In this document: piece after piece, positions 1-64,000 of the stretch | How positions within the stretch are numbered: position 1 is the first letter of the stretch | Layout: the number at the start of each line of letters is the position of its first letter | Source: Octopus bimaculoides | Lineage: Eukaryota | Reading direction: 5' to 3' | DNA length: 64,000 nucleotides | NCBI RefSeq assembly: GCF_001194135.2 | Contig: NC_069001.1 | Span: 18,709,627 to 18,773,626 of the forward strand | Position numbers and translations under genes: made by a program | The notes under the pieces: generated by a model | What the model saw: the letters and a program-made list of their open reading frames with translations, nothing else | Databases searched by the model: none | What the model was told of the DNA's origin: nothing

Positions 1-103
1 CTCTCTCCACTCGCAAAAACTATATATCCTTTAAGCAACATACAGCCACTGATCTTGTATACAGAAAAACAACTCAGAGCTTTCATCACTAGCCTGTGGT
101 TGT

Positions 104-146
104 CTCACACTGAGGATGGGTAACCAAGCAGAAACTTACGTCTGAG
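104..146 (+). ncRNA. Degenerate type-I hammerhead-like motif (PLE-type)
   Basis: CTGAGGA (110-116) ... GAAAC-TTAC-GTC (131-142). Stem II is partly deleted (TGG-GTAA-CCA-AGCA) and stem I is imperfect (ctcaca/tgag). Confidence 0.45.
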
Positions 147-348
147 CATATCACGTAAGGCTAGAGATGGGAACGATGACTTCCTTTGCAAATGCTATAC
201 GGACAGGAAACTGTGTGTCAATAGCCAGCTGGAAAAGATATTTTCCTGGGCTAAAACAATACTAACATCATCCTTTACAAGACTTCTACATTCTGTTATC
301 ACAAAAATTTTATGTATATATATATATAGATATATAGATATATATATA

Positions 349-686
349 GTGAAGGTGCATGGCTCAGTGGTTAGAGCATCAGATTCACAATCAATAGGTA
401 ATGAGTTTGAATCCCGGACCGGGCTGTGTGTTGTGTTCTTGAACAAAGCACTTTATTTCACGTTGCTCCAGTTCACTCAACTGTAAAAATGAGACGTTGG
501 TGTTAAGCTGCATCAGCCTTTGCCTTTCCCTTGGATAACATCAGTGGTGTAGAGAGAGGTGACTGGTATGCATGGGCAACTATTGGTTTTCCATAAACAA
601 ACTGCCCTGGGCTTGTGCCTCGGAGGGAAACTTTCTCTGTGCAACCCCATGGTCATCCATGACCAAAGGGGATATTTACCTTTACC

Positions 687-690
<4 letters not shown>
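349..690 (+). mobile_element. tRNA-type SINE, family 1
   Basis: tRNA-like head with A-box (TGGCTCAGTGG) and B-box-like (GAGTTTGAATCCC) motifs, followed by a (CA)n tail. Other copies at 52065-52225 and, for the 3' part, 43105-43192. Confidence 0.85.
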
Positions 691-747
<57 letters not shown>

Positions 748-1584
748 ACGCACACACACACAGATGTATATACATTGGAGGAAGCATTTATCAGACTGCA
801 TCCACAGTTTGCAACTGTCATATATGTACAGCCAATGTGGCCAACTGTCACAGTAACAGTGATTGTGCTTGCTGGCAACATTGATAGTAACAATAACATT
901 AACTTGGCCAATGATCATTCCCATGCCAAAAGTGCTGGCAGCAGATTTAATGGTAATGGTAATAATAAAAAATGTTACGAATGACAATATTGACACGATT
1001 CACATTAATATGTTAACAAATATTGGTGTTGTTATAGTACAAATAATAATGTAAATATATATATATATATATTTACATTATTATTTGTACTATAAACTGT
1101 AATAATAATTATCTCAGGGCTAACCTTACTGTCCAAAATATTAATAATCTCTTTGACCATAGTTTAATCTTGGATAATATGATTGGATCTAATGATTTTA
1201 CAGAATTTAGCTTGCTGAAACTACCTGTGTGCAGCAGATTAATATCCCTGCTGCTGATACCTGTAACATTAATGTCCACCTCATGTGTTTTGTAATTGTA
1301 AAAACAAACTTCAATGCCTTGTCCATAATTTATGCCTAACTACAAATAGTATGTATGGGTGTGATATCAATACTAACATGATTACATTTACATTTAGGCT
1401 CAGCTGGAAAAGTATTCAAGAATCAATTATATAATCATATCCATATATTTAAGACTTGTGATAAAGCTAAAATTATGTCATGAAAAAATTGGGTAATTGA
1501 AAGATAAAAATGTTGAGTTCCATATTACCTTATATAAGAGATAAATATAGCTGTAGACTTTGCTGCACAAAATTACTGGATATC

Positions 1585-1935
1585 TGTTGTAAAGCGGTCT
1601 TTTTCTACTGTTGTATCTTTCTTTTGACAACGGTTGTTGCTCTAACTGATATTGTTATATTCCGAAATCATCAATTGAATGGTTCTATCTGGCACTGTAC
1701 GACCCCCAGTCATACAATGTTATTATTCCCAAACGGTTAGATCGATATAACATCCACTCAGTATCACAGTATAATTACTATATCAGCACAGACACAGCTA
1801 TCAGCACAGTCTACTCGTACTCTCAACCTTCTTGACTTTCTTGACCTTCTCCTGTTGACTGGCTACTGGTCTATTTATAACGGTTGACTACTACCACTTT
1901 TTACCAGGAAGGGTGTACAGTTTCACTATACAACA
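1585..1935 (-). mobile_element. Solo LTR, Gypsy-related
   Basis: Termini TGTTGTA...TACAACA; 5-bp TSD ATATC at 1580-1584 and 1936-1940; TATAAAT on the minus strand; end resembles the LTR ends of the 8357-13135 element. Confidence 0.85.
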
Positions 1936-3057
1936 ATATCCTAAAATGTTCTGGTGAGATCCTCAATAACTTTAGAGAACTTAGGGCAAAATGCGCGTAT
2001 CACATTAAAAACATATTTTCATACTTTAAATCTGTTAGCTAAAATGTTCCTGGCTGCCATGCTACTTAGATCTCTTTGCCTGTAAATATTCTCTAAAAGT
2101 ATACTTTAGTTAGATAGACTTCTTCTCATTTCTGTAGTTTATGAATATTCTGATTAATTGTTATGAATAGTATCTCGGTTATAATGTCTTACGTTTAAGC
2201 TGGTTTCAATACATTTCCCTGAGGTGAAGTTTACATTTTTAACATCGCCGATTCCTATGGATCGCATAAATTGTAATTCTTTGAAACATATGTCGGAATA
2301 AAAGTATGCAGTTATAACATGCGTTTACTCCATTCTTTAAATTTATATATATATATAGATAGATAGATAGATAGATATAATATAATATAATATAATATAA
2401 TATAATATAATATAATATAATATAATATATATGTATATATATATATATAAAAGAGTATAAAAGTGATAAATTATTCTGGCAGATACTGACTTATCTCATA
2501 AAATGGTATGGATGCAGGCTACCCACAACAGTCCAATTACATAGTACTCAAGTATAAATAGATGCTGGTACTTGTAAGCTCCACTTGTTGGGTAGTTTCT
2601 TGTTACTATTCAGAACTGCAAATATTCTGTAGAGTATATAATTGAAAAGCAAGAGGAGAGTGGAGATTTATTCTCATCCAAAACTTTTTGGTAAAAAAAG
2701 TTTTCTACAGCATATATAACAATGGCCAACATATGTTTCTACTGCAACAACTACACATTGCTCTGTATGCAATTATGCATTCTAGTCACTGCAATTTCAT
2801 CAAGTGTCCATCACAACGTTTTCAAAGTAAATTAATTCAAACAAGCTTCCTGTGTTGGTATTCAGTTAACGGTTATAGCGTTACTTTTTAAATCAAATTG
2901 AATTCTGGTCCTATAATCACTTCTACACAGAGCAATGTGTAATTGTTGCAGTGGAAACATATGTTGATCATTGTTATATATGCTGAAGAAAACTTTTTAA
3001 TAAAAAGTTTTGAATGTGACTAAATCTCCACTCTCCTCTTCATTTTCAATTATATAT

Positions 3058-3350
3058 ATATATTAATTATATAATAAGGATAAAATCATTCACGAGAATA
3101 AAAACCTCACAGGTAAATTTTCCAAATATTATATTATAACAAGGGATACCAAAGGCACCATATTCCAAAGGCACCATATTCCAAAGGCACCAAAACCTCC
3201 TTAAAAAGGCTCCATAAACACAGGTTGTAATCATTTTGCCAATCCCTTGTTATAATATTTTGGAAAATTTACCCATGAGGTTTTTATTTTTGTGTTGACC
3301 TCCTGATAAAAATCATGAATGATTTTATCCTTATTATATAATTAATATAT
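3058..3350. repeat. Foldback (long inverted repeat) element
   Basis: Arms of roughly 90 bp (ATATATTAATTATATAATAAGGATAAAATCATTCA... and its reverse complement); internal 16-bp tandem CCAAAGGCACCATATT; an inverted related fragment lies at about 3640-3750. Confidence 0.8.
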
Positions 3351-3877
3351 GAACATTTTTACTCTGATCAAAGTTGCATTCACTGCAGCATTATTTTGAT
3401 ATATAACACGTGGTTTGAAGAGAATGAGGTAAATTCTACTTTTACTGTATGTTTTTGCAAGTGTGTATACATATTGCCATGTGATGGCTCTGCTTGTATG
3501 GGTATGTGTGGATACTTGTACATTTATGCAACAGAATATTGACGCTGATGATAGCAGTTGGTATTTTTTTACCTTTAGCTTGAAATGCGATCTTATAAGC
3601 GATTAATCAAAAGTTTAATTTATTATCTTTCTTTTGCTCAACTACAACCTGTGTTTTTGGAGTTATTTTAAGGGGATTTTAGCGCCTTTGGCATCTATTT
3701 TGAGTGCATGGTGAGGCGTTTTGCCAATCCCTTGTTATAATATATATACATATAGTAAATTAAAGCTTTACCAGTAAGCTGTCTTTCATTTACCATATAC
3801 ATGATGAACACTATGAAAGTGACCATGCTTTACCAGTAAGCTACCAGGTGTGAACCATTTGTTTTATTATCTATCTA

Positions 3878-4455
3878 TCATCCTCATAATCATCATCGCT
3901 TAACGTCCGCTTTCCATGCTGGCATAGGTGGGATGGTTCAACCAGGGTCTGGGAAGCCAGGAGGCTGCACCAGGCTCCAGTCTGATCTGGCAGTGTTCCT
4001 ACAGCTGAATGCCCTTCCTAACGCCAACCACTCTGTGAGTGTAGTGGGTACTTTTTACGTACCACTGGCACAGGGACCAGAGGAGGCTGGCAATGGCCAC
4101 GATCAATTGGTGCTTTTTATGTGCCACTGGCATGGAAGCCAGTCAAGGCAGCACTGGCATCGGCCACATTCGGATGGTGCTTTTAACGTGCCACCGGCAC
4201 GGGTATCACAACTACAAATTCCAATTTGATATTGATGTACTTACACAGTAGGTTGCCCTATGATCCAAGGTACTTTTGAATGGGCTGGGGCTGGTTATGC
4301 GAAACTGGTGTAGGATATAGCCGTGAACTCACTTTATTTGCCGGGTCTTTGCAGTCACAGCATATCTCCAGAGGTCTCAGTCTTTCGTTATTGCCTCTGT
4401 GAGGCCCAACGTTTGAAGGTCATGCTTCACCACCTCATCCCATATCTTCCTGGGT
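3878..4455 (-). mobile_element. RTE-type LINE 3' end with (GAT)n tail
   Basis: Matches the 3' ORF and UTR of the 40735-42025 copy in reverse orientation; (CAT)n tail on the plus strand. Confidence 0.85.
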
Positions 4456-4458
4456 GTA

Positions 4459-4516
<58 letters not shown>

Positions 4517-4519
<3 letters not shown>

Positions 4520-4523
4520 TCAC

Positions 4524-4559
<36 letters not shown>

Positions 4560-5060
4560 TTAAGATCTGTCTTCCATGCATGCATATGTAGGATGGTTGA
4601 CAGGAGCCGGCCAGGTAAAAGACTACCCTAGGCTACTGTGTCTGTTTTGGCATGGTTTTTTATGGCTGGATGCCCTTCCTAACACCAACCACTCTGCAGA
4701 GTGGATTCAGTGCTTTTTACGTGGTACTAGCACAGACTAGGTTAGTTTTGGCATGACTTTTACAGCTGGATGCCCTTCCAAATGCCAACCACTTTACAGT
4801 GTGGACTGGATGCATTTTACATGTCATCAGCACTGGCAGGATCACCAAGTAACTCACAAGACAAGGAATTATGAGAAGGGCAGGGGCATTTGAGGAGGGG
4901 AACTTGTGTCGGGATGAAAGGTTAGAGTGTGACAGAGACAGAGAGGCAGAAACAGGTGTCTTGCTATAATGTAGGGGGCATTGGGGGAGGTGATCCAGAA
5001 TCAGATGATGAAAGGTTAGAGTGTGACAGAGAAATAGAGAGGTAGAAACAAGTGTCTTGC
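4517..5060 (-). mobile_element. RTE-tail-related retroposon fragment
   Basis: (CAT)n tail followed by the shared GGATGCCCTTCC...CCAACCAC motif, present twice; grades into a GA-rich tract. Confidence 0.6.
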
Positions 5061-5083
5061 TTATAGAGGAGGTACAGGATTAC

Positions 5084-5136
<53 letters not shown>

Positions 5137-5728
5137 AAGACAGAGTGAGAGAGGGGTACAAGAAAGAGGACAGAAACAGGTGTGCTGATGTAAAAGAGAT
5201 AATTGGTTACCTAGCCAGAAGGAAAAACAAGAGAAGGAGAAAGAGTGATCAAGAATGAGGGCAGAAATAGGTGTGTTGCTGTAGAGGAGATACATGGCTA
5301 CCCAGCCAGAGGAAAGAGAAAAGGAAAGAGAGAGAGTAGGAAACAGCAAAAGTGTAAGAGAGACCAGGAGAGAGATGGTAAAGTGCCAGGGTATACTCAC
5401 AAGTAACAAGGATCAGAGCACAGATGTGATGGTAGAGTAAGAGAGAGGTATGAAGGTCGTAATATATGTGATCAGGTATTGCCAAGAAGGTGCAAGTAGG
5501 GAGTGGGGATTGCAGTGACTGGAAAAAATCTCGGTATAAAAATGGGGTGGGGGAAAGCAGCAATACTGTAATTAGGGCAGTGAGGACAGGGAAGGGGAGT
5601 GGGAGACAATTATAGTTTATGAAGAGGAAATGTGAGGAAGAGAAAGATGCAGTTTAGAAGAGGAGATGTAGTTTGGTTTTGGGGGTAGGGTGTGTGAAGG
5701 TTTGCTGTTACATGTGGGTGTTACATAT

Positions 5729-5858
5729 TCTTCAGGTTCATGTAGTAGTGGTGATAGTTATGTTTTACAATTTACAGCTATAGTGAGAGTCTTCTCACTA
5801 CAGTTGTAAAACATAATTGTAAAACATAACTGTCACCACTACTACATGAACCTGAAGA
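5729..5858. repeat. Palindrome upstream of and ending in a hammerhead core
   Basis: TCTTCAGGTTCATGTAGTAGTGGTG... / ...CACCACTACTACATGAACCTGAAGA, centred on GTGAGA-GTCT-TCTCAC. Confidence 0.85.
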
Positions 5859-5890
5859 TTGCATAGTTTAATGCATGAAAGTACTAGTGC
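5848..5890 (+). ncRNA. Type-I hammerhead-like motif, family B
   Basis: gaac-CTGAAGA-T-TGCAT-agttta-ATGCA-T-GAAA-GTAC-TA-gtgc; same family as 61835-61878, including the shared downstream tail. Confidence 0.6.
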
Positions 5891-6067
5891 AATCAGAATG
5901 GACATCTAATATTCTATCATTTCAGTATTATATTATCTTATATTGTATTATTATAAGATTGTAAATAAAACGTGAAAATCAGATGAAGTTGGAATTTCTT
6001 TGAGTAATATGTTCTTCTATACGTAAACATACACACCTATATGTGTGTGTATATATATATATATATG

Positions 6068-6315
6068 ATTTAAAGTAAACAGAAAATGGAGAAATATTGA
6101 TCAACAACAATTTACTAACACCAATTATTACTTTTTAATATAAATAGACTGTATCCCATCTAACAGCTGTTTCTGCATCCAATGTTCCATGGTATTGCCA
6201 TTGAAAATTCTGAAAATAATATTAATTTTCAGGATTTTCAATGGCAGTACCATGGAATATTGGAAGCATTAGAAGTTGTTGATCAATATTTCTCCATTTT
6301 CTGCTTACTTTAAAT
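6068..6315. repeat. Foldback of a PLE-type 3' tail
   Basis: Outer arms TTTAAAGTAAACAGAAAATGGAGAAATATTGATCAACAAC and its reverse complement, plus inner arms. The left arm carries the hammerhead 3' half GAAAC-AGCT-GTT on the minus strand (6162-6173). Confidence 0.75.
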
Positions 6316-6659
6316 TTGATTCCTGATAAACTCATGTTTATCTTTGTCATTGCCTGTAACCTATAAGCATAATATGCTTGCATATGTATGCCCAGGGTTA
6401 ACATAGGCAATTATACCCGTGGTAAGATGGATATTTTTATCCCTTAGGCGGTTATTCCAGCCTCTAACTCTACTAACTTATATATNNNNNNNNNNNNNNN
6501 NNNTATAGATATATATATATGTATGTATGTGTGTATGTATGTATGTATGTATGTATGTATGTATGTATGTATGTATGTATGTATGTGTGTATGTGTGTGT
6601 GTATGTATGAGAAAAAGAGATGACACAGGAAAAATAATGGTTATGTCATGTACTTCATT

Positions 6660-6740
6660 AGTTTACAGCTGTTTCTGCTATAAGATGCAGTGTATTTTTA
6701 GCTGATTGCCTGAATAACCTCCTATAGCTTCATTGGAGCC
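6660..6740 (-). ncRNA. Degenerate hammerhead-like motif, family of 55591/55685
   Basis: ggct-CCAATGA-AGCTATAG...CTTATAGC-A-GAAAC-AGCT-GTA-aact; two substitutions in the core. Confidence 0.45.
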
Positions 6741-6774
6741 TTGAATAGTGAGTCAAGGAAGCCATGTTTCATTA

Positions 6775-7960
6775 TTGCGAATTAGCACATTCGTGCTTTT
6801 GCAACAGCAGCCAATCTGAGCTGGTAGTGTACCTATAAAATCAGTAGTCATCAGCCCAGAAGTGGAGCACGCCTTTTGGCAGTCAGTCAGGGAAAGACCT
6901 CAAAACCACAACTGTCAATGAACAGATCTCCACAACCATCGGCAAATAGGTCCTACGACTGTCAGCGAACAGAGCTGTATGACCATCAGTGGACAGATGA
7001 CCACAACCGATAGCAACAGATCTTGACATTTCACACCAGCCTTTGTACCAGCAGCTGTTGCCTGTTTGTTTTTCTTACATCCTTAACACTGCAAACTTCT
7101 AACCTACTTGTGCAATTGTGAGTTTTCTTGGCTTCCCTCTGACTCCAACATATCTACGCTCACTTTGCTCAGCACTTGTCAATAATCCCAAATAAATTAC
7201 TATTCTTTATTTACAAAACATGCCTTCTGACATATACGTCATTCCCCGTTATAATGGGACATTGTTACATTCGAACATGTTCCAACCTAAATCGTAACAC
7301 TGGTGACTCGAATGTTGAAATATTTTTGTTCAAGAAATATTCTCACCCCACCAAAAAATATATAAAAATATTTTTTATATATAACAGTGACTAAGCAAAT
7401 GTTTCCATTATGGCTACCTTTCTTCTTCATTGTACTTTAGTTGCACCTTATGTATGCATAGCCATACTCAACGTGCATGTCTTGCCTTGTTTTGGATGAA
7501 TTTTCTTGCTTGTCGCCATGATGTAAAATTCGATTCTACTTCAAGTTATGCCATTTCATTCTTCACTGCACTGGACTTTTTCCTCAACTCACCGAGCTTC
7601 TCCAGAATCGCCACATGAAGAATGACTTCCCTTCACTTGCACCTGTTTAACTCAGGTTTTCAATGCTGGGAAACAGCATCCCTCCTTGAACACTATGTCT
7701 CCAAAGCAAAGCTTTCAGTTGTGGTTAACACATCAGACACTGCAATCAGTGCTGTTTTACAGTCCTTTCATCAGCAAAACTTGCAAACCTCTGACCTCCT
7801 CTGGACTTACTCAAGATAACTTCTCTCAAATTTTCCGTGTGCAAATTCCATACTCACTTGTGCCAACCTCCGTAGATCCTGTCCAAACCATTTCACCTTG
7901 TCCTTTCATACCACTCAATCATCGAGGAGCTGTTTTTGAAGCTTTGCTTCATCTGTCACT
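6775..7960 (+). mobile_element. Deleted Gypsy remnant (LTR-like region, PBS-like site, RNase H and integrase pieces)
   Basis: ...CGTAACA then C-TGGTGAC (7301) resembles an LTR end plus PBS; VVNTSDTAISAVLQ resembles the RNase H motif VDASDTAIGAVLQ; PFIPLNHRGAVFEAL resembles the pre-integrase H2C2 region. The left boundary is approximate. Confidence 0.55.
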
Positions 7961-8356
7961 TCTGCTGCCTCAGTCATGCGATGACTGGTACGTGCGCGAG
8001 TGTTGAACATACCAGTCATCGCATGACTGAGGCAGCATACATAAGGTGCAACTAAAGTACAATGAAGAAGAAAGGTAGCCTTAGTCATATGGCAACTGGC
8101 AGCTTCCATCATAAAGAGCCCAAAAATGACCAGTGCTAAAGATATCCTTCCGCCCTTATTGCCTCATCCAAACTGAATTTGTCAAAGTTAACTGTTACAT
8201 CATGATCATCATTCTTACTAGTTTAATTTTAATTTTTACTTCTACTTCTACATTCCTTTCTTTCTCTCCTTCTCCTTTTCCCTCCTTTTTATATCTCTTA
8301 TATCTATTTATATCTTTTATGTACATATATACATACATATATAAATACATACACAT

Positions 8357-11300
8357 TGTTATAATGTGGATCCTCATCCACTTGTATATTGTTGTCGGCA
8401 CTAATATTCTTGTCACCACTAATATGTTGTGGTGGTATTCTGTGCCTTATTATCTTTGACTCATCTATCGTGCTCTCACTGATAGCTCTGCAAGACAATG
8501 ACTTTGAAACATCTACCTTGATGGTAACTCGAACTCTTATATATCACGTAACTGACACTGATTCCAAGAACTTGTACAATGACTCTACTACTACTACTGA
8601 CCCTCTACAATGACTGAAAGAGTGTACATTTTCACTACAACATCTCCCCTTTTAGTTTTTTTTTTCTTTGGGAAGCAAGTAATTTTATTTTACTTTATTC
8701 ATCCTTCCTCCCTTTTTAGCAGTTTTTTTCCAACTTAATATTTTTTCTTTTTGGTGTCTATTTGTAGGAACTCTGTGTTCTTCCTTTTTCTTCTACTTGT
8801 ACGTATGGGTTCAACCACCTGTAATGGGGTTGGTACCTGGAATGTATCATACAGCCATTCCATTGGTTCTTCCAGTCTGTCTGGTTCATTTTCTATGAAT
8901 CTCTCTAATTGGTTTCTGTGTCTGTTTCCAATACCTTTTCTGCTTCGAATTCCGTACATCATTTTCCTATATACTTTGTGATTTTTCCTTCTTCCAAGTA
9001 CTGTTTTCCAGTTTTATACGACCTCTTCTGAAGAATTTTGGATTGTCTTTTCTGGTACATTTTCTTTCCTTGCCAGGTAACAGTTTATCAAAAACTGATT
9101 TCACCTTCCTCACAAACATCAGTTCTGTTGGTGAACTTCCTGCTGGTGTATTGGGGTTCAGTGTCACCCTGTATACCCTTAGGAATTGCTGTAGAGTGAC
9201 TTCGTCGGTGGCTTCCTTGTTTGCTTTTCTCAAAACTCTTTTAAAAGTATCCACAAAATACTCTACCTGTCCATTTGATCTGGAACAGTAAGGTACTATC
9301 GTTTCATGTTCTATCGTAAACATTTCGCAGAATTTTCTATATTCACTGGACACAAATTGTGTTCCATTATCAGATACAATCATGTCTGGGATGCCAAATC
9401 TTGCGAATAATTTGTGCAAAAATTCATTACCATTGCAGAGGTTGGTCTTTTGCACTTAACAATTTTCAGCCATTTTGTAAAACTGTCAACTATTACTAAG
9501 TAGTAATAATCATTTAATGGACCCGCAAAATCAATGTGTTTTTTTTTGTTTCATTAATGAACTTGCCTTTTGACGCATATCACTTTATCTCCTCCAGAGT
9601 TATTGGTAACTCTCGTACAATGTTCCACATTATGTGTTTAATTTCCCCTTTGGCTCTTAGGGCTGCTATTACTGTGTCCTCAAATGGTTCACCATTTCTG
9701 GGTATTAACCTGGATAAGCCATCAGCATGTTCTAGCTTTTTTGAAGGTAAATATTCCATTGCAAATTGTAGTCTAGTAGTATTGTAAAATTACTATTTTT
9801 AAATCTCACAATGAGAGATATTCAGCAACAGTACTTTGGAGTAAAGATTTTTGCCAACATAACATGGCAGTCCTGGTTTAGGACGAATGTTGCTGTAATT
9901 TAGCCCCAGGAGACATTGTCTCCAGCTGGCTATACGACACGATCTGTGTCCTTGTTCGAAAATATAAGGACACAGATCGTGTCGTATAGCCAGCTGGAGA
10001 TGATGTCTCCTGGGGCTAAATTACAACAACATTCGTCCTAAACCAGGATTGCCATGTTATGTTGGCAAAAATCTTTAGTAGTATTGCTGCAACCTGTATG
10101 TACTGGGATTCCTTTCTTGGATCCCTAAATCATTAGCAACGGGTGATGGTCTGTTTGTAGTCTAAACTGTCTACTGTGTATAAACCTGTGGAACTTTTTT
10201 TATTATGCCAAATATAATCGCCAATGTCTCTTTTCCAATTTGGCTATAATATTTTTCCACTAGCAATAGCATCCTTGATGCATGAGCTATGGCCTTTTGG
10301 CTGCCATCTCCACATTTGTGTAGGAGTATGGCACTTACCCTGTACTCACTAGATTCTGTTGCCAGTATTGTTTCCAACTTTGGATTGAAGTATGTAAGCG
10401 ACAAGTCTGAAGTTAACATGCTTTTTGTTCCTCAAATGCCTTCTGGCATTTTTCTTACCAAAACCATTTGACATCCTTTTTTAATAGCTTGTTTAGTGGA
10501 ACCCTTGTGTTGTGTATGTTCAGGATATATACTTGATAGTAGTTTACCAAGCCTAAGAATGCTTGTGACAATTTGACGTTCATTGGGGGAGGCATATTCC
10601 ATATTGCTGTTGCCCTTGATGAGTCTGGCCTTCGTCCCCTTTCATCAGTTACTTGACCCAAATATTTGATTTTTTTCATCAAAAATTCACACTTTTTCTC
10701 TGTTAGTCTAAACCCGAATTCATTTATTTTTCTGAATACTTTTTTAAAATGTTCGAAGTGTTGCTCTACTGACTCGTTCTTTATGAAAATATCATTGAGA
10801 TAAATGATAACAAAGTCACAATCATTTAACATTGCATCCATCACTTGTTGGAATATGGTAGGTGCCACTTTTATTCCAAAAAGAAGCTGCTTGAATTTAT
10901 ACATGGTGTGTGTTGATTGTTAAAAGGTGTACACAATCTTCCTCTACCTGTATCTGTAGATAGGCTTCTGAGAAGTCTAACCTCGAGAAAATTTTTCCTC
11001 CATTCAGTTTTGAGAACACTTCTTCAGGGTTTGGTAATGGATAGTTGTGTTCGAGTAAACAATAATTTAATCCAGTTGAAAAGTCTGCACACACTCTTAG
11101 TTTATTATTATTTTTTTTTTTACATAAACTGTCAGGGCTGCCCAGCTAGACTTTTTAGTCTTTCTAGATCTTTATTGACCTGGTCCAGTGCCACAAACAG
11201 CACATTCCGTTTGGGCCTAAAAACAGGTGTTGCCTTTTCTTTACGATGATCCTCACTTTTGTTTTAGTGCAACAGCCTAATCCTTCCAAAAAAACATTTG

Positions 11301-13135
11301 TAAACAATTGTCTCAGTTGTGCGACTTCATTCAAACTTTTAACCATGCCGACTACATTTTCTCAGAGAACACTAATGGGAGTATCCCACATTTTAAATAA
11401 CGCCATGCATTCTGTACCAAATAGGTTTAGTGATTTTTTTCAGCACATAAATGATTGTCCTTTTCATTTCACCTCAACAAGTTACATTGCAAATACATTC
11501 GTTCCTGTAACACTATATGCTACTTTATTTGATTTAAATAATTTTGGCTTGCCAATTTGTCACCATGTTTCTTCATTTATGATAGTGATGTCACTACCCA
11601 TGTCTAATTGCATTTTGACACTAGTGGTTTCGATTCCCACCTTGATGAATTTTCTGTTTGTTGTACAAATATTTTTCTCTAGTGACAAACTATTTATTTT
11701 TTGTTGTTTAGTCCAATTTTTCATCATCTTAGTTCTGCAGTGTGATTTAATGTGTCCTGTATTCCCACAAGGAAAATACTTCACCTTTTTGAATGGACAC
11801 TCTTTTCTCAGGTGCCCACCACCGCATACCATACATGGGTTTATCTCCTTTGTGTTTTTGTGAAACACTTTATCCGTCTTCCAACTTTTTTGCACTGGTT
11901 TTATCTGTAAACAATCTCTGCATTGGATTTCTTCTGTGTCTTGCCTTACTTTTAATATCCTATTGCACTCTTCTGACAGTTCCTGCAGAGTTATATCCTG
12001 GTTCATTTCCAGCTTTGCAAGAATTTCCATTCTGACTTCCATGTCCTTTTTAGTAGTAAGTCCCTGAGCAAAAATCAAGTACTTGAACAAGTCTGAAGTT
12101 AGTTTATCCCATTTAAATCTCTCACACTCTCTGTTCACTCGATCCACATATGTGGTAAAGTCTTCGTTATCGCTTTTCTCAATGTTCAAACACTTCCAAT
12201 GTGTATTGAACAACAATGTTTTTCATCAAACATCCTACAAAAAATGTCAATTGTGTCTGTAACATTTATGTCAGAAACTTTTAGACAATATAAAGTTACA
12301 GTATTCCTCATGCTCTATCATTGCCAGTTTCCTCTGAATTAGATGCGTTTTCATTTTGTTTGTCCAGTCTTGGCATTCTTTTCCGAAAATTTGTTCAAAT
12401 CTTCAGTAATATGACTTGAAAGTGATTCCTTCTTCCAGATCATATTTAAATTTATTTATTGAATTTGCTACATGGTCTGGCAAAAATGTATTTTCCGGTT
12501 TTGTTATCAATTTCATTAGTTGTAGCATTTGTTGCTGCAACATTTGTTGTTGTTCTTTGGGTTATTGTTGTTGTTGCTGTTTTTGCAACTCAACTATTTC
12601 CCCTAACAAGTTTTCCATAATTTTATGGGTTTTTCGTAAAATATGTACAGCAAAAATGTTTGTTACCCCTTGAGTTTTTTCATTTCTCCATGTGAAGAAT
12701 TTTTCAGCATCGTCCACATGAATTGTTTATTTTCTCGTGAAAAAATTTTTTTTCTTTGCAACACTGTCTGCACGAATCATTTATATCCTCATCGCCACTG
12801 TTAAAATGTGGATCCTCGTCTATTTGTATATTGTTGTCAGCACTGTAATATTCTTGTCACCACTAATATGTTGTGGTGGTATTCTGTGCCTTATTATCTT
12901 TGACTCATCTATTGTGCTATCACTGCCAGCTCTGCAAGACAATGACCTTGAAACATCTACCTTGATAGTAGCTTGAACGTGTATATATCATGTAACTGAC
13001 ACTGACTCCAACTGAGAACTCGTACAATGACTCTACTACTACTAACCCTCTACAATGACTGACTGTTTGACTTTATAGTGGCTAGTTCATACCACTTTGT
13101 CACATGGGAAAGAATGCATTATTTTCACTACAGCA
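8357..13135 (-). mobile_element. Ty3/Gypsy LTR retrotransposon (Mag-like), structurally complete, ORF decayed
   Basis: LTRs 8357-8642 and 12799-13135 (TG...CA); TSD CACAT at 8352-8356 and 13136-13140; PPT adjacent to 8643; PBS TGGCGATGAGGAT adjacent to 12798; order gag CCHC knuckles, protease (LDMGSDIT), RT (YLNDI), RNase H, integrase, with frameshifts and stops. Confidence 0.95.
9785..10075. mobile_element. Hairpin insertion with 11-bp TSD inside the Gypsy pol
   Basis: TAGTAGTATTG at 9774-9784 and 10076-10086; 112-bp near-perfect arms 9842-9953 and 9966-10077. Confidence 0.85.
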
Positions 13136-13369
13136 CACATATATATGTGTGTTTGTATGTATGTATGTGTGTGTATATACACACAAACATTTATACATAT
13201 ATATATTGTGTGTTATGTGTGTATGTCATTCTTTTTTCTCTTCCTCTCCTCCTCCATTTCTCTCTCTCTCTCTCTCAATTGTCTCTTAATCACAAGCTTC
13301 TTCACCCTTCTCCTCACCGGTCCTATCCTTCTTTAATAAATCAATAGATTCTAATTTAGATATAAACCA

Positions 13370-13830
13370 ACACCACCATTGCCACCATCAACAATTTACT
13401 ATTGTCTCACCACCACCATTACATTACCACAGATACTACAGTCACTAACACTAGCACAGCATCAGATCAACTTTAGCTTCATGCCACCACCACCACCACC
13501 ATCCACACCATCACTACCACTAACACCACCACCACCACCACCAAAATACAACCATTTCAGCATAGCACCATCATTAACTTCATCCCTATCATCACATAAT
13601 TTCCACCACAACTACCACACCACACCCACTGCCACATCACCACCAATATTACCATCATCTCCTTCACACTCACAACTGTTTTACCTCTGTCATTACCTCC
13701 ACCATCATAAATCAATTGATAAGACTAAATTGGTTACAAAGTAGAAGCTATTTTCATTCCAAATGATTTTTGGTGGTGGCTGTGGTGATGAGTAGAGATG
13801 GTGGTAGTGGTGTTAAATGGGGAGGTGGCT
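13370..13830. repeat. (CAC/CAT)n-rich low-complexity tract
   Basis: Directly visible composition; explains the Pro/His-rich ORF. Confidence 0.8.
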
Positions 13831-14089
13831 GACCTTTGACCTCCAGTACTCTGTACTTAATTAAAAAGAGTGAAGTTTGCATTAGTAGAGTTAGGGTAAG
13901 TATAGTTGTCCTAGGTCCAAACTGTAAATGAAGCCATGGTATTTAAACATATGTGAGTCCTTATGTATGTATGTCATTGTTCAGTTTTATTTCAAGATTT
14001 CTTGCCAATTGAGAAAGAGCCGGTTTTTAATCTAGATCCAAAGTTCCTTCATTGGAATTTCAACATCAACAACAGGGTATTTTTGCTTG

Positions 14090-14122
<33 letters not shown>

Positions 14123-14209
14123 GAAGATTTGTATGTTTTAAGTATGTATTCTCATGCATATAGTTGCATATCTAGACATGCTCTTATATATTTAAATGAT
14201 AAACTTCTG

Positions 14210-14704
14210 GAAAATTTTACAGATTTTTACAGTTCCAGTGATGGATTGGAGTATGATAGAGCTCCATACCACAGAGTGTGGGCAACACAACCAACAGAGT
14301 CTGGTTGATGAAGATGTTGCCATATTGAAGGATTGGCCAGCTCAGAGCCCTGACTTAAATATCATTGAGTAAATGTGGACAGAGCTAAAAAGAAGAGTTC
14401 ATCAGAAGAATCCATGCAATCTTGAAGAGTTGTGGGAGTTCAACCACAGAGAATGGCATCTCATACCTGTGAAGATGGTGAAGGATTTGTATGCATCTCT
14501 TGCCAGGTGCACTGAAGCAATTATTCAAGCTAAGGGCCACATGAAATATTCAATTATTCAACATAAGAACCACATGAAATATTAACAATGAACAGTAACT
14601 TCTTGTACATTATGTAATAAATTTTCATTATAGACATTTTTCTGTTTTAAAACACTGTATCTTGATTGGTTTATGTAAGGTGGCTGAAAACTTTTGCATG
14701 GCCA
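14210..14704 (+). mobile_element. Tc1 transposase 3' fragment with terminal repeat remnant
   Basis: WPAQSPDLNIIE*MWTELKRRV motif; ends in GCTGAAAACTTTTGCA. Confidence 0.8.
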
Positions 14705-15774
14705 TTTTTGGTGGTTGTCTCACATTTTCCTCTCTTATTCAGAACCCCTACTACAAAATATAATGATTAGGCATGGAAATGACTCCAACAGGGCCAATGT
14801 TTCATCTGTAAAAAATGCAATGTGAAACATCCACTTAAAAGTTGGCAATTATGAAAAAGTGGTAGTTGGCCATGGATACTAGAGAGTAACAGCTTATCTT
14901 GATATGCTTATTTTGGTATGTCTCTTCTAAGCAGATTGTTTCATTTTCAAAAATCTCAGGTTAACTTACTTGTGAAACGTACAATTTCAAAGTATGTATC
15001 TATAGGTGTGCGATAGTATGTGTGTGTATACACACACACAAATAGGCCAATTTTTATCATCATTATTTTAAATTCTATTTTCCCATTCTTGTATGGGTCA
15101 GATGAGCATGCTGGGACAGTTTTCTGTGGCCAGATGACCTTCCTGTTGCCAAATCTTGCTTGTTTCTAAGTAAGGTAATAGTCTCCCTTTCTGTCAACAA
15201 TAAATAGACTGGAAATATGAGGAGAACTGGAAAGAAACAATACTGTTCCACAAAGATTGTTATGTCCAGAAGCACATACATGTTTTTGTGGTGCACTGCA
15301 AGCAAATGGCACTATTAGAGAAGACAGTGTTTACAATCATGTAATGAGCACATGCATACAAGGAAATATGAACTCAGACACACAAAGGAAAGAGAGAGAG
15401 AAAAGGAGAGACAGAGAGGCAGTCTTCTTTCAGTTTTTGTGCTTCACATATAGATCCATAAGCTTTGGTTGACCTGGGCTGTATTAGAAGGCACTTGCCA
15501 AAGGTGCCACGTAGTGGAAATGCCTGAAATAAACTCCGTGTGCATGTGTGTAAAAATAATATAACATGAGGATGGAAGATAGCAGACTTTAACAACATTT
15601 GTTTCTGCATTGCATACCTGATATCATCCATCCTTGCGTTATATTATTCTTATATTAATCTCATGCAAAGAGGACTTCCAAATGTCTATCCCTACTGTAG
15701 GATAACATGAGGTAACCAAATAATGGGATAAGAGCTCTTAAATGCACATTACAAGATTCTTACTCAAATTATAC

Positions 15775-15861
<87 letters not shown>

Positions 15862-15916
15862 CTATATATATATATATATATATCAAACAATAAGCAACAC
15901 GGATTTCAAAAGTGAT

Positions 15917-16005
15917 TGCAGTACGCACGTTTCATGCTACTTCAATTTATTTAAGTAATGTGAGCATTACCTTAAATGCAATATGAAGAGCAATCTTCAG
16001 CTGCA
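15917..16005 (-). ncRNA. Type-I hammerhead with canonical core and long stem II
   Basis: TGCAG-CTGAAGA-T-TGCT-CTTCA...GTAATG-CTCA-CATTAC...TGAAG-T-AGCA-T-GAAAC-GTGC-GTA-CTGCA. Confidence 0.75.
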
Positions 16006-16648
16006 CGAAAAAATGTAGAAAAAAGACATATTACAAATGTGGCAACATATTAAAACCAAGTGGGAGAGAGCAGAGGAAGAATATATAAGTCCATCTTGAC
16101 ATAGCAGGGTCTATCAGGCTAGNNNNNNNNNNNNNNNNNNNNNNNNNNNNNNNNNNNNNNNNNNNNNNNNNNNNNNNNNNNNNNNNNNNNNNNNNNNNNN
16201 NNNNNNNNNNNNNNNNNNNNNNNNNNNNNNNNNNNNNNNNNNNNNNNNNNNNNNNNNNNNNNNNNNNNNNNNNNNNNNNNNNNNNNNNNNNNNNNNNNNN
16301 NNNNNNNNNNNNNNNNNNNNNNNNNNNNNNNNNNNNNNNNNNNNNNNNNNNNNNNNNNNNNNNNNNNNNNNNNNNNNNNNNNNNNNNNNNNNNNNNNNNN
16401 NNNNNNNNNNNNNNNNNNNNNNNNNNNNNNNNNNNNNNNNNNNNNNNNNNNNNNNNNNNNNNNNNNNNNNNNNNNNNNNNNNNNNNNNNNNNNNNNNNNN
16501 NNNNNNNNNNNNNNNNNNNNNNNNNNNNNNNNNNNNATATATATATATATAATGTACTGTTCTGTGATAAAAATAATTCAACAAAAGAAGTATTCCATCT
16601 GGTGAGATATAAATATTATCTATTTAAAGGACACAATACATGTCTTTA

Positions 16649-16703
16649 TATGCTACTAATAGTTTCATATGTTGAGAAAACTCAAACATATTCTTCAGGC
16701 ACA
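16649..16703 (-). ncRNA. Type-I hammerhead with canonical core
   Basis: TGTGC-CTGAAGA-ATATGTTTGAG-TTTT-CTCAACATAT-GAAAC-TATTA-GTA-GCATA; 5-bp stem I, 10-bp stem II with one bulge, GUA cleavage triplet. Confidence 0.8.
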
Positions 16704-16788
16704 AACCACAAATCATAATGAGCTAAAAAAAATTGAATAAGAGAAGAAACATGAAAAGATTGAGAAGGCAGCATACATATATATAGTT

Positions 16789-19700
16789 TAGGGTGTCCAG
16801 TTTTCAGGGTCAGAATTTTTTCTGATTGCCCCATTGTCTTGTGTAGTGCCAGTGGATGAAAAATATGTGGTATACAAAGTGACAGAGCTCTAAAACCATT
16901 TTTGTGACTACACAAACCTCCTGAAGTAGAAAGATAATACAGGTAAAATATAGTGAAGGTATTAAGTGATAATTAAAATCAATTCTGCATTAAAAGGACA
17001 GTTGTTGCTTCTTTCAAAGAATTTTTAATTTTTGCAGTGATAGGACATTGATTTTTGTTTAAAGTGATATATGCAACTAACTGCACAGTAATACGATACT
17101 GACTTTTTAAAATTGATATTCAACTGGTGAAAACAAAATCAAGCAAAGAAATATTTAACATTAGTAAAACACTTTCAGACATTAAAGACAGTCAGCTGCC
17201 TACAAATGAAGAAATTCTGCAATATTTCTATCACATGCAGACAAACACTCCTAAAATGCAAGAAAAACACATTGTCTGTTGTGCTGTCACACATGATCAG
17301 CAACTGAAATGTGATAGTGACTGTTGTTTATTGAATAAGATTGTTTCAATACATAACAAAGCAGGAATATCAACTATCAGAATAGATCGTGTGAAGGAGA
17401 AAGTTTTAGATTTACTACAGATGCACAAAAAGCTGGTGTCTCTGAAAAGTAGAAAAAGTCTAAAAGAGTAGAAGGAACGAGAGAACGTCACTGAAAGGCT
17501 GCTACCTGATCTTTTTGACATAATTCTCAAAAATGTAGAGGACATCATCAAAAAAACAATAAGGAAAGAACTGAGAAAGACAAGTATGAAGATATCATAT
17601 TCATACAAGATCAAAGGGGTCCCAGAAAATGTATGATTAGCAGAAAAGGTTCAAGATACACCAAAGTTGTTGAGAGACAAGAAAAGCAAAAGGAAAAATT
17701 ATTTAACAAAGAAAATCAGCCAAGTACTTCACAAAGCTTGAATTCTATGTCATTATGTGACATTGAAATTTCTCCAGAAGAAACAGATTTTTCAATTCTA
17801 TCCAATACAGAGTCTACAGAGCATGAATCACAGCCATCTTTATCCAAAGCAGATGCTATTGGAAGCACTGCATTACTCTATCAAGTAAAACATGTAAGTG
17901 TGAGAGCACAATCAGAAGTTCTTAGTCAGGTTGCTGATATAGCTGGTATTTCTGGTAAAGGAATGTCAAAATCAAATGTTCACAGAATTGGTAAGAAAGT
18001 TATTCAAGAAACTGTGAAGGCTGCTAGAGATTCAACCAAAAGTAATCAAGGATCATACATGATACTTCACTTTGATGGAAAAATAGTGAAAGAATATACC
18101 AAAGGCAAGAAATTAACAAGGGATTGCATAGTTGTAAGCATATATTGTGAAGGAGAAGACATGATACTGGGAATAACTCCTTGTATCACTTCCATTGGAG
18201 AATGTCAGACTGAAGTCATAATAGATGTTTTGGAATCATAGGGATTAAAGAATAAAATTATAGGATTAGTCTTTGATACAACTTCATCAAACACAGGAAA
18301 GGAAAAAGGAGTGTGTACAAGACTTAATGAATATCTTGAGAGACCTGTATTGCACCTGGCATGCAGGTATCATGTCTATGAATGCTGTATTAAGAATGTA
18401 TCAAAGATTTTCAGATCAAGTTGTGGCCCAGAACATCCATTATTCAAAAAGCTTTTGGAAGAGTTTCCAAATATTGAGTTAGACCAGTTAAAATTTTGCA
18501 AATTTGAATATGAAGAGAACAGCCAGTTTGATAAGCTGCCAAACAATCTCTAGATGTTTGTTCAAGACTTTTGATTGAAGATCAGTTACCTAGAAGAGAT
18601 TACATTGGACTTGCTGGGCTTGTCAAATTTTACCTATTTCCAAATGATCATGAACTGCAGATTAGGCAGCCAGGTCCTGTGAATCATGTATGATTTATGG
18701 GGCAATCAATTTACTTCCTGAAATTGAAAATTCTCAGCCAACTGACAAATATCTAATCAAGTGCAACCATTAAGAAAGAAGTTGATTCAATGTCCAAGTT
18801 CATTGCTCTGTATTACACCAAATGGCTTCTAAGATACTCCCCCACTTCCTGCACTCCACACCTGGACCTGGAAGTCATCTGGAATATGAAGAATTATAAG
18901 GCCTGCAGGCCTGACATTGCTGAGAAATTCTTAACCAGTATGGCACACCACCTCTGGTATCTTCATTCATCTGTGATTCCCTTCAGCCTACTTGATAGTG
19001 GAGTAGCATATGATGAGAAGAGAGAGATTGCTAATAATATTCTGAAACTGCTCTGTAAATGAAGTGTGAAAAGATAAATATTTCCAGAGTCATATCAAGT
19101 GAATTGGATTTCATTGATTCCAGTTCAAGATTGATTTTCGACATTCTCAATTTTGATAAAGAAAAGACTGAATGAATGCTGCTACCCACCCCCAACGTCT
19201 GGAATCTGATGACTTCTCTAAAATGTTTAGCAAATCTGTCGGTAATTTGCCTGTTGTGAATGATGTAGCAGAGAGAAATGGGAAGTTAATGCAGGATTTC
19301 ATTGCTGAGAGCCATAATGAGAATCTGAGACAGGACCTGTTCTAGCAGTAGAGCAAAAGCAGAAGAGTGGACAGCCAAAAGGTGCTAAGACTGAAGCTAA
19401 AAAAAGAACTAAGTTTCTCTAGGATTGTGCTATAAATAGGCCTAATGGGGAACCTTCCACATGAAAAAAAGGGTTACAAGCCTGAACTGTAGCTTCTTGG
19501 GCAATTTGGAATGGCAGTTAAATGTATTTCAAATATTTCAGCAGGCTTTCCCATGCTTAAGTGCTAAGTGAACAATGAACATCTTGTCATAATATTTCCT
19601 GTTAAAAATTAGCTGAATAGGTATGTACTGAGGGTTCTTTTTATAGTGCAACTTGTATTATATACTTTAAAAGTATATTAAAAAATGTAGCTTAGAAGGT

Positions 19701-20056
19701 AGTTGTTGATTTATGATTAAGAAATTTTTGCCAACCATGTTACATTGTACTTATCATACAATCATTAAAAATAAACTATGCACTTGCACCATAATTTTCT
19801 ACCATAATTTAAACCCACATGAGACTTATGAAACAAATATTAAACAGATACCTTTCGATTTGACACAACACAAGCACAATAAAAATGGGCAATTTTGACC
19901 AAAAAGACTCACTTTTTTCAACTTCAGGAGGCTTGTGTTGTCACAAAAATAGCTTTAGAGCCCTCTCACTTTGTATACCTCACTTTTTCATCCACTGGCA
20001 TCACACAAGACAATGGTGCAGTCAAAACATTTTGACCCTGAAAACAGGATACCCTA
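16789..20056 (+). mobile_element. hAT-superfamily (hATm-like) DNA transposon, decayed transposase
   Basis: TIRs of about 140 bp, TAGGGTGTCC...GGATACCCTA; transposase remnants 17127-19420 with LHFDGK, LVFDTTSSNTG, LACRYH (CxxH), HLWYL and VVNDVAER motifs; no clean TSD seen. Confidence 0.8.
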
Positions 20057-20295
20057 ATACATATATATATATATATAATATGTCAGGCTGCTCTTAAGTG
20101 CTACTGGTAACATGTAACCCAGTGTAATCTGTTGCATGGTTGGTCATCATCGACTAAACTGGCAACTCCACTGAGTTTGCTCTTGGCAAGGAGGATGATT
20201 GTTGGATACCCTGTGAGACAAAAAACAAAACCCATCAAAGGGCAAAGGAACTCATGAGTAGTTAATGGTCATCCAACAAAAATGTGTGTACATTT

Positions 20296-20682
20296 TCTTT
20301 TATTCTTTTACTTGTTTCAGTTATTTGACTGTGGCCATGCTGGAGCACTACTTTGAAAGATTTTAGTGAAACAAATCGACTCCAGGACTTATTTTTTAAG
20401 CCTAGTACTTATTCTATTGATATCTTTTGCTGAACTGCTAAGTTACGGGGATGTAAACACACCAACACCGGTTGTCAAGTGGTGATGGGGGTACAAACAC
20501 AGACACACACACACACACACATGACAGGCTTCTTTCAGTTTCTGTCTACCAAATCCACTTACAAGGCTTTGGTCAACCTGAGGCTATAGTAGAAGACACC
20601 TGCCCAAGGTGCCACACAGTAGGACTGAACCCAGAACCATGTGATTGGGAAGCAAGCTTCTTACCACATAGCCATACCTGCA
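20296..20682 (-). mobile_element. Bipartite tRNA-type SINE, family 2
   Basis: tRNA-like head, internal (CA)n and CCAGCATGGCC...TGAAACAAGTAAAAG tail; same family as 36581-36938 and 37635-38027. Confidence 0.85.
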
Positions 20683-20759
20683 CTTGTTTTCATATATCTT
20701 ATTGATATTCTTAAATTTCATACATTTTAACTTTTTTTATGTATTTCTATATATGGGGC

Positions 20760-23700
20760 TCCTTAGCCATGGTGAGAGCAGCCTATCTAGGAGAAGGAAA
20801 ATACTTATATAAAACCAGGTTTGTGGTTGCTGATGGTCTCCTTATCTGGTGTGCACTATCAGAATCTACTTACTCATAGGGCAGTCTGGACTCTAGCTTT
20901 TGAGCAACTAGACTAGAAGAAGGCCACTCTGATTTCAAATCTGTAATTGATTTAGCATCTGACATGTAATACACTGTGCACCAGTACGGGTAAATGCTTT
21001 TGTGATGGACAAGCAATGACCACTATAAACAAAACCATGTGCAGGTGGTTCAGTAAAATAGCATCAGCAAATATCACCATGTTTTGTGCCCCCTCCCTAA
21101 ATTCTATGATGATGAAGGGAACAGGTGAAGGATGTCACTGGAAGTTCTTGGCCTGAATTTCACACATAGGTGGTGAAAGGTAGTTAGCTGCTTTACTTCT
21201 GTGAGTAATTGTGTAATTCATGTTCTCCTTTCACGACAAAGTAGCCCTGTTTAAGATGGCATTGCTTTCCTCCTCGGGAGGAGGGGGTTAAGAAAATGCA
21301 GCCTAAAAATTGTTTACTTGCATTACTCCTTGTTATTAAGTGCAAATGACTGGGCATCCAAACCTGCACCAGAAGATTAAGCAAGTTGGAAAAAAAACCT
21401 TTTCATTCCATCTTGGAATGTGCAAATTCTTCAGGACAGCAAAAAAAAAAAAAAATAGAATATAGGACGCTTTAGTTGCCCGTGTCTTGAAATAAAAAAA
21501 AAACATTGGAACAGCAGCTTTTTCAGAAACCAGACTAGCAAACTGTGATCAGCTACAGGAAGTTGATGGTGGATACACTTTTCTCTGGATGGGTAACCCT
21601 CAGGAAGTAGAGAAAGAGGCAGGGGTTGGGTTTGCTATTTGGAATGACTTAGAGAAATGTTTTAAAATCTTTGCCAGTTGGCATTAGTGAAAGACTCATG
21701 TCATTGCATATCTGCATTGGCAAAAATAATATGCAACTATTTTCAGCTGCTATGCTCGAACCATGAACTCAAATGAAGTAGTCAAAGAGCAGTTCTACTC
21801 TGAGCTACATAGCCAGTTGAAAGTTGATTGCATCCATCATAAACTTCTCTTTGGTAATTTCAGTGCATGTGTAGGTTGTGATACATCCATATGGGGTGGC
21901 ATAATAGGGAAGCTTGGGGTTGGCAAGGCAAACTCAAATGGCCATCCGCTGCTGTCACTTTGCAGTGAGTTTTGATTACCAATATTATTTTCCAACTCCC
22001 CAACCACCACAAAACTACCTGCAAGCATCCCCAATCAAACTATTATCACCTCATTGATTACATAATTGCGAAGTCTTCCATGATGGAAGATGTCCAAGTA
22101 ACACATTCTGTCTCCATTCGGGAGTGTTGGTCTGACCATAGACTGATATGATGAAAGGTGAATTTTACTATCTGCATTCCTTTTCATAACAATCACACTC
22201 AACCAACTCAAAAAGTGGATGTGTCAAAGCTGAGGAACGACGACAATTTAAACTCATTTCAAACAATCTGTGACAACAAACTTACTGGTATCTCAGACAA
22301 CACAGATATTGAATCAGCATGGTTTGCTTTTAAAAATGCTGTATTTAAGTCATCTTGAGAAATACTTGGATATGTTAAGAGGAAGCACCAAGATTGGTTC
22401 AACTCAAATGATCCAAACATCTCTCCTCTATTGGACAATAATGCACAAATGCCGCTGTCAATGGATGTCAAACAAAAATAATGCAACAAAATGCAATGAG
22501 TTTTAAAAGGTCAGAAATACATGCCAATCCCAACTGAGGCAAATGAAATACACATGGTGGTGAAAAAATGCACAAGAGTTGCAGGATGCCACAGACAGAT
22601 GTGACTTCAAGCCATTCTATCAGAATTTAAAGGGTCTTTTTGGACCTGTGTTTGTTGGCTCAACTCCCATACTTTCAATTGAGAGTAATCTTTTCACAGA
22701 CAAAAAGGGGATCATGAAGCATTGGGCAGAGCATTTTTCAAACGTTCTGAATATGGACTCGATTGTTGATGAAGAACTGTCAGTTACTCCATCAAATGCT
22801 GAGATAAAAAAAGGCCATAAAACAGCTCACAAATGGAAAGTCATCTTGGAATCATGGCATATCAGCTGAGATATATAAATGTGGATGCAATCTTCTGCAG
22901 AACAAATTATGTTAACTCTTCTCCTTAATCTGGAAATTAGGATCAGTCCCACAAGAGTTCAAAGAAGCTTCTATTGTCCATCTTTATAAGCACAAAGGCA
23001 ACAAATGTGAATGTGACAACCAGAGAGGTTATCTCCCTTTTATGTGTTGCTGGGAAGATTCTTGGAAGGGTTATCTTAAACAGACTACTTGATGCCCTTG
23101 TCAGCTTAGTGTTGCCTGAATCTCAGCATGGCTTTTGGACTGGTAGAGGTACAGTGAACATGATTTTCAGCCAAAGTCAACTGCAGAAAAAGGCTCATGA
23201 GCACAACCAAGACGTTTTTGTCACCTTTGTAGATCTAACTAAAGCTTTCAACACCATATATAGGGATGCTCTTTGGGTTGTCTTTAGAAAGCTAGGTGTT
23301 CCTAAAAAGATACTCAATGACATTATTTCTTTCCATCAGGGGATGATGGTTTCTGTTAGATCTAGGAGGGAAGTGTCTGATTCATTCACAGTCTCAAATA
23401 GGACAAAACAAGGCTGTGTTCTTGCACCACTCATATTTGCTTTGTATTTCTCCACCATGTTGGAAACAGTATTCAAGGGTGTTAAAGAGAGAGTAAAGTT
23501 TGAGTACATAACTGGTGGTGGCTTGTTCAACCAACAGCACTTCAAAATAAAAACTAAGACTTTGGTGCAAGCAGTTCAAGGTTTGCTCTTTGCAGATGAT
23601 TGTGCACTTGTAGCACACACTCTTGAGGACATGCAATGGATTCTAAACCACTTCTAATGTGCATCGACAGCTTTTGGTTTGACCATCAGCATCAAGAAAA

Positions 23701-24520
23701 CTGACCTGTCCATCAGCCCATTTGTGACCATCCTCCTGCTGTTGCTCCCACTGTATATGTTGATTGGAAAGCCCTAAAAACTGCTTCCTCCTTCACTTAT
23801 CTTGGTTCCATCATATCTAATGATGCTAAGATGGATAAAGAAATTGAGTCCAGAATCAGGAAAGTTAGTTCCACTTTTGGTAAGCTTTATCACAGACTTT
23901 GGAACAGCCACAACGTATCATTGAAGGTGAAAGTCAATGCATATAAGTCGGTGGTTTTGACATCATTGCTTTATGGTGCTGAATCTTGGACCCTGTACTG
24001 AAAGCACATCAACCAGCTTGACGCTTTTCATATGCGATGCTTGCTATCTCCAACATAAGACTGAGTGACCATATTCATAACAGTGAGGTGCAAACAAAAT
24101 GCAGCATATCAGGTATTGAAGCCATCCTCATCGAAATACAGCTTGGACTGTTGGGTCATCTCTCATGTATGAGTTATATCAGAATTCCGAAGCAACTTCT
24201 CTTTGGCCAATTCCCAACAGGAAGGTCTGTTGGAAGGCCACTCTTGCGCTTCAAAGACAAACTAAAAGACACACTGTAGTAATGCAACATTCCCTTTTCT
24301 TCCTGGGAAAACAAAGCATCAGAATGTAGGATCTGGTGCCAGTCATACTTCTCCTCACTTCAAAGATTTGAGCAAAGTCACCTCCAACATCGGGACTAAC
24401 TTTGTGCAAGCATGAAGGCATGCTGGCAAAACACTGCTCCTCTAAATGGAGACTTTACTTGTCATTGTGGTTTTGCGGCATGAAGCAATGCCTATGCCTT
24501 GCCATTTACTCAAGAAAGCA
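20760..24520 (+). mobile_element. RTE (BovB-like) LINE, near full length, decayed
   Basis: APE remnants (SWNV, ETRL, GYTFLW, GVGFAI); RT remnants (FVDLTKAFNTI, QGCVLAPLIF, LLFADD); C-terminal Cys/His remnant; many stops and frameshifts. Confidence 0.9.
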
Positions 24521-24523
24521 CAG

Positions 24524-25446
24524 AGTAAATCCACAGTAAATCCATAGTAAATCCATAGTAAATCCACAGTAAATCCACAGTAAATCCACAGTAAATCCAT
24601 AGTAAATCCATAGTAAATCCATAGTAAATCCATAGTAAATCCATAGTAAATCCACAAGCACATAAGTAAACTGAGTCCTCAACCTGTTCCCTTNNNNNNN
24701 NNNNNNNNNNNNNNNNNNNNNNNNNNNNNNNNNNNNNNNNNNNNNNNNNNNNNNNNNNNNNNNNNNNNNNNNNNNNNNNNNNNNNNNNNNNNNNNNNNNN
24801 NNNNNNNNNNNNNNNNNNNNNNNNNNNNNNNNNNNNNNNNNNNNNNNNNNNNNNNNNNNNNNNNNNNNNNNNNNNNNNNNNNNNNNNNNNNNNNNNNNNN
24901 NNNNNNNNNNNNNNNNNNNNNNNNNNNNNNNNNNNNNNNNNNNNNNNNNNNNNNNNNNNNNNNNNNNNNNNNNNNNNNNNNNNNNNNNNNNNNNNNNNNN
25001 NNNNNNNNNNNNNNNNNNNNNNNNNNNNNNNNNNNNNNNNNNNNNNNNNNNNNNNNNNNNNNNNNNNNNNNNNNNNNNNNNNNNNNNNNNNNNNNNNNNN
25101 NNNNNNNNNNNNNNNNNNNNNNNNNNNNNNNNNNNNNNNNNNNNNNNNNNNNNNNNNNNNNNNNNNNNNNNNNNNNNNNNNNNNNNNNNNNNNNNNNNNN
25201 NNNNNNNNNNNNNNNNNNNNNNNNNNNNNNNNNNNNNNNNNNNNNNNNNNNNNNNNNNNNNNNNNNNNNNNNNNNNNCCACAGTAAATCCACAGTAAATC
25301 CATAGTAAATCCATAGTAAATCCACAGTAAATCCACAGTAAATCCATAGTAAATCCATAGTAAATCCACAGTAAATCCACAGTAAATCCATAGTAAATCC
25401 ATAGTAAATCCATAGTAAATCCATAGTAAATCCATAGTAAATCCAC
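24524..25446 (+). repeat. 11-bp tandem repeat (AGTAAATCCAY)n split by an N gap
   Basis: 12 units at 24524-24655; further units at 25278-25446; gap at 24694-25277. Confidence 0.95.
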
Positions 25447-25879
25447 AAGCACATAAGTAAACTGAGTCCTCAACCTGTTCCCTTTGCCGAAACGTTTGCA
25501 AGATATCAGTAGGCCTCAAGAGATACATTCACGTCCATAGAACATGGTTATCACTTTGTTTTACTGAGCCTTCATTTGTCATTTATGACAAGAGAATCCA
25601 TCATATAACATACGTGCATACATGCACACACACATTCATTGAAAGCTGATGATTCATTTTGTTGCTTCTCCCCATTTCTTGCTGCTTGTAATCCTGTAGG
25701 AGACACAAATATGATTTTGTTGCCTGAAGAATCACATGTAGGAGGAACTCTGAGCTGTGACTGTGAATTGTCAATTTTGAATGAAGAAATATTCTCCACT
25801 ATATGTATTGAATACTTTTCTCTTGGTTTTTATACCTAAACATGAATACATAGGTCTGAAAGACTATCTGTCACTATCC

Positions 25880-26080
25880 ATCTATCTGTCTGCCTGCCTG
25901 TCTGTCTGCCTGCCTGTCTGTCTGCCTGCCTGTCTGTCTGCTTGCCTGTCTGTCTGTCTGCCTGCCTGCCTGCCTGCCTGTCTGCCTGCCTGTCTGTCTG
26001 CCTGCCTGTCTGTCTGCCTGCCTGTCTGTCTGCCTGCCTGTCTGTCTGTCTGCCTGCCTGCCTGCCTGCCTGCCTGCTTG

Positions 26081-26131
<51 letters not shown>

Positions 26132-26140
26132 CTCTCTATA
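25880..26140. repeat. (CTGT/CTGC)n and (TCTA)n microsatellite
   Basis: Directly visible. Confidence 0.95.
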
Positions 26141-26241
26141 TATAAGGGCATTACTATACAATAATGCCTCACGATATGAGGTTTTCTTCACGCTAGCTAC
26201 TTGATAAATTCTTGTAAAAGAGTTCATCTTATTATTGAATT

Positions 26242-26282
<41 letters not shown>

Positions 26283-26379
26283 AATAATAAAGGAGTATAT
26301 GCATATATACGTACAAGTATGTGCATACCTACATCTACCTGTATATATAGGTGCATATCTGGGTACAGGACATTGCAAA

Positions 26380-27060
26380 CAACACGTAGACAAAAAAAAA
26401 TAATAATAACCAGAGTACAGAAAACACACAGGCCACATAGAGAACATTTTCCTTCATCAGCTGCCCCCATTCTAACACAGGCGTTTCGAAGAGTTAGGGC
26501 AGGACGCATCGTTAAAACGGCTCTTCCCATGGACCACAAATTAAATTTGTACCATGGAGGAATGTAGTGGCGGACAGAAAACAAGACAGGAAAACAAACG
26601 GAAAAGAAAACAAGACAAGAAAACAAATGGAAAAGGCTATACGGCCAGACATGAAAAATTATGTGTATATTGAACGCTGTGAAGCAACAAACTGGAAGCA
26701 GGACGAAGTAAGTTCGTATGTTTGCTCGGCGATAGCCAAGAAAGAAAAGAATTAGTAACTGGACACACGTGACTAGCGAGGGGTAAGGAAGAGAGAGAGT
26801 GGTAGAGGGAGAAACAAGGGGAGGAAGTTGAAAATAGGTGAGCAACGAGAGAAAGAGAGGAAGGGAGAAATATAGTAGTAACAGAAGGAAGAACGAGAGG
26901 GGGAAAGAGAGATATAGTAGTAACAGAAGGAAGAACGAGAGGGGTAAAGAGAGAGATAAGTAGTAACAGAAGGAAAAATGAGAGGGGGAAAAAAGATATA
27001 GAGATAGAGATAGATAGAGTCGCGTCAGAAAATATAAAGTTCAAAAACTTACTTACAGGG
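26380..27060 (-). mobile_element. CpG-retaining interspersed repeat, possibly PLE terminal-repeat derived
   Basis: GAAGAG...CTCTTC-GAAAC hairpin and a downstream CTGATGA on the minus strand; GA-rich internal tandem units; no ORF. Confidence 0.35.
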
Positions 27061-27366
27061 ATGACGCGGGCGTTATCTCCATGCCAGCATGGAAAACAGA
27101 TGTTAAAAGATGTTAATGATGAGGATATAGATTAATATAGATACAGAGATTGATCGATAGACAGACAGACAGACAAATAGATAGATGTGTGGTGTGAAGA
27201 AAACCTTCATTGACACTAAATCTAATCTACATCATTTCATTAAAAATTTTTAGAACTAAACAAAGTTGAATTACTAAGTTATTCTACTTACCAAACTAAT
27301 TAAAATCTATACTATAATGAATAAAGTTGGAATTATGTAACTTTTACTAAAAGAAAGCAATTATTA

Positions 27367-27526
27367 ATGGGATGACTGTGTGATAAGAATCTTGCTTCCC
27401 AACCACATGGTTTTGGGTTCAGTACCCCTGTATGACACCTTGGGCAAGTGTCTTCTACAAAAGTCATGGCTCAACCAAAACTTTGTGAGTGAATTTGGTA
27501 AACGGAAACTGAAGGAAGCCTGTTGT
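27367..27526 (+). mobile_element. SINE family 2, 5' half; matching 3' half at about 29895-30120
   Basis: The head stops at GAAGCCTGTTGT, where an antisense RTE tail begins; the SINE tail resumes after the LINE. Confidence 0.75.
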
Positions 27527-29620
27527 CATCATCATCATTTAACGTCCATTGTCCATGCTGGCATGGGTTGGACAGTTTGACGAGGGCTGGCAAGCTGGAA
27601 GGCTGCACCAGATGCCAGTCTGATTTGGCATAGTTTCTATGGCTGGATGCCCTTCCTAACACCAACCACTCCAAGAGTGTAAAGGGTGCTTTTACGTGCC
27701 ACTGACACAGGTGCCATTTGCATGACATGGGTATCTGCCACAACTGTGATTTTACTTGGCTTGATGGGTCTTCTTTTCAAGCACAACATAATGCCAGCGG
27801 TCTCAGTCATTGCCTCTGTGAGGCCCAACAGTCGAAAGGAACCCAGCCACTTTGCCTTTATGAGGCCCAACACTCACAAAGAACTCAGCCACTTTGCCTC
27901 CATGAAAGGTGCATTTTACTTGCCAGTTACGTGACACCAGCATCATCCACAACTATGATTTCACTTGGCTTGATGGGTCTTCTCAAGCACAACATATCAC
28001 CAAAGGTCTCAGTCACTAGTCATTGTCTCTATGAAGCCAAAAGTTCGAAGATCATGCTTCACTATCTTGTCCCATGTCTTCTTGGGTCTACCTCTATGAC
28101 AGGTTCCCTCCACAGTTAGAGATCGGCACTTCTTCACACAGCTATCCTCGTCCATATGCATCACATGACCATACCAATGCAGTCATCTCTCTTGCACACC
28201 ACATCTGATTCCTCTTATGCCTATCTCTTCTCTCAAGATGTTTACAATCTGTCAAATATGCACATTACATTGCACATCCAGCAAAGCATACTGGTTTCAT
28301 TTCTTTCAAGCCTACACATGTCCTCGGCTGTCACAGCCCATGTTTCCCTGCCATGTAGCATAGCTATTCACACACAGGCATCATACAATCTGCCTTTCAC
28401 TCTGAGAGAGAGAGACCCTTTGTTGCCAGCAGAGGCAGGAGCTCTCTGAACTTCGCCCAGATTATTCTTATTCTCACAGCTATGTTCTTGTAGCATCCAC
28501 CTCCGCTACTAATTCAGTCACCTAGATAATGGAAGCTATCTACTACCTCTAGCTTACCCAGTTGATGGGGTCTATTTTCTGTACATTTTTAGTGTTTATT
28601 GTATCTGTGCATCTTCCACACACAAAAGCTAATTTCCCTGTTAACTTTCCTCTGATATTGCTGCACCTCTTATGTGTCCATAGCTTATACTGGGTACATC
28701 TTATGGAGTTTCTACCTATGCTTTTTCTATAGATGGAGCAGGGTCATCTACCTGAAGGGATTTGTGATTTGCCTGCCTTCCTACTTACTAAGACTTTGGT
28801 TTTTGCTAGGTTAACTCTAAAGCCTTTTGATTCTAGACCTTGCTTCCATATCTAGAACTTCTTCTCTAGTTCAGGTAGTGATTCAGCTATTAGAATAAGG
28901 TCATCAGCATAGAGCAGCTCCCAGAGGCAGCCTGTTTTAATTCCTCTGTTACTGCCTAGAGGACTATGATAAACAAGAGGAGGCTAAGGACTGATCCTTG
29001 GTGAACCCCTACTTGTACCCTGCATTCTTCACTGTTGCCAACCCTCACCTTACTGGTAGCGTCCCTGTACATGGTTTGTACAGTTCTCACCAACCACTTG
29101 TCTATCCCTAGTTTCCACATTGATAAGGGATTGGGGCACCCTGTCAAAAGCTTTCTCTTTGTCAACAAAAGCCAAGTATAGAGGCTTATCTTTGGCTATG
29201 TATTTCTCCTTTCTACTTAGAGAGAGAGGGAGAAAGATAACATCTTTATATGTTTACCATGCCCATGCCTTAAATATGAACTTGATAATTGTTTCTAACA
29301 CAGATAGCGGATCAGAAATTGAAGAAGAGAGAACAGTTGATATTGACATTAGTACGTGACTGGTACTTTAGTTTAACAATCTCAGAAGGATGACAGGCAA
29401 AACTGACCTCAGCAGAAATATAGCATCAGTGCCACAAAACCAAACTGCATCTCATCTAACTTTCTCCCTAATTAGTTGGGTTATGACCCTCTCCATAATT
29501 TTCATCACTTCATCCAACAATTTGATATGTCTGTAATTATTTCTAAGGCCTCACTTTTACCATGATAGCAGTTGACTATGGTGCTGATACACTAGTTTGA
29601 CTCCTTCATGAACCACCTGA
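27527..29620 (-). mobile_element. RTE LINE fragment (RT to 3' tail) nested in a SINE
   Basis: (CAT)n tail; antisense to the RT and C-terminal motifs seen in the plus-strand copies (GVHQGSVLS); interrupted at 29211-29415. Confidence 0.85.
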
Positions 29621-31685
29621 TTGTATATTATTGTAAAATTCGTAAACATTCTCACCTTGTTTTATAACTTGTGTCTTTCTCATTCTTGTCATGGTTTCCC
29701 TCTGGTGACAAAGTCTTTCAACTCTCTCTCTCTCTCTCTCTCATTGTTATTTCTGTTTCCTGAAGCAAAGTTGATTACTTCTGTCTGTAGATTATATAAA
29801 GGATCCTTTGCACATGGTTTTGAAAACTTTCACATTTCTTGCTCCACTGTTGACGCTATTATACCACATAAAATTACCAGCTAAGCTAAATATATATATA
29901 TACATATGTATGTGTGTGCGTGTGTGTTTGTCCCCTACTATTGTATGACAAGCAGTGTTTGTGTGTTTATGTTGCCATGACTTAGCAGTTCAGCAAAAGA
30001 GGCTGATAGAATAAGTACCTGGCTTTAAAAACAATATGTACTGGAGTAGATTCAATCAACCAAAACTTCTTTAAGGCAGTGCCCCGGCATGGCCACAGAC
30101 TGAAACAAGTAAAAGAGAAGAGATAGAAGAGACTTTTGGAAATTGTTCATAAATTCCAGTTTTAGTATATTTTTATAAAAATGCAATTTTGAAGCTTCTT
30201 TTATTATTGAATATTTCAAGTATGTACTTCAGTTACAAATCTTATTCTATGAAACACTTTAGTTTACTGCTGGGTATCATTTTTGAACGTCTGTTTATAA
30301 AGGTTGCTCAAATATTTCCAGTGCTACTTTCTCTTAATTATAGCTTTAATCTAGCATAAACTAAATTATATCCATTCCAATATCCTTTCATATTTGCATG
30401 GTTGTTGTTGAAGAAATAGAAAGCTAAATAAGAAAATTGGCTTTAATTTATTTATCTTAATTGGACATAACTACACAAGTAGATGCCCCCCCACCCCTGA
30501 TTTTGTTTCCTCATAACTTTCAGGAAAATGTGTATTTTTAAAGAGATTTTCAATATTTGTGTTTCAGATGGTGTAGATTATGATTACACTGGAATTTGTG
30601 GTAGAAAATATTTCCTGATGTGAGAGTGAGAAGAATTTTTGGTTAGTTCACACAATTTGACTCTGTTTCTTCATAACTTTTAGAAAAATGAGTATCTTTT
30701 AATGAAGTTTTCTACAAATACCTTTCAGATAGTGAACAACACCACAACTCAGTTTAATATCGGGTAGTATTTAAAAAAAATCTGTTTATACATCTGGAAA
30801 ATATAAACGTTGCTCAAATATTTGCAACACTATTTTCTTCAAATTATAGCTTTAATCCAGGGTCAACCATATCATGTTGATTTCAGTATCCGTTCATATT
30901 TGTTGGATGTTGTAAAAGAAAAAGAAAGCTGAATAAGAAAATTGGCTTTAATTTATTTATGTCAATACATAAAATTGGGCATACTACACTTAATTTTGCT
31001 ATTTTAGAGCTCATAAATCACTAACACTATCGTTACAGGCATGTGTTGTAGTTTACACTAACTACCAAAAAGATTAATGGGGGGGGGGGGGGATTAAAAA
31101 TTAAAATTTCAAGAAATGTATTTTCAGAAATTAACGGAGATTTGAGTAAGATTAAGATTAAAGATTGAAGAAGAATGTATATAAAAAAAAAATTTAGGAG
31201 CTGTTGCTCCAAATGTCTCTGAAACTTTACCAAAAACTGCAGACAATAATGGTTCTATTAATCAAATAGGAACAAATATAATGTAACAAATATCAACTAT
31301 TTACTTAGAAATATTAATGTGATGAAGAAAAGACAAATAATATTTTGATCATTTCACCATGTAGGGGCTGACAACTGTTGACATGTTTCACTGTTATTAG
31401 TGCTCCTCAGTAGTGATGAAGAGAGGAATTACACAGTATTTCACTGTATTTCAGTAAAAGTCTCTGTCCACTTCAATGGTGAGGATTGAGTTGTTTGGTT
31501 AACTGAACTACTTGCTCAGAGAATTAGTAAGTGGTTGATCCTTCCACAGACATGTATACCTATAACTTAATTATCAAGCAGAATCAACACGACACAGTGT
31601 GTGACAATAGTGGACCCTTAGAATTACTGACATAATCTATCTGATAGGATTTCTTACAATGTTTATTGAACCAGTTTCATTCATA

Positions 31686-31808
31686 AGGTTTGGGTCAACC
31701 CAAGGCATTTGTAAAAGACACTTGTTCAAAGTGTCACGCAATGGGACTGAACCCAGAACTTTGCGGTTGAGAAACAAGCTTCTTTACCACACAGCCACAC
31801 CCGCACCT
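31686..31808 (-). mobile_element. SINE family 2 head fragment
   Basis: GGGACTGAACCC...TTACCACACAGCCAC matches the other family-2 heads. Confidence 0.75.
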
Positions 31809-31809
31809 T

Positions 31810-31965
31810 AATGTTCAGATTTCAAATCCTGCTGACGTCAGCTTTGCCTGTCATCCTTCTGAGATTGTTAAACTAAAGTACCAGTCATGTACTAGGGTCA
31901 ATATCAACTGTTCTCCCCTCTTCAATTTCTGATCTGCTATCTGTGTTAGAAACAATTATTAAGTT
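31810..31965 (+). mobile_element. SINE family 3 fragment
   Basis: TTTGCCTGTCATCCTT...AAGTACCAG...GTACTAGGGTC motif; related copies at about 50755-50950 (+) and 54289-54455 (-). Confidence 0.65.
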
Positions 31966-32123
31966 CATATTTAAGACATGGGTATGGTAAAAATATAAAG
32001 ATGTTATCTTTCTCCTTCTCTCCCTCTCTTTCCCAGTAGAAAGGGAAAATGTATCAGCTGGAAAAGATTGTAAATAAGTGAGGTATGAGAGTGACATGTA
32101 TACTGTGTGTGTGTGTATGTATA

Positions 32124-33210
32124 TACTGGAGTTGGACAAAATAATGGAAACACCTAGCATCATAGCATCATAATTTTGAAATATTTATAAAACCATCAAA
32201 AGCTTGTTCATTTTTATGTTTTTTGATTTATTATTAGTGTTGCTTAATATGTTTTGCAAAAACTGCTGTTTCTTTTCAGATATCATTAGAAAAAGGTAAT
32301 TAAAATTCAATTAAAATGACAGATCTATCAGACTTTCAAAGAGGTCAAATTGTTGGTGCTCATATGGCAGGCGCTAGCATAATGAAAACAGCCGAAATGT
32401 TTTTGTATCAAGAAGTACTGTCTTGAAAGTAATGACACCCTTTGAGAAAGAGGGAAAATCCTCCTTGTTGAAACAAAACTCCGGAAGAAAACCAAAACTT
32501 TCAGATAGGGACAGTCGGAGTCTTATGCAAATTGTTAGAAAGGATCTCAAAAGTACAGCTCCCAAAATTACCGCAAAGCTTAATGATCACCTCGAGAACC
32601 CAGTTTCCACAAAAACTGTTCACTGGCAGCTGCACAAAGCCAGATTTCACAGGAGGGCTGCAATCAGAAAACTACTACTTTCAAAAACAAATGTTGCAAG
32701 GCATTTAGAGTGGAGTAAAAACCTACAGAATTTGTCCCTAGAGCAGTGGAAGAATGTTATTTTCTCGGATAAATTATCCTTTACCTTATTTCCAACCACC
32801 GGCCAAGCATACATGTGGAGACAGCCAAAAGAAGCATTTGATCCAGACTGCCTTCTTCCAACCGTTAAACATGGAGGAGGATCTGTGATGATCTGGGGGG
32901 CTATATCTTGTAAATCTGCTGGCTCATTGGTTTCCCTTCATATCAGAATTAATAGTCAAGACTATTTAAGCATTTTATCTGATGAAATTCATCCTTTGGT
33001 TGCAGAACTGTTTCCAGAGGGAAACACAATCTTTCAGGATGATAATGCACCAATTCACACAGCTAAAGTTGTTACTGAATGACACAAGGAACATTCTAGT
33101 GAAGTTGAACATCTTATGTGGCCACCACAGCCCCCAGATCTCAATATTATTGAACATTTATGGTGCCTTTTTGAAAAAACAAGTAAGGAGTCGATATCCT
33201 CCACCATGTT
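32124..33210 (+). mobile_element. Tc1 element, 3'-truncated
   Basis: TA followed by a TIR-like start; MTDLSDFQRGQIVGA N-terminus; FSDK, FQDDNAPIH and WPPQPPDLNIIEHLW motifs. Confidence 0.9.
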
Positions 33211-33629
33211 AACCCGCAGAAGATTTGATTGAAAATGAGTTGCTAGCGGATTAACCCTCATTTGGGTAATTATTACTTCTGAGGTTCTGCTCACTGGATT
33301 TTACTTACTCCATTCCCTAATTTTGGATTTTTATTCCTATACAGAGCAACCCCAGCTGCTAATTGTGAACTATGAAATAACTTTTTCAGCTTATTGAACT
33401 TTGATATGGGAAAAATTTACAACCTTCTACATCAATAAACCACTATCGTTCCTGAAAGTTGTTTTTTTATACTTTCTATGGACTGCTCAAAGTTTACTAA
33501 CCTTCCTACACCTTGGTCCATGGATCTTACCTTTACACACACACACACACACACACACGCGCGCACACACGCACGCACGCGCACACGCACACTCTCTCTC
33601 GCGCGCTCACGCACACGCACACTCGTTCT

Positions 33630-33660
<31 letters not shown>

Positions 33661-33671
33661 ACAAACACATA

Positions 33672-35290
33672 CAGTATCTCACAGAAGTATGTACACCCCT
33701 AAAAAATTTCAGTAAAATTGCCATTACTCTGATAATATTGAAGGAAATCAAACGAAATTTATACTGAATAAAATATATTATACATGCAAACATTATACAA
33801 ATTTGGAACACAAAACAATAAAAATTTTCAAAGAAATGAGTGAAATATTAATTTTCAAATGTTACAAAAATATGTACGCCCTAAAGGAAATTTGCTATAT
33901 TCAATATTTTATCCACTTTTTTTACTAAATTCAGATATTGCTGAAAATTCTAATAAATTATTTCTCCTGGCATTTTTGCACCAGTCATTGTTATTGCATC
34001 TGCAGGAATTCTGATTTGTGTACCATGGTAAAAATCTTCTTCATTGTGATTAAAAGGGCACCAAATGGAAAAGAATTGTCTGAAGATTTGAAGAAAATTA
34101 TTTTTAATTTGCACAAGAATGGTTTAGGATACAAGTTAATTAGCAAATGAATACATATTAGTGTAAACACAACTACCAAAATAATTCAGAAGTACAAAGC
34201 TACTGGATGGCTAAGCAATAACCATCATCCAGGTTGTCCTTCTATTTTAACTGTGCATGATATTCACCACATCCTACGTTACATGATGGACGACAGGTAT
34301 CGTACCGCTTCATCATTGGTCCAAGAAATGTCTTCTGTTAGTGGAAAGAGTGTATCCACCCAAACGGTTTGCTGAAGTTTGAACCAGTGTGGTCTTCATG
34401 GATGCATTCCTTGTAGGAAGCCTCTTCTCAGTACCAGGCATAAATCAAGTCGTCTTTCTTTTGCCGAAACCTATTTGAGTAAGGGGAAGGGAGTTTTGGA
34501 ATAAAATTCTTTTTTCTGATGAGACTAAAATCAACTTGTTTGGGTCAGATGGTATTAAATGAGTATGGCGGCGACCAGGTGAAGATAATGGCAAGAAATG
34601 CACAGTGCCTACCATGAAACATGGCAGCAGAAGTGTTATGCTTTGGGAATGCATTAGTGCAGCTGGTGTGGGAGGACTTACATTTATTGAGAGAATAATG
34701 AATTCAAGGCTTTATTGTGACATATTGTAGAAAACAATGTTGAAAAGCATCAAGGAACTAGGAAGGCATTCCATTTTCCAACAAGATAATGACCCTAAAC
34801 ACACTTCAAAGATGATGACTAAGTTTTTATCAGATAAAAAAGTAAAGGTATTGCCTTGGCCTACCATGTCACCTGATTTAAACCCAATAGAACATCTGTG
34901 GGGTGTTTTGAAAAGGAAGACTGAGGAGAAAAACCCTACAATGTAACACAGTTGAAAGACATCATTCAAGATAAATGGAGGTCGATTTCATCAGTTATAT
35001 GTGGAAATTTAGTCAACTCTATGCCTAGAAGACTTAATGCAGTCATTGAAAGCAAGGGTAGTCACACCACATATTGAATATAGCAAATAGTCCTTTAGGG
35101 TGTATATATTTGAAAATTAATATTTTGTTCATATCTTTGAAAATATTTATTGTTTTGTGTTCCAAATTTGTATAATGTTTGCATGTATATTATACTCAGT
35201 ATAAATTTCGTTTGATTTCTTTTGATATTATCAGAGTAATGGCAATTTTACAGAAATTTTTTAGGGAGTACATACTTCTGTGAGATACTG
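33672..35290 (+). mobile_element. Tc1 (DD34E) element with long IR/DR-type TIRs
   Basis: TIRs of about 220 bp (CAGTATCTCACAGAAGTA...TACTTCTGTGAGATACTG) with inner direct repeats; FSDETK, QQDNDPKH and SPDLNPIEHLW motifs; in-frame stops. Confidence 0.92.
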
Positions 35291-35296
35291 GATATA

Positions 35297-36318
35297 CAGG
35301 GTGTGGTGAATAAATTGTCATCTAAATTATGCAAAAATGAAAATGACACTGACATCTCATTTTAACAGATATATTTACCAAAATTATATTAAAATATTTT
35401 GAAATACTAAAAGAGTAAATTTATTCAATAAAACCGCCATTGGCTTCAACCATGGCCTTCAGACGACTTTGGAATCTCCTGTAACTTTTCTAGATGGTCT
35501 CCTTGTTTANNNNNNNNNNCATTTTAACAGATATATTTACCAAAATTATATTAAAATATTTTGAAATACTAAAAGAGTAAATTTATTCAATAAAACCGCC
35601 ATTGGCTTCAACCATGGCCTTCAGACGACTTTGGAATCTCCTGTAACTTTTCTAGATGGTCTCCTTGTTTAAGTTGGTGAATTCTGCCATAATCCTTGCT
35701 TTCAGTTCATCTTTGGTGTTACAAGAAGTTTTGTTGGCCTCTTGCTCAACTGCACACCCCTCACATAATAATCAAGGGAGTTGCAGTCTGGGGAGCTAGG
35801 TGGCCAGATGTTGGGTGGGGTGGTCGCAGAGATTGTCTGACAGCCATGACTGGGTTCTCCTGCTTATATGACATGGTACAGAGTCCTGTTGGCAGACATA
35901 GGGTCTTCCAACAGTCACCCTCTTGACCCAGGGCAGCAGCACTGCCTCCAGGCACTTGATGTAGGCCTCCATGTTAAGTCTGAGTCTGTGTGGGAAGATG
36001 AATGGAAGCATAAAATTGCCATCAGTAGTGATCACTCCAAACACCATGATGTTGACTGGATGTTTGATTTTTATCACTGTTGGTACATGTCCCCAGATTG
36101 AGACCCAAACACTCTGAAATGTTCATATTGGAGCTTCCAGCGCAAATGTCAAGCAGTACAGCATGTCGTTTCCAAATTTCTGGTCGAGTGAATTGTGTAA
36201 TGGTGCTGTTTTTTTCACAAACAGTGCTATATTGTGTAGTCGATAAAATCAAAAACAAACAATGTGCATGCGTGAAATTAAGAAAATAAAATGGCGACAA
36301 TTTACCCATCGCACCCTG
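35297..36318 (-). mobile_element. mariner-like (maT/DD37D-type) internally deleted element
   Basis: TA-flanked TIRs CAGGGTG...CACCCTG; HPVNIMVFGVI and QQDSVPCH motifs, plus SPDCNSLDYYVWG in another frame. Confidence 0.85.
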
Positions 36319-36580
36319 TATACGCATGCACACACACACACACACACACACACACGCATGCACGCACACACACACGCACACACACACAAACGCACACATA
36401 TAAACACATACACACATACACATACATACACATATAAACTCATACATACACACACACATTATATATAGAATGTAAACTTAGACATTTGCATATTGTTTGA
36501 TTAATAGAAATCTGTGTATTGTCAGCTCAATAGATTATTGATGCAAGAAGAGTTACATAGTCTTCTTAAGCCCCAAACAC

Positions 36581-36938
36581 TATTCTTTTATTCTTTTACT
36601 TGTTTCAGTCATTTGACTACGGCCATGCTGGAGCACCACCTTTAGTTGAACAAATCGACCCCAGGACTTATTTTTTGTAAGCCTAGTACTTATTCCATCG
36701 GACTCTTTTGCCGTACTGCTAAGTTACGGGGACAAACACAGACACAAATAACAAACACAGATACATATATATATATATGACAGGCTTCTTTCAGTTTCTG
36801 TCTTCCGTCTACCAAATCCACTCACAAAGCTTTGGTCGGCCCAAGGCTATAGTAGAAGACACTCGCCACGCAGTGGGGCTGAACCCAAAACCATGTGATT
36901 GGGAAGCAAGCTTCTTACCACACAGCCACTCCTGTGCC
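36581..36938 (-). mobile_element. SINE family 2
   Basis: Head, microsatellite and tail arranged as in 20296-20682. Confidence 0.85.
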
Positions 36939-37634
36939 TATGTTTATTCTGTACAATGGAAAGTTATCTAAAACATTATCACTAAAAACTTCAGGACCCA
37001 GTGTCAAACAATAAATGATCAGATGGTGAAAAACCAAGATATAATATTTTTTAAGATGGATAAGCTATTTAAAATAGAGTTTGTTTAATAAGTTGACTCT
37101 AAACATACAAATTATGGTACTCAGGTGAGAAATATCAAATAAGAAACCTTGCTGTTCTACATTATTTTTTAAAGATAGAACAATCACTATAATGGTTTAA
37201 TGATTTTACTATTGTAACATGGAACACAATATTGAGGTGCTCAGGTGAAGAATGATTAATATTGTTTCACATTAATTTTGTGTGTTGAAGAAGCAGAGAA
37301 ATTTTTATCAAACTGATCTATCAGAAAAAATAGAAGGTATGCGATGGATTATACAAGAGGTATGTAATGGTTTATATAAGAAGTGTGTAATGGTTTAGAT
37401 AAGACTGTTGTGATAATTTATACAAGGGGTGTGTGATAGTTTATAATTAAGATATACAAACATTTAGTGTCTTTTTTCTTGTGCATGGTTAATAATGTCA
37501 TTAGTGACTGTGAATTAATAAAGATATTTATGCAAATGGTGTTAGATATAAGAAGTTAGATAAGTGGCACTTTAGAGAGAGAAAAAAAAGCAGTTGGTTA
37601 ACTAACTGAGTTTTGACTATAACATATATATATG

Positions 37635-38023
37635 GATGCAGGCATGGCAGTGTTGTAAGAAGTTTGCTTCACAACCACCATGGTTCCGGGTTCCATTCTG
37701 TGGCACCTTTGACAAGTGTCTTCTATAGTCCCAGCACAATGAAAGCCTTGTGAGTGAATTTGGTAGATGGAAACTGAAGGAAATCCATTGTACATGCATT
37801 TGTGTGTGTGTGTGTATGTGTGTTTATGCCTATCCCCCACTATCACTTGACAACAGTGTTGGTTTGTTTATGTCCCTTATAACTTAGTGGTTTAGCAAAG
37901 GTGACTGTTAGAATAAATACCTGGCTTTTAAAATAAAGTACTGCTTCAATTTGTTTGACTAAAACTCTTCAAGGTGGTGCCCCAGCATGGCCACAGTCAT
38001 TTGACTAAATCCAGTAAAAGATA

Positions 38024-38027
<4 letters not shown>
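37635..38027 (+). mobile_element. SINE family 2
   Basis: Head with GGTTCCATTC B-box-like motif, (GT)n and CCCAGCATGGCC tail. Confidence 0.85.
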
Positions 38028-38065
<38 letters not shown>

Positions 38066-38515
38066 TAGCAGTAATAGCTGTCGTAGATCGGGTAATTACT
38101 TTTACTCTTTCTCAGGAGCCACATTTAAAGTGTTATTATAAGAAAAAAACATGTAATAATTGAAGTACAAAAAAGATCAATTACATACGTGAACTTCTGT
38201 TTGTTTATTATACGACATAAGTGAGTTGTATGCTTCATTTTATATATCAATGCAGTAATGGCAATTATATAATACAGAAAGCTTTGATCAGCACGGAGTT
38301 GTAATGAAAGAGAATTACCCACCGTGCTGCACAATGGGACTGAACCTAAGGCAACATGGTTGTTGGAAAGCAAGTTTCTCAACCACCCAGTCATGCTGAA
38401 AAAGAAGAGACACATTTTAGATAATATACTCCTTGATACAATATGCTTATAGTGAGAAGACCTTTGATTTTAATATTTATTCAAGCAGTGCAACAACTAA
38501 CAACGCTACACTATA

Positions 38516-38996
38516 CAGGGTGTTCCAGACTTAACTGTCTGTTTCATGAAATTGAACAAATTTTTAAAAAACTGACAGAATTTAATGTTTATTACTAAAA
38601 CAAATAGACAATTAAATCTTACGTTAAACTTTTATTAAAATGTTCAACATGTTTGTACCCCTGCATACTTCAAATCTCTCCTTAGCATTGTGAAACACAT
38701 TTTGAAGCATTTAAGGAGTTAGCTCCTGCACTGCTAACTGAATGCGTTCTTTAAGCTCAGCTAAATGATTGTTCCATCTTGGGGATGGAGGTAAAAGAAA
38801 TGATTGCTGCCAAATTGAAAAAACACTGTCATGGACATATAAAAGGGGTCCAACAGGAGTGAAAATAGAATTATGAACAAAATTCAAAATTTATACACTT
38901 TTAACACATATTAAACATGATAAACATAAATAAAAGTGAGATTTTTTAAAATGCATCCAATTTCACTCAAATCATCATTAATTCTGGGACACCCTG
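38516..38996. mobile_element. Non-autonomous Tc1/mariner element
   Basis: TIRs CAGGGTGTTCCAGACTTAA / TTAATTCTGGGACACCCTG; TA on the left side. Confidence 0.7.
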
Positions 38997-39029
38997 GTAT
39001 TTACTCGTCCAACTAAATGGGGGTAGGAA

Positions 39030-39480
39030 CACAGGGGGAGACTAATTGCAGGCGGTGAGCATAGCTTCCGGAAGTGGTCACGTGGTCAAACTCAAATGGC
39101 TGTGAGTCACAACAGCAGTTTGTTTTTTTGTACGAACATTTTGCATTATATAGTTCAGACATGGATGACATAGAAAGCAGACATGCCGCCGGGCACAAGG
39201 TTGGAAATGTGAAATTTCAACAGGGCACTTTTGGAGAATGGATGAATGGGTTTGTTGTGCCTTTACCCAGCTGCACACACACGCACATGGCTTAGTGGTG
39301 TGCAGGATGGTAACATGAAGTATCAACAGGACATCGACAAAAATTTTAATGTTCTTCTCATTTCCTCTGCCAAATCGGGCAAAACGGTTTTCATAAAATA
39401 TTATACGCTACTTATAATGCGTAAGTAGTGTCAATATTTTATCGGCGGAAAATGGCTAAAAACAAAAATAGAAACCCAGT
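39030..39480. promoter_or_regulatory. CpG-retaining segment with ETS, E-box and AP-1-like motifs
   Basis: CTTCCGGAAGTG directly followed by GTCACGTGG and, nearby, TGAGTCA; about 14 CpGs by manual count in an otherwise CpG-poor window. Confidence 0.35.
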
Positions 39481-39699
39481 GCAGTATACTCAAATCTGAT
39501 TAATCTGCATATTTGGTGGGGCCCACAGTCAGTGTCGGAAATTTTTTTTAGTCAGCAGTAATTTGGGGAGCCTGATTAATGTTTGTTGCAAATTTGGAGG
39601 ACAGCAACAGGAAACTCTTCAAGTTACGGGCCTTAACGCTGTGAAAATGCTTAAAAACTGTAATTTATCTGCCCCTGGGCCCACATTAGGCAAGAAGTT

Positions 39700-40718
39700 G
39701 AAACGCCCTGAAATCATCAGAATGCCTGAATTTATCCAGCAAGTTCAACAGACCATTGACTACAATCCCAGAAAGTCCATGAGATCAATTGCAAAAGATC
39801 TCCATGTGTCGGAAGGAACAGTCAGAAATGTTGTCCACAAAGACATCAGATATAAATCTTATATGATGAAAGAGGGTCAATTTATCAGAAAAAGCGAAAG
39901 AAAATCACTACATCAGATCTAAAAGGCTCTTAAACAAACTAAAAAATCCAGCAGAAGAAGATTTGATTTGGTTTTTCTCAAATGAGAAAAACTTTGACAA
40001 AGATCAAAAAATTAACAGAAGAAATGACAGAAGGTTATGTGCAGACCCTTCTGAAGTTCCAAGTGTTATGCATACAAAATTTCCTGCTCCTGTCATGATT
40101 TTAGGGGTTGTCAGCAATGAAGGACATGTGATGCCTCCTTTCTTCTTTCCACAAGGCCTTATAGTTAACTCTGCCCCCTACATTGAGGTCCTGGAAATTA
40201 TTGTTGAGCCCTCAATAGACAGAGTATGCAATGGAAGGTCATATGTGTTTCAGTAAGACTCTGCACTTGGCTCTAGTAATACAGGAATGGATGCTTGAAA
40301 AGTTTCATGATCACATAACCCCTAACATTTGGCCTCCTAATTCCCCAGATCTCAATCCATTGGACTATTACATGTGGAGCAGTGTTGAGAGATAAGTATC
40401 CACTGGACTATTACATGTGGAGCATTGTTGAGAGAGAGGTCAACGAACATGCCCATAACACTGAAGATTCTTTGAAAGCTGCCATAGTCAGAGTAATGTC
40501 CAAAATGAACCAGGGCCACCTGATTCAAGCATGTAAATGATTTAGATCTCGTCCAGAAGCAGTTGTTGAAGCTGAAGGTGGTTTTATTGAATAACATTAT
40601 AGAAAAGAAGGTTTATTTTTATCCTCATAGCATTTTTTGATAAATAATGTATTATCTGTTATAATATAGCTGTTTTTTTATAAACATAAATCTGTCATCA
40701 AATATCTTACACACCCTG
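39700..40718 (+). mobile_element. mariner-like (maT/DD37D-type) element, 5'-truncated
   Basis: FSNEKNF, KFPAPVMILGVVS, FQ*DSA and WPPNSPDLNPLDYY motifs; ends CACCCTG-TA. Confidence 0.88.
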
Positions 40719-40734
40719 TATATATATATACAGA

Positions 40735-42025
40735 GAGCAACTTCTGCCACATTCCAAGGAGAAAAACTAGAAGTAGTTGATAGCTTCCATTACCTAAGTG
40801 ACCAAGTTAGTAGCAGGGGGTGGGTGCTCTGAAAGTGTAGCTGCTAGAATAAGAATAGCCTGGGCAAAGTTCAGAGAGCTCCTACCTCTGCTGGTTACAA
40901 AGGGCCTCTCGCTCAGAGTAAAAGGCAGACTGTATGACGCATGTGTATAAACAGCCATGCTACATGGCATTGAAACTTGGGCTGTGACTGCTGAGGACAT
41001 GCGTAAGCTTGCAAGGAACGGAGTCAGTATGCTCCGCTGGATGTGTAATGTCAGTGTGCATACTCGACATAGTATAAGTGCCTTCAGAGAAAAGTTGGAC
41101 CTAAGAAGCATCAGATGTGGTGTGCAAGAGAGACAATTGTGCTGGTATGGTCATGTGGCGAGAGAATGGATGAGGATAACTGTATGAAAAAGTGTCACAC
41201 CCTAGTGGTTGAGGGAAACTGTGGAAGAGGTAGACCTAGGAAGACCTGGGATGAGGTGGTGAAGCACGACCTTCAAACAATAGGCCTCACCGAGGCAATG
41301 ACTAGTGACCGAGACCTCTGGAAATATGCTGTGCTTGAGAAGTCCTGGCAAGCCGAGTGAGACCATAACCTGTGGCAGGCCTCACTGAGGCAATGACTAG
41401 TGACAAAGACCTTTAGAAATATGCTGTACTTGAGAAGACCCGGCATAACCTGTGGCCTATGCCAGTGGTGTAACCAGCCCACTTAGGCGTACCTTTCTTT
41501 CATTGGACACTAAACTCTGCTTGTGAAGACCTGTTGAGGCAAGTGAAATCAAAATCATATTAAATGACAGCACCGCATGACTGGCATCCGTGCTAGTGGA
41601 GTGCTGAGTACCATCCGAATGTGATCATCGCCAGGGCCGCTCACTGGCCCCTGTGCCAGTGGCACGTAAAAAGCACTGCCTTACTGGCACTTGTGCCGGT
41701 GGTACGTGGAAAACAACATTCGAGCAAGGGTGTTGCCAGTGCCTCTGGACTGGCTCCTGTGCAGGTGACACATAAAAACACCATTTTGAGCGTGGCTGTT
41801 GCCAGTACTGCCTGACTGGCCCTCATGCCGGTGGCACGTAAAAGCACCTACTACACTCTCAGAGTAGTTGGCGTTGAGAAGGGCGTCCAGCTGTAGAAAC
41901 TCTGCCAGATCAGATTGGAGCCTGGTGCAGCCATCCGGCTCACCAGTCCCCAGTCAAACTGTCCAACCCATGCTAGCATGGAAAGCAGATGTTAAACGAT
42001 GATGATGATGATGATGATGATGATA
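40735..42025 (+). mobile_element. RTE LINE 3' part with (GAT)n tail
   Basis: MLHGIETWAVT...MLRWMC and GRGRPRKTWDEVVKHDL motifs; internal tandem duplication of about 95 bp at roughly 41283-41456. Confidence 0.9.
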
Positions 42026-42344
42026 TATANNNNNNNNNNNNNNNNNNNNNNNNNNNNNNNNNNNNNNNNNNNNNNNNNNNNNNNNNNNNNNNNNNNNNNN
42101 NNNNNNNNNNNNNNNNNNNNNNGTACAAGAGAGTTAGGGATTGAGGATTCAACCCACTAAGGGATAGTATCTATCCAATATACTGCTGGGAGGGTACCCA
42201 ATTATTGTTACACTAGTGTTATACCAAGTGTGATAAGCATCTGTATATTATGGCTTTTGTCATTTTAGTTACAAAATACACAAATTAATTCAATGGAATA
42301 CACTGTCTGCAAGTCGATGAATATTCTCCTCTATTTTCTTATTG

Positions 42345-42381
<37 letters not shown>

Positions 42382-42906
42382 AAATTTACAGGAAAACAAA
42401 AGACGATGACAGATGTATAAACAACAAGAAGGTGTATTAGTTTAATGCTTGGGAAGGTGAGAAAGTCTTTTATGTTTCCAGCCTACGCTCTTCAACAGAA
42501 AGGAACACGACGAAATAAACAGAGAGAGAATAAAAAACTTTTGGAATTAGTGGTCAAGTATATATATGTATATGTGTGTGTCTGTCTGTACAAACATACC
42601 TGAAATTATGTTGGTAATTAATTCCAAGACCTATGATTTAGTTTGACAATCAATGTTACAACAAAAAAAAAACATTTGAAAAATTTATTGGCTTATTTCT
42701 ATTCTAATAAATGATACATAATTTCACATGTTAATTTATTTGATTTTCCATTTCATCATTTAAAAAATGTTCATGCTTTTAACTGTTTGCTCAAACCAAC
42801 ATAGAGTCAGGTAAATCAACTGAAGTTTATTTTTCCCTTAATTTCTTGTAAAAAAAAACAAAACATAAAGTTGAAAAAGACTTAACTCAAAACAACTAGG
42901 TAAGCC

Positions 42907-43085
42907 TATATATATATATATATAAATATATATATATAAAACTGAGAACATCTATCTGTAGGTGTGCACCACTAAAACTCGAGAACTATCCAACAGACTT
43001 CATTCAAATTTTACACATGCCTTACTTAGGGTTTATGCAGTGCCATGGGTGAAACAAATTTTCATCTTCTTGCCTAATGTGAGCC
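42907..43085 (+). mobile_element. Probable non-autonomous Helitron 5' fragment
   Basis: (TA)n-AAAACTGAG...AAAACTCGAGAACT...TTCATTCAAATTTTACACA is typical of Helitron-N 5' ends (recalled pattern); no 3' end found. Confidence 0.45.
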
Positions 43086-43269
43086 TGAAGCTATTGTGAA
43101 GTCTTCCACAAACAACCTTGTCCGGATTTGTACCTCGGAGGGTAAGTTTCTAGGTGCAATCCCATGGTCATTCATGACAGGAGGGGGTCTCCTATATATA
43201 TATATATATATATATATATGAATATATACATATATATGTGTGTAGAAAGAACTGTCGTATATATGTGTA

Positions 43270-43271
43270 TA

Positions 43272-43321
<50 letters not shown>

Positions 43322-43510
43322 TACCCCCACCATTGCTTGACAACCAATGTTGCTGTGTTAATGTTCCCACAACTTAGCAGTTTGGCAAAAGACACTGATA
43401 GAATAAGTTCTAGGCTTACAAAGAATAAATCCTGTGGTCGATTTTTTCGACAAAAGGTGGTGCTCTAGCATGGCTGCAGTCACATGACTGAAACAAGTAA
43501 AACAATAAAA
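43270..43510 (+). mobile_element. SINE family 2, 3' half
   Basis: (GT)n followed by the shared tail ending TGAAACAAGTAAAA. Confidence 0.8.
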
Positions 43511-43519
43511 ATACTACGT

Positions 43520-45056
43520 CATTTTAATACTTAGCCAGGAGTGAAGCAGAAAGGAAGTTTGCTAATGTTCTGCAGTGTGAGGACCAGCAGCTTGAAGTGT
43601 TTTGGTTTGGAAGACAGTGTGCCAGGGAAAATTATGATATGGTAGGAGAGAAGTGTGTTTGCACGGATGATGGTTCATTTGCAGTTAGTGATTCTGAAAT
43701 GAAAGAGGCTTAGAAGTGCCACTATGAAAGGCTACTAAATGTAGAGCATTCACGGGAGAAGGAGAGTCTGCCTAATGTTGATCAAATAGAGGGACCAGCA
43801 ATCCAAATAGTCCATAGTGTTGTAGACAAAGCCATGAANNNNNNNNNNNNNNNNNNNNNNNNNNNNNNNNNNNNNNNNNNNNNNNNNNNNNNNNNNNNNN
43901 NNNNNNNNNGCTGAGATGCTTAAAATATCTGGCAGTGTGGGTCATGGTCTAGTCACCCGCATAGTTAGTCAGGTGGTACATGAAGGAGTCATACCTAATG
44001 ACTGGTGTAGCAACACCATAGTCAACTGCTACAAAAGTCAAGGTGATGTCTTAAATAGAAATAATTACAGACATCACCTTGTTGGATCAGGTGATGAAAG
44101 TCATGGAGAGGGTCATAGCCCAACTAATTAGGGAAAGAGTTAGTCTAGATGAGGTGCAGTTTGGTTTTGTGCCAGGTAGAAGCACCACTGATGCTATATT
44201 TCTGGTAAGGCACCTGCAGGAATAGTACATAGCCAAAGATAAACCTTTGTACTTAGCTTTTGTTGACAAGGAGAATGCCTTTGACAGGGTCCTCCAATCA
44301 CTTACCTGGTGGTCAATGTGGAAACTAGGGATGGACGAGTGGTTGGTGAGAACTGTACAAGCCATATATAGGGATGTAGTCAGTGAAGTGAGGGTTGGCA
44401 ATGAGTATAACGATGAATTCAGGGTACAAGTAGGGGTTTACCAAGGATCAGTCCTCGCACCCCTCTTGTTCACCATAGTCCTCCAGGCAATAACAGAGGA
44501 ATTTAGGATGGGCTGCCCTTGGGAACTCCTCTAAATGCCTTCAGACAGATGGCCCTGCTCAATCTGTAGGAAAAGTGTAGGTAGAAATTCCATAAGATGT
44601 ATCTGGTGCAAGCTATAAACACAAAAGAAGTGCAGCAATATCAGGGGAAGGTTAACTGAGAAAATAGTTTTTTGTGTGGAAGTTGCATAGATACAATAAA
44701 CACTAAAAATGTACAGAAAATAGACTCCATCAAATGCCAGTGGGGTAAGCTAGAGATAGTTGATAGCTTCTGTTATCTAGGTGACTAAATCAGTAGCAGA
44801 GGTGGGTGCTTTGCAAGTGTAGCTGCAAGAATAAGAATAGACTGGGCAAAGTTCAGAGAGCTTCTACCTCTGTTGGCAACAAAGGGCCTCTCAGTCTGAG
44901 TGAAAGGCAGACTGTATGATGCCTGTGTGCAAATAGCTATGCTACACAGCAGTGAAACCTGAACTGTGATCGCCAAGGACATATGTAGACTTGTAAAAAA
45001 TGAAGCTAGCATAATTCATTGGATGTGCAATGTCAGTGTGCATGTACAACAGTGTG
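43520..45056 (+). mobile_element. RTE LINE fragments
   Basis: LAFVDKENAFDRV and VGVYQGSVLAPLLF RT motifs; N gap at 43839-43909. Confidence 0.88.
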
Positions 45057-45360
45057 CATGTACAATAATTTAGCAGATTTATATTACGTACCGTGTGTTT
45101 TCAAGCAATCTTTCAGGCTCAGTGCATACTGTTAGACATATTTGAAAACCAGGATGCTAGTCTATGACAAAACACGAGAAAAGAAATGAGAAGAAAAATG
45201 CATCAACCTTCTTTGCATTTTTCTGGGTTTTTTTCTCATGTTCTTTCATAGACCAGCATCCAGGTTTTCAAATCCATCTAACATTATGCACTGACTCAGA
45301 AAGACTGCTTGGAGACACATGGTATGTTATATAAATCTGCCAAATTATTGTATCATTGCA
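45057..45360. repeat. Foldback element
   Basis: Arms of about 130 bp (TACAATAATTTAGCAGATTTATAT... / ...ATATAAATCTGCCAAATTATTGTA). Confidence 0.8.
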
Positions 45361-45416
45361 GCATGAAACTATTAGTAACTCTTTTTTTAAATACGGTATA
45401 TATTAAATGATATATA

Positions 45417-46404
45417 CTAGCAGAGTAGCCCATTGTTACCAGGCAGTTTTCACAATAGATTGATTTTATTTCAATTTTTTTTTATTCCATGTTAGACCAT
45501 GTCTTCCCCAATGGATAGGCCTCTTGATCAGGATGGATTTTTGCATAATTTGAGGCAATTTATAATGTCTCGTTAGATGAAGATTTTTGTTTTTCCATTT
45601 GGTGCATAGACATAAACATTTTTTCTTACTTCCTACTCTTGAACACTCAATGTAAAGCTAACCATGGGTGAAGCAGGGCTCATCAAGATGTAAACTGGCA
45701 ACCAGATATGTTTGCCCTAGTGATTTGTTGATGGTCATGACAAAACTATGACTCATTGAAAATTGAAGTCATTTGAAATGAAATGGGATATCGTCTCCTG
45801 TGTTCATGCAACAGAGGCGCTTGTGCACTTATCATCTAATCAATGCATCCTATGCTTGGGTGTCTCCTGAGACCATGCGGCAGAGGCTCATGTTTGCATA
45901 TCATCAAATCTGTTCCTTCTCTGTTTCAATGTCTCCTGAGCTCACTGCTGATGCTTTGTAAGGGTCTTTTGACTCTGTCACACTAATGCATACACAAATT
46001 CTGACACAGTTATACAAACATACACACACTCAGCATGAAAGATATACATATACAGCGAAAGAGTGAGAGAGAATATGGTAAATATATATAGAAAGGAGTA
46101 AAGTTTACAAAGAGAAAAGCATAGAAGATAGAGAGACAGATAGAGAGTAGTAGACAGATAGACAGTCATAAGATGTGATCAGGTAATCAGGAGTTTAAGA
46201 TTGTGGCTTCAAAAGACTTTCAGTTTTGGTGATCTGGAAGTTTAGTTATTTTTCATAGCAAATTACATTTTTTGATTAATAATAAACAAAAACCTCCTTA
46301 AGATGCAGATTTTGAAAACCAAATCTGTTTTTCTCTAGGCTGCATCATTTCATAGTCATTCAGTGACATACACATATACATACACCCTCATTTATATAGT
46401 AAAA
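45417..46404 (-). mobile_element. Helitron internal-deletion derivative retaining the helicase C-terminus
   Basis: Minus strand ends in a decayed hairpin plus CTAG|T; FVMTINKSLGQT...PCFTHG*LY...SRVG matches the PIF1-family helicase C-terminal motifs; 5' end approximate. Confidence 0.8.
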
Positions 46405-46519
46405 TAATGTTTATATATTGTATGTGTGTGTGTGTGTGCATGTATATATCTGTATGTGTATATATACATGTACATATATATGTACACACATAGACACACA
46501 CACACACATATATATATAG

Positions 46520-48010
46520 TTAAAGCAATTAAAGATATGAAGACAGGAAAAGACTCTGTCCATCAGGAATTACTGCATAACTGCTTAACATATTTGGCAT
46601 GGTAGGATAATCTTTGTCACCTGTATAATTAACCTATAGTGCAGGAAGGTATCATACCAAACAACTGGTGTAGCAGCATTACAGCAACAACTGTTACAAA
46701 GGTAAAAGAGATGCTTCAGACAGAAGTAATTACAGAGATATCAAATTGCTGGATCAAGTCTTGAGAGTTACAGAAAGCATTGTAGCAGAACTACTTAAGA
46801 AGAGGGTTAGACTAGATGAGTTACAGTTTTGTTTTGTGTTGGGGCATAGTACAACTGACACTTTCTTTATAGTAAGGCAACTATAGGAGAAGTAGTTAGC
46901 CAAAAGTAAACCACTGTACTTGGCTTTCATTGATCTGGAGAAAACTTTCAATAGGGTTGCTTATTTCTTGATCTGGTGGTTACTACAGAAGCTAGGAATA
47001 TATGAATGGCTTGTGAAATCTGTGCAAGTCATGTAAAGGGATGCTGTCAGTAATGTGAGAGTTAGCAATGAATACAGCAATGAATTTAGTGTGCAGGTAG
47101 GAGTTCATCAGGGTTTGGCTCTCAGTCCCCTTCTATTTATTATTGTCCTCTAGGCTGTAATGGAGGAGTTCAAAACTGGTTGTTCATGGGAACTTCTTTT
47201 TGCTGAAGACCTTGTTCTAAAACAGTAGTGGAATTAGAAAAGAAATTCAAGGTGTGAAAGCAAAATTTGAACTCAAAGGGCCTTAAAATTAACTTAGAAA
47301 AGACCAAATTCCTAGTAAGCAGGATAATAGATAATATACTTATCCCTTTGGAAAAATGGCTCTTCAATATTTAGAAAAGGTGTAGGTAGGAATTCTATAT
47401 GGTAAATATGTAGGTGTAATAAGCACTAAAAGCACATGGGAGATAAATTTTTTGGAATGTCCAAGTGTATGCTTAGAGATAGTAGATAGTTTCTACTACC
47501 AAGGTGAACTAATTAGTGGTGGAAGAGGTTGTTCTGAAAGTGTAGTTTCTAGAATAGGAGCTGACTTTAGAAAGTTCAGAGAGCTATTATTACCTCTGTT
47601 GCAAACAAACGGTCTCTCTCTGAGAGTGAAAGGCAGATTGTATGATGCTGTGTATGAACAGCATCAAACAATGTGGTAATGAAATGTGGGCCATGAATTC
47701 AGAAGGCATGCAAAGATTAGAAAGAAATGAAGCTAGCATGCTCTGTTTGGATGTACAACACCAGTGCATGTACAACAAAGTAGAAATGTGTTGAGAGAAA
47801 AATTGAGCACAGATGGTATCCGATGTAGGGTGCAAAGGAGAAGACCGCACTGGTATGGTCATGTGATGCATATGGATGATGACAGCTGTATAAAGAAATT
47901 CCACTCATTAAATAACACTCTTGGACAACATGGGACAAAGTAATGAAGTCTGACCTCAGGTGATTGAGCTTTATGGAGAAGATGATAAAAGACTAAGATG
48001 ACAATGGTGA
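46520..48010 (+). mobile_element. RTE LINE fragments
   Basis: LAFIDLEKTFNRV, VGVHQG and KGRLYDA motifs with many stops. Confidence 0.85.
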
Positions 48011-48119
48011 TTTGATGATACTGAAGAACACTTGTCCATCTCAGAAAAGATAAGGTCTGAAAAGCATATAACCAAAGTCTTTGCTTCTGCCACACCCAAT
48101 CTATATTTGTCAAACATTG

Positions 48120-51070
48120 TCAGTCAATTGATTGGCTAGAAATAGTAGCTATATCTCCCATTAATCATTATTTGTTACATTAAAAATAGAGAGGAAACAT
48201 TAGTTGATGTCTAGTTCTAGGGACATGGAAAGGTGAGAGGTGGTAAGTCTTACTCTTCATCCTGGACACAAGTGTGAAGGGGTGTAACATTTCTTCTGGC
48301 CTATCTGTTAATTAAGGGAGGCAGGTGGATGGGAGGCTAAAATGTTGCTCCTCCCTCCAGACATTTATGAGAATTCTTGCTATGTCACTGTCACCACCAA
48401 GATGGCCAAAATTGGAATGGTTTTGATCATATCTCTCCTCCAGCAGAACTGGCCTCAAGACTAAACAATAACACCAACTACTGAACTGTATTTCTTTCCC
48501 CCTCTTCCAATCTCCAAAGACACACAAATAAAACAATGGGCACTGTCCCTTCCTCTTCTTAGCCAGGCATCAATAAATAAATAAAAGTATTCACTGTGGA
48601 ATAAAATTCATAAATATCTGATTGTTTTTGAAAGGCTGGAATAGGAGGGTTAGGGAAGAGGTAGGGCAAAGCAGGAAGGTGGGATGGAATAAGTGCAAGA
48701 AAAGATTCTCACACTTTTCTTTTTTTGGTAAAAACAAGAAATTGGATTATTATACAAGGAAGTAAATATTCTTGAACTCCTACTGAAATATTCCTGTTGA
48801 TAAATTTATTTCTGTGACAGAGCAGTATTTTGGTATTTTATTAAATTAGAGAGTATTTTTCAGATCTTAAAGTGATAGAAAATTAGATTTATTTGGAGCA
48901 GTTATGACGATGCCAATGAGAACAACAACCACAACAACAATAATAAATAAAATAAAAAAAGAAGGATATTATTATTATTGAAGGCAGAATTTTTGGATGT
49001 AAAATAATCTTTGTTTAGTGAGATATAAATTTGGTGGATTTGTCTCCAAGTCTGGCAAGCAATATCATGATCATGATCATCATTTAATGTCCATTTTCCA
49101 TGCTGGCATGTGTATGAAATAACATGCACCACGTGCACATGCACGCACACACAGAGTGTCAGAGAAAGATATATTTTCAGACAAAACAATGTCTGTGATT
49201 CACTTCATACTACTGGTGATTAATGACTGATGTGCTTGGTTCAAGATGTCGGTATTATTGTTGTTGTTAAGCCATTAGTCAGTCTCTGATGGAGCTGACT
49301 TATGATTAACAATATTCTATATGTGACCACTTTCTCCTCTTTTGAAATCTATGTTATGTAGCACTGTATTGTATACACTGTCCTTCCTGTTTAATATGCT
49401 GTAGGGTGTAATGTGAGGAAAATCAGGCCAGCAAATTGGGCAACCATTTAAGTGGGCTCCCTCTTTGACTTGTTGGTATTGGTGTTGATGGTGTTGTTAT
49501 TGTTGTATAACCCCAGGTGAGACCTGACTGAGAAAACCTATTATCAAAGATACTGCAGTCTTGACCGTCCTATCTTCTTGTGGAGGTGTGTGGGACAACA
49601 TTATTTATTTACTGAAAGTCCTTTCCTTTTTTACAGAAAATTAAGTGTGATTTGGCTGCTATTTCTAGCAGATCAAATGACCATGTAGAAGTGTAGTGTC
49701 ACTTCATTTGATGGTGATAGTGTTGTTGGCATGGGCAACAAATAGAGTCATTAGAGTGTGAAAAAGAATACCTTGGTGTTTGCTCCTTTTTCATGTGATC
49801 TGAATTCTAATGTTGCTAAGACCAACTTTGCCTTTCTTCTTTTCACAATTGATAAAATACCAGTCTTATACTGGGCTGACTTTTCTTACTCTCTCAGCTG
49901 GAGGGGAAAGGGTTTTATCAGGTTTAAAATACCTATAATCCTAACCCTGTCAATTTGGCACTAATGTTGACAAAACTCTCAACAAACACCTTACATGAGT
50001 ACTTGCTAAACTAGAAACAACAACTAAATCTCTCTCAAATTATATTCCATTGTCTTAAAATGGAAAGGACATTCATTACATAATGTAGCAGCAGATGTCT
50101 ATACAAAAGGTGGGACGGTTGTGACTGGAACTCCTTTAATCCTAGGATAATTATACAAAGTTGAAGAATAATGATATGCAGCATATCGTTAAGTGCCTAT
50201 CATATAGGTCCATCGGGTGTTGTTGTTATTTAACCTCAGGACTTTTTTGATGAGTTGACCTATTATTAAACCCTTTCCAGCAATGACCAGTCCATTTTAT
50301 TTCCTTTCAGATATAATATATTGATGATTAGATTATCCAATGTGTTCTTCCTTATTTAAACAGTTGGATGTAATTTGTGAGAGATTTGGTTGCTATTTCT
50401 TTCAAGTCTAGAGACAACAATGGCATTGGTATTGATAGTACTAAAGCTCTTGATCAGAATTCACTGAGCTGACCTACAATCAAAAGGTTTTCCAGCTGTG
50501 ATTATCCAGTCCCTTATTTTCAGACATGATGTACCTGGGGGTACATTATCTAATATCTTTCTATTTTTAAGACTATCAGGAATTGAGTTGAGTGAGATTT
50601 AGCTGCTATTTCAAGCAGAACAAATAATCTCAGAGAGGCTTCTTTGTTGTTGTTGGTGGTGGTGGGGGTGATGGCATAGGCACTAATGGTATGGTAAGGG
50701 GGTCTAGAGATTGCTATGGGGATATCAATGGAATAATGATGTAGGGAATCTTAGGAATGGCAGAAGTGTCAGAGTGCTGGATTGAACACCATTTTGCTAT
50801 GACTCTTTACATTCCTGAGTCCAAATCCAGAAAAGGTCAGTTTTGTCCCCATCCTAACAGGATTGATAAAATTAAGTACCCAGTCTAGTGGTCAGTTTGA
50901 TTAAATCCCCCACCTTTCAGAAATATAAGATGTACCCATGTTGAATATTGTTGATCAGGTCAGCTCTGATTGAAAAGACCTATAATTAAAGGTGTTCCAG
51001 TCATGACCAACCTGTCTTTTTCCTCTGTGCAGACAACCAGGATCACATTGTTCAGCACATTCCTTTTTTG
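48120..51070. repeat. Cluster of degenerate copies of one approximately 250-bp repeat family
   Basis: Recurrent motifs GATTT(G/A)G(C/T)TGCTATTTC (49650, 50385, 50598; reverse-oriented at 48138 and 50012) and G/AACCTA..AT(C/T)AAA...TTCCAG (49540, 50260, 50472, 50975). Confidence 0.6.
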
Positions 51071-52064
51071 ATTAAGCCTGCCACATTATACAGTGTAGGC
51101 CTCACACACTTTAGCAGATGCTACTACAGAAGATTTTTTTTCCTTTTGTCTTGATAAATTGATCACAGACATAGCAAAATGCCAGATGCTTGCACCCTCT
51201 TGATGGCACCTGTAATAAATGCAAAGCAGCCAATTCTCTTTGACAGCTAGAGCTAAACCAAACCAGTGAGTTTAAGAGTTTAAGGTCCCTCTATTTACAT
51301 AACTGTTTATATTACAGAAAAGTTCTTGAAAATTCTAGTAAGTTTTAAAAAATCATTGAATAATTAAGAAAATTCTTCTTCAACACCATATAGTGTTTTC
51401 CATTCTCTCATCAATGTCACTGTTTGTTATCAATGTCCTGCTTATATTCCTCCACATAGCTAGGTTAATATTGGTCAGAGAAGGTGAGCAACAGACAGAT
51501 GCCACAAACAATATATCATCATTTAACATTCATTCTCCATGCTGACCTGCATTGGATGGACTAAGAGAATCTGAGTTGGAAGACTTCACTGTGCTCCAAT
51601 ATCTCTTTTAGCATGGTGTCTACAGTTGGATGCCTTTCTTAATGCCAACCAATTTATAATACTTTATCATGGCAGCAGCATTAGTGAGATCACCTTACAA
51701 CTTGCAAGACTAAAGGGCCTTAAGGGGGAAACCTACAACTGAAGGAGAACAGGAAAGAGGGAGAGACAAAGAGAGAGTGACGATTTTATGCAAGAGAGAG
51801 AGAGTGAAGTATGATGAGAGTAACAGATTTACAGTTGTGAGAGATTGTTGGTGGAAAGGGCAACTGAGGATACATTGTAAGATGGAAAAGTATGGAAAGG
51901 ATAGGAGAAAGGGTAGGGGTTAAGGATAAAGAGAGAGACAGAATGATAAGGGTAATGAGGTGGATTGTGTAGTTGGAGTTCAGGGTTATCTCATATAAAA
52001 AGGTGAGTATGGGTGGATTGTGTGAATGGAAGGGAACACACACACACATGTGCATATATACACC

Positions 52065-52225
52065 GTGAAGGCACATGGCTCAGTAGTTAGAGCATTGGAC
52101 ATACAGTCATGAAGTTGTGAGTTTGATCTCTGGACCAGGCTGTGTGTTGTGTTCTTGAGAGCATGATACTTTATTTCCCATTGCTCCAGTTCATTCAGCT
52201 GTAGAAATGAGTTGCAATCTCACTG
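52065..52225 (+). mobile_element. SINE family 1, 5' part
   Basis: Closely matches 349-480. Confidence 0.85.
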
Positions 52226-52430
52226 TTTCTTTTTTTATATCTTCCCTAAAACTATGAATGAGTCTATGGTTTAATGTTGAATGAATATACTGTTTCTTCA
52301 TTTCTTGTTTCCTTTAATTTGTATTTTTGTTTGTAATTTTATTTCTTTGTGTAATGCTAAAAATAGTATTTTGGCCTAGGCATAAAATGTGGAGAATCAA
52401 AACATGATATTGCAGAGCATTTGATTCAAT

Positions 52431-52549
52431 TTACCTGAAAATATGCAGATGCTACTATCACTGAGTAATATTAATGCAATGTTGTTTATAATAAACGTAA
52501 CATTCTGCATTGAACAGCTGGTAATGGTGCATTGAAACAATAGTTGTGA
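52431..52549 (+). ncRNA. Degenerate hammerhead-like motif, family of 60137/61062
   Basis: TTAC-CTGAAAA-T-ATGC...GCAT-T-GAAAC-AATA-GTT-GTGA; downstream AATAAAGCCTGT tail shared with the 60 kb copy. Confidence 0.5.
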
Positions 52550-52775
52550 TATGTAATAAAGCCTGTCCAATCCATATTCTTGTATTAATAAGTTTTGTAT
52601 ACTCGTATACATTACACACACACACAAACATTATCTAAAACAGTTTGATTCATTTCCATTCGACTTAAAGTTTTTCAGGAGCTTTGGATTATCTGCAAAA
52701 CTTTAAGTTGCATGGAACTGAATCAACTTGTTTTAAATAATACATGTAACTCCTACTAAATGTGTTTGTTCACTC

Positions 52776-52846
<71 letters not shown>

Positions 52847-52869
52847 ATGTATGTATACAAGAATAAGAT

Positions 52870-53586
52870 GGCAGAAATTCAGAGAGCTGTTACCGCTGTT
52901 GGCTATGGAAGGTCTCTCTCTCTCTCACTCTGAGAGAAATGAAGATTGTATGATGCATGTATACAGACAGCAATTCTACTTGGTAGTGAGACGTCGGCCC
53001 TGAATGCAGAGAACATGTGAAGGTTAGAGAGAAATGAGGCTAGCATGTTCCACTGGATGTGTAATGTAATATAAGTACGACAGATTGCTAGTGTATTGAG
53101 AGAGAGGTTAGGCATAAGAGGAATTAGTTTGGTCTTGTGAGGCAATGGATGCTGACAGCTCCATAAAGAAATGCTGAAATAGATAGAACCTGTGGAAGTG
53201 GGAGACCCAGGAAGATATGGGATGAAGTACTGAAGGACAACCTAAGGACGCTGAACCTTTCAGGCAAGATGACAAAAGAATGAGATGCCTGGTGCCTTGC
53301 TGTCCTCAATAACAGAATTGTTAAAGCCACTCCCCACTGGTGAAGAGGATTGGCCTGCAAGAGTCCTGTGCCAGTGCCACATAAAAGTGCTCATGCAGTT
53401 CCACATAAAAGCACCCAGCACACACTGTAAATTGGTTGGCATTAGGAAGGGCATCCAGCAGTAGAAACCATACTAAATCAGACTGGAGCCTGGTGTAGCT
53501 TTCCAGCTTACTGCTTCTGGTCAAACTGTCCAACTCATGCCAGCATGGACAATGGACATTAAATGATGGTGATGATGATGATGATG

Positions 53587-53590
<4 letters not shown>
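52870..53590 (+). mobile_element. RTE LINE 3' end with (GAT)n tail
   Basis: Same C-terminal and UTR motifs as 40735-42025. Confidence 0.85.
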
Positions 53591-53630
<40 letters not shown>

Positions 53631-53634
53631 TATT

Positions 53635-54285
53635 CAAATATAAAATAGAAGCAGCACTAGTGTAATAAATATTACCAACCACATATACTTATCATATGTG
53701 CTTCATGTATTTGGCTGTTTGGCAGTAGGCTGCAATCCTGTTTTGGTATGTGATGTTGATAAACCATAAAAATGGTGAAACATCAATGTCCATCATTCCT
53801 GGATGGGGTTAGTGGTGAGTTATTTTGCCTGTCTGTGAATTTTAAGTGTTTTAGCACCTGGTGCTTTGAGTGAGTATTCTCCACCATTGCCTACCAGCAA
53901 ATATATGGCATTTATACATTAAGGATATGTGGTTGATAATGTTGTTTATTGCACTACTACTACTTCTATTTCATATTTAAATCTATTTTTATGTATGCAT
54001 TGTCTGGGTAAGCTTGCACATAATTTTCATGGTATATGCATATAAGGTGTGGACTGGTGATGAGATTCATCTCTGATCTTGTTCAGGTACATGATGTTGA
54101 TAAGCTAAAACTTGATGTCCATCACTCCTGGATAGGATTGGAGGTGAGTTATCTTGCCTGTCTATGACTTTCAGGTGTTTTAACACCCAGCACTTTGAGA
54201 AAGTACTCCCACCATGCCAGACTGCAGCCTACTAGCAAATACACCAAGCATATATGTTAAGTATATGTGATTGATAATATATATA
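53635..54285. repeat. Foldback unit (53635-53985) plus a tandem second copy of its interior (about 54080-54280)
   Basis: AAATATAAAATAGAAG...CAACCACATAT / ATATGTGGTTG...CTTCTATTTCATATTT; interior TGATGTTGATAA...GTGAGTTAT..TGCCTGTCT repeated. Confidence 0.7.
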
Positions 54286-54499
54286 TTGATTTCAAATTTT
54301 GGTGCAAGGCCAGCAAGTTCGAGGCAGGGATAAATTGATTACATCAACCCTCAGGACTCAACTGGTACTTTATTTTATTGACCCCAAAAAGATGAAAGGC
54401 AAAATTGACCTCCGCAACGTTTGAACTCAGTATGTAAAGCATTTTGTCTGGTGTGTCTATATATATATATATTAAAGTAATAAAGTTAATGTTCGGTCA

Positions 54500-54563
54500 T
54501 AGAGTGACCAGTGGTTTTGCATCCACAAAGGCTATAGCTTTGTGAATAACTCATCAGACTGTA
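54500..54563 (-). ncRNA. Type-I hammerhead with a G12A change
   Basis: TACAGT-CTGATGA-GTTATTCACAAAG-CTATAGC-CTTTGTGGATGC-AAAAC-CACT-GGTC-ACTCTA; 12-bp stem II, GUC site; GAAAC changed to AAAAC at a CpG. Confidence 0.7.
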
Positions 54564-54879
54564 GTGCGAAGACAAATTTATCTTTTCACCTCCAGTAGGT
54601 AGAAATCTGTTACTGTGATTGGTAATTTGGTCATCAAAAAATAGTCTGGCGTTAGTGAAGATGGGTTATCTTCCCTAGACCAGCTCTTTGTGGGTCGAGA
54701 GAGGAAAATAAGAGATCTATCCCTTAGGCTGCTATTTGATCATAAGGACTCTTCTGGGCTTAGTCCATAAACAGGGAATCCCATGCTTGCAGCAGGTAGC
54801 ACTTGAAATGGATGCATGGTGTGAAGATTTCTTGGCATGTATTCAGTGACTCAGGTTTCAGGGAATCTTTGAGTATCCT

Positions 54880-55534
54880 AGCTCCAATATGAACATTTCA
54901 GAGTGTTTGGGTCTCAATCTGAGGACAGTGCAATCTGAGGACATGTACCAAGAGTGATAAAACTCAAACATCCAGTAAACATCATGGTGTTTGGAGTGAT
55001 GGCGATTTTATGCCTCCATTCATCTTCCAACATGACCTCAGACTCAACATGGAGGTAGTGCTGCCCTGAGTCAAGAGGGTGGCTGCTGGAAGACAGTAGG
55101 ATTGCTGTCTGCCAACAGGATTCTGCACCATGTCACATAAGCAGGAGAACCCAGTCATGGCTGTCAGACAATTTCTGTGATCACACCACCCCTAGCATCT
55201 GGCCTCCTAACTCTCCAGACTGCAACCCCACTGATTATTTTGTGTGGGGCACAGTTGAGTGAGACTCCTTGTAACACCAAAGATGAACTGAAGGCAAGGA
55301 TTATAGCAACATTCATCAACGTAAACAAGGAAATCCTCCAGAAGAGTTGCAGGAGATTCTGAAGTTGTTTGGAGGCCGTAGTTGAAGCCAATGGTGATTT
55401 TAGTGAATAAATTTACTCTTTAAGTATTTCAAGATATTTTTATGTAATTTTGGTAAATATATCTTTTAAAACGAGATGTCATTGTTATTTTCATTTCTGC
55501 ATAATTTACACAGCAATATATTCACCACACCCTG
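54880..55534 (+). mobile_element. mariner-like (maT-type) deleted copy
   Basis: Same family as 35297-36318; ends CACCCTG-TA. Confidence 0.85.
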
Positions 55535-55544
55535 TATATAAAAG

Positions 55545-55812
55545 AAATTGAGTTGACAAAGGAGTAAGCAATTAGCTTATGAACTTCATTAGCTTGCAGC
55601 TGTTTCTGCTATAAGATGCAATGGACTCATAGATGAGTATCTGAGTATCACCTTATAACTTCATCGGAGCTTCACACACAAAGAGGCTCTGATAAAGCTA
55701 TAAGGTGATATTCATGCACTCAACTATGAGTCCACTGCATCTTATAGCAGAAACAGTTGTAAGCTAATGAAGTTCATAAGATAATTGTTTACACTTTTGT
55801 CAACTCAATTTT
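55545..55812. repeat. Foldback carrying two head-to-head hammerhead-like motifs (55591-55671 minus; 55685-55765 plus)
   Basis: Arms of about 128 bp; consensus AGCT-CTGATGA-AGCTATAAG...CTTATAGC-A-GAAAC-AGCT-GTA-AGCT. Confidence 0.8.
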
Positions 55813-56000
55813 TTATTACTGCTTTGTACAAGACTAATACTTTGTTCTTTGTTGCCACTGATAATAATAATAACAAGAGCACTCAGTGTGTGTGAACCTC
55901 TGCCAAGATAACACCAACATCCTCTCAATGATTAGCTGGAGATGATTTTTAAAATGAGAATATCTGACTAAAACATGTATATATATATATATATATATAT

Positions 56001-59813
<3,813 letters not shown>

Positions 59814-59847
59814 TATACATATCAACTCATGTGTTACTTTCCAATCG

Positions 59848-59888
<41 letters not shown>

Positions 59889-60085
59889 GCATACATACAC
59901 ACACACGTATGTAAATATATATGTGTAATATATATATTATGCATTTAATATTGTCTAGGTAATAACCTCTTAACGGGCATTTAAAAGCTTCTATACTGTC
60001 ATCATGTCCCATATACCATCATACAACAAGGTTATTCCTTTTACTGGATATGCACATGGAACTCTGTTAGTGTATACAAAATTTG

Positions 60086-61249
60086 CATAAAAATTTATGC
60101 AGCAAAATGATGGAATGAACAGGCTTTATTTACAAAGTACAACAATTGTTTCTGTGCAGTGATAACAGCTGTTATTTGCAGAGTTTTCCATATCATATTA
60201 TTACATAAATTATATTAATAATTACATGAATAAATAGGATCTAGCAGCAGCAGCAGCAGCTGTGTACCAGCACATCATCAGGTGATAGCTTTCATAGCAC
60301 TGCTGGATCATGTTCTGTTTCCCATCGTTTTATACAGCTTTGCATAATTAGCATTCTCTCTTTACTGAGTATCTTATAGATACATGGCAGCAAAAGTTAT
60401 AAAAATACACCCCCACCATAAAAAATAAATAAAATACATAGACAGTAAAAAATAAAAAGTTTGTCTCTTTTTTTTTTATCTTAGGATATAGACTAAAAGT
60501 ATTCACTGGAGGACATGTATTCCTATTCCTACAGTTGCATTTTTATATATTATTATTTGCAACCTGGTTTCCCCCTTATATTCCTTTTTCTGTCTTTCTT
60601 CTTATTGTAATTATTAATGTTATTACTACTATTTCTTACTTATGTAAGTGTACATGGGTAAGAGCAATTTAATCACTTCGTGTGTGGTAAGAATTTTAAT
60701 GACTGTTAAAAGACTGATGGGTACCAGGATAAGTGAAATTAAGTTTTAAGAGTAGACGAACAAGCAAGTGGATATCCTGCTGGGGTAAAATGATGACCAT
60801 TGAAGAAAAAGTTACAGACAATAATCTTCTACCTAGCTGGCTCCTTTCAAACTGCCCAACCCATGCCAGCTTGAAAGATGGACATTAAATGATAATGATG
60901 ATGGTTTCTATTTTTTGCTGCCATTATATTTTTTTGTTATTTATATAACTTGTATTGCGTTCAATCTATAAGACACTTGGTAAATTGAAAATGCTAATAA
61001 TGCAAAGGCATATAGAACAATGGGAAACTGAACATGATCCAGCAGTGCTATCAAAGCCACTCACTTGATGAAATGCTGGTACACAGCTGCTACTGCAACC
61101 TTTTTATCTTTGAACTTATTTATAAAATAATTTATGGAATAGTATGATGCAGAAAACTTAGAAACTAACAGCTGTTATGGCTGAGCAGAAGAAATTGTTG
61201 TGTTTTGTAATTCAAGCCTGTTCATTCCCTCTTCTTATAAATTTTTATG
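60086..61249. repeat. Inverted pair of hammerhead-bearing arms (60086-60356 and 60989-61249)
   Basis: Minus copy: CAC-CTGATGA-TGTGC...GCACA-GAAAC-AATT-GTT (60137-60285); the plus copy 61062-61202 is more decayed; spacer of about 630 bp. Confidence 0.7.
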
Positions 61250-61834
61250 TATGTATGTAAGTATATGTGTGTGTGTGTGTGTAAATATAAGTAAAATTCA
61301 GTTGAATTAGGTACTTAAATTGAGGCACCTCATTAGATTGGAATAATATATACATACAACATTATGTAAATGTCAAACTTGGTGCACAAGTACTGGCCAA
61401 ATGATATTCTTGCAGTGTATGTAGACAATTAGACCCAGCGGAGTGAAGAAATCTGCTCTTGACCTATTCAGACATGTATATTATATTAAGTGTACGGTCC
61501 ATAATATTTATGAAGGGCAGATTCTGAGACAGGTGAATAAAATATGAGTAACAGTAGAGGTACAGGTGTCAATCCATTATGGCTGTTTCTAACGACTCCT
61601 TTAACTGATTAATAAAAACATTACATTATTGTAAAGAAACCATTTTGGTCAGATGAATTCACGAACTTTATATTATTACATATATATATGTATATATAGA
61701 TTTTTATATATTATGTATAGGCATATATGTATATCCAAGTTTGTATGATTGTGTATAGAAGAATATATTAATCAATGAAATCCCAGCTTAGTCTGATTTT
61801 CACATTTTATCATTTACAATTTTACAATATTGAA

Positions 61835-61878
61835 ATAAACTAGTACTTTCATGCATACAACGCAGTCATCAGGTTTAT
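61835..61878 (-). ncRNA. Minimal type-I hammerhead with canonical core, family B
   Basis: ATAAAC-CTGATGA-C-TGCGT-TGT-ATGCA-T-GAAA-GTAC-TA-GTTTAT; 6-bp stem I; palindromic AGTACT stem III. Confidence 0.8.
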
Positions 61879-62580
61879 GTAGTGACAGTCATATTCCACA
61901 ATTGACAGTTGTCAATTAGGCACACATGAGCGTACTTAATAGTCATTAAGTGTTATGACCTGATCAACATCCTGAACCCATTCCAGCAATGATTGCCAAC
62001 TATCAAAGAACTTATGACCAGCAGGGGGGCTATGGATGAACTGGTCAGACACTGACACACTCTAAAGTGTGTCCTATTCTAATTCATTGTATTTTGAATC
62101 TCTCTCTATTCTTTGTATTGTATTTTTTCTCTATAATTTTTCTTTTTTTCTCCATTATTTCCTGTTTGTGCCCCCAGTCTAGCAACTTAATCTATTCCTT
62201 GCTATTCTTCATTCCTCCTCAAAGTATTTTAAATACAAATACTACCAACATGCTCTAGTTAAGCTTAAGAGTGAAATGTTAATTGTGGGGAACATTGGAA
62301 TTTATTGTATAGTTTCCCACCCAGAATGTGTTGAAACAATTGTTGTGATAAATAAAGTTTCCAGAATGTTCTATCTTTTGATTTTACTATACTCAATTGT
62401 TTTTATTATACTCAACATGCACTGTGGAACTCCTAACATAGATTCAGTGATGATTGTGCAATTACTGCGGATGATGCCAGGTAGTCATAAACAATGAACG
62501 TGCTTGGCTGGCACACTAGTTGGGACATACCTAAAATGCAATTTAAAATTTTAAGATTTAAATCTAAACTTTAATTATAA

Positions 62581-62613
<33 letters not shown>

Positions 62614-62782
62614 NNNNNNNNNNNNNNNNNNNNNNNNNNNNNNNNNNNNNNNNNNNNNNNNNNNNNNNNNNNNNNNNNNNNNNNNNNNNNNNNNNNNNNN
62701 NNNNNNNNNNNNNNNNNNNNNNNNNNNNNNNNNNNNNNNNNNNNNNNNNNNNNNNNNNNNNNNNNNNNNNNNNNNNNNNNNN

Positions 62783-63259
62783 ATGACGTTGACCACTAAC
62801 GTGGACATATAATGTGCTAGAAATAGATCACATCTTGTGTCTAAAAAGACCTAAATTGTTTTCAACATGAAATATAGCGTGATACCAAAACGTAAGCGGG
62901 CAAGACATTTAAAATCACCGAAAAGGAACATTATTAAACAGGTACCGGTTTCAAATTTAACAATTTAGCAGAACCATATACACACGCACCTATGGCGGTG
63001 GGCAACTTTGTATGGGGTTCTGATGATTATGGTTCCATTACAAATCAGGCTGAAGAGAAATATACAGTCGGTAAGATTGTTAAATTTGAAACCGGTACCT
63101 GTTTAATAATGTTCCTTTTCGGTGATTTTTAAATGTCTTGCCCACTTACGTTTTGGTATCACACTATCTTTCATGTTGAGAACAATTTAGGTCTTTTTAG
63201 ACACAAGATGTGATCTATTTCTAGCACATTAAATGTCCACGTTAGTGGTCAACATCATA
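62783..63259. repeat. Foldback with arms of about 180 bp and a hammerhead in the right arm
   Basis: Arms 62783-62965 and 63074-63259 are near-perfect reverse complements. Confidence 0.9.
63046..63101 (+). ncRNA. Type-I hammerhead with canonical core
   Basis: CAGG-CTGAAGA-G-AAAT...ATTT-GAAAC-CG-GTA-CCTG; palindromic ACCGGT stem III; weak stem II. Confidence 0.7.
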
Positions 63260-63399
63260 TATAAAAATGTACTTTAATCCCCTGAGATTGCAGATACTGT
63301 TTCTGAATCTCTTTGATTCTTTAAATGTGCTAGCTTCCTAGTAATTAATCGATATTAATTAATGTATGATTTTTTGCCATTTTTTAAAATAATAATATA

Positions 63400-63690
63400 T
63401 TTATTTATTTATGTGTTTCAGCCAAGTGGCTGCGGTCATGCTGGTGCACCGTGGTTGTCTACTCCTTATGCAGAATTTGACCACTTCCTCTCCCTACACT
63501 TTAGCACCATCATGGCATCTGATGTGGCTTTTTAAACCGGACAATGTTCTGAAAAGTTATCCACATAGATTGCACCTCCGATTCGGACCACCAAGAGCTG
63601 CAGATAAGTTCTGCTCTTTGTGGATCTTAAAATGTTTTTTGAGGCCACTGTTGGATTTGCAAACCTTCTAGCATATACTGCATTCAAAGG
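63400..63690 (-). mobile_element. Probable LINE 3' end encoding two decayed C2H2 fingers, joined to a SINE-type tail
   Basis: FECSIC*KVCKSNSGLKKHFKIH and CNLCG*LFRTLSGLKSHIRCH at 63494-63688; followed by GGTGCACCAGCATGACCGCAG...GCTGAAACACA and a (TAAA)n tail. Confidence 0.55.
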
Positions 63691-63724
63691 TGTGCACAAA
63701 CATATAAATAAAAGGTAAGATATA

Positions 63725-64000
63725 TCAGGTCATCCCATAAGTTCTGTCCGAATTTTGAATAAAGAAAACAAGTGATCAAATGTTATATTTAATTGAAATG
63801 TAATCATCAATGTACTTTCCCTGATTATCTATGACTTCCTTCCATCTATTTACAAGCTTTTTAATCCTATCAATGTAAAACTCTTTTGGTTTCAAAGCGA
63901 AGAACTCTGAAATGTCAGTTTCAACCTCCTCCTGGCTTGCAAAAGTTATGTCCACCAAATGATTCTGTAAACTACGAAACAAATGGCAGTCTGAAGGAGC
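63725..64000 (-). mobile_element. mariner (DD34D-type) transposase 3' end and TIR
   Basis: APSDCHLFRSLQNHL...FYIDRIKKLVNRWKEVIDNQGKYIDD; TA followed by the TCAGGTCATCCC TIR. Confidence 0.9.

What the first reader, a model, noticed from the sequence alone, without database searches (positions are those of the whole stretch)
9774..10086. 291-bp hairpin element inserted as a unit with an 11-bp TSD into the Gypsy pol
The pol frame (..GSKKGIPVHT..ILL|DYN..MEYLPSKKLEHADGLSRL) is split, with TAGTAGTATTG duplicated on both sides. The insert is a palindrome with 112-bp arms plus a one-sided extension of about 57 bp, so it is not a symmetric TIR MITE. The long-arm/short-inverted-arm layout and odd-length TSD fit a target-primed retro-insertion with 5' inversion, but no hammerhead core is visible. 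It is the only foldback here where insertion as one unit is demonstrated.
Basis: partly seen in the sequence, partly recalled or inferred. Interest (0 to 1): 0.7.

Follow-up and report, generated by a model that had tools for sequence, protein, structure and literature searches.

The report
Hairpin insert with one-sided tail in Gypsy
A 291-base hairpin-shaped mobile element really did land as one piece in a dead Gypsy retrotransposon, and its lopsided shape fits best a known retroelement insertion pattern (Penelope-like), so it is probably an ordinary, if neat, example and not a new kind of element.

Summary
TAGTAGTATTG occurs only twice in the window, at 9774-9784 and 10076-10086, flanking a 291-bp insert. 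The insert is a 57-nt unique stretch, a 112-nt arm, a 12-nt spacer and a 112-nt inverted arm (4 mismatches, all transitions). Removing 302 bp puts both Gypsy pol flanks back into one frame for all 8 related pols tested.

New points: both arms end in TA. A distant relative of the arm (about 64% identical) lies at 159-311. It stops at the same outer end, lacks the 57-nt stretch, and sits next to a (TA)n tract. No hammerhead or other Rfam family is present.

Best reading (about 0.5): a target-primed retro-insertion that laid the same roughly 112-nt 3' segment down twice, head to head, with the 57 nt as a 3' "tail" kept on one arm only. That is the published Penelope-like element architecture.

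Rivals: a TA-flanked Tc1/mariner foldback MITE that landed beside an older 57-bp insert; a Mutator/Foldback-like element with one odd end; a retroposon that carries the hairpin in its RNA.

No other copies could be fetched, because the source genome is not in any searchable collection, so the mechanism stays unproven. Interest is modest.

The parts
9774..9784 (.). Left copy of the 11-bp target-site duplication TAGTAGTATTG (pol sequence)
   Evidence: Exact direct repeat. Only two copies in the window. It lies exactly where pol homology is interrupted.
9785..9841 (-). 57-nt one-sided extension U. In the retro model it is the reverse complement of a 3' 'tail' that follows the arm in the template RNA
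   Evidence: Not part of the palindrome. No relative elsewhere in the window. No significant similarity to the arm. Absent downstream of the related copy at 159-311.
9842..9953 (-). Left arm, an inverted copy of the repeat unit. Its outermost bases are TA
   Evidence: Inverted repeat I1 (the same pair is I6 in the whole-window list), 112 nt, 96% complementary. Mismatches at 9870, 9893, 9917 and 9918 are all transitions.
9954..9965 (.). Head-to-head junction or loop: 12 nt, or 8 nt if the pair 9955/9964 is counted. It contains TTCGAA
9966..10075 (+). Right arm, a direct copy of the repeat unit. It ends ...GGCAAAAATCTT and abuts the right TSD copy without the 57-nt extension
   Evidence: The complementarity runs 2 nt (TA) into the TSD copy.
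10076..10086 (.). Right copy of the 11-bp target-site duplication
159..311 (+). Old, diverged relative of the arm. The arm-like part is about 196-311 and ends ...CACAAAAATTTT. About 40 nt upstream weakly resemble the loop and inner left arm. There is no outer left arm and no U. It abuts a (TA)n tract
   Evidence: Single-sequence nhmmer with the right arm gives E = 4e-5. Smith-Waterman score is 86 against a background maximum of 41. Identity is about 64%. The upstream anchored test gives p = 0.007. There is nothing further upstream and no tail downstream.
8354..13062 (-). Host: a decayed Ty3/Gypsy element with LTRs at 8354-8617 and 12796-13062. The insert sits in the RNase H-integrase linker of pol
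   Evidence: LTR pair is 89% identical over 270 bp. ORF fragments for gag, RT, RNase H and integrase appear.

Best explanation
The 291 bp are one target-primed (RNA-mediated) insertion of the 3' end of a short or heavily 5'-truncated retroelement.

Inferred sequence of events:
- The pol target was cut on both strands with an 11-nt stagger.
- The 3'-terminal roughly 112 nt of the template were copied twice and ended up head to head. This happened either by priming from both cut strands or by the cDNA folding back on itself.
- On the right, reverse transcription began at an internal site (...AAAAATCTT/TA). On the left it began 57 nt further 3', so that arm keeps a 'tail' (U is its reverse complement).
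- Filling in the stagger produced the 11-bp duplication.

This is the architecture described for Penelope-like elements: strong 5' truncation, an adjacent inverted 5'-truncated copy, an extension on one end only, and short TSDs.

Shown: unit insertion, the TSD, the head-to-head geometry, the one-sided extension, and a second family member that ends at the tail-less site. Inferred: the RNA intermediate, the enzyme, and that the tail is contiguous with the arm in the source.
For: - The 11-bp TSD and frame restoration after removing 302 bp show one insertion-bounded unit.
- The two arms face each other with their inner ends, and the extra 57 nt sit at the outer end of only one arm.
- A second, old copy at 159-311 shares the arm. 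It stops at the same outer end without the 57 nt and is cut short on the other side, which is the 'constant 3' end, variable 5' end' pattern. It lies next to a (TA)n tract.
- A SINE in the same window has a 9-bp TSD (312-320 and 764-772), so TSDs of this size are made by retro-insertion in this genome.
- An 11-bp TSD fits no DNA transposon superfamily except Mutator (own knowledge).
- Published Penelope-like features: 5' truncation, an adjacent inverted 5'-truncated copy, and a 30-40-bp tail often on one end only (PMC8557442). TSDs of 8-10 bp, palindromes at the inverted junction and self-priming (PMC3846280). The endonuclease cuts and extends both strands, and reverse transcription starts at two internal sites with the tail between them (PMC11167929).
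- cDNA snap-back and extra-template 5' junctions are documented for R2-type target-primed insertion (PMC11371274).
Against: - No RT or GIY-YIG ORF is linked to the arms. None was seen among 10 window ORFs scanned.
- There is no hammerhead motif, which canonical Penelope-like elements have. Naiad and Chlamys types lack it.
- The extension is 57 nt, not 30-40.
- There is no poly(A) or microsatellite tail.
- Both arms stop at the same inner point, which needs a short template or snap-back.
- The palindrome is bounded by TA on both sides, like the TA-flanked foldbacks common in this window.
- Only one distant relative (about 64% identity, E = 4e-5) supports the family-level argument.
- No other copies could be retrieved.
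Confidence: 0.5

Rival explanations
1. Two separate events. First, a 57-bp fragment (for example a very short 5'-truncated retro-insert) entered pol and made the 11-bp TSD. Later, a 232-bp Tc1/mariner-type foldback MITE (TA|AAGATTTTTGCC...GGCAAAAATCTT|TA) inserted into the TA at the junction between that fragment and its right TSD copy.
For: - Both arms end in TA.
- 4 of 14 foldbacks in the window start with TA, against roughly 9% expected from my rough dinucleotide estimate.
- A Tc1-type transposase remnant is present at 32378-33079.
- The relative at 159-311 also ends ...TTTTA.
- Near-perfect long inverted repeats are typical of MITEs.
Against: - The MITE would have to hit exactly the boundary of a rare short insert. 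My rough estimate is 1e-4 to 1e-3 per MITE, given about 5,000 TA sites in the window.
- The 57 nt match nothing else in the window.
- The relative has lost one arm, which needs an extra deletion.
- No autonomous element with these ends is in the window.
Confidence: 0.15
2. A non-autonomous Mutator/Foldback-type DNA transposon. It would have long foldback inverted repeats and a 9-11-bp TSD, with the left end carrying 57 nt of non-inverted terminal sequence.
For: - The TSD of 11 bp (or 9 bp, GTAGTATTG, if the terminal TA belongs to the element) lies in the Mutator range.
- The inverted repeats are long.
- Tm1 Mutator/Foldback elements have foldback TIRs, 8-10-bp TSDs and short asymmetric motifs outside the inverted repeat (PMC3169594).
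- The two termini share TAAA(G)ATT, but the anchored test gives only p = 0.05.
Against: - The known asymmetric end motifs are about 7 bp, not 57.
- The arms contain no tandem subrepeats of the FB/Tm1 type (one search finds none there).
- There is no transposase link.
- The truncated relative fits 5' truncation better than a DNA-element deletion.
Confidence: 0.13
3. The hairpin is inherited, not made at insertion. A non-autonomous retroposon family would have RNA of the form 5'-U-arm-loop-arm-3', be copied through by a LINE or Penelope-like RT, and be 5'-truncated like a SINE.
For: - The relative at 159-311 seems to retain the loop and about 26-40 nt of the inner left arm (p = 0.007) together with the full right arm. 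A 5'-truncated copy of a hairpin-bearing master would look like this.
- The sub-hairpin GGAGAC..GTCTCC in the arm is GGAAAA..TTTTCC in the relative, which is two compensatory pair changes.
- The TSD is of retro type.
Against: - I know of no retroposon family with a 114-bp perfect stem.
- T5 runs in U and in the arm argue against pol III transcription.
- The evidence rests on one distant relative, and the relative's own arms no longer pair.
Confidence: 0.12
4. Not a transposition at all. A staggered break in pol was repaired with templated filler DNA copied from elsewhere, including a foldback, or an older element excised and left its TSD copies plus filler.
For: The 57 nt have no family in the window. 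This Gypsy copy is 18 nt shorter than its relatives within about 30 nt of the site, which hints at local damage.
Against: An exact 11-bp duplication with clean boundaries is not the usual end-joining outcome. The right end of the insert coincides with the natural end of a repeat family.
Confidence: 0.05

Closest known systems
Penelope-like element (PLE) insertion architecture: pseudo-LTR, adjacent inverted 5'-truncated copy and one-sided 'tail'
   Same: Head-to-head inverted pair, an extension on the outer end of one arm only, a short TSD (8-10 bp reported, 11 here), strong 5' truncation, and a relative next to a microsatellite (PMC8557442, PMC3846280, PMC11167929).
   Different: No RT/GIY-YIG ORF and no hammerhead were found. 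The arms are only 112 nt. The extension is 57 nt, not 30-40. Both arms are cut at the same point.
cDNA snap-back and extra-template 5' junctions in R2-type target-primed reverse transcription
   Same: An antisense copy of the cDNA joined to its 5' end, sometimes after full-length synthesis, plus foreign sequence added by template jumping (PMC11371274).
   Different: Those are engineered insertions at rDNA. Here the 57 nt would have to be an unrelated RNA, and the enzyme is unknown.
L1 twin priming (5' inversion)
   Same: A target-primed insertion with an inverted 5' part and a TSD.
   Different: In twin priming the inverted part comes from a more 5' region of the RNA and the insert ends in poly(A) (own knowledge). 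Here the same segment appears twice and there is no poly(A).
Tc1/mariner-derived foldback MITEs (Stowaway-like), TA target
   Same: A 232-bp near-perfect palindrome bounded by TA on both sides. Similar TA-bounded foldbacks and a Tc1-type transposase remnant are in the same window.
   Different: The mobile unit defined by the TSD includes 57 extra nt on one side and is flanked by 11 bp, not 2.
Mutator/Foldback elements (FB, Tm1)
   Same: Foldback inverted repeats, a 9-11-bp TSD, and tolerated short non-inverted end motifs (PMC3169594).
   Different: There are no tandem subrepeats in the arms, the asymmetry is 57 nt on one side only, and there is no transposase link.
Retrozymes and hammerhead-bearing repeats; TE-derived miRNA hairpins
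   Same: Small, non-coding, highly structured repeats. Rfam miRNA models give sub-threshold hits to the hairpin tip.
   Different: No hammerhead at E <= 10. All miRNA hits are far below gathering scores (35-51 bits against 72-114) and occur on both strands, as any perfect hairpin would give.

Membership tests
Penelope-like elements | RT plus GIY-YIG endonuclease ORF, or sequence identity of the non-autonomous copy to the 3' end or pLTR of such an element | not testable with these tools
   The source genome is not in any searchable collection. Ten window ORFs gave only LINE-type RVT_1 and Tc1 HTH hits.
Penelope-like elements | Adjacent inverted 5'-truncated copy forming a head-to-head inverted repeat | tested here: met
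   Arms 9842-9953 and 9966-10077 have their inner ends facing each other.
Penelope-like elements | Optional 30-40-bp 'tail' at the outer (3') end of only one arm | tested here: inconclusive
   A one-sided outer extension exists (9785-9841), but it is 57 nt. Its contiguity with the arm in a source element could not be checked.
Penelope-like elements | Hammerhead ribozyme in the pLTR (canonical clades) | tested here: not met
   No hammerhead at E <= 10 in 9600-10300. No Rfam hit at gathering score in the window. Naiad and Chlamys clades also lack it (PMC8557442).
Penelope-like elements | Short TSD of variable length | tested here: met
   One 11-bp TSD was seen. Variability among copies was not testable.
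Tc1/mariner MITE | TA duplication directly flanking terminal inverted repeats | tested here: inconclusive
   TA is present at both arm ends. However, the right TA is part of the 11-bp repeat and the left TA abuts U, not pol.
Tc1/mariner MITE | The unit bounded by the duplication is the TIR-to-TIR element | tested here: not met
   The duplication is 11 bp and encloses 57 extra nt on one side.
Mutator/Foldback | 9-11-bp TSD | tested here: met
   11 bp, or 9 bp plus a shared TA.
Mutator/Foldback | Inverted repeats at, or within a few bp of, both termini | tested here: not met
   The left terminus is 57 nt away from the inverted repeat. Similarity between the two termini gives p = 0.05 only.
L1-type twin priming | Poly(A) at the 3' junction, and an inverted part taken from a region 5' of the direct part | tested here: not met
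   No A-tail at either end. The two parts are the same segment.
Rfam miRNA families (mir-5595, mir-4536 and others) | Score at or above the family's gathering threshold | tested here: not met
   35-51 bits against thresholds of 72-114, with hits on both strands.

The most novel reading that the evidence does not exclude
The family is a non-autonomous retroposon whose RNA itself carries a roughly 114-bp perfect hairpin (U-arm-loop-arm). It would be copied through by a reverse transcriptase and 5'-truncated like a SINE. That would make it a 'retro-MITE' that seeds ready-made long hairpin RNA loci, and it would mean some foldbacks annotated as MITEs in this genome are RNA-derived.
Probability: 0.12. 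Interest if true: 0.6.

Novelty: new member of a known kind. Interest (0 to 1): 0.3.

Why it matters
If the retro reading is right, some MITE-looking perfect foldbacks in this repeat-rich animal genome are made by retroelement insertion, not by DNA transposases. The Penelope-like tail and inverted-copy signature points that way.

This affects how such repeats are classified. Penelope-like elements are routinely missed by annotation pipelines (PMC8557442). It also affects how hairpin small-RNA sources and short-read assembly problems are interpreted.

As a single locus, it mainly provides a clean, datable example. The arms are 96% identical, while the host LTRs are 89% identical.

Tried and rejected
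Searches for other copies, all empty:
- A degenerate pattern scan of metagenome contigs gave 26 loci, all chance matches of 14-20 nt.
- A 30-mer scan of GTDB genomes and IMG/VR gave 0 hits.
- A six-frame translation of the element plus the relative, searched as one protein query, scored nothing at E <= 10.
- Exact-protein look-ups of three window ORFs found nothing on record.
- The best pol homologues are only 54-65% identical. One fetched contig (L027) shares only Gypsy sequence at about 66% identity, so the species is not in the collections.

Ideas tested and dropped:
- The 57 nt as a degenerate repeat of the arm: p about 0.5.
- The 57 nt as related to the 53-nt one-sided piece in the foldback at 6068-6315: p = 0.03, post hoc.
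- A TSD around the relative: none convincing.
- Outer left arm or U upstream of the relative: none.
- A tail downstream of the relative: none.
- ADAR editing before reverse transcription as the source of the all-transition mismatches. At the one site the relative can polarise (10049), the derived change is C to T, so this is not supported.
- miRNA family membership: sub-threshold generic hairpin hits.
- A pre-existing 11-bp tandem duplication in pol with a TA-type insertion: possible on paper, but it needs an extra event with no evidence.

The nhmmer E-value of 4e-28 for the relative is circular, because the relative was in the model. The valid figure is 4e-5.

Full report
**What is there**

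The window is AT-rich (36% G+C), has N gaps, and is packed with repeats. Between about 8354 and 13062, on the minus strand, lies a decayed Ty3/Gypsy element. Its LTRs are at 8354-8617 and 12796-13062 and are 89% identical over 270 bp. Fragments of gag, RT, RNase H and integrase are present, with many stops and frameshifts.

Inside its RNase H-integrase linker sits the reported insert. The layout is:
- TAGTAGTATTG at 9774-9784;
- 291 bp at 9785-10075;
- TAGTAGTATTG again at 10076-10086.

That 11-mer occurs nowhere else in the window. The insert consists of:
- 57 nt without a partner (9785-9841, called U here);
- an arm at 9842-9953;
- 12 nt of spacer;
- the inverted arm at 9966-10077.

The arms are 112 nt each with four mismatches, all transitions. 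A further G.T and one more pair would make them 114 nt with an 8-nt loop. The fold is far beyond chance, at -216 kcal/mol and z = -29.5.

**Is it an insertion as a unit?**

Yes, in the sense that everything between the two 11-mers is foreign to pol and one 11-mer is extra.
- With the real sequence, tblastn matches of eight related Gypsy pols all stop at the insert, and the two flanks are in different frames.
- After deleting 302 bp (insert plus one 11-mer), each relative gives one match in one frame across the junction.
AAILLDYN, followed after a 1-nt frameshift by FAMEYLPSKKLEHADGLSRL, lines up with ILLNYNFKMEYLPSKK of the relatives.
- By chance, an exact 11-mer anchored at the end of any of the 14 foldbacks in the window is expected about 0.005 times. 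For comparison, isolated 10- and 11-mers at 30-450 bp spacing are common somewhere in a 64-kb window. The anchoring and the pol evidence are therefore what count.

One oddity is unexplained. This Gypsy copy is 18 nt shorter than its relatives within about 30 nt of the site.

**New facts about the element**

1. Both arms end in TA. The right TA is the first two bases of the 11-mer.
2. The window holds one more member of the arm's family, at 159-311 on the plus strand.
   - A single-sequence nhmmer search with the right arm finds it at E = 4e-5.
   - A Smith-Waterman score of 86 compares with at most 41 anywhere else.
   - Identity is about 64%.
   - It runs to ...CACAAAAATTTT, the counterpart of the arm's outer end ...GGCAAAAATCTT. 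It is followed by ATGTATATA and a (TA)n tract.
   - It has no counterpart of U downstream, even after mentally removing the SINE that later inserted there.
   - Upstream, about 40 nt weakly resemble the loop and inner left arm (anchored test p = 0.007). Beyond that there is nothing.
   - In short, the family shares one end and differs at the other.
3. A local stem in the arm, GGAGAC..GTCTCC, is GGAAAA..TTTTCC in the relative. That is two compensatory pair changes. It is suggestive, but it rests on two sequences.
4. U has no relative in the window and no similarity to the arm.
5. Rfam gives no hammerhead and no family above threshold. The miRNA hits are the generic response to a perfect hairpin.

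**What it most likely is**

Four features point to an RNA-mediated, target-primed insertion rather than cut-and-paste:
- an 11-bp duplication;
- a constant outer end and a variable opposite end across the family;
- head-to-head geometry;
- an extension on the outer end of one arm only.

The most specific known match is the insertion architecture of Penelope-like elements, as described in three papers:
- Heavy 5' truncation, an inverted 5'-truncated copy directly adjacent, and a 30-40-bp tail often present at one end only (PMC8557442).
- TSDs of 8-10 bp, palindromes at the inverted junction, and inferred self-priming (PMC3846280).
- In vitro, an endonuclease that cuts and extends both strands, and reverse transcription that starts at two internal sites with the tail being the stretch between them (PMC11167929).

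On that model the template ended ...GGCAAAAATCTT-TA-CTCCAAAG...AGTAATTTTA. The right arm was started at the inner site and the left arm at the outer one. Both cDNAs ran to the same 5' point and were joined. The 11-nt stagger was then filled in.

A related variant is ordinary LINE-type priming with cDNA snap-back plus a jump to another template. Both have been documented for R2 proteins (PMC11371274). That variant would make U an unrelated passenger.

I give the retro class about 0.5. I count separately, at 0.12, the version in which the hairpin is inherited in the RNA.

**Why it is not settled**

- The palindrome is bounded by TA, as are several other foldbacks here (45061-45352, 7409-8083, 2635-3056).
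- A Tc1-type transposase remnant lies at 32378-33079.
- A TA-targeting foldback MITE that happened to land exactly at the edge of an older 57-bp insert would give the same sequence. I rate this at 0.15, because the required coincidence is of the order of 1e-4 to 1e-3 per MITE.
- A Mutator/Foldback-type element fits the TSD length and the foldback. Short asymmetric ends are known in that group (Tm1, PMC3169594). But 57 nt on one side only is far from the 7-bp motifs described (0.13).
- Repair-templated filler is possible but unlikely (0.05).
- Classic L1 twin priming does not fit. The same segment is present twice and there is no poly(A).

**Age**

If the arms were identical at insertion, their 3.6% divergence against 10.7% between the host LTRs places the event well after the Gypsy insertion. 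The intact TSD agrees with that.

**Limits**

Every attempt to obtain other copies failed, because the source species is not in the searchable collections. TSD spectra, truncation profiles, arm-tail contiguity and linkage to an RT/GIY-YIG ORF are the decisive data, and they could not be collected. The family-level argument rests on one distant relative.

**Housekeeping**

In one search I wrote an unmodified slice of the window (7000-15000), which contains the whole decayed Gypsy copy, to a scratch file as a BLAST query. I deleted the file. The only joined sequence I built was the empty site, made from the two flanks.

**Verdict**

It remains unproven against two ordinary DNA-transposon readings. 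This is a new member of a known kind, of modest interest.

Noticed in passing
window 349-772: A tRNA-like-headed SINE (GTGAAGGTGCATGGCTCAGTGGTTAGAGC...) with an (AC)n tail, flanked by ATGTATATA at 312-320 and 764-772. This looks like a 9-bp TSD. ARAGORN and Rfam do not call the head as a tRNA.
   Followed up: partly
window 6068-6315: A foldback with a one-sided 53-nt piece (6109-6161) inside its left arm, flanked by AACAAC/AACAGC. The right arm is uninterrupted. Its similarity to the 57-nt U is weak (p = 0.03, post hoc).
   Followed up: partly
window 45061-45352, 7409-8083, 2635-3056, 55542-55814: Further foldbacks with 49-135-nt arms. The first three are bounded by TA on both sides, as Tc1/mariner MITEs are. 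None shows a long flanking direct repeat.
   Followed up: partly
window 9766-9775 and 10155-10164: A 10-bp direct repeat, TTGTAGTCTA, whose left copy overlaps the left TSD copy by 2 nt. On the minus strand both copies read RLQ in pol-like contexts. The chance expectation is about 0.02, so it is probably coincidence.
   Followed up: partly
window about 9740-10130 (minus strand pol): This Gypsy copy lacks 18 nt of otherwise length-conserved pol sequence (HTANRLQRWGTILLNYNF in relatives) within about 30 nt of the insertion site. Whether this accompanied the insertion is unknown.
   Followed up: partly
window 9990-10020 and 226-250: The local stem GGAGAC..GTCTCC inside TAGCC...GGCTA in the arm is GGAAAA..TTTTCC in the distant relative. 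That is two compensatory pair changes. The 13-mer ATAGCCAGCTGGA is identical in both despite about 64% overall identity.
   Followed up: partly
window 24524-24654 and 25278-25445: Arrays of an 11-bp satellite (AGTAAATCCAT) on both sides of an N gap. The satellite is probably longer than assembled.
   Followed up: no
window 22941-23654, 44226-44531, 32378-33079: Two LINE reverse-transcriptase fragments (RVT_1) and a Tc1-type transposase remnant (HTH_Tnp_Tc3_2). Long inverted repeats nearby at 29219-29415/31829-32025 and 33697-33860/35108-35266 were not assigned to elements.
   Followed up: partly
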